From Mustelus asterias (lineage: Eukaryota): a DNA stretch of 64,000 bases. The position numbers and the translations under genes were made by a program. The DNA lies in assembly GCF_964213995.1 (NCBI RefSeq), contig NC_135802.1:107074001-107138000 (forward strand). Direction: 5' to 3'. Each line of letters opens with the position of its first letter. The first letter of the stretch is position 1. Below the pieces are notes generated by a model. The model ran no database searches. It saw nothing but the letters and a program-made list of their open reading frames with translations, and had not been told where the DNA came from. Shown here in pieces: positions 1 to 64,000 of this stretch.

Positions 1-3000
1 TGGCAACACAGTGTCGTCCATGAATCGAGCGTTTATGGATAGGCCCGTTTTCCGGTGTTAAAGCATTGCAGACTTATTTTCATCTCTTAAAGTGCAACTA
101 TGATTACCCCGAGACTGCAAATAATATTGATCATTTAAACACTTCAAGGAATGCGGCTCCGGAAGGTGTTACAACCACTACAAAGCAATTAGAAGATTTA
201 TACTGTTTCCTTGTAATAGTTGTAGTTTCAAAACCAGGATATGAGCATAGCTATAAGTAATATAAAGAACCAGATGGTTTCTAACTTGAAACGAGGCCTC
301 GCAATTCACAATTTGAAAGATGACATGTTATTTCATCTCAGGAGAATGAAGTAGGGTGGATGAGGTGTGTGTTTAAATGCTGCTATTTTGTAAAATCTTT
401 CTTAATCAGTCAAATACACGAATGGCTGCAAACTAAGTCCCAGTTTTATTTCACCAGCCAAGGGAAATTACATCTGCTGTTACTAATTAGGCTGCACCAG
501 TCCTGATCACCGCAGGAACAAATAAGACTTAAGGCCAGAAAATACCCTCTTATTAACGCCGTAATTAAATCTAATTTACACACTTGTGGATTTTACAATA
601 TTGCAGCTTTCTTTGGTTTTATTCCCCTAAAATGATTGGCGTGCCCTTATTTCAACGATGCCAAAATTCAATGCACTACATTTCAGTTTCTATCTTTGGC
701 GATATTTTATTTTGTATTGTCATTAGGAAGTTTTTGCTGTCTGCACGGAAATGTAAATACGTCAACGGAAAGAATAAATCGCAACGGTTGTATTGTAATC
801 TTTCGCAGGCCATTTCCTAATTAATCGTAATCTTGTGTGGAAGGACAATTAATTGGTGCCGTATTTTCTGCAGAAGCAATGTTGCTTTCAAAAATGATTT
901 CCAAAATATATAATCAAAGCACATTAGAGATGCAATGATTCAAATTGCTTTGTGTTGTTTTCCACCTCAGCGATGAATACAGATCGAGTTGTTGTTTGAT
1001 ACCTTCTATTAGCTCCTTAGTAGCCATTTGCCCCACTCTGTGTGTTCATACTCTAATTATATTGCCTTGTTTTCTCCAGTTTTCCTGAGACACAATGCAG
1101 CAGCAGTTGTGAGTGGTTATTAGTGGTTCCATCTAATTGGAAAATAATGACTGTGCTTTAAACGTTGCCCTTTTGTTCATCTTTTAATATCACCTTTTGC
1201 TCATCTGTTTTTCGGTTATTTGCACCATACCAACTTGTGAGAAGATTCTCCATTATACGTGTGGAGCATTTGTGGGGGCTTCATCATCAAACCTTCACTT
1301 TTGTGTCCTGGACGTGATGAATAAACGAAAACCAAAGATAAAACGTAAAGAAAAGCATAAACAGCAAAGATGAGAAAACTTCGAATTTATTAAAATGCAA
1401 GGTACAATTGGAAGAAAAAGCACACATTGCAATACATGGTTAGAGGCTATAAGGGCTGAAACTGAGGAAAGCGGCAAGCGTCGGCCTTAATCAGAGGGTT
1501 GGAGACTGGCGTGTTCGTGCACGTTTTCCTCCAGAATTGTGCTGCATTTATACTCACAATTCGAATAGAAAAGGGCTTTTGATTTCGATCAGCTTTCGGT
1601 TTATTTTCAGTCAGTCTATAATTAGGAAAGAGAGACAGGTATAAGCTTTCAGGACTGAAAATTAACCCACTTGAGGCATTTTAACAACTTGCCATCAATG
1701 AGGTAGCATCCATCCCAAATAGACATTTCTAACGTTCAAAAATGTAAAATTGTCCGACTACTAAACAACCGCGTTCACCACTTCACCCTCATTCCTAATC
1801 ATTGCCTCTAATTGGCACGTTTCGACTTCGGTCATGGGTGCTGGAGCAATATTTATTCAAGTGCTTAAATATTTTCCCTGCAAAAATATACGCACACTCC
1901 TCATTAATATATATGTGTGTTGTTTGCAGTACCCTTGGTATTTCAGTATGTGATGTAACCATTGTTGACAGGAAAGGAAATCTAACGAGATAATGAGATC
2001 TTTAGCAAGGAGCCTTTGGCTTCCGTCCTTCCACTACGATCTGATGCCGCGCTCAGGGCGCAGTAAATGCTCTGTTATTCCAAAACACAAATGTCTCCAT
2101 TGAGATGTTCAAAAATGTCTAATTATTCCAAAAGAAACATTCCACTATTTTATGGTCGATAAAACCTTAACAGTGTGCAATTATGGAAAATCGAAGTTGG
2201 GATTTGGGGAATATTAGAGAATTTCAATCATATGCAATTAAAACAACATTCTGATGGAAGGGAGCCACAGACAGGCTTATCCAATATAAAGTCGAGCCTC
2301 TGCAGGTCGTTTGGCCGTTTAAACAAATCCGGTGATCGTTGGTTAAATACTTTTTTCTAGAAGTATTGTGGCGTTTGTGTACTAAATGCACATGTATATG
2401 CATGCATGCTTTAATGAAGAGTGCTAGTGCAATAACAATTACTCCTACACACAATTACTGTGAGATCCTTTCAAAGCTGAGATAACCGCGTTGTGCCCCA
2501 CAGTTGGGATTTTCTTTATAAGAATATCAAAATTAAATCTATAAATCATTTCCCTGAATATATACCCTTGCTACCAAGTTATTTCTGTTTATTTTGCCAG
2601 TATAAATTTACTGAATACAACACTTAGGGACCCTTGATATTGTGGGACTCAGTAGTTGTAGACGCTATTGTTCTTTACCGAGTTGAAAATGGATAGAGAT
2701 TCATATTATGGAGGGACTGATGTCTGATTATTCTCATCTAGTCTTCACAAGCTAGCAAAGAAAATGTTGTGCTTGTAAGATGACATATACAAATGGAAAA
2801 AAGAATGAATAGAAATGCTCAATCCTTGCAACGGTTATTTACCCATCTAAACTACTCTGTGAGTCTACATAGAACGCACAGCTACAGAACTAGAGATTTG
2901 TTGATTTATTTCTACGTACCCTCTATTTTCTATCATCTATCTTCTAATCACTGTTGATCCAGCTATTGTTGGATGCGTAATGCAGAGTCACATTTCCCTA

Positions 3001-3169
3001 TGTGAGGTTATATGGAATAAGTATGCATAACTATAGCCTGTAACCTCATAGTGTTCTTATTGGGTCACTAATATTCCATTAAAACCACCTCTGTTATAGT
3101 TCAGAACTGATTTGGTTGTTTGTAACTTTGCTAGCTCAGTCGCCGGATCTCCAGGGAGTTTTTTGAACC

Positions 3170-3332
3170 AAAGTCGGTTTCTATTGGCCAGAGACTGATC
3201 AGCTGGTTATATTTGCTGCTGTCGCTTTGGCGCTCGGCCATCCTGAAACAAACCACCTCGATGACTACTAATAGCTAAACCACATTGTGTACTAATACAT
3301 AACAAATCATATTACTACAGAGTGTGGAGCAA
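3170..3332 (+). promoter_or_regulatory. HoxA6 proximal promoter/5' leader
   Basis: ATTGG (reverse CCAAT) at 3183 followed by E-box CAGCTG at 3200, directly upstream of the ATG. Confidence 0.6.
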
Positions 3333-3762
3333 ATGAGTTCGTATTTTGTGAACCCTACTTTCCCTGTTTCACTGCCCAGTGGCCAGGACTCCTTCCTCGG
3401 ACAGATCCCACTCTATACAACGGGGTATGATGCTCTAAGGCACTTTCCTGCTTCCTATGGGGCAGCGACGCTCCAGGATAAGAGTTACTCGTCACCTTGT
3501 TATTATCAACAATCCAACTCAGTAATAGCTTGCAATCGGGCATCGTATGAGTATGGGGCTTCGTGTTTCTATCCTGAAAAGGATCTAACCAGTGTCTCGC
3601 CATCCGGTAGTGGAAAGCATAGAGCCCAGGATGACTTCTTTTCCTCAGACCAACATTACAAAACAGATTGTGCGCAAAACAAAATTTTAAGTGAAGATGG
3701 AAACGACCGGAAGTACAGTACTCCAATTTATCCTTGGATGCAACGAATGAATTCGAGTTCTA
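3333..3762 (+). CDS. hoxa6: HoxA6 coding exon 1
   Basis: ATG 3333 starts [10 protein letters not shown] (Hox6 N-terminus). Hexapeptide [10 protein letters not shown]. Donor A|GTGAGT at 3762/3763, phase 1. Confidence 0.95.
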
Positions 3763-3823
3763 GTGAGTATTTACAGTAGAAAATGGTAAATTAAACTTGA
3801 CACATAGTTTCAACTTTACGTAA

Positions 3824-4216
<393 letters not shown>

Positions 4217-4750
4217 GAGCGCGAATTTGAAAGAAGTTAGTCTGGGCCTTTCTGTTTGGTAGTGAGTTCTTATGTGCTTATTCTGCCAAACAGGACAGAC
4301 AACAATATTTGCATTTCTTTTTGTTTTCGTTGCCCCTCTCTTTGAGTTTGTGTCAATGTATAAGTGGTAGAGGAAGTGTTCAAATAGGTCTGCATTCCAC
4401 AGGATACTATAACTATACGGTATTTAGGATTAATTGTTTTCCAATTGCGAAGTGTGAATGTTTCTGCTCCTATAGTCGTTACTATGTGATAATTTACTCC
4501 AAAAATAGTATCCCAATTGTTTCAATGGTTAGTTTTAGATATTATTTGACTCTTCAAATAATGAGCGTAGTGGATATCACCATTTGCTATTGATAAATAT
4601 TGTATTGTATGTGTCAATATTTTTACCGTATTAGTTCTTTTTGTTTTGTGTTGTCAAATTGAGAGGCCGTAGTGTTCAGTCAGCTTGTGCCATGTTTTCT
4701 CTACCAAGAGAAACATTTATATTTGCTTTTGACTTGTCAGCTGTAGGATA

Positions 4751-4756
4751 AATAAA
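4751..4756 (+). terminator. Candidate HoxA6 polyadenylation signal
   Basis: AATAAA about 535 nt after the stop codon. Confidence 0.45.
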
Positions 4757-4811
4757 GTCAGCCTAGCAACGCTATCGCTCTTAAACTGAAATTTCGCGAA
4801 TAAGATTTTCT

Positions 4812-4850
4812 TAAATATATATAAAATATATACAGTAATATATATATAAA
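4812..4850. repeat. Imperfect (TA)n microsatellite
   Basis: taaatatatataaaatatatacagtaatatatatataaa. Confidence 0.7.
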
Positions 4851-5911
4851 TAAGCTATCCCATTTCTAAGAGTTTAGCCTTCAGCTAAAGCTGCCGAAAA
4901 CTTTTTGTATGAAATAAGCTGTGAAAGGAAACTTAGCACTGTGAAATTGAATCGGTAGATGTCCTTGGTTCAGACAGAAAAAGACAGTATACGTGGTAGG
5001 AATGACTATTTAGTTCCTGGGTCCATTAAATACGGCAATTTTCACCAAACGCACAGCTAACGACATAGCTGAATCCGCGGTTAAATTATGAAACATTCTT
5101 CATAATGTTTATCCCAGAAAACCGAGAAACAAGTAACGGATATAACATCTCTTGTTTTGATTAGGTGAATGACTATTTGTGAAGTGGACTTTCCTTTGTT
5201 AGCTACTGTATAGCCTTTCACCCTAATCGAACCAACACAAAACTGTGTGTGAAGAAATTGTTTCCATGTAAATGTAGGCACAAGACCATGTTTATTTACC
5301 AATGAAAAGGGGATTCAGCGTTTACATGGACCGTGCACGAAAGTAAATGGAACGATTTGAACTCATTTTCAATATACGTGACTTGATTTTTAAGAACGCG
5401 AAGATTGCTTTAATAGTTTAGGGTTGCGATGGCTTCGAAATTTCCACCAATACGTGACTAAACCTTCACTACCATGAGCTATACGGACAAAACAGATTTT
5501 TTAAAAGAGTAGTATGCGAAAGAATTGGCCTTTTGATGTTGCACGATACCGATTTCCCCTCAACAAATCAGCGATGATAACCAAGACGTATGAATGCGCT
5601 CAATGCATAATAATTAAAATTAAATCTGATTTTTTAAAAAATCAAACCAATTCAGTTACAAGAAAACATCAAGTCCTATTTATAACACTGGCAGCGGGCA
5701 GCACTTAAAAAAAAACCTGCGCTTGGGGATTGAACAAATGTTCCGTTGTCTGGCAAGGATCTTTTTTTTGTTTGAAAGATGCCCTCCACATTGTTTTATG
5801 TGATTTATACTACGAAATGTAACGGTTACGTTTGAAATGTGTGGTAGCCTTAATTCGACCCGAGGCCGATTACCCCGTTCATCAGAACCACAGGATTCCT
5901 AGCCTCAGTCT

Positions 5912-5925
5912 CCAGAGGGTGGCGC
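5912..5925 (+). promoter_or_regulatory. CTCF site at the HoxA5|A6 boundary
   Basis: CCAGAGGGTGGCGC fits the CTCF core CCASYAGRKGGCRS with two tolerated deviations. It lies in a local GC island about 320 bp upstream of the HoxA5 ATG, where mammals have the C5|6 site. Confidence 0.7.
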
Positions 5926-6024
5926 GCAAGGACAACCCAAAGCTGCTGCTGGGAGCCGGCGGCGCGCCCCCGTGCGCGCTCCCCACGCTCTCCCTTCCAC
6001 GCAACCTTCCCGCTTGTAGCCACA

Positions 6025-6244
6025 GTGCACGGATTTACCTCTAGAGGTCATCAGCGAGAATTTACGACTGGACAACAAAAGCACGTGATTCTAAGTCGTG
6101 CCCCATATTTGGGCGCCTACGTAGGAGGGAACGAAGTACATGTCCCAGTCATTTCCATAATTCATCATAAATTGTGCAGGGTGCTAGACGCACAAGCGAC
6201 CAAGAGCCACAAATCAAGTAAAAATAAATAAATAAAAAAATCAA
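6025..6244 (+). promoter_or_regulatory. Highly conserved HoxA5 promoter/5' leader
   Basis: TTTACCTCTAGAGGTCATCAG...TTTACGACTGGACAACAAAAGCACGTGATT...CATGTCCCAGTCATTTCCATAATTCATCATAAATTGTGCA is recognised as nearly identical to the mammalian HOXA5 upstream sequence. E-box at 6082. Confidence 0.85.
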
Positions 6245-6821
6245 ATGAGCTCTTACTTTGTAAACTCATTCTGCGGTCGCTATCCAAATGGCCCGGACTA
6301 CCAGTTACATAATTATGGAGATCATAGCTCGGTGAGCGAGCAATACAGGGATTCTGCAACGATGCATTCCAGCAGGTACGGCTACGGTTACAATGGGATG
6401 GATCTCAGCATTAGTCGTCCAGCATCTAACCACTTTAATGCCAGTGAAAGATCTCGAAGCTACTCTGCAGCAGCAACAACAGCAGCAGCAGCAGGACCAG
6501 AAGCAGGAGCAGACACCAGGTACAACCAACCTGCCACATCCACTCAGTCTCCTTCACCTGACCCTCTGCCCTGTTCCGCCGTGGTCAGTCCGCCTGCAAG
6601 CGACAACCACCACGGAATCAAAAACTCCATAGCAAGCCCAACTACCTCCTCAAATTCCAGCAGCAGCAGTCACATCAGTAGAGATGGGGTTGGCACGTCG
6701 CCTGGTACCGAGGATGACACCCCGGCAAGCAGCGACCCTCCAAGTTCACAGAACGGGCAAAGCACAGCACAACAACAGCCTCAGATTTACCCCTGGATGC
6801 GAAAACTGCACATAAGTCACG
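6245..6821 (+). CDS. hoxa5: HoxA5 coding exon 1
   Basis: [33 protein letters not shown] is the HoxA5 N-terminus. Hexapeptide [12 protein letters not shown]. Donor G|GTAAAA at 6821/6822. Confidence 0.96.
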
Positions 6822-7201
6822 GTAAAATCCCTCCTCTCTTCTCTTTGCATTAGTGGAGTCCTAAATTACTCTGGCAAATCAAAACGCTAAATGTACATGT
6901 TAATGTTTCTTAATATCTTTGTAAGGAACATCTTTTTTTAAGTTGCTACTATATTTGGAACCAGATGGGTGGTGGGATATTTGTTAATAAGGTGTCTAGT
7001 TACGCATCAGTAATGTAAGAAGAAATAGGAATTGATAGATAGAAAAAGGTGTGGTTTATTATGGGACAGCTTTGTCCAAGTGGGCACTTTAACATTTAGT
7101 TCTAGCTAAGTTTCTGAAGTCATTTTGTTATTAAGGTCTGGGGGAGAGCGCAGTAGCTAGGCGTAGACATGCCGAGGCTAGATTTCGGTCTTGTGCTTTG
7201 A

Positions 7202-7543
<342 letters not shown>

Positions 7544-9024
7544 TCAATAGAAGTACTGGGCAGTAGCTGACCAATTAGCATAATGTCAATACAGTACTGA
7601 CTTCCAAAACTCTTTTCCCGTGTTACTTCTATGAAGAAAATCATTTCCATGTTGCCGTATTCCAATCTTTGAATCGTTAGTCTGTTTTCTGGCCGTACTG
7701 TTGCCTGTACAAGTAATCTGCTTACAGTATATTGTCTAGAAGTAACAACAATGTTGTAGGAGTAGGTTAGCCTTGTGAATTATAGCTGTTTAACTTATTT
7801 ATATTAATACAAGCGGTGTTACTTGAAGTAACTGTATAAAATCGTCCAGTAAAAATGTAATTATGTGTTGCACTCTGCAAAAAAAGTGTATGTAAGTGTT
7901 AGTGTTGCTAAATGTCAAAATAGCTCCAAGCTTGCAATACGTATTTAATTTCAGGCCATCGTCCTCTGTAATTGATATCGTAGTGTTAAATCACTGAGAT
8001 GCTACCTATTCTGTGTTATTAGTGAGCAGTGAATTTTGTGAAGGATATTGCGACTTTGAACTGTATGTCTATGCTGTGCCTTTGTATGACTTTGCACGAA
8101 CTCCAATAAGTGGCTCTTAGCGCAGCGTCAGTGTATGTTTTTTGTGACAAAGGATAAATATAAAGCCTAAAAGACTGGAGGTTTAAGAAATTCGTGATGA
8201 GCTTTTGTATTTGTTTTTAAAACTGACTGGAAGTTAAAATAAAGTTTCTATAGTAACTTTCCTGGACCTTGGCCTCCCAGATTAAGTATTTCTGTTGTGT
8301 CTGTTGTCCTGTGAATTAAATTGCTTCGAGGTTTGAGTCCAAAACTTACACTAAAACATTAAGTATGTTCTAATTTGTACAAGTTTGCACCACTACTCCA
8401 CTTGGGAATCTTGCAGTTTGGGCTTACGACAGGCAATCAAGTTGCGCAAATTTATAAAGTCGAAGTTCAACCAACAGATTTTCTAAATTCTTGATCACTG
8501 CAAATGTTGGAATTCAGTAAGAATTAGCAAATGCAGTATTTAAATGCTCTATTGTAATTTGGCATATTTACGCAATTCGTATTAAATGTGTTCGTCTCTT
8601 CTAACTGTATTCCATGCGCCCTGTCTGTTGCGCACTTCAACACCGTTTGCTAAACTACACATTTTCCGCAAATGCCCAATTTCTTTGTTGTTGCTGTTGC
8701 TCTTCTTGCACTTACTCAAACCCCCTTTATAGACATGGTTATTCGGAAACTGGTCTGAGAAAAAAGTGAACCCTGAAGCACTCCAACCACTTTGTTCCGC
8801 AGGTAGGCGTTAGTCACGTTCCCTCAACTCCTCGACCAAAGTGTAGCGTAAACGTTTCCCAACAGGTATTTTTCACTTTATAGAGTTAACTTTACTTACC
8901 GCGTGAAGACAGGACAGAAAATTCGCCTCTTAGTTCCTGACAGCAAGGGGGATCAGCACTTTTACCCTTTCTGCTTAGTGAGTGCTTGTCCTTTAAAGTT
9001 ATAATCAATAAACTTTTATACACC

Positions 9025-9220
9025 TCAGTTCCGGCTATATGACATTTGGGTGCCAAATGAATAGGGTTTTGTCTATGAATTAGATCGTAAAATCATCCAT
9101 AGCACAGACTGATAGCCTCACTGGCTATAAAAAATCACGTGGTGTCATTAAAGTAAGTTTTATGGTTTTGGGGAGTTGACAACCAACAGTATATTCTACA
9201 TAACATATAATCTCACTGAC
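9025..9220 (+). promoter_or_regulatory. Conserved Hox5-Hox4 intergenic element (Cdx-site enhancer / distal promoter)
   Basis: TGACATTTGGGTGCCAAATGAATAGGG...GATCGTAAAA...TCACGTGG..CATTAAAGTAAGTTTTATGGTTTTGGGGAGTTGACA. Contains an E-box, Cdx-type TTTATGG/TCGTAAA and Meis TGACA sites. Recognised as the element shared by paralogous clusters 3' of Hox5. Confidence 0.75.
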
Positions 9221-12200
9221 GCTGGACTTCATTTGGTTCCTTTGCAGATTGCGTGTGCAGACAGGCCACTCAAATGGCTAATTTTCATGTTCAGAGGACT
9301 ATCCACAGCTCCACAACTCCAGTGTACAGGAAAGTTGTGTTTTCTTGCAAGACAAGGTAAATTTTGTTGAAATATTAACGTTGATGACTTTTCACGAGGA
9401 GTTTTGGCCCAGTGAAATGGGCCTTAAGTAACACCCAGAGTGCACTGAGGCAGAAGCAAGTGTGGGCAAAGTACTTGACTAGTTTCTTTCTGTGTTCCCA
9501 TTGAGCTTTTATTTTACAAGCCAGGTTTTAAAAAATGAATGGGTAAAACAGGAGAAGAATTAAACTTTTGAAAAGACAAGTGGTTTCCCGTTTTAAAACA
9601 TCTTATATGTTAAAAGTTTTAGGGGATATTCAATTGATTTTCATTAAATGTTACTGGCATTGTTCAGTACTTTAATATGTGGAGCAGAACATTCTTATTC
9701 CTTTTCATGGGTTCTTTACCCGCAGCTCTGTTGTGTCACTTGTTTATTTGTGTTTTCTTGAGGGGAGTATAATGCTCCTGATATGTGTTGAGAAATATAG
9801 ATGTTCAGTCGTCTTAATTATTACGCATTTAGGATAGTTGTAGGGCACTGATACTTTAGTGCGTATTGTGCAAGCATTAGCAACTTATTATCACTCTGTA
9901 TTACAGCAAAGTCCTTGTCGTCACACACCTGATTAAGGTATCATTCACTTTATTAGAAACACTATTTTCACACATTAAACCTATCCCCTCCTTATTTTCA
10001 GTTTAACTTTTATGGCAACAAAAATCATCCTCTTGAGCACTCCAAATGCACATGTTATAAATAAATATGTGAATGCGGAAGAACATAACAATCTTAATCC
10101 AAATAGTCTCGAATGAGGTATACGTGAGATATAAACACTTAAAGTTAAAGAAAAGAGTTAAAGAAAACCCGCTTTGAAATACAGCCAGCGAAAGAGTTAC
10201 TGCAACTTTAAATCTGACTGCTGTAACACTAACATAGCTTTTGGTGAATTGAAGGTTTCCCACAGTTGTGACTGACGAACCATAAACTTTATGACCGGCT
10301 TTTCATTCTTTGAAGCTTCCGCTAGTCTAGTGTGTATATGGAGACTCACATGTGTAATTTACTGCTTGAAGATAAAGTGTTTCAAAAGGAAAATGCAACA
10401 TTTCATAAATTTGGAAGACTTGATTATTCCATTTTTCTCTATATGGACAAATCCAACTTATAGCATAGGGGGTGGGGATGGCAGTCGGCCACACGTTTAA
10501 AAGGGATAATATGGTAGAAAGCAATTACCCTGTAGAATTTCTACTCAAAACATTCCACTGCAATTAGGCCAATTTTACGATGTGCTATAAAGATCCAACG
10601 GTAAATAGAGGAAATCAGCCCCAATATCAGTATTGCAGTTCCGGATCGGCCATGTCAAACGCGTCAATCTGTTGTAATTTCCTTTGTATTAGTTTACATT
10701 TAAATATGACAGTTTAATATATCATCTGTCCAAATCACTTAAATCCTTTTTACAACAAGACAAAACATGTTTTAGTTTCACCCAGTGCTACAGTGGCATC
10801 CAGTGTAACATTACATGTCAGTTATTAAATTTGAAATTGATGTATTTGTAATTGTTTTCCTAAGCATTAGTGATAACAAGTTATTTCGTTTCACATTGCA
10901 CAAGGGTCTGTGCTTTTGATGTGTTTATTTTCTCGCCGAAAACACTAACATTTTTCTGTCTAAAAAGCGAGACTCCAAAGTGGGGGTGGGGGGTTGGGGT
11001 GGATGGATTTAGTGCTAGCGGGGTACACAATGTATATTCAAAGGATTAAACATGCAAATGTTTATCTAAATTGAGTAATCAAATACGTTACAAAGTGTAG
11101 ATAGCCTGTGGGAACCGGTGAAAATATAGTGTAGTTATGGGGTCCTTTTCAAGAAATCTTGAACTCCCGATCTTTCTTTCATCGATGAGGTAGTTATGCA
11201 TTCCCCAAACGCAGAGAATATCTTGTTTCCATATTTAGTAAACATTTGGTAAGTAAGATGTGTATGACCGAGGGGTTCAATTATTTCAAGAGAGCTGAGT
11301 GGAATTGCCTTCCAGAATTTTTTTCTATGGTTGGGGCTGCCACCTTACATGTATGTAAACTAATGTAGTTTTTTTTGGAGGGGGCGGTTATGGGGGTTCG
11401 CTTTACAGATGCGTCCTTATGTAACTTCTACACTGAAGAAAAACATGATTTGCAGCATAAAACCCATCTGTTCCATTGGTGAAACATACATTTTCAACAC
11501 GTTCTCTAATTTCTGTCATAACAGAAGGTTTAATCTGAAATTACAGTGATTCACTTTCCCCTCCCAAATCTCTTTTCCCATATATAAATCTGACTGGTAG
11601 TCTAAATATAAATCTAAGGTCTTTGATAAGAAGCAATTGCCAAAATTTTGGTTGAGGCACTTAATCCAAAGCTATCAGATATCATATTTGTACCTATCAT
11701 TTAACACTCCATCTCATTAATCAGTGTTTAAATATATATTTTAAAAGCTACTGTGCAAATTTACCAATTCTCTAAAAACATAACGCAGAAAACATATAAG
11801 TGTGAAACTAATAAAAAAGTTACGAGGGGTAAAATCAAGAGGTGGTCGCCATAAAATCTGGAATGTGACGTGCTTACGTTTCGTCTGTGTTAAGGGCACC
11901 GAAAGGACAACACATTTTTCAATAGCAATCTATGTTTGACTTTTGGGCACAATAGAATTTTGCCTAAGCTTTGCAAATGAGCTTCTGCAAGAAATCCAGA
12001 GCAGGGCATACTGTTAGCTTAACGCAGTTTCCTATTTGTAAACCTGTGCAGCTGCATATTATGTGAGAACGTGATGAATCTTCTTGGGCCCCCTTTCAGC
12101 GAATTTAGGGGGTCCCGCAGCATTGTGATTTTCTATTTATGAGCAAAGTAACAGATAATTGTTTTGGCGTTCATTAGCGCAGTAAAATAACCTGAAAGAG

Positions 12201-15200
12201 AAAGCACGAATGCTTCTTCATTTGTATATGAACACGACATGTTACAGTACATTCACTATAAGGGGAATAAATAGAAATGCATGTGTAGCAATATCGTCAT
12301 GCACGTGGTAACCTAATGTATTATTTTCATATTACCCAATAATCAAGCTGGATATAGCTTTTGTAGACTGGTTTTCTATTTCAATTATGTTTGCTGGATC
12401 TTACTTGTAGCGATCTAGTTAGCTATTATGGAGCTTCGTATGCAATCCTCTGCATTCTAAACATTACAATGAAGGCTTTTAATCGAAGTGTGAGAGAAAT
12501 GAATATACTAATATGGGTTCCAGGGATTGTATCATATTCATCTTTTATTTCTTGCATTTGTTTTGCATAATGTCATTTTGGTACTCGTTTTTTGCGAAAT
12601 TACCTGATCTTGAGCAGACAAACATTACAATGCAAGGAAGGTAATTGTTACTAGATAGCCTGCTATGAATTTCTCAGCACAGAAGCTTTGGTTGCAGCAT
12701 GAAATTGAGGACTCTTTTTAAGTCTTCCGGGAATGCAATCATTAATACCTTTTGCATTTACTTGAATGCAAGATATTGCAATAGAGAGTTGAAAAATTGT
12801 GTTGATATCTGTGCATCATACTATGGTTGGCACGGGGGAGAAAACACATGAACCCACTAAATAAATCGATTGTGTTTTTTATTACCAGAGATAAATCGTT
12901 TCCTAAACAAAGTAAAAGTAATTATCACCAGCTCACTTTTCTAATAATCATGTTATTTTATAACAATAGTGATGGCAATATGAATGGCGTATATATATTA
13001 TATGTGCATTAGTTAACATTATAGTTCTCAGGAAGGGGTGGACAAATTGGAGTTAATCTTTTAAGAAATGTGGACATAGAATCAAAGCACTAAAGTAATT
13101 CTTTTTTAAAATGTTTTTTCTGCCTTTTTTGTTATTGCTTCGTCCACTACCTGCAGTTGTAATATAAGCTTATTAATTTTGCACCATTTTTCCTCAGAGA
13201 TGTGTCATTAAAATGGCCTGCCTTTGGCATAGAATAAAACAAATATGCATGCGCCCTCCTCATTTTTGCCAAAATACGGAACTCGAATCGTGAGTTATTT
13301 CATTGCCCCAATAAAGGCTTTTCGTTGTTTAAATCTAAGAAGGAATGCGTTGAGGAAAAAGCGATAGATGGGAGAGAGAATTACAAGAAAAATGCATCTG
13401 CACACTCTGCGACTCGCCAGCAGAGCTCGCTTTAGACCAAGTTCACAGTCATTTTGTGTGAGCATGGACTGGAAGCTCATGCATCCATTGTTCTATCAGT
13501 GCAACAGAAAAGGACGGAAATACTAAAATAGACTCAAAAGCTTAATGCATTTGTTTTGTTTTTGTATACTATCTATAATTACATCGGCTGGCCGATGCAG
13601 TAAAAACTTACCCACTTTGGCACATCCAACTAAATAAAAGAGCACTTGAATAAACAGCTTGCAGACAGTTGAGGTTCATGCCATTTTTGAGTTTAAAGAA
13701 AGGTTTCCCTTATGGGGGGGACGGAATGGGGTGGGGGCAGACGAGGAGGGGGATGGGGACAGTGCCTCCAGCATTCCCAGACCTGAAATTAGCAGTACAT
13801 CATGAAAATAGTGAACGAAAGGGGATATTATTTCAGTCCTCAGCAGTGCTTTGAAAAGGGGCTCCCTGTACCGTGGTTGGTAGGGCGGTACAACTGTAGG
13901 TCAAAAAGTTGAGGGTCAAAAGTTTACGTTTTGCACGACTTGTAATCATCTGCACAGACAGAGTTTGATGTCAATGTTATAGCGCGATCTTGACTATCAG
14001 CACAAAAGATAAAATAGCTTTGAGTTACTCGTGTATCATACTATGGACTCCAGGTGAACCCGAGCGACTGAACGACCTCAATTACTGACGAAAGGAAAGA
14101 AAAAAAATATTCTTTTCATGATCGAGACACGTTGTATTTCATCTTGAAAAATCGACCACGGTAATTTTTCTATCTGCTGTGTATATGCAGCAGGTAAACT
14201 TTCAACAACTGTACCAAAAAAATTGAGACTTTTCCCACAAAAAAATCGAATTGTTTTATTTGGGTTTGCCCTTTTTCGCGTCGAATGTCGCATTAAAAAA
14301 AAGAGATTCGGATACAGCAGCAGTCCGCCTGTCCAAGTACATCAGCTAACAGTGCACACGGTCTGACTCAAGGAAAAGATCGACATCATTTAGGCTTCAC
14401 AGACATCCCCCCACATTCTGAATCTGTTTGAACAATGTAGAACCACTGGTACTAATTTAGAATGAAGGGACATTTCAAAAACATTTATGTTTGAACTGAG
14501 ATCTTGTTTGAATAATCTAATTTGAAATACAGTATATTGGGACAACTTTGTGTTTCTCCCAGTTCCGTATAAATACCACAAGTATACTCAAAGACTCACG
14601 GCGAGAGAAAAGCTTGCGTTTGAGAAGAAAGTCTCTGGTTTAAAATGCAGAAATAACATTTATTGAGATTCTCCACTTACTCGAGCCAATGGCTATCTAC
14701 GCATTCCCCTCCTTTTTTACTGACTGATAAACAGCAATATAAAAATCCATCAACACAATAATAGTGCTAACTTTATTCTTAATGCAAATGCAGTGTTGCA
14801 ATTTGATATTAGCCGTAACTCCTGGCATGAAAGGTAAACGATTGAAGCCCAAGCACAATGGTTTATGAGATTTTAGCATGCGAAAACAAGGGCACGTCTT
14901 GTTTGCGGCAGTAAATTCTTCAGAGATTATTGCAACCCGGATGTAACAGTTGCCACCAAACGTAATCATTTTGTTATACCTTTTCCGTTTAGTTGCAATC
15001 AAGATAAAAGTCAAATGCCTTTAAAGATGCTGAATAAGCCATTTGGGCTTACAGAATTTGAATGGTATATCACACTATTCTCTATATTACACACATTGCG
15101 AGGAACAAGATGCAAATCTCTTATATAGCTATTCCATGGGGCAACAGTATTGTTCTTCCACTCTGTAGAACTGGAAAATCTGTGCCTTCGAAAGCAAAAT

Positions 15201-16297
15201 AATTAGCACACAGGTAATAGGTCAATAAATAAAATATATGCAAAGACAAACGAAACTAATGTTTGTTACAAAATATACATCATACACTAAAAATTAAGGA
15301 AAGACAAATTATTTAATATCTGAGGCTGTATTAAATGCATTATTTAATAGCCGAAGAAGCCATCTTTATTCTGACTTCCATATGACACTTTGCAAAAAAT
15401 AAAATCAGATTTTACTTGAAATGGGCAATATTGCTTTAAAATACAGACTGTAGCACCTGTGTATCTATGGATAAATAGGAAGAGAGACATGATAGGGACA
15501 TAGACGGACGGTTAGAAAGGTCGTGGATTTAGATGAAAGAGGAATAGAGCATTTAGTAATAGCGGAGATAAAGAGAAAAACGTATCCATTGCAAATGATC
15601 TGACTTCTTTTTCTCCTGAGAAAGATGGAAAACGTACTCCAAACGAATAATTTCGTTTTGTTAATTTGACACTTGTTACTAGAATAGTTTGCAAAACATT
15701 AAAACGTATCCCTAAGCGGTAATATAATTGGTTAGGGTCGCTAGATTGCTGACATTTTTAAAGTTGTCACAGTTTTAAAACAGAAAATTCCACATTAAAG
15801 CCATGCTCCCCATTAAAAAATATTTTTAAGGATTCGATTTTTTTGACAAACAGAACAGCAGCCTGTGTAAGTTTGTGAACCCAGAGCACACGGACGGAGG
15901 CACCAATGAGAAGAATTTGAAATGAAATGCAGATGTATTGGTAAAACAAGGCCGTCCTTTGTGTAACTTTTTTTGCAAGTGAAATTAATTTTAAATTCCA
16001 AAAGCAAATTGTCTAATCACGACAGTCGTTAAATTTTGTTGAATATGCCCCCAATTAAGCTTTGCGCGGCTTATGAAACCAAACATTGCAAGTCTATTGA
16101 TTTTACTCCAAACCCTGAGTATCTTATTTACAAACATTTAAAAACGGTTACCGAGTGGGCTATTGAAACACTCAGAACTGCTTAGCACCCACGCATTTTG
16201 CTCAGTTTCCCCCTCCACAAAGGTAATGACCTGGGCAAAACACCCTGGTATTTGAAAGAGCACTATAGGCCTTTTAGAAATGGCTAAGTCCAAGGCC

Positions 16298-16316
16298 GAG
16301 GTGAAATTCAGGTCAC
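16298..16316 (+). promoter_or_regulatory. DR5 RARE 5' of HoxA4
   Basis: AGGTGA-aattc-AGGTCA (16299-16315) about 3 kb upstream of the HoxA4 ATG, matching the known Hox4 5' RARE. It sits within a conserved-looking block of about 16220-16420. Confidence 0.88.
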
Positions 16317-17329
16317 CGCGTCTAACAAATATGAAAATGTCGCCTCACGAATGGCACGCCTTGTTACTTAACAAAGACTGTCAATGTATAAGATTAATAA
16401 GAAATAAAATGCACACGGTGTCACTTTTCGGTCACTTCCAAACTTAGCTTAGCGTATCCCTTACGAAATCTCGTTTCATTGAATAAAATCTTTTGTTTTG
16501 TTTCCCGTGTTGAAGTCCAATAAACGCACAGTTGTGCAGCTCTGTGGGATGTGGTGCAAGCCTGCTCGAAGATGTATCTTCGAAATGTGCCATTTTATTT
16601 GTTTTATTTTGTTTGTGAGCTGGACACCGGCTGTTTCAGCCATATGCCCCAGATAGAATTGGAAACAATCAGATTTTCATCATGGTACAATCTATCTGAT
16701 AAATCCTGACCCGTGCTGATGGACTCAGTCGGTAAATGAAGAAATTATGACACTCCTCGTCATCTAAACTACTGATTTGCTGTTCGGAGGAGAATTTAAA
16801 CTGGTAACGTCTAATTTCTGATTTATTAAACCGCGAAACAAATCTCCCCCCACCCCCCCCCCTGCAAATAACTTGACTAATCTTTTTATGTAAAACCGAT
16901 TTCCTCATCTCGACACTCTCTAAAGTATAAATTTGATATAAACTCTTAAAACATACACGTTTTGCAAATGTCGTAAAACGCGTTAACTTTGCCTTTCGCT
17001 TTAAAATGGCTGTAAATCTACCCTTGCAGTAAAAATGTCAAATGTACACGCAGGCGAGGTAACACTTGGGGGTCCTGGCTCCATCGCTGTTTATTATGAA
17101 AAAAACTGCAGAGGCGAATGACCTGCATTTGCTGGTCAAGTAATGCCTTATGTTTATGCGATAAGAACCTTTATTTTGCATTTTTCTACAAAACGCTTAA
17201 ATACACATATTGGCCCAGCTAATTATTCGACTGCGCTATTTAGAGGCAAGTTACGTGGTCAGAGGAAAAAAGATGCACCCCATGCCTGTCAAGGAGAGAA
17301 GAAAGCACATTTTGGGAGTTAAATGTCAT

Positions 17330-17347
17330 GGGGGGGGGGGGGGGGGG
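17330..17347. repeat. G18 homopolymer
   Basis: 18 consecutive G. Confidence 0.9.
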
Positions 17348-19194
17348 CGCTTTTCTAAGCAAAAATAAAGTTTTTAGCAAAATCATTTGGATCCGTTTAC
17401 ATTATAAGACTTTCGCAGCTTTTTAAATTATATTATGAATGATCTAAATATAAACATTTACTCAAGATGTCCTTGGTGAATACAATAAAATTGTACAAAA
17501 TATTAGCACTGTTTCCATGCAGGTTTTCCCTTTGTACAGTGAGTGGTGGAAACAAACATCTGTTAATTACACTGGAAGTCAATTAATTTTGCTGTTCGAT
17601 ACTTAGTTGAAAGCATTCTAATGGACGATTATTCTGCGCATTAAAGTAGGGTAGTTGGTAAATGCACCCCAGAAACGATGTGTTGTGATTGTTGAAGAAG
17701 GTTCAGTCTGATTAAATGTTAGCTTGTGTGCCCGGATACAGTATATCGTCCAAACATTAAAACATTATGATGCATTCTTGATTGACAAGAACTCATGTTG
17801 TGAATCGATTATATTTCAGGAAAGAAGGCGTATTGCATATGGCTACTTTGAAAAAAATAATGTGCAGTGCACCTAAATTGTCACTTTTCTATTTGGTAAA
17901 TTTCACTCTGCGGACCGTTTGGGGTGGATAAGAATTCAAACCTAAAACATTATACAATTTTAATCACATTAAGTTATATGACCAGCCAATTAGCTTGCGA
18001 TTTTTTTTACGGCAGGTTATTTTTACTTCTTCTAAAATGAAGTCAACATTAGAAGGCTTTATCAATTATTGCTGGTATGTTTTGAGTTTCTGAAACGGAT
18101 TACGTTTCTTGATATAACAAATCATACTGCATGCAGATTTAATCGTGTGGTTGTAGTAGGGCACCTGAAATAGAACTGACGCATTTAACGTTCAGTTATT
18201 GAGTGTGTTTGAAAGGAGCGGTTTGTTCAAAATTCAAATAAACAATCAACAAAACGTTTGCCCAATGCTTTGGAATAGAGTTCTATGCAAATGAATCGTT
18301 TCACTGAATAGTTGTGATTTGCGCATTTTTAAAAGATAATATAATTAGTATCTACTTTTATTGGGTATCTCGACTAACAAAATGTTCGTTTCCATCATTT
18401 TACTTTATGAAGATCAATTAAAGCAGATCTGGAAAAAAATCTAATAGTAGAGTATTTCATTAGATAAGTCACATTACAATCGAACAATTAAATGATAACA
18501 TTTTTTAAAGAAGATTTATTACGCCAACAGTCTCAATTGATTACATAACGTTTATGTACATATGCAGTATATGGACAAAATCCTTTACTGTTGCCTGAGT
18601 TATTTAACACTTCGACCTGTACTTGGAATGTGCATTAAGTTCTTCAAACAGCTTTTCGGTCTGATCTAGGATTTTAAATTACTCGTGTTTTGACAACCAA
18701 ACCAGGTATTTTCACAATTTTGTGGGAATTCTTCTTGTAAACGATGCATCTTGGAATGCCTTTGACAGCAACCCTGCATTAGAAAGGACAAGCGAGTGCG
18801 TTGAACTCTCGTAATTATTTTCCCAATTGTTTAATCCAAACCGCACCCCCCCCCCCCCCACCACGAAAGCACTGAACCATGTTGTGTTGTACAGAAACAT
18901 TCTTAGAAAAGGGTAAACTATTTCAGACGATAGCAGATCTCTATTTAATACTGTCTTGTGATGTTTTCTCCGTCAACATGCATTTGCAAATATTTGCATT
19001 CGATAAAACATCATAATATCATTACCCATTTTAGATTATTTTAAAATGAGTGTCTTCCTGGTTGTTTGAATTTTCCTTTTCTATGCTACAACATAATTTC
19101 AGGGGAAACGAGATTTTGAATGATAATATGGAATTTTTGACTGGAGTCCATGCATTCATCATTGGTGTATTTCCTTATCCGGGGCCCACAGCCA

Positions 19195-19321
19195 CTCACC
19201 CCATTGGCTGCTTGCATCACATGAACAGCTAACTTTATACACTTGACAGCAAGTAGGAGGGTTTTATGGAACAGAAAAACGACAACGCGAGAAAAATTAG
19301 TATTTTGCACTTCAGAAATTA
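19195..19321 (+). promoter_or_regulatory. Conserved Hox4 promoter/5' leader
   Basis: CCATTGG (NF-Y) 19201-19207, CACATG E-box 19218, TGACAG, then GAAAAACGACAACGCGAGAAAAATTAGTATTTTGCAC, a leader motif typical of Hox4 paralogues. Confidence 0.8.
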
Positions 19322-19739
19322 ATGACCATGAGTTCGTTTTTGATAAACTCCAACTACGTTGAGCCAAAATTTCCACCTTGTGAGGAATATTCTCAAAATA
19401 ACTACATACCAAGCCAATCTCCTGAATACTACGAGCGGCCGCGGGACCCTGGATTCCATCATGAGGCACTATACCCACAATCAAACTACCCAGAGCCGAC
19501 CTACAGCTTCAACAATGTCCAAGGCACTGGCAACCAAGACATGTCGCAAAGGGGTCATGTGCAGTCGCAGGCTAGCCTCCAAAATCACATACCGAGACAG
19601 AATCAGCTTTGTGAAGTGGTCCCAATAGCCACACCAGCTTTGTGTAGCCAGAATGCGAAAACCCCCACTGCCCAGAAAGGTACTCTCAGCAAAGAGCCCA
19701 TAGTTTACCCGTGGATGAAGAAAATTCACGTTACTACCG
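19322..19739 (+). CDS. hoxa4: HoxA4 coding exon 1
   Basis: MTMSSFLINSNYVEPKFPPCEEYS is the Hox4 N-terminus in the MTM form typical of HoxA4. Hexapeptide VYPWMKKIHV. Donor G|GTAAGT at 19739/19740. Confidence 0.95.
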
Positions 19740-19821
19740 GTAAGTAACTAAAGCTAACCTGAAACAATTAAAATTCAATTGAAATCGGATGTGCGGAATC
19801 CTTTCTGTAACTAGCCCTTTC

Positions 19822-19885
19822 ATGAGATTTACGATCACCTAACTGTTAGGTCGGTAATTACAGCGCCCATAAATTTCATTGCCCT
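19822..19885 (+). promoter_or_regulatory. Hox4 intronic homeodomain-binding (HB1-type) element
   Basis: Clustered GATTTACGA, GTAATTAC and CCATAAA sites in the HoxA4 intron, as in the conserved Hox4 intron element. Confidence 0.75.
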
Positions 19886-20088
19886 GGATCTTGCTCCTGG
19901 CCATGTGCCTTTGATGCTTTTCTAACCTAAATACCCAGAGCCATTTTATTGCAGTAGATTGTTCGCCGTTGTCAGAACACTTTGAGAAAAGTCTTGTCTT
20001 TTAGAACCTTCATTCACGTGCATCTAATCCCATTGTCAGATTCGTGGCTGTATCTGTATTTATGTTTGGTTACTTTTGTTTTGTTCAG

Positions 20089-20414
20089 TGAACCCAAATT
20101 ACACTGGAGGAGAGCCCAAACGGTCTCGAACTGCTTACACGAGACAACAAGTCTTAGAGCTGGAGAAGGAGTTCCATTTTAACCGTTACCTAACCAGGCG
20201 TCGACGCATTGAGATTGCACACACTCTTTGCCTGTCTGAACGCCAGGTGAAGATCTGGTTTCAGAACAGAAGGATGAAATGGAAGAAAGATCATAAACTG
20301 CCTAACACTAAGATGCGTTCTGCTAGCTCATCATCTTCTACAAGCCAGCAAACACAAGTATCCTCCCAGGGCCCACAGCCAGATGGTTCAGCACCAAATT
20401 CATCAAGCCTATAG
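20089..20414 (+). CDS. hoxa4: HoxA4 coding exon 2 (homeodomain)
   Basis: Acceptor ttgttcag|[31 protein letters not shown]...[10 protein letters not shown] is a PG4 homeodomain. Spliced CDS 744 nt = 247 aa. Confidence 0.95.
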
Positions 20415-21191
20415 CTGCTTCGACTCTCCAACCCCTCTCCCACAACATAGTTTGGACCAAAATGTGTCTGCCACATAACTGACTTGAATGTGGAGGGATT
20501 TCTTGCAGTGAGAATTTTTTTCCAGGGTTGATGCTGTTAAACCCAAAAAGGGCAAGCATTTATGTTGTGTTAACCCATTCTCTGCAGACCTTCAAAGTGT
20601 TTTCTGTTTGATTGGGTGCATTCTGTATCCTTCATTACCTCCACATGAACTGATGCTAGGCTCTGTCAAAGTGGCTTCTTCCATGATATTCAAAGAAAAG
20701 AGATAAAAACGGACACTGAATAATAGATATTGTGAGGAAATGTAAGCGTCATAATCACAACTAGTGTAGTCTGTTGGAATATTTGTGAGAATTTAAGAAT
20801 AAATCTGTTTTAGAATATGAGAAAGGCAGCAATATGTGTGGATGTGGAAATGGTTTTAGAGCAAATAAACTGTCCCAGATGCTACATATATAGGAAATAA
20901 ATTATGTCGCCAGCGTTATTTAAGGTGTTTTTATTTTAAACCTGTATCCTCTATATAGTCGTGTTACTGATATCAGTATAACGAATGTGCAAGGATCTTA
21001 TCCAGAGATTTCAAACGAGTGGTTGTATATTTAACAATTTTGGTACAGTCCAAACTGTGACGAAACCGTACAAATCATTGGTAAGATTTGTGTATTTTTC
21101 TGTGGATATTTCAGTGTGCTATGTGCAGTGCCAAATGTTGCTAAAACGAGAGACATAAACGACAGTGTAAAAATGAAAGCCCTGGGCTTTA

Positions 21192-21197
21192 AATAAA
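21192..21197 (+). terminator. Candidate HoxA4 polyadenylation signal
   Basis: AATAAA about 780 nt after the stop. Other AATAAA hexamers exist at about 20798 and 20895. Confidence 0.35.
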
Positions 21198-23042
21198 ATG
21201 TTAATTCGTGGACCATCTCAGTTCTTATGTGTACGATTTACTTCAGTCAGGATTTAGCGAACACATGGCGAATTACTTTTTCGACTCCAAAACGTGGCTA
21301 TGCATTCAACTGACCTGTTTTGAATATATTCACATCCTTACTTTCAAACTAAAGCAATTTAACCTCCTCCCCCCACCGCCCATCAACCGCTACCCCCCCC
21401 CCCCTCCCCCAATTCCCATCTCGACCCCCACACTGCAAAATATCTGGTGGTTCTGAAGAATAACCGAGCGAAAGAGGTTAAATTACTGCCTGGATCTACA
21501 ATTCATCTTTCTACAGCCTTTCCACATCAAGTTCTACGTCACCGAGTCGTAAATAATGCAGTAAAATGTGAGGCGATCAAATAATAAGTCATCTATAAGA
21601 TGGCAAACACGGCCTTCTGTGGCCCTAGACGCTATTATTCTGGTCCTGGAATAAAGTGTAGCCATGTGGGATTATTTTTAATTTGCATCCTGTTGTGCTG
21701 TCTCATACTTTACATTATTTAACGTGGTAACGACATTCCAAATATAAAAAATATAATCATTGTTTATTTTATTATTTGTAATATATGGCTAATAAAATAT
21801 AAACTGCAGGACTAAATATTCGAATATATGCTGTGACTTCATTTTGTTAATCTTGGGGAATGGGCGCTAAACAATTAAATAGTTACTTCATTGAACATAA
21901 AATTGTAGCTAGTGACTTCTGGCATTGTGGACGATGATAATTCTAGTATGCTCCATGTTATTGATTGCTTGAAGACAGCACAAACATCAGGCTTCCAGAA
22001 AAAATAGTGGACATCGGAGGCTTCATTGTATCGCAAACAATGCACTTCTTTATAAACATCTTAGTGATTTTGATACATCTGTATGTCCCAGCAGCCATTT
22101 AAAGCTCACAGCATGAAAATTCGTTCATAGCTTTTCTTCTCCTCTTCAAATTGTACATATACTAGCTATAAGCACTACCAAGGCACAGAACGCATCACGT
22201 TAGCGATGGGCAAAATACACGTACGCTGTTCCTCTTAAAACTTGTTTAGAACTGAAATACCCTGCCATTATGTAAAATTACGCACAAATACTATTGTCCG
22301 AACTTTCGATAGGGATTATACGAAAATAGACTGAATTTTCACATTTAGCTCCTTGAGAGAAAAAAATAAACCCTGCTCGCGGCTGTAGAAATATTTTGTT
22401 CTTTTCTTACAATTAGCAAACAACAACTGCTAGCATGATCAGCATAGACATTCGTAAATATGTTTTGGATAACGATTTAGGACGACTGCAAAAGTATATG
22501 GAAAGACAAAGAATCGGACGATGAGAAAATTCGCCCCCATTAGTCAGTCGTGCTTGCTTATCTGTAAGAGGAATTTTAAACAGATTGAAAATACCAGATT
22601 TTGCTCGGAATCATTAATCACCTCATTCAATAAATACTTCTTTGTATACTTCAACAGCAAGTCTGAAGGGCGCTCTTTTGGAAAAGTGTGTGGACACATT
22701 GGATTCTCTTGAATAAAATGTGACTATCTCGACGAGCACCATGTTTTTCCCCCCTTGGAACAATCCTGGAGTTGCTTGCTAGCATTTTTTATTACCACAG
22801 AAAATTATAAGCACATATAGTCAAAGGGAAAAGGTAATTTATTTTATTCCAAGTCAGTTTTGAAAAGGAAAAGTTTATTAAAACTTAGCCCTCAAATGAC
22901 CAAACTTTAGGCGCCTTTAGTAAATGAAAACCCGTTTGCATCTTTATTTTCTTCCTCTTTGATGTTTTTGGTTTATTGTAAATCGAACGGTCTTTTGTAA
23001 TAAAAAGTTGCATTGTTTGTCAACGGCTGGGCAACCAGAGCG

Positions 23043-23068
23043 AGTTCACCAAGAGGACAGATTTTCTG
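23043..23068 (+). promoter_or_regulatory. DR5 RARE 3' of HoxA4 (Hox4 neural-enhancer type)
   Basis: AGTTCA-ccaag-AGGACA (23043-23059) followed by TTTTCTG, matching the RARE known 3' of Hoxa4/b4/d4. Confidence 0.85.
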
Positions 23069-23283
23069 ACCGATTAGCCGCTTTTAGCGGTGCAGTCTGA
23101 CCCCTCAAACCCTTGACCTTTAAAAAGATGGACAGTGCTCTTTCCACTATTTCCTATGCCTGCAGATAGGGGTTAAAATGTATCTTGTTATCAAAAAAAA
23201 CCTAGAAAAAGTCCCAAATAACTTTTTTTTAGAAAATCATGTTTAAATATGCGGCGATACAAAGAGCAAAGTTTATATATTTC

Positions 23284-23332
23284 TGTGTGTGTGTATATAT
23301 ATATATACATATACATTATGTGTGTGCACATA
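23284..23332. repeat. Compound (TG)n/(TA)n microsatellite
   Basis: tgtgtgtgtgtatatatatatatacatatacattatgtgtgtgcacata. Confidence 0.75.
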
Positions 23333-24333
23333 CAGTGCCGTTTGCTGTGTGGGACGTGCTTGTGAAAAGAGTGCTTGATGATAATTTATACCCAAGTTGC
23401 AAAACACAACCCTCGTGCGTTGTGAGAAACAATGCCTATTTTAAATGGTTTGGTTAATAACATTTTTGTAGTTAAAGGTTGTCATGATTTAAAAGAATGG
23501 ATCCAATCTCTCACTTGTTACAGTGAGTTGATTCTCCTATTGAGGAGTCTTCATTGTTCTGATTATTGAATAGAGGAATAACCAGTATGTTTTCTATCAA
23601 ATACAAATTTGCTTTCTATGAACTATATCTGCACTAATAGCTCTTTGGGGCCAGTATTTTGAAAATTCATAAGTAATTAATTTAATAAAATGCAGCATTT
23701 CTTTTGTTTACGCATGTGAAAATGTATGATTTAATTAAAATCAAAACACGACAGTGTGAGTTTAAAGCGCATCTAAAGCAGTGAGAGATTGCCACCAATC
23801 ATAAAAACTCATTGTGTGTATTTTAATCAACTATTTCTACAACGCAATGTTCGTTATTACCCTTAAAAAGACCAATTTATGCACCACCGTAATTATGGGC
23901 TCCTATTTGCCAGACAAAATGCAAAATCTAATCCACATTTGAGTGGTATAATAAAATATCGACTGTGGCTAGTGAGGGTCGATTTGGTGTCAAATTTAAC
24001 AGCCTTGGGGGGGATGTAAAGTCATATATGAAAGAGTTAGTCTTACATGTGACTTATATATGCGGGTTACTGTAACACTAAGCTTCAATATCAAACTGTC
24101 AGGCGGACAATAAAGACAGCTTGAAGAAATGCCCAAGAATATTGGACTGAGGCTGTTCGAACTATAGGTGACACAAATGGCAGACCTGTCAAATCTGGGA
24201 TCAAGCCAGGCCAGTCATTTTTGCATTATCACTTACCAGTAAGCATCCAAAGACTAAAAGAAAACCAGGACAATAAAGATTCAACTAAGAAGGGGAGCAA
24301 AAAGGGAAAAAAAACTCCACACTCCAAGATAAA

Positions 24334-24561
24334 GGGTCACGCGTCTCCTCTGTGTATGTATTGAAATTTTAATCTCCCCAGTCACGTGACTCATTAAATA
24401 ATTAATGCAGCCGGTCCGGAATAGATATGTAGTCGTCAGTATTCGCACTAGATCTGTTTCAGTCTGATGTGAAAATGAACTTTCCTTAAAAATAAGTCTA
24501 TAATTGGAAGACCTGTCTCAGAAAAGGAAGAGGCACAACTCAGGCACGAATTGTGGTGAGT
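24334..24561 (+). promoter_or_regulatory. Candidate distal HoxA3 promoter with untranslated first exon
   Basis: Palindromic GTCACGTGAC (24381-24390), homeodomain-type CATTAAAATAATTAATG, and a consensus donor G|GTGAGT at 24555/24556. Confidence 0.55.
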
Positions 24562-27500
24562 AGTGTCTTTATGATCAGTGTTTTATTCTGTTTATGTTTT
24601 TACCTTTTTATTTCTTAATACTGTCATAAATGTGATGAATAGCACCCTTTAGTATTCAGATTTAAATCACGGCATGTCTGTGATGGTGTTTAGTCAGTCT
24701 CTCGCGTGTCAGTAATATTTTAGATTTTTTTCATGATTAATTGCAACAAATACAAACACATATGATGATGTTCTAGTTCACAGTATGTATGCCTGGATAC
24801 CACGGTGTAGCTGTGCTGCTTTGTTCAATTTTCCTGTCGTTAATAAATCACCATCTCTTACATGCGCAGGGCTGAGAGGCAACTGTAGGCAGCAGCGTTT
24901 GGAAATGAAGAGGCATAAGCTAAATTCCTCTATGATTCATTAATTTGAGCGATTTACAATAAGTGGCAGAGTTATGGTGCTCCAACAAATGCACTAACAT
25001 ATGTAATTCTGAGCAAAGTGAAGCACTTATTCTGCCTGTCTACTGTTTGGCTTAGGCATGGAAATAATGTGCAACTATGAGCCGGAAAAAACATATAAGA
25101 CTAAAGAATGTACAGAAACACCTGTCTTTATTGTAGTGTTTTAGGACAAATTAGTGACTCTCTTATTTTCATAATATTGTATTCATTTATTTCCATGGTT
25201 TTGCTGGTATAATCTCTGAACTCGTAAGGACGCAGTTTGCCCTCATGAAAGAATATATTTGTTCTTCGCAAAGATCTTGCTCCTATTTAATAGGTGCATT
25301 TGATGTTGGTACCTGCCGAAAATAGATCCAGAAACGTGCATTGTTTGCACTCATAATTAAGTAGCACTCCTAATATTTACAATAAAAGATCATTAGTAAA
25401 AGTACATACCACTTAATTAAATGTCTCATCACTCCAGTCAAGTACATTTTATTATTCTCACTATTGGCTATGATCAATCAAAACAAGATAATTGCAATAG
25501 TATAACGGCTGATACAATGTCTTCAGCTTCCGGGCCGGCATTCCAATGAAACACATCTGTAATTGGATGCACCTCCTGAAATCAGAACAATACGTTATGA
25601 GTTACTGTTTGGCAACTGCTTCACGATTATTATTTTTTTAACGACAATAAATGTACTCCTTTTAGATCTAGACCGTCTCTATCCAGAATCAAGATTCGTT
25701 CCAGGATAGTCTAATTGGGCATTGAGATGGTCTAAGAGCCCGAATTTGAAAGGTAAAATATTTTGCTTTGCTGCTGAATTCAGGTGGACTGGTTTTATTT
25801 TAGTGTAACAGGTGGCTTGGTGCTTGCAGTTCATCGGAATCAGGGAACACTAAATGAAAACGTAATTTATTTCTCCAACTCTTGTTATAAGCTGAGAGGT
25901 TGCGTGCACTCCGCAGAACTGTTCCCTTCCACGTTGAAATGTATTACCCGGCTGCAAAAGGTAGTCATGGAGCCATTTGAGAGTGTCAGGTCGGTGGTTA
26001 TTTAAGGGAACAAAAGCCTAGGGTAATTCCTTTGTTTCGGGTTCACAGCAGCCTCTAAGAATTCACTGGGGCTGGAAACATAAAGCTTGATTTATTTAAC
26101 AGGGAATATCATAAATATCATTTTTAAAGGAAAAACAACTTTTTCTGTAACATCACCAAATAACACACATATATTTATTCATTTTCAACTCTGTATATGA
26201 ATTTGAACAACAACATTGGCAGGGGGAGGATCATAAAAATATTTACTGTAATTGTGTAGGGCTTGCTAATTTGCTGTCAACATATTGCCAAAATAAAAAT
26301 ACACGTAGCCATACTTGAAGGGCAATATGCTTTGTAAAACCACCTATTTATTTTTCATGGGATCCAAATGTCACCTCAAAGCAATCTTTCTCAATGCTTG
26401 CGATAGCACGCAATCTCTATTCTATTTCCGTTTGCATATGAAACTAACACCCGAATGTACAGCTGTAATCGGTAAAATGCAGTGAAGAGACCTGAAACCC
26501 CTTGGTTGCAAGTGAACGTAAAATATATCCAATTTCTTTATTTTATTATTACCAGACTAACAAGGAATATCGAAGCAAGAACTTCTCTCCAGTTCCGTTT
26601 TCCCCATTTTTTTGTGCTGAGTGTAAATATCTAAATGGACAGACTTTCCGATATGATTTGTAATTTTATTCAAAGGCAAAATGCAATGCTTAAAAATAAA
26701 CATTATTTTCGACCTCTTCGACATAAGAAATCCAGTTCAGTACAAGTTCTAGGCATGATATAGTTAATAGGACATCAAATGAAAATCACACCAAAATAAT
26801 ATTTTTTTAAATAACCTTTTAAGAAAGAAAAGCAAATCCACAAATAAGAACCGACTAAGCACAGGCATGTAGGGCAAAGCGGCATACAAATCTTCCCTCC
26901 ATTCCATAAACAGTATGTTCAGCAATATGTTGGTTAAAGGTAACACTTTTCCCGCAGACAATACAAGCAAATAGTGTTGTTAGACTTTGTGAAGTTCCGG
27001 ATTGGTAGGAATGCTCAAATTATCTGGTTAGTTGAAAGTGCCGTTTGATAAGTAGAGCAGTTTTATTGCATGGAATAAGGAGTGCAATAAATTACTCAGT
27101 CTTAATGCTTTGTTGTGATGGGTTTGTCAATTGCACCCGCATACAAAAATGATTTTCGTACAAGGCCACTCTTAAAATGAAAACAAACAGAATTTTACTG
27201 ATACTTGGCAGGCTTATTTTTCGGATAGTTTCTGTATAAAGTTGATAGAATTTAGATTAAAAGAAAGCAATTGTTTCCTTGCGGCCATTCGTTTCTTGGG
27301 GACGTTTTCTCATGCTCCGAGCACTCAGTCTAATTTTATTCAGGTCAGCGTCCGCCTAAATCTTGCACCAGATCCTGTTTCCTAACTTTATTTCCCAGCC
27401 TCAAAGTCTAACATTTCCACTTAAAGGGTGTGTTTGTTCTGGAGAACAAAGACAACGAAATAATATTCAACTGTGCTTAAACAGCGGGAGAAAATCGCTT

Positions 27501-28706
27501 ATCTATAATTACACGTTTGTTACAGAGTAATGTCTCAATGGACATTTAAAAAAAACAATAAAGAGTAAAATGAAACGTGTAGCGGTGGTTAGTGCTTAAC
27601 GTGCGAACGCCACTTTCTCTGCCATGCTGCCCGGCTTTATCCTTACCTTCGCAATGCAATGGGACTTAGCTCTCCTCAACACTGGGGCAGCTGTTTTCCT
27701 AAACCAACACCGCTTAAATGCAATGCGAGTTTGCAAGCATACTACCCTAACAATGAACCACAGAAACTTTATTGTATGTGCCTAATAACCAGATTTGATC
27801 CAGATTCTGCTAACAATTATTTTTAAGTCACGTGAACGGATTCCATAAGGTTTTTTTTCCCCCTCGATTTGACCCTGCTTGTTTGCTGGGCTGCTTTTTT
27901 CTCTCTCTCTTTTTAATGCTCAGATCTCACAGAAAACCAGTGCCCCAGACGTCTGCAGAAACCTGTAAGGCAACCAGTTCAGTATTTGCGGGGCGCCGGA
28001 TCAGTGTTAAGGATTTAAATTTCCTTCTCCTGCTTTTCTGGCCTGAACAGGCTTTGCAGAAAGAGGGACTATCTCAAGTAAGCAGTGAGCAATATTTTTA
28101 AAACAGCCGGATAATCTGGAAAATGTAGAATCTGCAGGGTGCGTTGGAACTTTCCCCCCCCTAAAGCACATTACCAATTTCGCAGCAGGCTTTATCCGTC
28201 CTTTGAGGCTGATTTGGATTTGGCTGAAATCTCAGGTAAGCTATAAGATTCTTTGCAGCTCTATCTATTGGCCTATAGAACAATCCCCGGCCCAGTTTTC
28301 AATTAATGCACAAAACCTGACCCAAGAGAAGCTATTGCTTATCGCCTAGGCCGATTATCTGTTTTTCCAGATTCTTCAACCTTTAGAATGGACACGTCGG
28401 TTATAGTTATTTCCTGGAACATTTTAAAGTTCAACTTTTCACTTTTTAAAAGTTTGTGCTGGTTTTGCGATAATACCTCTAAATCAAAAATGGCCATTAG
28501 TTGCTCGGACAGAAGAACTGTTTAACTTTCAAAATTTTAGCCCCAAGATATAACTGTGAGCTGTGAGAGCTATTTCCTTACTTTGATGGGTTCTACTTGT
28601 CCAGTACAAGTGTCCTAAATATATCTTCAAACTGTAGTCTCCGAATAGCCGGTCTCAACTGTCTCAATTTCAGAAGGTTTCTTGCAAATTTCAAAGAAAC
28701 CTGGCG

Positions 28707-28844
28707 NNNNNNNNNNNNNNNNNNNNNNNNNNNNNNNNNNNNNNNNNNNNNNNNNNNNNNNNNNNNNNNNNNNNNNNNNNNNNNNNNNNNNNNNNNNNNN
28801 NNNNNNNNNNNNNNNNNNNNNNNNNNNNNNNNNNNNNNNNNNNN
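28707..28844. other. Assembly gap (138 N)
   Basis: Run of N, with TA/TG-rich sequence on the right flank. Confidence 0.99.
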
Positions 28845-30410
28845 TAAACGTATATGCATATATTTACGTGTGTATATGCGTACATTATATGTCGAACTTC
28901 AGTTGGTAGTGTTCATCAATTATTCATTAATGTTTTACTTTGGGTGAAAGTTTAACCACGGCCTTTGTAAGACCATTGCATGGATTTTGTTCAGAGTGAA
29001 AATGTAGAAGGCATAACCTCTCTCAAATTTGCTGAGGTTGGGAGGCCAATAAACTGGTCTTGCTTTTGTACCCTGACACTTGGATTTGCTGTTATGATTA
29101 GAATTTAACTCAGTTCATCAAGAGCCATACTTAACTGTCCCACCCAAACTTTTTGCATATGCAGGCTTGCCTAAAACTGTAGAATTGGACATTAAAACAA
29201 CTTTCGATCATTTGGGACACTGAATAATGGTTACAAGCAAGAATAGTGTTGAAAGGAAACGTGTCTATATTGTGTAAAACAGCTTGCAGTGAATGTTTAT
29301 GAAACAACTTTCAGAGATATTCAGGATGAAAATGAATAGAAGGAAGCAAAGGTGGAAGTGGAAGGGGCAAAATAAAGTAAAAGCAACAGAATAAAGGGAC
29401 CATACTGAAAATAGAACTTACATGAGAAAGGCACGTTTTCTAATTATATTTAAATGGCAGAAAATACGTGCTGAGAATAGAGACATATCAATTATCAATC
29501 TCTTACATGAACTGTAATTTTTTAACAACTTCAGCCAAATTGATATTTCAGGTGTCTTGATATTTTCTCCTAAATACTTTTGATTACCCCAAACTTTCAA
29601 TACGTGTTGCACTAAAGTAAGGTAAATCTGACGAAGAAGGCAGAGATTTCAATTCTATTCCCTAAAGATACACAATGGCCATATTTTCATCGATGGTTCC
29701 GCATCACTATTAACATATATTACATTTGAATCTATTTTGTACTTTCTTCCGCAAGAAATTCAATGCATCACTCAATTGGCAGAAAACGTGTAAGCACACA
29801 TTTTGCATGAAGGTCCCTACAGACATGACTTACCATTCTACAGGAAAAGAAAGCAGAATCATTACATCGCTGTCAAGTCCACTCCTCACCCTGTGCTACA
29901 CTCACTAAAATCACCTAGGCTTTCTGGGACACTGCTTTGTCTTTGTCAGGTAATTATAATCCTTTTCTAGTTTCAATAACTAGCATGGTGTAACGTGTGG
30001 GTGTTAAGCAAGTCCAGTACAATAGCACGCTCTGAAAAGGGAGACTCGGGTGGAAGCCTAACCACTGTGGGACTTCCCTGCTTATTTGGCTGTTTTGGTC
30101 GAAAATGTGAAGTGCTCCCTTTTTCATAGGTCGATTTAAACTTCCGTTCCGGGTTTTAATGCGCTGCCAAGAACTATTCCTCGTTCCAAATAGTTGAGTC
30201 TGCAGGCTCCGGATAGAGGTCTTTTACACTATGAGATACAGGCGACACAACTTACCGTACCGTGGATTTCCTGCAAAGAATTATCGCGGAGCAACCTTCT
30301 GCAACACCAACAAAACTCTGCTTAAGAAACTTCTTAGGTTTTGTTGGGTAAAAAGTTAGGTTTTGCCTGAAAAAGGTGCTCCTTTAATTATCTCCCAAAT
30401 TCAAATAAAA

Positions 30411-30681
30411 GGATTTAAGTTGACGTATGACCACGTGAGCACATAATACAGCGCATTATTGTGGCATTTGGATCGGAGACCTATGCTGGCTTCGGCTGTG
30501 ATTACGCTTTTCCACTTTCTGTTAAGAGCCAGCTATTTTCTTCTAAAGAGATTGCACTCTGGGCACTGGATTTCACATGAAGGAATATATGCGAGCAGGG
30601 CGAGATGCTGCGTTTAGCGGAATGGATTTTATTTTGAGGTATTCCAAATGCTTCCGTTGATTGTTCATTAATATGGTGAGT
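30411..30681 (+). promoter_or_regulatory. Candidate alternative HoxA3 promoter/untranslated exon
   Basis: CRE-like TGACGT (30421) next to E-box CACGTG (30432). Donor G|GTGAGT at 30675/30676. Confidence 0.5.
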
Positions 30682-33419
30682 TATTGCTGTTCAAGGCAAA
30701 GGTCAGTGGAAAGACTTACGGGTGTCAGATTGTGCCAGAACACGCTTAGATTCCCCTTTTTTCTGTTTGCTTCGGCATATAATCCATTTCCAATAATATT
30801 CTCTCTCCATATGGTAAATGGAAAGAAGTTATTTTGTAGAATACTGTTCGGATCACATGCGTGTGTTGTCCTTAAAACAGGAACAATTGAATATTGAAAT
30901 CCTGTCAATGGCCGCTCTCTGCCCGAGTGTGTACAAACAAAAGTGTATTTTTATCACATAGAATTTAACGCCGATATTTCTGGCTCTAATGGATGTTAAG
31001 AGGAATGATTATTGTATCACATGGGGGTAAATATGCATCTACTTATTCTGGCATTTTATTCATTATGTAATGCGCTCCAATGAACGGTTCTCCGTCCATT
31101 TTAGAAATCTACTCAGCTAGTTTGTGAATTGTAGTATCTCTAGGCGGAGGTTATTTAGGTTTCGCGTTACTAAGTGTGTGTTGTTGAAATCTCAATGAAT
31201 CATATCGCTTAATGGAGGTGTATTAAATTTTATGCTTCTATCATTGACGGGCAGTGATGTTGTGTGGGGGGGGGGGGGTGGTGGAGAGAAGAGAGAGAGT
31301 CAATCCACCTAAGGTTTAAATTTTTTTAAAAAAATCATTGTTGCTCAAATATAGCCCCTATTTGTTCATTTTCACCGTGGTAGTATTTGATTAATGTAAG
31401 GCACTAAGCAGGCTGAATCGAGAGGATTATTTTGTTAGCAGGCCGTCATTGCGTTGGAATACGGATTGCCTGGAGAATTTAACGAAATAAATTAAAAGGC
31501 GATACGAACTAACGCAATACTGCCTTTGTTTATAAAGGATGCATGCGCGATGAATAAAAGGCTGGAGAAAGACTCGTTATGATATGCTGGGGGTGCAAAT
31601 GTTATATAAAATTGCACCCACCAGTGAGTCCTGCTCAGGAAAGGTCAGGGTGTTGCGATTTGATTTATGTTTTCGGTGGACTGGGACAGCCGGGCCAATG
31701 CAATCTGCTTTAACGAATGCTTTACTTCTTTTTATATATGACAAATCACATTGGCAATTATTGATAGCCAGATCAGTACCCTACCGTAATTCTACCAATC
31801 GCGTAAACCAAAACCAATTCGGCTGGGGGGAGGGGGTGGTGGGGGGATAAAAAATCATTGCGAATAAGCAAAGTTATTTTCTGCCATATTTTCGGTCCGG
31901 GACGCGAATGCATTTATCGGAAGATAACATTACTTTGCGAACAATTATGCCTCAAATGTGCCATGCCCGTGGAATTGTTGTAATTGATATTTTTAGTCCC
32001 TATTGGACTTTGAACTCTCGATTTGGCTTATCTACTTCAATTCTTGCAATATATCTGCGGCCTTTACTGTCCCCTCACTCCACCCGGCCGACGCAAAGTT
32101 AAATGTAAACACCGAGCATTTTTTTAATAAATACATTAAAATTTAATTGCAGTTGGGGTTACACGTCATTGTTGTTTTCTGATTTATTGTCCAGCCCTGG
32201 TGTAAATTTGACAAGGCTAAACCACACAAATAATACCATTTTTACAGAGTTTGAGAGCAAATGAGAGTTGGATTCGTACAGACATATTTGAGAACGATAC
32301 ATACATAAAGCGCCTTATTAGGGGTGGCGTACAGAAAATCTACTAGGTTGTTGAATGATAAATCCTCGGCTTGACACATTTCGTTCAATATTCCACAGAA
32401 ACCTTAACATAGTTCAGAGATGATTTTCTCACTTATTGGAATGTTATCGTATGTGTACAATTGAGCTGAGGGTCTAGCTTGTTCCCACCCCCCACCCCGC
32501 CCGTTAACAATCCACACAGAATTAGTCGAGTTACTTAGACCCAGCTCTCCGACGCCTTTCCTTTCATACCGTGGAAATTAATGGTTTCTCGTTTCCGTTC
32601 CAGACTTTATACTAAATAACAATTCTACAATCAGAGACTTTTCACTGAGACTGAACAAACTTTCGGTGAGTTTTGTGTACTATTCTGATTTTTAAAAAAA
32701 TACATATATAGTCGTTAAAAGCCCCAACTGCGAACATTGCGAGATGTCACCTTTATTAGCCCCAGTGCCGGCTGCCGATGATGTTGAACATCTGCTAAAG
32801 GGACCCACAGTATGCTATAATAATTTCAAATTATATATTGCGTTTTTTTAGGATAAACGAATAAATAAACATAACTGTATCAATTGCAGAAGAAATTACA
32901 TCCAGCATGCATTCTAGGCCATAAAATGGATGCTAATTCATAGCAGACTGCCTTTTCAATTATTAAATATGGCTGGCGGAAATGTAAACTTTTGGTTACT
33001 GTCTTCGAATTTCGAGCAAGGTGTTTTAGAAATGCAAGTTATAACTGTTGGAATTAATTATAGGCACCTTGTAAAAAGGGATATCATCTATGGTTTGGAG
33101 CAAACCAATCGTTCTCTCCTCTCTTCGTTTACTTTCTCTTTGTAGAACTTAGCAGCTAGCTGCAGGGAGAGTCGTCAATCATGAATGGCGTAAAGCATTT
33201 CTTGTCCAGTATTTTAGTTCACTGCACCCAACGAGCTCGCGATGATTTTAGAAGATACCCTCACATAAACCAGACGCTCTCAAATCCTATCCAGTCGCTT
33301 TTTAACTGAAGCTCATTCAGCCAAACTTAAGTAATAGAAAGTTTTTTTTAAAATCCAGCATCCGTGGCGTTACTTTTTTTTTGCCATGTTCCTACAATCT
33401 CAAGAGAAAGAGAGAAAAG

Positions 33420-33690
33420 TTGGAGTCAGCACTTTAAGAAAAGTTGGAGGACTGATCATTGACAATAAAGTACTTCACTATAGATGGAACATTGAGCGGC
33501 TTACTTGAAAAGTTGCAAACGAGTGAATTTTTGTCCCTATCTTCCCTCCTACGCTGGCTGGCTTCCCCTTTCAAGCAGTTGCATCGCAATAAAGCGATAG
33601 GAGCAAGTGTTTTCACTTTAGTGCTCTGTTTACAGCCTTAGTGCATGAAGTCATAAATCTTACGTAGCCATAAACGACAGAAGCATTGGT
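33420..33690 (+). promoter_or_regulatory. Hoxa3 rhombomere 5/6 enhancer (Kreisler/MafB plus Hox-Pbx sites)
   Basis: GTCAGCA MARE half-site 33425-33431, TGATCATTGAC 33453-33463, GTCATAAATC 33650-33659 and GCCATAAA. The order is that of the described KrA, Hox/PBC-A and Hox/PBC-B sites. Confidence 0.75.
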
Positions 33691-34645
33691 ATGCATTAGT
33701 GGTGACTATAGCTCGTATACTCATTCAGTTCTCGCCCCCTCTGCCTTGGTTTTGCTTCTGAAGTGTAACTTTTCGCTCCTGTGTCTGAAACACTTTTATT
33801 TCAGCATCGTTAACGCCTTCAGCTCTCTGAATACAGGGGGAAAACACATTGGCCCTGCTTTAGAACCAATTGAACCTGTTTGAAACCGGCTGTATTTTCA
33901 CCCTTGTGTCATATTTCATCTGCACTATTCTCATGCTGTACTTCAAACAAAGGCCTTTCCTGGCAACAAGGTGTTAAGAAAAGTTAATGCAGCACTCTCA
34001 ACGCGGAAGTTTAAAGACATATGTGATTATTGGTATTGTTTCTCAATATAATTATTAACACGTGAGTTGGTTGAAATGGGGCGAGTTCGATTCAGGTTTG
34101 ATTGTAAAGATTTAATGATTGCCAAAGCAGGGCGCTTGTGTCCTCCGTGTTGGTTAATTTGCATAATTTTCACTTGTGACGCTCTGTTTCGGGGGAGTTT
34201 ACCCAGCCTCTCTGTTCAGTACTCTCAGACAGCAATCTTAAAATCCGCGCTTTTAGCATTCAATATTCATAAGAAACATACCCCATTTCTTTGGTATTAG
34301 ATAAGAGCAGCCAGGAAAGCTGATAGTGGTCTTATCTCCCTGACCAGGGCGCGCTACCACAATCACAGGGCTGTCCATCCAAAAGCTAGAGCCTTCTCGC
34401 CAGTTCTTTGCCGCTCTACCATTTTCCTTTCCCCATTTGCCGTTGTCGCCAACGAGTGACTTTCAGCGTGTAAGGGTAACTGCTTGCCTTCATTCTACTT
34501 AATTTGGAAGTTTTGAAACTCCTGCTTATCGATTTCCCCGGTGAATCTGAAAATATTGTGCCGTGGTCTGCGTCTATCGTCAGAGGCTAAGGTAAGCTGG
34601 ACACAAATAGGCTATCACTCGTGAATGGCGGAGTTTATGTCCCAG

Positions 34646-34690
34646 TGATTTATGACCATATGACTTAAATCTCGGTTCAAGAAGAGTTCA
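34646..34690 (+). promoter_or_regulatory. DR5 RARE 5' of HoxA3 with adjacent Hox-Pbx site
   Basis: GGTTCA-agaag-AGTTCA (34674-34690), the known Hox3 5' RARE sequence. TGATTTATGA at 34646. Confidence 0.88.
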
Positions 34691-37600
34691 CATGCTATAG
34701 CTTCCTTTCACATCGTGACTGATACCCGTAGGCTTCGAATTCAAGTCTTTTATTTCTATTTTCAGTTTCTCCCGCAACGTTCATATTCTCCCCTACATTT
34801 TCCAAGTTTTGCGGAATTATCACTGCCTGCACTGTCGCCTGAGGCACATCTATAGACATGAGCCCAGAAACATTTACTATTGCTCTTGGTAGAATCTGTG
34901 TTCCCGTGCTGCATTTTAAATCTTTTATTCTACTTTGCTTCTCCTTGCTGGTATTGTAGAAAATGGGGGAACCTGTTTAGGGGGGCAATGTTATTTATAA
35001 ACACTCATTTCCGTTTGGGCTTAGCTGTATAAGTAGTTGGGTAAAAAAAGGTTTAGATTAATGTCTAATGTGGTGGAGTGTTTGTTTGCCATGACTCCGG
35101 ATTTCACTCCACTAGAGGAAGATTTTATTTTAATGTGTGGTCTGATAGGCAGCGAAAAATATGCTTATGTGAGAGTAGAAAAGCTCATGTGTGTTTAATA
35201 CAAGGTGCCATTCACAGTCACAAACCATTTCTGTATTGAAACATAGAAAGAGAATGAGAAAGAATAGTACTCCAGGGTGATTTTTTAAAAAGAAAATGTG
35301 AGGACAATGAGGAAATTGGTTTACAAAATACTGAGGTGCAATCGCTTAGAATCAGATGCAAAGCGTTTACACAGGTGAGTTACCTTGTGGTTACTCCTGA
35401 AAGAAAAATGGCGGACAGCACACAAGTCTGACAAACCAAAGGGAAATTTTGAAGTGTAAACTCCGATTATTGGGGATTTCCAGTCATTGTTTTTCATAGT
35501 AGAAGGAGTAAAGCACTATTTCTTCCCAATAGTTTATACCTGCATGCTTGAGGACAAGTTCTGAAAATATAGTAAGATTATCTTGAAACAAAGCAAATTA
35601 TTGACAACTCCTTAACAGTAAAACCCAATAATTCAATAACATGTATGCTATTGTCTCCTATGGTGGTAACCAGCTTGTTAGACCTACCCAGAGGCCTGTG
35701 GTTTAAAGCACTGGGAAGTCTGTGATCCACCACTTATTATTTAATAGTTTCAAATTTACAAAATGCTTCGGGAACATTAAGTGCTGCGAATAACAACAAT
35801 GGCACAGACGATTCAATCTCAGCACAGTACATCACAATCATTTTTCAAAAGCATTTTTATTGCATTCGGTTTCACAAACAGACAAAGTATTATTCAAAAT
35901 CTATACTTTGCAGGCTATATCCTCCCTTACTGATCACAAAAGTGCCACTTTCACTTATAGCTCTAAAACAATTGCAATAGCTTTAAAGACTAGGCCACAT
36001 TCAATGGGATATTGCGAAAAAATGTTTTACATAGGTATAGGAATGTAAAATGTTAGAAGAAGACATTTGGCTGGCCAACAAAAATGTACAACGCACATGG
36101 AAATCTTTGTTTTTAAATGGTCAGGTTTAACATGTGCAGGGGAGCCCTGCTTACCAGGAGCTGGGACTATGTTCCTGGCAGCACCACAAAATGGATGGGT
36201 TCGCTTTACTGGTGCATTTTCCTTTGTATCAGTGTGACTGCAGTGAAGAGAGGCCCAGCAAACAATGGCTTGCTCGCTTAGGCCATATTTCTTACTCTAA
36301 ATAAAGAAAAATCTCGTCATGACAACCGACCTATAGATACCTTAACCTATTAAAGTGCACACCCGTGACCAAATATCCGGATTTTTTTAGTACATTGATC
36401 AAAGATCTGCAGGCCTAAGGTGAGCTTTGTGTACATGCGATGCGACCACGATTTTATGTTGCCCTTTTAATTGATTTTTATTCCACGGAAGAAGCAGATT
36501 AAAACAACCCTTAAAATGAGGTATAAGGATAGCACTTTAAAAAAAAAGATGATAATTAACTGAACCACTTGAATAGGATAGTGCTACGTTTGCTGCCTGT
36601 TTCTCATGATGCAGACGCTTTTTGTGGGCTGGGCTCTCAACTCTTCTCCGGCCCAGTGACCCCCATACATCAAATTAAGAGCAGTTTCAGAGACAGAGCC
36701 TATTATCGTTTGGTTGGAAGAAAAGTTCACACCGTGGTCATGCAGAAGAACGCCAGTTTTTCAGGTTCCTGGTCCTTTCCGATCCATCATGCTTTTAGCA
36801 GGTAGAATTCAAACAGTAAAAGGAACCCTTGGAAATTTCCGCCAGACCAAATGGTGACCTGTTAAAAGTGGAACCAACAAAAAAAAACACACACACACTC
36901 ACAAGACATTTCTGCCCATCAGTGTTGCTAAATCTGGGGAGCCAAAACAAATACTAGTTTAAATGCAATGATATCAACCACAGTGCACCTAATGTAATGC
37001 TCGTTCCACATCCCGGGTTAGAGAATGGCAAAATCTGTATTTTAAACCGAGATCCTTTTCTGGGGAAACGAGTCTATTGCAGTACCAGCGGTGTCTATTA
37101 CAAGAACGGAATGTACAAATACAAGCTAACACCACTACCCAGACAGTGGGGAAAACGGCAAATATTTTAAAATTATACCTAAACAGCAGCGTTTACACCC
37201 AGCGCCCAAATTAACTTGCTAGTTATCGGAATTAAAACAAACCTATTCATAATTTTGAGCTTGAATGTATCTTTGTGTTTCTTTGCAGAAAGTTTTAACT
37301 GCTAAAGTTGATTTCTTTCGGTTTCACTTTTTAAAAAAATAATTTACTCGTCGCAGTATTAACACCATTTAAATTTCATCTCATTCGATCTGTAACGAAT
37401 CACATTTTTATCACTGAGTCCAGTTTACACAGATACACATAGCGCAAAGCCATCACATCCCATAAGCATTGGCTTGAAAAAAATGACTTTATCGGCATAT
37501 AAAGTGGCTCTTCTTTTCAACTACCTAGGAAGAAGGTTGCTCCTAAGTTTAACCTACCGAAATCCATCTTTCACATGAACCCATATGTAGCATTGTATTT

Positions 37601-37846
37601 CCCCGATGAGACAAAATAAAATAAAAAGCTGGAATCTGCAGCTACCGATTGTTCGCCGCGCAACCACACTGAGCATTTACCGCTGAGAATCAGTTTTAAA
37701 CCGCTGTTATACTCAGGTTGCCCAGGGCTAAGCTGTGTGACCAAATATTGCTGCACACTTTTTATGGCTTTTCATGTCAGTTGCTATTGAGAGTAAGATG
37801 GATTTGTACCATTTCGCCATTATGGTTTTGTTTCTTGTAACCCCAG

Positions 37847-37962
37847 GTCTACCCGAAGAGGCCATTGGAAGAAGAGAGTCACGTGATACAGGGTGCCAAT
37901 GTTATTCTATAAGGGTGTCAAGACCCTGTCAGTTTGCGAAATAAATATTGGGAAACAACGAG
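37847..37962 (+). promoter_or_regulatory. Conserved HoxA3 leader/proximal promoter
   Basis: Acceptor ttcttgtaaccccag| at 37846, ATTGG 37864, GTCACGTGA 37878, paired TGTCA (Meis) sites in GGTGTCAAGACCCTGTCAG. Confidence 0.75.
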
Positions 37963-38425
37963 ATGCAAAAGGCGACATACTACGACAGCTCTGCAATTTT
38001 CGGTGGTTACACATACCAAGGAGCAAATGGTTTTAACTACAATGCCAGTCAGCAGCAATACCCGCCTTCGTCCCACGTGGAAAACGACTATCATCGGCCC
38101 GCCTGCTCTCTGCAGTCACCGGCCAGCACTGTTCCCCATCACAAACCCAACGATATCAATGAGAGTTGCATGCGAACCAGTGCCAGCCAACCGAGCCACC
38201 ACCCAGTTATTGCAGAGCAACAGCAACAGAAGCAGCCACCACCTCCTCCTCCTCCACCACCACCATCTGTCTCACCACCCCAAAATACCAGCAGCAACTC
38301 GACCCAGTCCAGCACAAACAAAAATCCTACACTTACCTCACAAACCACCATTAGTAAACAAATATTCCCCTGGATGAAAGAGTCGCGCCAAAACGCCAAG
38401 CAAAAAACCAGCAGTTCCAGTTCAG
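37963..38425 (+). CDS. hoxa3: HoxA3 coding exon 1
   Basis: [17 protein letters not shown]-terminus. Hexapeptide [10 protein letters not shown]. Donor CAG|GTATAA at 38425/38426. The exon is entered through an acceptor at 37846/37847. Confidence 0.96.
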
Positions 38426-38711
38426 GTATAAAGTGCCCTGTTTTACCTTTTGGTTATCAATCGACATGTTTGTACAGCGGGTAGTGTTGGTAATGGAACT
38501 ACTGGAACTCTATACTGCCCTCAGCTCCATAAAATCTAAACAACAACAGTTTCAATAGTTTTGGAACCTGGGCCTAAAAATAATGTATGGGTTATTATTA
38601 AACCGTGATTAGGCAATTCGTTTAGCAAAAACACAGGAATATTTACTAAATGTAATTTAGGCAATTGACAGCATATATTATCGGGAAAGAGTTGGGAAAA
38701 TGCATTTCAGC

Positions 38712-38815
38712 CTTTCTATTCCTCTCCCATTCCTCCTTCTCTTTCCCATTTCACCCCTCCCCCTCTCTCTGCCTTGCCTCTCCTCTCGCTCTTTCCCTTC
38801 GCCATCACTCTTCCA
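38712..38815. repeat. Polypyrimidine low-complexity tract in the HoxA3 intron
   Basis: About 100 nt almost entirely C/T. Confidence 0.7.
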
Positions 38816-39379
38816 CACTTAACACGCAGACACAATTCCTCTAGAATCCACGTTTGCATTAATTATATCAGTTATATTTTAATGATATTATTGTGTATAC
38901 GTATAACTATATATGGATTTAAGGAGTTGATGTTCATATAACATCAATAATTAAATATTCAGTAATGTGCATATATTCTACATATGGATAATTAAATATT
39001 TATTAAAAGGTCCAGGTTTGGGACTGAACTTTACCATATTTTAAGTTTTAATGACGATGCATATATGATTGGACTTGCAATGTCTATTGCTCATCTCCAA
39101 TTATAGAAACATGTACGCACACCATTCTGATTGATGTAAACGAATTACTAACTAGTGATAACCAAATTTACGGACAAATGAATTGCCTGTACTAGTCTGA
39201 ATGATTCCATGATACTTAGTTATCAGATTTGCATCTGTAGACTACAATTGCAAAGTACGCAAGCACACTTGTATTGACATAGAACACGTGTATAAGGAGT
39301 TACCTTCAATTTTATATAAAATAAAAAAAATTGTAGATCTTAAGTGCAAATGGACACGTGACTCCAAATCATGAAGCAA

Positions 39380-39700
39380 AAGCAAAATACTGCGGGTGCT
39401 AAAATTCTGAAATGAAACCGAAAATGCTGGAAATACTCAGCAGGCCTGGCAGCATCTATAGAGAGCGAACCACAGCCAATCTTTCAGGTCGGTGGCCAGA
39501 ATCAGGAAAAATTAAAAATGACTAGGGTTTAAGCAAATTCTTTTTCCCATATTTCACCTTGCACTTGCTTAAAAACGTTTACATCCCTCACTTTTTCCAG
39601 TTCTGATGGAAGGTCATTGACCTGAAAGGTTAATTCTGTTTTCCTCTCCACAGATGTTTGCTGAGTGTTTCCAACATTTTCCGAGTTTATTTCAGACTTA
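39380..39700. mobile_element. Palindromic (head-to-head) elasmobranch interspersed repeat, Penelope-like terminal repeat derivative
   Basis: Arm 39406-39536 (GAAAATGCTGGAAATACTCAGCAGG...TTTCAGGTC) is the degenerate reverse complement of 39565-39696. The same family occurs at 60950 and 63655. The Penelope assignment is by recognition only. Confidence 0.75.
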
Positions 39701-40293
39701 TGAATTTGATTCATCGTTACTTGTATTTACCATGCAATAAATACCTCTAGTCAAATGCGTTGTTAGCTATCATTCCATCGCTTTAAAATGATCTTTCTAA
39801 TCATGTTTGGTACAATTGCGGCACAAACAAGTGCATTATTTGGAATGTGGGATAGTAAAGTGTCAGGTAACATGAAGTCGGTTTCATTTCTAAATAATAC
39901 CAAGGGTTATAATTAGATATGTATAGTAATAGGCAATTCGCTGTTATTGCCATGCATCGCCCTATTTAAAATGCTGTTCTACTGATTGCAGCATGGGTCA
40001 AATTAAAGCAGTGCTTTGGCAGTACCAGCTCAAAACATAACACCTTGATTGGAATTGGTGATGGTTTATTACATCATTATTACTAAGGATAATAGTTTGG
40101 AGAATGAGTAAAGATGTTGTGGGATTTCTGAAGGTGGTGAATGGGCCATTAAGATGTTAATAATGGGGTTATATGTTGATGTAATTTATTGGGAATATAT
40201 TAGAATATGTCATAGAGTTTATGCGATGTAAATATATCATAACTTCTATAATGCCCCATGACCGGATGTGATCATTGTTTTTTTTCTTTCCAG

Positions 40294-41066
40294 TTGAAAG
40301 TTCTGCTGGCGAAAAAAGTCCTCCGGGCCCAGCCTCCAAGAGGGCACGCACAGCGTACACCAGTGCTCAGCTGGTGGAACTGGAGAAGGAATTTCACTTT
40401 AACCGCTATCTTTGCAGGCCCCGGAGGGTCGAAATGGCCAACCTCTTAAACCTCACTGAAAGACAGATTAAAATCTGGTTCCAGAATCGTAGAATGAAAT
40501 ACAAAAAGGATCAGAAAGCGAAAGGCATGCTAACTTCCTCTGGCGGACAGTCGCCCTGCAGAAGCCCCATTCCACCATCAGCTGCAGGAGGATATGTAAA
40601 CTCGATGCATTCCTTGACAACCAGTGCTCCATACGACCCCCACTCGCCCACGTCCTTCAGCAAACCTCATCAAAACGCCTATGCTATCCCTACGTCTTAC
40701 CCCGGGCCCCTCAACAGTTGCCCACCTCCACAGAAGAGGTATGCTGGGACGGCTGCTGTGACGCCGGAGTATGACACGCACCCTCTTCAAGGCAATGGAG
40801 GCTATGGGACTCCTCATTTACAGGGTAGCCCAGTCTATGTTGGAGGAAACTTTGTGGAATCCATGCCGAGCTCTGGGCCTTCCCTTTTCAGCCTAACCCA
40901 CCTCGGTCATCCTCCCTCTGGAAACATGGACTACAACAGCGCAGGGCCAATGACAAGCAACCATCACCATGGACCTTGCGACCCACATCCCACGTACACA
41001 GACCTTTCTTCGCATCATCCGTCTCAGGGAAGAATTCAGGAAGCACCTAAACTGACCCATCTGTAA
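40294..41066 (+). CDS. hoxa3: HoxA3 coding exon 2 (homeodomain and long PG3 C-terminus)
   Basis: Acceptor tttccag|[22 protein letters not shown]...[15 protein letters not shown], ending [13 protein letters not shown]. Spliced CDS 1236 nt = 411 aa. Confidence 0.96.
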
Positions 41067-41923
41067 TGGGCCAGTTAGCTCCCGGTGGACTATCACTTTC
41101 TCATGCTTTTACGTCACGTTATCTATGATTACACTCCCTCTGCCCCCCCTCCCCCCTTGCCTTTTTGATTTATTATCAACCCTTATAGTTTACATGTAAT
41201 GTACCTATTGACAACCAATCATTGCTTGCATTGCTCTGTCTCTGGTTAGTGATTGTTCTTTTCATGGACTCCAGCCTTAACATTCAATAGTAGAAGTGAA
41301 GTACTAAGGCTTACAGAACTTTGCATATATAATCTTCTACTCTATGGAACAGGGTATATGAACAAATTTTCTAAACAAAAATACTTAAACGTGAATTTGT
41401 TCGTGCTTTATTTTTCCTTGCGAGGAACAGTAAAATGGTTTATATTGCACTTCTTTACATTGAATGGTTAAACAAGATTAAAGCGCTTGTACAGGGTCTC
41501 CCTGGGCAAATAAGAGTTCTTGTCCATCTTTCAGTATGTGTGTATGCTGGTGAACATTCAAAATTTATTTATTTGCTCTTGCAAAGGAGAATATTCTAAG
41601 TGTTTTAAATATTATTTATCCCCATCGTTGCATATTTATAAAGAGAACTGTACATTGACTATTTACTTGGTTCTGTTCAGCCTTGTGTTATAAGTCATGG
41701 TAAATATATGTTTTTTTTATTCCTGTAAAATACACAGAAAAGTAGTTTTCTGTTAGTAATGTATTCATGAAAAACGCAATTTGGTCAATTGTGGGAATAA
41801 CGCCAAGAGACTTAGTCTGTAACTGTAGTATTCTTAAAATGGAACACAAAATTGCCACAGTTTTGTTTTAGATATGCATTCCATGCTGCAAATGAGATAT
41901 CCGTTGGACAGCTAGTTCAGACG

Positions 41924-41929
41924 AATAAA
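41924..41929 (+). terminator. Candidate HoxA3 polyadenylation signal
   Basis: AATAAA about 860 nt after the stop, followed by GT-rich sequence. Confidence 0.55.
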
Positions 41930-42059
41930 AATTTTTTGTCAGCAATACTGTGTTGCTTGTAATGTTAATTTCGATTAATCACATATATAGTGTTTCTTCC
42001 AAAATATTTGCAAAAATGTAACACGCTCAGCAATGCACAGTAAAGCACTCAGCCCAGTA

Positions 42060-42280
42060 GTCAGATTTCCTTTGTGTTGTGTGGCTACAACCAAGTGCTT
42101 CAACCCCCACACTGTAACATCATCCATTATCATGTGGCTTGCATCTGTCTCCAATGCTGCATTTGTTGAGGCCGAGAAGAAAAGAACTCAGATTCTCCCC
42201 CACGCAAGAAATGAAAGGATTTACAAGAAGGCATTACTAGCTTCAGTTTTTAATAATTAATAATGCTTTGTTTGATCAAG
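42060..42280. promoter_or_regulatory. Hoxa2 r3/r5 (Krox20/Egr2) enhancer
   Basis: Two Egr-type sites, CCCCCACAC (42104-42112) and CCCCCACGC (42197-42205), just 3' of the HoxA3 poly(A) site, where the mammalian r3/r5 and neural-crest enhancer lies. Confidence 0.7.
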
Positions 42281-42403
42281 ATGCATATAAATCACACATA
42301 AAAGATACAGATATTGCATTGGATAAACAATATTACTCCAGTCAAGAAACATTATTCTTTGCCGCCGTTTCCCGGTCCGTTTTCCAAAAAAGGTGTACAT
42401 GCT

Positions 42404-42425
42404 GAGAGAGAGAGAGAGAAGAGAA
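42404..42425. repeat. (GA)n microsatellite
   Basis: gagagagagagagagaagagaa. Confidence 0.8.
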
Positions 42426-44803
42426 AGCGTGAGGACTTAGAAGTGCTTGATGTTATTAGTCTTAAGTTAATATTAGATTAATAAATGCTACCGGAAAATA
42501 TTTCTAAAATTCTAGCTATTGAATATACAAATTCCAGTTATACCAGGATTCTTTTAAAAAATGACAATTGCGGCTGAATTTTCTAAAACATAACAGCCTG
42601 TTCGGATCCTGGTGTGTTTTTCTAATTACTTACTGCTTAACTTTTAACCATAAATAAGGTAGGAAAGAACCTTATTTTTAAATTATCAGTATGTCCCTTA
42701 TTTATTTTAAATGTCACAGCCACTTCATATAAAATAAACACCTCGCCCCCCTGAACATTTGCTATCTCAAACTATCAGTTTTGTTGGGAGTATAAAATGC
42801 AATGTAAAAAATATTCACCAATTCAGTATTTGTAAATATTCCTTTTAATTCAAATCCTTTTCAACATGAAGTTACGGTGCTGTCCGCAGCAACGAATAAA
42901 ACTCAAAAGTGAACTTATAGTGATGGTGTATCATTTCATTCGTAAGATCGCTGCTTAATCATTATCTGGATTATTGATTTCAGAAATAATATTTTGCGAC
43001 TGGATGGCATGGGCAGTAATTAATGTATCAGTTAAACAATCAAACATATACAGTCGGAGAATCCATTTCTGCATTGCGAGTGGTATGCATAGGCTTCTCA
43101 AATTGTGCAACAACAGGAAGAAGAAAACTTACACTTAATGCTCAATTTTAAAAAATTAAATTAATTTCCATGTGGCAGAGCCTGAGAGCCGAGGAAGGAG
43201 ACGCCATGTTGTCGGCATACTCGCTGTCAAAGCTTCCCAAAGGACACACTGTCTAATTTATCTTCCTATCCAAAATACATAGGAGACTTTCTTTATGCAG
43301 CTAGCAATGTTTTCAAAGTGATACAATTAAAGTGCATATTGACGAACTGAATGATGCTACCTAAGCAGAACCTGGGCTACATTACACTAATCAACTGCTA
43401 TAAAGCACAAGTTTCACAAATGCAGATTGAACGAAATTATTTTGTGAGGTGACACCAGTCGAGCCAACTTTCTTTCTGTACAGTGCACGCAAATGAATCG
43501 CCTTTAACGAGAGAACGCTTTAAAAAGTCTGGTTTAGCCGCGATCCGAAAGGTTCCACAATGAAATATTCCAAAGTTATTTGACAAGTTTACCACATTTC
43601 CAAATATTAACTTGCAACGAAAAGTCCCTGAGAAGTGGCTTATTTACTCAATATTTATTACTTTCCTTAACTGATATATCGAAATAACATTTCCAATTTC
43701 GAATCAGCTTTAAATCTTTGTCTTCAAAAATAATATAAATCCACGGAATTTCTCTCAGAACACAAGAATTGTTTACTCACAAAATTGTAGCAACCTAATT
43801 ACGCTTTCTGATGCATATTTTACACCCCAGAACATGTTTTCTTCAAGCCGTATAGGTTGCAGAATTGAAGCGTTCTCAGCCGGATGGTGTCTTTTTCCTA
43901 AATATTCCAAGCAGCAAAAGAATAAAATCAACATCGTTTATAGCTTAAGATGCATTAATTTCTATTTCATTCCGTTTTGTGTTGCCAACAAATTGAATCC
44001 AATGCTGTTTACTTTCGCCCACATGCCCGTGCAACAGAAAGGCTGCAAAAATCTGCAGAACGCCAAACACCTACACACATTTCACATACAAAAGCTCCAT
44101 CTAATTTCAAAAGGTCGTCCCATTTGAAGCTTAGCGTGAAAGCCTACAGTTCAAACCTAACAGAGGGAAAGCTCGTAAATGATTAGACGTTCGTATAATA
44201 TTTTCTATGAACTCACCCTGGGTTCTAACTCAGTAGAGTTGAAGATGCTATGGCGAAAAACAAAATATTTTTGGAAACTATTACAAGTACCAAGAAGAAT
44301 TCTCAAACTCTTGCTGCTGGTATTCGACATTGCAGAGAGAAGCTTTAAATGTGTTCTTGGGGGCCAGAAGCTGTCAGATCTATTGCCGAACAAGATTGAT
44401 AGGACACATACTTCCTTACAGCTTTGTTTGCGGTATAAGCAAAAGGGAGGCCTGGAAAACCACTACTATTTCCATCTAACCCAGATCAACACAATCCCAG
44501 CACTATACAATTCCTTGATGCTGAAGGATTTCTTCCTAAGTGCGAATATATTTAGTAAATACTGCGGGCCATAACGAATCTAAGTGCATCGTAAGTTTGT
44601 TTTAACCAACACCCCTCCTCCCCCACCTCTCCCACCATTTAGAAAGAAGTACGATTATTTTTTTTTTCTCAAATGAATTCGAAAATCACGTTTTTGAAAG
44701 CAAACACACAGCTCGTTCCTTCAAACAAGCCACGCAAATCTTCGTTTTGTTAAAACTGTTTCGTTTTCTATTGACTGTATATGCAATGTGTATCTTTTTA
44801 CAT

Positions 44804-44840
44804 GTTTGTGTGTGTTTGTGCGTGTGTGTACATGTGTGTT
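44804..44840. repeat. Imperfect (TG)n microsatellite
   Basis: gtttgtgtgtgtttgtgcgtgtgtgtacatgtgtgtt. Confidence 0.7.
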
Positions 44841-45171
44841 TTAAACACAGCAATCTATTATCGCCCGCAGTTAATCTTTAGATGTTGCAAATTTCACAAA
44901 ACACAAGAGAATACAATACCTTCAGCCATACGCCTTTTTACGTTTTTCGTTGGTTATAAACAGACGGCTATAAAAATAATATAATGCAGTATCCAGAATC
45001 ACCGCCATATTCGACCTCCTGCTTGAATTATTGCCTTCATACAGCACAATAATCAGAGAATATCCGGTACTGTACAAATATAATAATAGGGGGACCGAAC
45101 TCCCAACGAAAACATGAAGCAAATGGCTGCAGCTTCGTCTGTGTAACTTCTTATGTGGCTGGGTTCTGGGG

Positions 45172-45275
45172 TCCAGTGTCAAAACTTTGAAGATTAATGG
45201 ATTACTTTGTTAATGACTCTAGGCGTCAGATTTAGGTGCAAGATGATTTGTGAGGTGCAAGTCGTCTTCGTGACA
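45172..45275 (+). promoter_or_regulatory. Conserved non-coding block upstream of HoxA2
   Basis: TGTCAAAACTTTGAAGATTAATGGATTACTTTGTTAATGACT contains Meis and Hox/Pbx-like sites and is recognised from vertebrate Hoxa2 upstream DNA. Confidence 0.6.
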
Positions 45276-45459
45276 GTCGGTAACACACAGAGAAAGAGGA
45301 GCCAGCAAGTGTGCAGGAGACAAGAGAGGGAGAGAAAGAAAGAGGCAAAGGCCGAATGAACTGATTTCCAGGAGCTTCAAAATAAAAAAAAAATCTTTTT
45401 CACATTTATTATGGGAAGATGGATCAAAAAGTGGAAATCAAAACACTGCTGGCCTTGAA

Positions 45460-45670
45460 TGAGGCGTTTCTCTCCGACTTTTTGGATCAATCACATAGAC
45501 AGTGCCTTCTTTTGATTAAACCCCAAATTGTCATTGGGCAGACGCAATCATGTGACAGCGAATTCGGTCCAATTTCAACCTTGTCTCCATGAATTCAATA
45601 GTTTAATAGTAGCACGGTCCCCATACGGCTGTAATCAGTGAATTAGAAAAAAAAAACCAGCAGCGATATT
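45460..45670 (+). promoter_or_regulatory. Highly conserved HoxA2 proximal promoter/5' leader
   Basis: GGATCAATCA (Pbx-Hox), TGATTAAA, ATTGG 45533, CATGTGACAG 45549, CGGTCCCCATACGGCTGTAATCAGTGAATTAG. Confidence 0.8.
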
Positions 45671-45738
45671 TATTTTTTTTTACCGGCCAAAAAATAACTA
45701 ACACCTAACTTTCTCCCCTACGTTCTGTGGAGACGGCA

Positions 45739-46090
45739 ATGAATTACGAATTTGAACGAGAAATTGGTTTTATCAATAGTCAGCCGTCGCTTGCTGAGTG
45801 CCTGACATCTTTTCCCCCTGTCGGTGATACATTTCAAAGTTCATCAATCAAGAACTCGACGCTTTCACACTCGACAGTGATTCCTCCTCCTTTTGAGCAA
45901 ACCATCCCCAGCCTGAATCCCAGCAGTCATCCTCGCCAAAGCCGCCCAAAACAGAGCCCAAATGGCACAAGCCCTTTACCAGCCGCGACTCTACCTCCGG
46001 AGTACCCCTGGATGAAAGAGAAAAAAAACTCCAAGAAGAATCACCTGCCTGCTTCTTCTGGACCCGCGGCATCCTGTCTTTCCCAGAAAG
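45739..46090 (+). CDS. hoxa2: HoxA2 coding exon 1
   Basis: [28 protein letters not shown] (HoxA2 form). Hexapeptide EYPWMKEKK. Donor AAG|GTCAGC at 46090/46091. Confidence 0.96.
45841..45850 (-). promoter_or_regulatory. Exonic Hox-Pbx response element in HoxA2 exon 1
   Basis: TCATCAATCA reads TGATTGATGA on the minus strand, within codons S-S-I-K. An exonic Hox-Pbx element is described at this position in mouse Hoxa2. Confidence 0.7.
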
Positions 46091-46229
46091 GTCAGCTCAA
46101 AGACGTTTCGCTTCTAAATTATTGTCTTAACTTAGTCTCCCGCTTCTTTGCATGAATTGTTTAATCAGTTTTATTTTGGGGGCTAGTTAATAATTAAGAG
46201 ATCACAGCACTTTTGCCAACTTATTTAAT

Positions 46230-46365
46230 GGAGGATGATTTATTTGCCGGGCTAGTCAGAAAATGACCTTCTGTGTTCTCCCCATCCTAGAGTTTTGATA
46301 TTTGACAGTAATGAAGAGTGATAGATGAGTGCACTTTCATGGTAATGCAGCTGATGCAGAGCTCA
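46230..46365 (+). promoter_or_regulatory. Hoxa2 intronic rhombomere-4 enhancer
   Basis: TGATTTATTT 46236, TGACAG (Prep/Meis) 46303, TGATAGAT 46319 and TGATGCAG 46352, in the PH1-PM-PH2-PH3 arrangement. Confidence 0.8.
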
Positions 46366-46605
46366 CCAAATGTGGAAAGGCTGCTGTAAACTTTACTGCA
46401 AGCCTGGGCTTTGGTGCACGTGTATGCCACAATATCTTTAATATTTTAGCAAGTGGCAGACGCCAGAGCCGCAGACATTGAAACAATGGGTTTACTGCAT
46501 TCAGGCGGCCATTTTGTTGCAGTGGATGGTCTATATTTTATAAAATTTTGGTTCAAGTGACCGCAAACTCTTTTATTGTTGCTTCTCACTTCTATTCATT
46601 TGTAG

Positions 46606-47345
46606 AAACTCACGAAATTCCGGATAATACAGGTGGGGGATCGCGGAGGTTAAGGACAGCTTATACAAACACACAGCTTTTGGAGCTGGAGAAAGAATTT
46701 CACTTCAACAAGTATCTGTGTCGACCCAGACGGGTGGAGATTGCAGCTTTGCTTGATTTGACTGAAAGACAAGTGAAAGTATGGTTTCAAAACAGACGAA
46801 TGAAGCACAAAAGACAGACTCAGTGCAAAGAAAACCAAAACAGCGATGGCAAACTTAAGAATTTGGAGGATAGTGGGCAGCCAGAGGATGATGAAGAGAA
46901 GTCACTCTTTGAGCAAGGCATCAATAATGTTACAGGCGCTCTCTTGGACAGAGAAGGCTATAGTTATCAACCCAATGCACTGACTCAACAGCAGGCGCAG
47001 AATTTACACAATGGAGAATCCCAAAGTTTCCCAGTTTCGCCTTTGCCCAGCAATGAGAAAAATCTAAAACATTTTCATCAGCAGTCACCCACTGTTCAAA
47101 ACTGCCTGTCAACAATGGCCCAGAACTGTGCAGCTGGCTTGAACAATAACAGTCCAGAGGCCCTTGATGTCCCTTCTTTACAGGATTTTAACGTATTTTC
47201 CACAGAATCCTGCCTGCAGCTTTCAGATGGAGTATCGCCCAGTTTGCCAGGGTCCCTCGACAGCCCTGTGGATCTTTCTGCTGATAGTTTTGACTTTTTT
47301 ACGGATACTTTAACCACAATCGATTTGCAGCATTTGAACTACTAA
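46606..47345 (+). CDS. hoxa2: HoxA2 coding exon 2 (homeodomain)
   Basis: Acceptor tttgtag|[40 protein letters not shown], ending [13 protein letters not shown]. Spliced CDS 1092 nt = 363 aa. Confidence 0.96.
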
Positions 47346-47701
47346 CTGAAAAGTCGGTGTGAGCAGAATATGCCTTCATTTAAATTCGTTTTCTTTCCTT
47401 CAGTTCATTTCAAAATGGTCAGTATTTTTTGTTTTCTTTTGATTAACTTGAATGTGTTCGAGGGCCATCTATAATTGCAAAAGTTAGTTATTGTATTTGG
47501 ACTAATGCCCCGTGTTTCATGACCCGTCATCCAGCAAACGTGGGCCCCTCATGAAAATGATTGCATAGAAATCATCCGATCGCTACTTTTACTTTTGTAT
47601 TATTTTAAGGTACATTGTCATGAATAATTTGATAGAGCAAAATATTATACGCTACAGGTAGGCATCCTGAAGCATTTTCTCTCTCAGGACTATTTTCACT
47701 T

Positions 47702-47742
47702 AATAAATACCTTTCATTTTTTGACATAAATGCATTAATAAA
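47702..47742 (+). terminator. Candidate HoxA2 polyadenylation signals
   Basis: Two AATAAA (47702, 47737) followed by a T-rich tract. Confidence 0.55.
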
Positions 47743-48854
47743 ATTGAGCATTCTGGTCAGTCTCGTTCTTTACCTTTTTTTTCATAACAGTATTTATTGA
47801 AGATGACGAAGAAGAATAAAACAATCCGGGATCTTTATTGTGTGACTGCACAGCAACAACAATAAAATTGGGCTTTCCAACTTTGACCAAAACTGCTTGT
47901 GGCAGAGAGCCGGGAAATGTATTAATATCGACTTTATTAAATTAAATTGCACAAAATATGTGGCGCTACATTTTAATGTTAACAATTCCATAGAACAAAC
48001 TGAACGATGGCAAAAAAAAAGCTATATATAGGAATGAATAATATTCCGTCGAAAAATCTTCTTAAGTTCACACCCCATGGATGAATCTGCCAACTCTCAG
48101 AAAATCTAGGAAAGAAGGGGAAAAGTTTAGGAGTGTTCGCGTCCATTTGTGTTTGTTATCAAACAAACCTCTGTATCTACTGATGCCAGTATCTAATCTT
48201 TAACACCGATTCCTCTATTGCCCTATTGCCAGTCATCATCACAGTGTAGATTTCCATACGTTTTACTGCACCAAGCACCATTAAAACCGGCCCTAAATAA
48301 ATTTAACTGGTCCTAAGGAACTTTGGCATTGCCAAGTAGTTTATTATTTTACTAACAAATCGTGCATTAGAGATTTTCTAGCGAAAACCGATTTGATTCA
48401 AGTAAAGCCAACAACTTTTTTTTAAAAAAGAAAGTAAGTTCTGAGGGAGCGCCGGGAACGGCGCTTAAAAAAATCCATTCAGAACAAATGTTTCATGTGT
48501 TGCAATCTTTTTTGAAAAAAAGTCTTCAAAAAACATGATCTCAAATCTCGGCCCACATTCTGTAAAAGGCCAGGCATATTATGTTTATTTTTGCATTTGC
48601 ATTTGTGTAAATGAAATAGCAGCTGTAGGAATGCACCCTTATTGTGCACCAGGGCTTCAGGACGCGGTTCCTTTTTTGTTGTTTTAATCCTCCTGTAACA
48701 TGCTCTCTGTCCCCTCCCCGAAGTACTTGTTGTATCTCCATTCGACAGAAACTTTCAATATTAGCCGCGGTGCACTGTGTGTTTGTGTTGCCTTTCGAAA
48801 GCACGTTGGGCTTTTGCGTAAGCAGTGACAGGAACGGCTCTGGAGGTAATTCTT

Positions 48855-48925
48855 CCCAAACTCATAAATCAAAGCCCTTTTATGAATGAGAATGTCATCA
48901 AATGGATCAATCGCAGCAGTACATA
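48855..48925. promoter_or_regulatory. Hox/Pbx/Meis site cluster between HoxA2 and HoxA1
   Basis: TCATAAATCA 48862, TTTTATGA 48878, TGTCA 48893 and GGATCAATCG 48904, all within about 55 bp. Confidence 0.6.
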
Positions 48926-51257
48926 ACAAAAAAAACATCTTACGTATTTGCCTGGATTGGGGAACCCCTGTCAGTTTCTAACTTGTAGGCGTTGGGTCGT
49001 AATTCATTTTCACTGTTACTTATAAAGAGCAGGGCGCTTTCTACTGCTTGCTGCTGGCACTCACTCCACATCTAGACTCACGGTGCAAGGATTTACAACG
49101 ATGTGACTGCTGGCCTGGAGTTGCAATTGTTTCATCATTAAGCAGGGAAATAATGGAAAGGACTTTTATTGCACACTGTATTACTGGTTTTGTGCGAAGG
49201 CCAGTGTCGCTTTCTTTATCAGCCTGCTACTGTATTCTGTGTGTAGAGAAGGCGATATTTCCTTATTAAAAACAAACCGCACGGGCAGATAGTGACACAT
49301 TGTCGATAACTTGTCGCTATTAAACAAGCCTTTACACGACATAATGGTAGCTTACTAGGAGAGGTGTCCTTAGCCCCAAAGCACAATGAGAGAAGCTGGC
49401 CCGGTGCCTCAGAGATACAAGCTTTGAGACCGCACTCGATGACTCATGGCGACGGCGATTGCCCTCAAATGCTGAAAGGCAGCCCTTGGTTTACGGGGTA
49501 CGGGGGGTGAGGGGGGGGGGGGGGTACGGACCTCTCACGGAATATTCGGGTCAGCCGCATCAATTAAAAAAACCTTGCTTCGGCGGGGGGAAGGGGGAGA
49601 AGTATTTTTGCAGGCTGATAACTGAAAACTACAAAAGGCATTTTGTCGTTGTTGAAAGCGATTGAATGCACATTTCTTCAGCAGCCAGTTTCCGCTCCCG
49701 AGACAGTGAAGAAAGATGGCGGAACTGATTGTTACAGTAAAGCTGCTCATTTGTTCTAACTCACCAGCATATGGGAACAGGGGCGACAACAGGAAAGGAT
49801 CATTTCTAATTGCCGCCTAATATATGTCGAAGAACCAATTTCCATGGCATATCGGTAAAGTTACCATTGTGAACAGAAAGGAGAGATTTTTTTAAAATAT
49901 AATCCGCAAAAATCTTTCCTGTTTTTTTTATTTCTTATTGATTTGCAATTCATTTCTGTGCTCGTTTTGTCTGTTTAAGGACAATCACTTGGAATTAAAA
50001 CTGGAGCTTTCCTGAACTTAAGTCCATTGTTCAGAGAGTGTAGTTTTTATATTTTACACATTTTTCGGTGTGAAACATATATTGGGAAATACTTGCTGTG
50101 ACTTGCTCTTTGCGGCAAATTGTTTTTTTTTGCGAATTTCACGATTACTACAGTTAGGTGATTGGTGAAAAGTCACTCAGAAATATTTCACAAATCTTAA
50201 GCGAGCAGTTGCTTTCATTGTAAATTGTCAAATCTCATAAAGGCTAAAGGTACACCGAAATAAACCCAGTGTTCCACGCGTGGCCGCCATTCCACAATGC
50301 TTTCTCTTACAGTAGGGCTAGAATCCACCGTTTGTCATAATTAACTAATCCGAGTAAATTACTGTATCCAACCCTGATCCACGTCACTCTGTAATGTGCA
50401 AAAGATTGATCTCAAATCACCACCAACCCTGAACTGCTCTAAGAGGACTCTACAGGAAGCTGACAGATGGGCGGCAGCGTTTTCCAATCGACCACGTTTG
50501 GTTACATTATGTCTCAGCCAAGGGAGTTATTATTCATATCTGTGTGGAAAAAAAACCCTCTGATTCCCGCTGCAAGCAGAATAAATAGGCAGGCAGCCAA
50601 TATAATATAGAAGACTCTTTGGCTGCCTGTAGCCCTATAGTGAGGGGATGCTCCCGCCAGCCTGTGTTCGATTGAAGGGGCTGCTCATTTCCATGCCAAT
50701 AGCGAGGAAGCTGAGGACAGGCAAAGGCCAGGCCTTGATAGGCTGTTGCATGCTTCCTTGTGACATTATTGCACAGTGAAGGCATGGCGCCTCCTTTTAC
50801 AAGCGCACACCATATCACATACTGCTTAAATACAAATCTTCACATCAGAAACCTCTTCGCCCAATCAATCATCTTGCCCTTTTGTTTTGAGGGTCGCCTT
50901 GAGAGCGATGTTGTACTGGTTGGGGTATAATCAGTTCAGGACATGCACAGGGTATCTTGTGCCTGAAGAAAATCTGAGCTATGCCACAGTTACCTGTATT
51001 GTCTTTAAAGAAAGTGCACAAAGTGGTCTGACACATAACAGATTCCTTTTGCATAGCTTTTCCCCGACAAATAAGTATTACCCAGCTCTGCTGGCGGGGC
51101 GGGGGAGGGGGGGGGGGGGACACGCCGCTCACACACAATACTACCGCAGACATTACACAGGAACATGCATGCCCTTTTCACGGTGGAGTAATGCCATTCC
51201 TATAACTCTTCTCTAATGTTCCGGCTGTTAGGTATTTAATCCAGCGGCTGTTCTTAC

Positions 51258-51525
51258 CTGACAGAGCGGCTGCTGTGCGGGAGGAGACGGGATAAATTCT
51301 CCCCCATTGTGGACGCGCGGTTCGCGGTAACTCTCCTGGCATTTGCAGATCCGAAAGAAAGAGTACGTGCACCTTGAATACATTCCTGCGGCATTCTGCC
51401 GGGCATGCTTTGAAGTGTAATGCATTTGTGGGCGAATAATGCGCGTAACCTTGATGGAAGAGCGTTTGTAATTTAAATGCCACTAAAACACTCATCGATC
51501 ACCAGCAAAAGCATGCAAACTTCGC
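51258..51525 (-). ncRNA. Putative first exon of a HOTAIRM1-like antisense lncRNA
   Basis: The minus strand reads AAGTTTGC...GTGATCGATGAGTGTTTTAGTGGCATTTAAAT, resembling the recalled 5' end of human HOTAIRM1. It is divergent from HoxA1 and has a minus-strand donor CAG|GTAAGA at 51258/51257. Confidence 0.5.
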
Positions 51526-51529
51526 AGGG

Positions 51530-51681
51530 AAGGCGGCGATTGGACGGATTGGATCACGTGGCGACACTTCACTGTATATTGATATCATTTTGTTTCATCC
51601 CCATTGAGGAAGTGGGCAAGTTGGCACGGTCCATCCAGGTTGGTGGACTGTCACTTTATATGCTGGTTACTCCAGTGACAG
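51530..51681 (+). promoter_or_regulatory. HoxA1 promoter/5' leader (probably bidirectional)
   Basis: Two ATTGG boxes (51539, 51548), CACGTG 51555, and TGACAG abutting the ATG. Confidence 0.75.
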
Positions 51682-52306
51682 ATGGACAATGCAAGGATGA
51701 ACTCCTTTCTAGACTATTCCATCATTAACGGAGAAACTGGGACCTGCTCCTCCAGAAGTTACCATGTAGATCCAGGAATTACAACTTATCAGTCTTGTGC
51801 CGTTAACAATAATAACTGCAACGCTGATGACCGCTATCTCGTGAGCAGAAGCGTCCAAATAGGCGCTCCTCCTCCTTCTCATCACCATCACCAGACTAGC
51901 TACACACATCACAACAACCTGGGCATCTCCTACAGTGCCCACCCCAACTGTGGGGCAGGATACCCAGCCCAGAGCTTTAACACAGGCTACAGTCATTACT
52001 CACTTAATCAAGAGACGGATGGCAACGGAGGATACCCTCAGTGTGCTCCTGCTGTCTACCCTGGAAACATTGCCTCAGCTATCAGCCCTCATAACCACGG
52101 CTATGGCGGGATGGTGGGGCCAGGCCAATATTCCCATCACCCTTACGGGCAGGAACAGCAGAGTTTAGCCCTGGCTGCGGGTTGTCACCCTCTGTCACCC
52201 GTCCATGGTAGTCACCAGGAAGCCTGCTGCTCCCCGTCTGCAGAGACCCCTCCCCCAGCACAAACCTTTGACTGGATGAAGGTGAAGAGGAATCCTCCAA
52301 AAACAG
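51682..52306 (+). CDS. hoxa1: HoxA1 coding exon 1
   Basis: [13 protein letters not shown]-terminus. Hexapeptide [14 protein letters not shown]. Donor CAG|GTAAAT at 52306/52307. Confidence 0.96.
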
Positions 52307-52745
52307 GTAAATTCTCTATTCCAGGTACATTCCTTCCTACAGGTAACTCTAAGGTCGAAAACCGATACTAATGAGAAGGTCGAGGAAAGCGATTATAAAG
52401 CGTGTCAGACTCGAGTTTTGCAAAAATCTTAATCTGTTGCATGTTGTTCAAGCTGATTTGATGGCCGCACCTTTCGCCTACATTGTCCTGTTCTTTGATC
52501 TATCCTTTTCCTCCCTGTCTTATCAGCATTATGTGAAGCATAATTTAAACATCAGCTAGCTGATGACATGTAACAGTTGTAGAGTAATCCTTTCAGGCTT
52601 TCCTGACAAGACATTTCTAAACTACTGAAAGGGTAATGATTGATTATCAATGCAGTAAAACTAGCCCAGCAGTTGTCGCATTCTATCTTTTAAATCCTCT
52701 TGACTTACCTGCTTTGTGATCATTTTTTTGTGCCCCCCGATTTAG

Positions 52746-53098
52746 GAAAGGCTGGAGAGTTTGGTTTTGCCGGTCAGCCAAATACGGTGAGAACCAATTT
52801 CACCACCAAACAACTCACGGAGCTTGAGAAAGAGTTCCACTTCAACAAGTACTTAACCCGGGCCAGGCGGGTGGAAATCTCTGCTGCTCTTCAGCTCAAC
52901 GAGACGCAAGTCAAAATCTGGTTCCAGAATCGGCGGATGAAGCAGAAGAAGCGAGAAAAGGAAGGCCTGACCTCAGTTTCCCCGGCCACACCTGGGAGCG
53001 AAGCAACCACAGAAGATACCTCAGACAAATCAAACTCTACCTCATCCACTCCTTCCCCATCCTCATCTACCTCAGAAACTATTAATACTTCAGGATGA
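52746..53098 (+). CDS. hoxa1: HoxA1 coding exon 2 (homeodomain)
   Basis: Acceptor atttag|[37 protein letters not shown] is a PG1 homeodomain. Spliced CDS 978 nt = 325 aa. Confidence 0.96.
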
Positions 53099-53968
53099 GA
53101 CATTCCGAAAGCAGTCCCAAAGTGGGATGCTAGCCCGTTGAAGTTGGAAGGGAAAGATGTAATGCGATAGAAAATCCTAGGAAACAAACCAAAAAGAAAC
53201 TTATTTTGTCTGGAAAAGAACAAGATCTGGCAATCTCTAGGCGAACCAGAGATGCACTATCATCGAAGTGTTTACACTAAGAACCAACTACTGTATAATA
53301 TTATTGTCCTATTTTAATTTAATGTGTTGCATATATATTGTAAGCTGCGCTGGTTGTATATATTTTGTCAAGAGTTTTATCTTTTTACGAGTATTTTCTA
53401 AAAACAAAATAATACTGAAAGCCAGGGTCAAGCGACCATTATATGATATAGATGCAGAGTTTTTATAAGCAAAATGTGATTAATGAATCGAAGTGCAAGT
53501 GAGAAATTTCTTGTACTTTCAGCAAGGTGAGCTGAGTAGATAGGGGAGCTCTCCTTATGCTGCGGAAGGTTGTATGTACAGAAATGACCGTACACTTCAT
53601 TGCACTGGGCTATGTTAAATTTGAACGATATGAGATATGTGTCCCCCTGCTAAAAGTACGTGGATTGTCTTAAGACCAGCAGTAGCACCTTGTTAAAATA
53701 CCTCAAAATGATCACGTTTACTCCGATATCTGTTGGACTTGATGTCATGAGCTACCTGTTAATGTAATTTATAGCCAAACGGTTGTTTTCCTTGTGGTTT
53801 GTTGATGAAATTTTTGCATGATGCAATGCTGTCAGTGTGTACCTACCCATTACTGAGTTTTATCAGTTTTACTGTGTGACTAGATGTATTATACAATCAG
53901 CACGTGATTTGAATCAGTTCTGAGATTTTCTGTGGCTGAAATTCAGAACAGAATTTACGGGTCCAAAT

Positions 53969-53974
53969 AATAAA
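53969..53974 (+). terminator. Candidate HoxA1 polyadenylation signal
   Basis: AATAAA followed by ATTAAA (53979), about 870 nt after the stop. Confidence 0.55.
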
Positions 53975-55869
53975 TTCTATTAAAATGCTGCGCTTCTCTA
54001 TGATAATCAAGCGTATGGCCCTTTCTCTTCCGTGTCTATTAGCTTGCATATTCACTAACTGTGTCCCAAACTTTATCCCCCTTCAGAGTCAGGACACCTT
54101 TTCCATCATACGCACTTCATTTATTTCAGATTTTTAATAGATAAGACAGGAAGAAAGAGCGAAAATCATCAGGTTTCAGTGAGGCTAATGCTGGCTGCTT
54201 CAAGCAAGTTGAACTTAAAGTCAAATGGGACAAGTTTTCTGCTTATAGCAAAGACCTGCGGGTCTTTAAAGAAGCTTTTAAAGCAATGTTAAATGCTACA
54301 TCTAAACACTGACCTTTTCACCTTGAATGGCTCATTTACATACATGTAAACAAAGCGCCCTCCCAACGACAGTCATTGTCATCAGCTAGCTTTGCTTGAG
54401 ATTTTGCAACAAATCATTTACTGATTTCACATAAATATACTCGATCAAGCGAAGTGTAAAAAAATGAAAAAAATAGGATTATCAAATCAACATTCTGACC
54501 CAATCTCCTAATATCGCTTTGAGTGAGCAAAACGCTGACACCGCGTGACCAGAATGTCACTGACATTTGCTTCAGAATCAACATGATTAGATGCAGTTTG
54601 GTGTCAATAGCAAAAGTCGATGGTGTTTTAGGGCACGGCGGCCATATCAAGGGAGACGTCTGCTATAGAGCTGTCTGCCTCGGGAAGATGGTAGCCGATG
54701 CAAAAGAACTTCAAAGAAGCCTCCAACTTCTGCCTTATTTGATACTCAGCGTTTCCAGTATTACTTTCTATTGACCAAAGGAAACCGCTTGGGCAAAGTC
54801 AAAACTCAAAGGCAAGGAAGCAATATCTTTGCTGCACACACATCTGATTCTTTCCAAACTGTTGGAGTGGATGTTCAGTTTGCCATCCACTCTCTTAATT
54901 GCAGTACGTTAAAGACACCTAGAGTTTAAAAGATATGAAAAGAAGTGGTAAGACAACTTCAGATAAAAGGCAAAAATAAAGATTAGCATTTATGTGGCGC
55001 CTCTCACTACCATCGGAGGCCCCATTGAAGTATTTTTGAGGTGTGAAGTAGCCAGAAAATGAAATGAATCTAAATAGCCTGGATATACAAGTTTCGAAGT
55101 AGAACATTTTAGATGTTGTGCAATATTTCATTTCTAAAAGTTCAATTGGAGTTATGAGGGGCTTCCATACAAACTCTTACAAAGTGTTTGGGTCAGATAT
55201 CATTAAATTTCAAGGTCTCCGCTACTACATAGGGTATAATGCCTCGCCATCTGTTGCTCGTGTTTAGGTGTAAAATCCAATCGCCCTAGAATACATTTGC
55301 TTTCTCACTCGGCGCATCACAGTCCCCGTTACTATAAACATTCAGTACCACTTGATGGAAAAAAAGGGAAACAGTTTCTTCCTTGCCTTTTCGGACCTCA
55401 TCAATTAATGTACCGATCAGTTCATATATATCTTGGAAGGTGAAAGTTTTTTAAAAAACTATCATAGGAGCACGGTAGCCTTGAGATCACTTATGATTTA
55501 CTGGTAACATGACATCAAATTGCAGCAGATCTTAACTGCGCTTTCAAAGCTTTCAAGTTGAGGTGGAATTTATATTCAGAAAGAATCATGGTGACAATCG
55601 AAACTTGCCGTAATGTCCTGTGGAAAACTGATTCAATCATCTAACATCTAACACCGAATGTTGAATGAGTTTGATTTTGTTTGTCATTCTATTAACCCTT
55701 GGAAACACACTTTACATCACATCACTTATATATAGACTTGATCTACCATGAGTACGGTTGCCTTCTTCGAAGCTTTTTTAAAATAATAAATCAGCGATTT
55801 AGCTGGAATATCTCACCCTAAAGTGAGATGATCGCCCGCAATGTTCATTCCATTCGTAGATGCACCCTT

Positions 55870-56040
55870 TTGGATTTACCTTTTCCAATGTAGAGTCTCT
55901 GCATTTTCCTCCAGGGCAATCAGATTAACGCTGATCAATATTTACTCAGTGTGAAAGGCTGACTGAAAACTCCACAGCTAAGAAACTGTTCCACTCTGCC
56001 TGCCCAGCCCTGCTTAATTTCCAGTTCACCCAAAGTTCAA
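55870..56040 (+). promoter_or_regulatory. HoxA1 3' retinoic-acid enhancer (DR5 RARE and adjacent block)
   Basis: AGTTCA-cccaa-AGTTCA at 56023-56039, about 2.9 kb 3' of the stop, equivalent to the mouse Hoxa1 3' RARE (GGTTCAccgaaAGTTCA). Confidence 0.88.
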
Positions 56041-56866
56041 GCCGAAATTAATTCAGCGTTGGGGTCATTTTCAAATTAGTCCTCCCCGTTTTCGCTCGAG
56101 GTGAGGGAGGCCAGTTGCAAACTCCAGACATTTTCCTTACACCAGCTATCGTGTAAGCAAACGACGCATAATTACAAAAAAACCTCTCAGAATCCACACC
56201 AAAATGTAGGGTATTAAGCAAATTGTTATCCTTGTTTGAGGTCAAAGTTCATTCTATCACTGAATAAATGAATATTTAATTATACTTTATTGCCCCATTC
56301 TAATGACAGGTCACGTTCTGAGTAATCTTCTCTATAAACATTGACGTCCTAATCGATACAGGGTTTAGTTTTATGACAAAACGGAGACAGAAATGGTCAG
56401 CCACTATTGCAGCACTGAAGAGACTTTTGTCAGTTGATATTGTTTTAATATAACGATTTACTTCGTTGAAAGGTAGCAAATTGCAAAAATTGAGTTATTT
56501 AGTATTCATAAAGGTTCCAGCGGCAACCTACAATGAAAGAGTAGATTGCTAAAAAAAAGTTATCAGAAACGTTTACATATCATACTGGGACCAATTTCCC
56601 CAGACTTTGGGTTTGCGAATGTTTAGTGTCGGTCTAATTTTCGCGGTTACTAACATTCTGAAATATTTGCCGGGATTTTCCGTACTTGCAACGTGTCAGC
56701 GATGAGAGTCAGCATGAAGTATATGTATTACTGTATAAGTTTATGTAAAGGGTCGAATAATATTCAAAGCTGCTAATAAAACAGCTCGATGAGCGACGCT
56801 TTCTGAAAATCAGCTCATATTGAATCGATCTGATTAAAAAATATATTTCAGTGAACCAGTTATACC

Positions 56867-57010
56867 TAGAAACATACATAGAAAATAGAAGCACGAGTAG
56901 GCCATTCGGCCCTTCGAGCCTGCTCCGCCATTCATTATGACTACGTCTGATCATTAAATTCAATACCCTGATCCCACCTTCCCTCCATATCCCTTGATCC
57001 CTTTAGCCCC
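56867..57010 (-). mobile_element. 3' tail of a CR1-clade LINE (elasmobranch HER1/HE1-type)
   Basis: The minus strand reads ...GAATGGCGGAGCAGGCTCGAAGGGCCGAATGGCCTACTCGTGCTTCTATTTTCTATGTATG, the characteristic CR1 3' stem-loop and simple-repeat tail. Confidence 0.8.
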
Positions 57011-60000
57011 AATGTTTCTTGAACGCAATACAATTATGCTGCAAATACCAGTGAACGACCTCTACCTAAAATAGTCAGCTTTTCAACTCGCAATCATTAC
57101 CACTGGACAAATATGCTAGCTAAGGTAGTTTGACAGGATGAAGAAAAGTTTGAAATGAATTGCACACATAAGGCGATGAGGATAATATTAAGGAAATATC
57201 TTGACATTGGATGGGGAAGGAATACATTTCAATTGCTAATAATACAAATAGTTGTGGGCAAAATATTTATGTCTCATCAGGAAACGTGCAGGATAGATTG
57301 AAATCGAAAAGAGGGAATACTATCAAGATCTGGATTATCAAAGCAGAGTTTAAATAGTACAGAATATATACAAATCAGCTTTTCTCTTTTTAATAATTTC
57401 AAGTTCACAAATTAATTCAAGTTTACTTTTAAACAGTTTCAAACACACTTGATTCCAAAAGCGAGGTCTCACATGTTCCTGGGATCAGGAGATTAACAAA
57501 GTCTTATACACTCAGGAAGAGATTCTAACTCTTTTCGCGGATTGTGAGGAATAAGATAAAAGGAATTCGGGAATTTTTGTGGGCCTCGTTTGAAACGGTT
57601 TCAATATTTATCAATGTCGGTCGACATTGTTTGATTGAGTCAGGGAATCGCTGCTGTTGTTCAGAACCTTTTCTTTAAAAAAGTAATGCGCTCTTCTTGT
57701 TTTCACACATTCACTTTAATAACAACAGGCATGAACTATTCAGCAAGTACAGTATTAATCTACACCATAAGACAGCAATTTGTTTCGAAATAATTAACTG
57801 CGTCTATTCACAGGACTATCCAAGTTTTGACCTTTTGATAGTTTTGCCCATAAGGTTAAACAAACGTACTTCGGGTTTGTAAGGGCCGATTCATCATTTT
57901 AAGAGGCCACGCCATGAAGTTAGCAATGCAATAGCTGCTCTCGAGTGATATCTATTATTTTACACTGGGAAACGATAGTCCAGATCAACATTGCATTCAA
58001 AATAATCAAGGAATCAAGTATGGAGATACAGAATTTTCTAAAAAGCCTAAGTACATTTACAAATCAACACCCATTCATATTCTGTCTCTCCTGTCGACAT
58101 ATATACATTGCTAATCAAAAGTAGAAGTGTTCAAACAAGCTCTGCAACCACTTGTACGCAGCGCCTTGCCGAATATTCATATTGACGAAGATGGCATTTT
58201 TGAAGTGCGGCGGAACTTCCTTCATTTACTGATAGAAGATGTAAAATTTATTCAATGATTTCTGTAATAATCGTGAATATAGTCACATGTGCTTATAGAT
58301 ATTTACGTACAACCACAGTATCGGTCTGTCTTTTGTCCTGTAACATTAATGCACAGTTTTCAAATCCAATAATATTGATCGTTAGTTTAAACATAATTTT
58401 CACAGTTAATACCAGGAAGTATGGAGAGGGGAAATCGATATCAGCCAGAATAGCAAATCATATGCACAGTATTCAGCGATACTTCACATAACCGCACGGT
58501 TCACAGCAGAGCCCTGCCATATAAAATCACATCTTCAAAAGCGTTTTCCGCAAAATGAAGACACATTGCTTAGAGGGAAAACAGAATTAGAAATAATTTA
58601 AGATTATGTTTCGTTCCGTTGATGTTAACAGAAACAGGCAAGTCTTCGCTCATTGTGAGATGAGTGGGGGAAAACACTTCTTGTGGCATTACTCTGAAAC
58701 TGGGATCTTTCGATAGTCCCGTTATCAATTAGCCCTGAATCTCTATTTATCATCCAGCGCCATGATGGAGGATGTAGAGGAGACACATCTCTCGATCAAA
58801 ACTTTTCTACGAACGTAAAACTATATTTAAAGATTTCGAAGGTAATTTTGAAAATATTGAGACGGACACAGTAGAAGAAAGTGCTAAGAGAATGTTTACT
58901 ATGGACTTTGTATAGGTGTATTAGAGAAGCTCATTCTTAGCATTATTTCAGCAAGAATCGCACTGCCGTTAAACCAATGCACAAGATTAGAGAATAAAAG
59001 CAGATGACCCGATCTGTTAGACATTTCAGGCTGGGGATGTCTTGTCATGTGACAGCGGGATTAAGCTTTTGGAACAAACTCTTGTCATTCAGGATATGTT
59101 ATCATGAAATGGTCACAGCACACAATATTCCATTCAGCCTTATGCTGTAAATTCCCCATATTGGGCAATTTCCAAACGCTGCAATCTACCTGTCGGTTCT
59201 GTCCAATTCTACCATATATGCTACACCTTCAGCTAAAATTTATTTTAAAAAGAGTAATAACTGAATAAATAAATGAAACCTTCGTGCAAATTAAATATTT
59301 ATTTCAAAAGATGGGATTCCAATTATTTCTGAAAATCAAGATTTCCCCTGACTTCGTTCTTTGAAAATTATACAAGTCAAAAAAATCACCAACACATATA
59401 TAACAAATGCAAGCCTTTCATAATATCCATTGTTTAAAATGCACTAAATGTGAATGACTGTCTTCAGGCCCGCGCTCTGTACGCCTCAGCCCTAAGCGCC
59501 CATCCAGCAGGCAAACCTCATGCAATGAATGCAGGTTTAATTTAAAATATCTCCGGTTGAAAATTATGAATTCGTGATAAGCGACCAATAGCCTGGTCGT
59601 TCCTATATAGTTATCCGCTGGTATCCGGTTTGGCCGCCGTGTTCGGCTCCCGGTCTTGGCTGTTATAAAATAGTCATAAAAGTTTCGCCTGGAGTTGCGG
59701 TAGATCGCGGGGGAAGAGAGGCGATGCTACTTCTTCAATCTAGGCTTATTCACAATCTAAACTGCTGCTCTTGCTTTGGTTCGGCGCCTGGACCGCAGCT
59801 TCACCGCTCACACTTGCACTCGTTTAGAACCAACAGCATCACAAATAATTTGTTGTGCCATTTTTACAAAGAAAAAAACCCTCTAAAAAATACACTTTTT
59901 TCCTCCTCCGTCTGTCTCAGAATTGTGTTCATCTACAAGATTAGGACAGAAATATTTTAAAAAAGGTACTAATGCTGCATTGAACTCTGAAGGAAATCGA

Positions 60001-60947
60001 TGGCATTTACATAGATGGAGCACTCGGTTTCATACACACCGTTTAGAGATATTAACTGGTGATCAACTTGAATGGGTATGTTGAATTGTTTTGCAGTGTA
60101 TCTGCAAATTGTTTACCTTTTAAACGTTTCAGGCCTATTCTTCATTTTGGAAAAAAAATCCAAACGTTTACATACATATATAATAATCCTCCACCGAGAT
60201 CTTCCTTTCGACTTAAAATATAGTTTCGCACATTGAAGGAAATATCAGTGCGAACTGCCCAGAGCTACTTTGAAGTAATTTGAAAGCACTTTAGACATAT
60301 GCCATATTCTGTATATAGGACCAACTACTAATATTCACCGTCAAAACGTGTACGCGGTTGATTTTAAAATCATATTGTGCAAATATGTAAGATTTATGCA
60401 AACGTCCACTATCACCTTCAATGATAAGGGGGTAGGAATGAAAGCAAGCTTTATAAATTGGAACTCAGTGAGTTCATTAACTTTATCATCAGACCTAACA
60501 TGTGCCCTTTAAAAATAAGGTGAGGCATTGTGGTGAACAGAATATTCATTAGGAAGCATACTTTACTTGCAAAAGGGCATAAATCCGAAAGATGTTTTTC
60601 TCTTATCCGTGCATAACTTGTACCCAAGTGCGAGGTTGTTGTCAATATTTTTTCCTAGCCCTGGGTGCCAATCAGTATTTAAACTGAACTATCAAGCTGG
60701 TATATAGAGTATACCTGAGGGAATGGCCTGAGAGAAACTACAATTCATTGTAGGGGCTCAGATGGCACAGAACAACAAAAAGATGACTGACTTGGTTTCT
60801 CAGCATAATTGAAGCCTAGTGTTGAAGTACAATAGATAGCTATAGTAGATAGGGGTTAAATTACTGAGGGAGGAGTGGGGATGGGGTGGGGTGGGAGGGG
60901 AATCCTGGAAAGGGTCATTCAAAAGCAATGAGAAAATTGTTGAGCAA

Positions 60948-61068
60948 AAGCAAAATATTGCAGGTGCTGAAAATCTGAAACAAAGACAGAAAATGCTGGA
61001 AAAACTCAGTAGGTCTGGAGAAAGAGAAACAGAGTTAATGTTTCAAGGCCATATGGCACCTCTTCAGT
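60948..61068. mobile_element. Fragment of the same Penelope-like terminal repeat family
   Basis: AATCTGAAACAAAGACAGAAAATGCTGGAAAAACTCAG...GAGAAACAGAGTTAATGTTTCA is homologous to 39406 onward and 63676 onward. Confidence 0.7.
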
Positions 61069-61314
61069 ATTGTGGAGGATGTATAATGGAGTAGCAAAGT
61101 AGATATCTGGGTAAAAATCTTGTCACTGAGGGATAGAGAGCTGACCAATGGTAATGGGACCTTAGTGACTAGGGTGACATATGAGAAAAAAATGAAAATA
61201 ATTAAAGTTGAAGGTACAACTTTAAAGCATTTGTCACAAAACATATGACTTCATAGCACAACTAGAAATAAATGGAGTTGATTTAAAAACATTTATGCAA
61301 ACATAGTTGCACAG

Positions 61315-61517
61315 TGACCAATCCTTGGGGGACAGTAGAGGTGATGATACACGAGTGGGAGTCCAACTGATTCTCTGGCTACAATTGTCTAGATAAGAAT
61401 GGAACCAGATGTGTGTAGTCCCACCCAACTGGATGACAGTGTGGAGGTTTTTGAGGAGAATAGTGCGGTCAGACATGTCAAAGATTACAGATCGGTCAAG
61501 AAAGATGAGAATGGATG
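61315..61517 (-). mobile_element. L2-clade LINE RT fragment (inverted 5' part)
   Basis: Minus-strand translation LIFLDRSVIFDMSDRTILL...QLGGTTHIWFHSYLDNCSQRI, then (frameshifted) TSTVPQG, corresponds to decayed LLDLSAAFDTVDH...WFxSYL...GVPQG. Confidence 0.8.
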
Positions 61518-62090
61518 GATTGAAATCATTGTCTTTGGTCCCCATCATAAACACTATTCAATTGTCACTAACACCATCCATTTCCCTGGCAAATATCTGA
61601 GGCTGAGCCAAATGGTTTGTAAGCCTGGTGCCATCTTTTCTCTGAACTAAGCTTCTGACCACATTTGTGCCATCACTTTGACTGTCTATTTCTATGTCCA
61701 TAACACTGCTTTACTTTGCCTTGTTCATCTGGCACACCTTTGTCACCTCTGAATTTGACTACTTCATCATATTCCTGTCCAACCTCCTGCCTTCCACTCT
61801 CCATAAACTTGAGGTCATCCAAAACTTAATGCCCATATCCTAACTTGCACCAGCCTTAAGCTGTCTAGGCTCTATATTCTGGAAATTTCTTCTTAAACCT
61901 CTCTGCCTCATTACCTGTCTTTCCTCCTTTAAGGCAATCTTAAAATCCACCCCTTTGACCAAGTTTTAGGTCATCTGCCCTAATACGTCCTAAGATGGCT
62001 TTGAGTCAAATTTTACTTTAAAACACTCTTCTGAAGTGCCTTGGGATGTCTTATATTAAAGCTGATATGTAAATATGATTTGTAGTTTTT
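61518..62090 (+). mobile_element. L2-clade LINE 3' part
   Basis: EIIVFGP...LRLSQMVCKPGAIF and HTFVTSEFDY...STLHKLEVIQN correspond to decayed KTEAIVFG...VRNLGVIFD and HAFVTSRLDY...LQLIQN. Ends in an L2-type tail (GAAGTGCCTTGGGATGT...TAAAT). Confidence 0.8.
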
Positions 62091-62419
62091 ATCAAAAGTG
62101 GATGTAACAAGGGAAATGCAGCAATTATGGAGGATTTTAATCCTGATAAAGACTGTGCAATCCAAATTTGCAGTAATGTTGTGGGGACAACTTAATGGAC
62201 TGCATTCAAAATTGTTCTCTAGATCAGAATGTCAAGGAACCAACTCGGGAACTGGCTATTTTGGATCTTGTTTTATGCAAAGAGAAAGGGTTTATTAATA
62301 ACTATGTAGTCAACGAATCCCTGGGAGAACGGTAATCATAATATGGTGGAATTTTTAAATGAGTGCTTATACTTTTGTATGAAACTAACGTTTTAAAGCT
62401 GAATAAAACAAACTAGTTA

Positions 62420-63645
62420 GGTATGAGGGGCGTGTTTGCTGGAGCAGATTGTGAAAATAGATTTTAAGATGGAACGGCACATCTGCAATGGCAAACATTT
62501 AAGAAGTAATTCATCATTTGCAATGATATGTTGCCTTAAGGAATAAAAAACCTACAGAAAAAGTGGTCCAAGCTAACAAGAGGGGTTAAAGATGGTATTC
62601 AATTAAAGGAAGAGGTTTATAATGTTCCCAAGGAGAATAGTAAGCCTGAAGGTTGGGGATTTTGAAATTCAGCAAATGATGACAAAGAAATCGATAAAGA
62701 ATGAGAAAATAGGAAAAAGGGCAAACTAGCAAGAGACATAAAAACAGTTTGCCAAAGCTTCTAAAGGTATGCAAAATAGAAGAGATTAACAAAAAGGAAA
62801 ATATTATAGGCAAAAATAGATGAAATCATAAGGGGTAATAAGGAAATAGCAGTGACACTAAACAAATACTTTGCATTTGTCTTCACAGTATAAGTGAGAA
62901 AAAACATTCTGGAACCAGGTGAATCAAGGGCCAAGTGAAAAACAGCAACCTAAGGATATTATCATTAATAAAGAATTAATATTGGAAAAATCAAATGGGA
63001 CTTAACCCTGGCTTATCCCCTGGACCTAATGGCCTACAACATAAGAGATGGTTGCAGATATAGAAGATGCATTGCTTTGGATCTTCCAGGATTCCCCAAA
63101 TTCTAGAAGGGTCTTCATGGATTGGAAGGTAGCAAACATAATCCCATTATTCAAGAAAGGATAGGGAAATTAAAGTGAGAACTATAGACCAGTTAGTCTG
63201 ACATCAGTGATAGAAAATGCTAGAGTTTATTATTAGAGCCATGATGACAAGCACTTAGAAAATCTTAGAGCTTAGAAATTTTTGAAATTGTAACTAGGAG
63301 GACAGATAAAAGGGGAATCAGTCAATGCATTTGGCATTCCAAAAAGCAATCAAAAAAGTGTCACAAAAGAGGGTATTACATAAAATTAGGGCCCATTAGA
63401 TTGCGGTATTAGCATGGATTGAGGTTCAGTTAATGGACAGAAAACAATGATTAGGAATAAATAGGTTATTTTTGGGATGGCAGGCTGTAACCAATGGAGT
63501 AGCACAATGATCAGGGCCTCAGCTGTTTACAATCTATATCAATTATTTACACAAGTATAATGGATCTAAGTTTGCTGACAATACAAAGGTCGGTAGGAAT
63601 ATCAGCCACAAGGAGGATGCAAAGAGGATGCAAAAGATTTAAAGA
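62420..63645 (+). mobile_element. Decayed CR1-clade LINE ORF2 fragment
   Basis: Broken frames give SPGPNGL, DWKVANIIPLFKKG, ENYRPVSLTSV, FQKAIKKVSQKRVLHKIRAH and KFADNTKVG, matching the CR1 RT motifs SPGPDG, NYRPVSLTS, FQKAFDKVPH and KFADDTK. Confidence 0.88.
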
Positions 63646-63654
63646 TTTAAAAGC

Positions 63655-64000
63655 TAAGTACTGTGAATGCTGCAAATCTGTAATAAAAACAGAAAATGCT
63701 GGTAATATTCAGCAGGTCCGGCACCGTTTGTGGAGAGAGAAACAAAGTTAACGTTTCAGGTCTGTGACCTTTCTTCAAAAGGAGAAATGTTAGAAATATA
63801 GTAGGTTCTGAGAAAGTAAAAGGGAAAGGGGTGGGAAGAAGAACCAAAGGGAAGGCTTGTGACAGGGTGGATGGCAGGAGAGGCTAAATGACAAAAGGTT
63901 TCATGATATAAGGCTAAAGAGAATGGTAATTGGACAAGAAACAAAAGCTGTATATAGAGGAGGTATGATTGGCAGGATTGTGAATAGTTGGTTTCTGAAG
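63655..64000. mobile_element. Longer copy of the Penelope-like repeat, truncating the CR1 and running off the window
   Basis: ATAAAAACAGAAAATGCTGGTAATATTCAGCAGGTCCGGCACCGTTTGTGGAGAGAGAAACAAAGTTAACGTTTCAGGTCTGTGACC followed by a purine-rich body. Confidence 0.7.

Follow-up and report, generated by a model that had tools for sequence, protein, structure and literature searches.

The window, by which we mean the whole 64,000-nucleotide stretch of the Mustelus asterias genome that was analysed, contains cluster genes from HoxA6 to HoxA1, all on the + strand. The gene beginning at 19322 had been assigned to HoxA4 in the first-pass annotation, and this identity is upheld by its position between HoxA5 and HoxA3 and by its best match, a named cartilaginous-fish Hox-A4 with 95% identity over exon 1; an Antp-class homeodomain was detected in a search run on that match. 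Searches of the same genome with DNA and with protein queries each returned three Hox4 loci: the window itself, L002, which is HoxD4 (137/137 residues identical to a named shark Hox-D4a), and L003, which is HoxB4 (130/135 residues identical to a named shark Hox-B4a). HoxC4 was not among the three matches that either query gave in this genome. mir-10 occurs about 1.4 kb upstream of both HoxD4 (L002:227-298) and HoxB4 (L003:198-273), and none was detected in the HoxA window at gathering score; an Rfam match to HOTAIRM1_2 (115.7 bits) lies on the - strand at 48839-49057, between HoxA2 and HoxA1. The features surrounding the start of HoxA4, including an upstream open reading frame (uORF) and its ATG (uATG), are these:

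19170..19183, + strand: block of 14 bases without a difference among the three Hox4 paralogues; likely a proximal promoter element (paralogue comparison)
19203..19209, + strand: ATTGGCT (inverted CCAAT) at -119, HXRE-1-like, in 3/3 paralogues
19218..19223, + strand: E-box CACATG at -104, counterpart of HXRE-2, in 3/3 paralogues
19240..19248, + strand: CA within CA[CG]TTGACAG, initiator-like; strict match in HoxD4 and HoxB4, partial in HoxA4
19263..19269, + strand: TTTATGG containing the uATG (19266), in HoxA4 and HoxD4 and absent from HoxB4 of this genome
19266..19322, + strand: 18-codon uORF in the +1 frame relative to HoxA4 (sequence and paralogue comparison)
19296..19315, + strand: tract rich in pyrimidines whose last bases are CAG (19313-19315); likely a 3' splice acceptor (paralogues, protein models, PMC9456764 SI)
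19320..19324, + strand: TAATG stop/start overlap (sequence reading)
19322..19330, + strand: M-x-M tandem start, weak first ATG and stronger second (sequence, HoxA4 models)
19322..19739, + strand: HoxA4 coding exon 1, to the YPWM region (sequence reading, best match)
20089..20414, + strand: HoxA4 exon 2, homeodomain (exons 1 and 2 together give 247 aa, the length of the best match)

The arrangement at the start codon is as first described: the ATG at 19266 opens 18 codons whose stop, TAA at 19320-19322, shares its last A with the HoxA4 ATG at 19322, and this first main ATG is weak, with T at -3, and is followed at 19328 by a second having A at -3. The M-x-M pair recurs in 22 of 23 HoxA4 protein models (best 120 of 167 matches). 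Situated 56 nt before the main ATG, the uATG has T at -3 and G at +4 in both HoxA4 and HoxD4, and so belongs to the weak contexts, which lack a purine at -3 and/or G at +4. The HoxA4 main frame contains stops 8 and 26 codons upstream of its start, and a hypothetical uORF in the third frame would extend 38 nt into the gene. By itself the HoxA4 uORF is unremarkable: 9.7% of 5000 dinucleotide shuffles of 19232-19319 (about one in ten) yield an ATG ORF ending at TAATG, 5.0% yield one with at least 10 codons, and 40 of the 201 TAATG sites in the window, counting both strands, have an ATG ORF within 30 codons. It stands out from chance through its counterpart ATG in HoxD4 and the one inferred for HoxC4.

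The uORF had been said to span exactly a strongly conserved leader motif and had been proposed as a possible explanation of its conservation. The first statement is not borne out, since among the three paralogues of this genome conservation begins at 19170, about 95 nt before the uORF, and both 19170-19183 and 19201-19265 are likewise conserved; the second cannot be the whole explanation, as the promoter motifs and the likely splice acceptor are kept in shark HoxB4, which has no uATG. Identity to HoxD4 and to HoxB4, respectively, is 18/42 and 20/44 in the 5' flank, 16/23 and 19/23 at 19201-19223, 34/42 and 30/42 at 19224-19265, 52/60 and 44/63 over the uORF, and 33/41 and 32/41 at the coding start. 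The CA within CA[CG]TTGACAG, at -81, -84 and -87 in the three paralogues, is initiator-like, and proximal transcripts are predicted to start close to 19241, which is 81 nt ahead of the main ATG and 25 nt ahead of the uATG. Upstream of it, ATTGGCT and the E-box recall the core promoter of human HOXB4, in which HXRE-1 is followed by HXRE-2, a CACGTG USF site, and both motifs precede the transcription starts, which were mapped to 65-90 nt ahead of the ATG (PMC2193192). Contigs of four presumed-RNA runs (run type guessed), compared with 18900-19265, gave a single 76-base piece at 18900-18975 and nothing closer, which speaks neither for nor against transcription of the uORF; no Rfam family was found over the leader in searches of the whole window, L002 and L003.

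A further 3-codon ORF had been noted ahead of the uORF. It is indeed present, starting at 19221 (19221-19232), but was rejected as a leader uORF because its ATG consists of the last three bases of the CACATG E-box and likely lies upstream of the transcription start; it is likely untranscribed, a by-product of the motif. Its recurrence in 3/3 paralogues follows from fixed motif spacing, and illustrates that an apparently "conserved uORF" may be no more than a by-product.

Comparison of the paralogues places the uATG beyond HoxA4. In shark HoxD4 a uATG 59 nt before the main ATG opens a 19-codon ORF that also ends in TAATG, and shark HoxB4 is without uATG, first main ATG or TAATG. The proposal that the uATG is common to Hox4 paralogues is thus borne out directly in this genome for HoxD4, and by inference from 25 protein models (best 120 of 167 matches) for HoxC4; its distribution, with DNA compared among the three paralogues of this genome, takes in shark HoxD4, HoxD4a models of bony fish and likely HoxC4, and leaves out shark HoxB4. 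Being common to HoxD4 and likely HoxC4, the uATG is likely older than the Hox cluster duplications. In cartilaginous HoxB4 the first Met of M-x-M is missing from 3/3 models as well as from this genome (L003:1600-1670; P0005, P0006, P0007), and is kept in 14/16 other HoxB4 models (best 120 of 167 matches).

The uORF had also been proposed to encode a peptide, a view that the HoxA4/HoxD4 comparison does not sustain. The two uORFs are identical at 52/57 bases, and both optimal alignments require one 2-base and one 1-base insertion, which puts 35-36 bases out of register; alignment with a single 3-base gap retains only 37 identities. Of the 57 bases, the 35 out of register are nonetheless identical at 31, whereas the encoded peptides share 7/19 residues. 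Identical bases despite a shifted register indicate conservation at the base level, and residues are not kept between HoxA4 and HoxD4 beyond base conservation, as they are in conserved-peptide uORFs. Frame-breaking indels among homologues, which the first-pass annotation had named as one observation that would tell against it, occur in part. The conservation likely stems from overlapping signals, of core promoter, leader and splice acceptor, and not from a peptide.

From such observations it could be argued that the whole ORF is a by-product, TTTATGG and the bases downstream being kept as DNA or splicing signals, including the splice acceptor and the exon start, and the uATG being rarely transcribed or used; TTTATGG could then be a promoter-proximal factor site, for instance of the Cdx type. 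The high out-of-register identity agrees with this, as do the acceptor-like CAG and promoter motifs kept in HoxB4 without a uATG, the 10-20% chance of such an ORF, the roughly one-in-three chance that two indels restore the frame, the shortness of annotated HOXA4 leaders, and the overlap of the region upstream of mouse Hoxa4 with an intron (PMC9456764). We nevertheless regard it as possible but unlikely, given the initiator-like site 25 nt upstream in 3/3 paralogues, the retention of the ATG through a frame change in 12 bony-fish HoxD4 models (best 120 of 167 matches), and a published Hoxc4 uORF lying in a CAGE-defined leader with ribosome footprints (PMC8892498).

Protein models of other vertebrates extend the comparison. 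N-termini were sorted for the best 120 of 167 matches, with paralogue labels assigned by N-terminal pattern and two rows lacking an anchor; all rows are gene-model predictions, not measured N-termini, and the counts that follow refer to these 120. Among HoxC4 rows, 25/50 read the leader in the main frame, including those of coelacanth, lungfish, amphibians, reptiles and birds; these rows are a biased sample, since only models with an open main frame enter it. A Y-G/E pair stands 18 codons before the first Met in 25/25 of these rows; with any codon choice the +1 frame begins with ATG or ACG, is free of stops and can end only at the L-M junction, so that HoxC4 proteins would imply a 17-codon +1 ORF, one codon shorter than that of HoxA4. 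The main-frame reading of the leader in the window matches HoxC4 at 15/19 positions. The same 25 models (P0013, P0026, P0033 and 22 others) carry 33-residue N-terminal extensions starting at the E-box ATG, and these annotated starts may be wrong, because that ATG is likely promoter DNA.

HoxD4 presents a different frame. In 12 of 26 rows, those of bony fish, ten of them by name, the protein begins 20 codons ahead of the usual Met, with the homologous ATG lying in the main frame; another 12, with the 3 cartilaginous rows among the matches listed, have M-x-M as their start, one reads the stretch without a Met and one is joined to other sequence. The 12 extensions vary at only two columns, in one row each, and agree with the HoxA4 uORF at 10/15 of the first residues and with the shark HoxD4 main frame at 16/21. 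One base thus separates uORF from extension (59 versus 60 nt). The third, overlapping frame was seen in none of the four lineages, an absence that fits selection against overlap, with few events behind it.

These extensions raise the alternative that the conserved item is a second start for an extended Hox4 protein, of which the uORFs of HoxA4, HoxC4 and shark HoxD4 would be a silenced form. The near-invariance of the 20-residue extension, its resemblance to the shark HoxD4 main frame, and the freedom of that frame from stops through the leader in shark HoxD4 and in the 25 HoxC4 models speak for it. We think it very improbable, however, since the HoxA4 main frame is interrupted by the two stops noted above, the ATG is in the +1 frame in three of four lineages, and the extensions are gene-model predictions, set against 9 other, non-shark HoxD4 models that start at M-x-M.

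A conserved, poor-context uORF has been published for Hoxc4, as the first-pass annotation had stated for many mammalian Hox mRNAs (Ivanov et al. 2022, PMC8892498), and most likely it is the same element as the shark HoxA4/HoxD4 uORF, to judge from the position implied by HoxC4 proteins. The same report gives the main ATG context UUAAUGA as a conserved poor context of HOXA4 and HOXC4, and the portion of it available to us lists no Hoxa4, Hoxb4 or Hoxd4 among 13 conserved mammalian uORFs and is silent on an overlap of stop and start, on a uORF common to Hox4 paralogues and on the HoxD4 frame switch. Annotated HOXA4 leaders, of 47 nt in human (NM_002141.4) and 15 nt in mouse (PMC9456764), are shorter than 56 nt, so that the HoxA4 uATG may go untranscribed in mammals; TAATG is kept in mammalian HOXA4, where the uATG is probably untranscribed. 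For mouse Hoxd4 in neural cells, the accessible part of one study reports no proximal start and 1 kb of upstream sequence without promoter activity, and also cites ESTs and a human start 21 bp upstream (PMC3185001). A human Ribo-seq ORF catalogue, in the part available, has one HOXC4 row, for a different ORF of 71 codons, and none for HOXA4, HOXB4 or HOXD4 (PMC10032668).

Other leaders in the window bear comparison with published ones. A 22-codon out-of-frame uORF with T at -3 (51660-51728, +) overlaps the HoxA1 start and resembles, here in a shark, the 21-codon conserved Hoxa1 uORF of PMC8892498. A 5-codon uORF (3261-3278, +) lies 72 nt before HoxA6 (3333), and the Hoxa6 uORF of that report is described there from mammals to tetrapods only; the main ATGs of HoxA6 (3333) and HoxA5 (6245) both carry the poor context described for mammals, C at -3 with A at +4 (PMC8892498). 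A 45-codon out-of-frame ORF (37899-38036, +) begins 64 nt before HoxA3 and overlaps its start, and a second frame of that leader has several ATGs and a stop 18 nt before the HoxA3 start.

The 3' end of the uORF carries a second candidate signal. CAG occurs at the acceptor position in 3/3 paralogues, and 9/120 protein models (best 120 of 167 matches; 8 HoxC4 and 1 HoxD4) join unrelated sequence exactly at K-L-M, right after this CAG, five of them sharing one upstream exon. It is likely that the uORF end doubles as a splice acceptor for transcripts of distal promoters; the predicted exon would then open at 19316, leaving six bases ahead of the main ATG, and would exclude the uATG. A longer leader of mouse Hoxa4 overlaps an intron, according to the legend of SI Fig. 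S11 in PMC9456764. A spliced leader has been shown for mouse Hoxd4 (PMC3185001) and is not counted here for the exact acceptor, because the 700-bp probe suggests that the site may lie further upstream. A literature search directed mainly at journals other than subscription titles returned no paper on the Hox4 stop-start overlap, the HoxD4a extension and its frame switch, or the overlap of uORF and splice acceptor.

The TAATG overlap had been interpreted as a stop-start switch, in which coupled termination-reinitiation passes the ribosomes of the uORF on to HoxA4 and the uORF peptide may have a function; we judge this highly unlikely. TGGGA (UGGGA), the TURBS core complementary to the ES9 loop of 18S rRNA, is absent from the 160 nt upstream in 3/3 paralogues, and the leader folds no more stably than its shuffles (z of -0.24 and +0.12). 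Such coupling at UAAUG requires a structured TURBS with 18S complementarity, and a stop and start within about 20 nt (PMC10275272), of which only the spacing is found here, as a 1-nt overlap. That overlap persists in shark HoxA4 and HoxD4, and likely in HoxC4, with net indels of +3 and -3; shark HoxB4 has lost uATG and TAATG together, and 3/3 cartilaginous HoxB4 models start at the second Met; the HoxA4 uORF and the bony-fish extension share the residues noted above; and the SART1 retrotransposon is cited as a further case of UAAUG coupling (reference in PMC10275272). Against these stand not only the missing core and fold but the main-frame uATG in 12/26 HoxD4 models (best 120 of 167 matches), the retention of TAATG in mammalian HOXA4 with short leaders and no scored uORF, and the 7/19 residues common to the shark HoxA4 and HoxD4 peptides. 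The in-frame fusion in those HoxD4 models and the lost uATG of shark HoxB4 also speak, indirectly, against a main ORF that depends on termination of the uORF. Moreover, residue identity only mirrors base identity, because the HoxC4 main-frame reading of the homologous bases is also nearly invariant.

Neither the peptide nor the viral-type coupling reading is supported. What we consider probable is that the 18-codon frame of the weak-context uATG is a brake, and a leaky one, on the translation of HoxA4 from proximal transcripts, the shark HoxA4/HoxD4 uORF most likely being the counterpart of the published Hoxc4 uORF. Proximal transcripts starting some 25 bases before the uATG would carry it as a leaky start. 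Ribosomes initiating there would terminate on the main ATG and would mostly be lost, because the main ATG and the ATG at +6 are presumably too close for good restart: once a short uORF has been translated, restart takes place downstream, for which distances of tens of bases are cited as preferred, and repression is the usual effect of overlapping uORFs (PMC10275272). Ribosomes scanning past the uATG would initiate at the M-x-M pair, and how stringently start codons are selected (eIF1/eIF5) would set the share halted, a dependence tested for the uORFs of Hoxa1, a9 and a11. The uORF would be bypassed in transcripts that are spliced at 19316 or begin downstream of 19266. TAATG itself is likely held in place by the start of the exon together with the weakness of the first ATG, which makes the overlap largely a by-product, tolerated because the uORF is thereby kept from running into the gene.

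More tentatively, and with less expectation that it holds, we suggest that the ancestral Hox4 uATG may be an evolutionary and transcript-level switch, in which one-base indels in a purine run flip its states and the choice of promoter or acceptor decides its inclusion in the transcript. The states would be a uORF ending on the Hox start (HoxA4, HoxC4, shark HoxD4), a 20-residue extension (bony-fish HoxD4a) and loss (shark HoxB4), and never the third frame. If true, each Hox4 paralogue would receive its own translational gain, which could underlie Hox4 mRNA-protein mismatches; if the uORF is translated, the published Hoxc4 uORF would be one instance of a trait that all Hox4 genes inherited more than 450 million years ago. 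The natural variants (uORF, extension, loss) would then make function directly testable with four short leaders, and the HoxD4 frame switch and splice-acceptor overlap are the parts worth following. The case also cautions that in an ultraconserved leader identical residues and a stop that keeps its place can come from overlapping promoter and splice signals; it provides no new cellular case of viral-type stop-start coupling.

Set beside known systems, the leader shares with the HOXB4 core promoter (Giannola et al. 2000, PMC2193192) the order ATTGGCT then E-box, at -153 to -55 of the ATG there, and differs in having CACATG for CACGTG. The TURBS systems of caliciviruses and influenza B BM2 (PMC10275272) have the same UAAUG overlap geometry but possess the core and structure missing here and a long first ORF in place of a short uORF; the HoxA4 main ORF is reachable by leaky scanning, and the overlap is not kept in bony-fish HoxD4a. 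Conserved-peptide uORFs are likewise long-lived, as this one of 17-19 codons in a fixed position appears to be, yet here register differs between HoxA4 and HoxD4 over 35/57 bases while the bases stay conserved. The closest comparison is the Hoxc4 uORF of Ivanov et al. (2022): no Hoxa4 or Hoxd4 uORF is listed in the available part of that work, nor was the Hoxc4 uORF itself assayed there, but it too is an AUG uORF of suboptimal context in a short Hox leader, and a 17-codon +1 frame at the corresponding place follows from the HoxC4 proteins.
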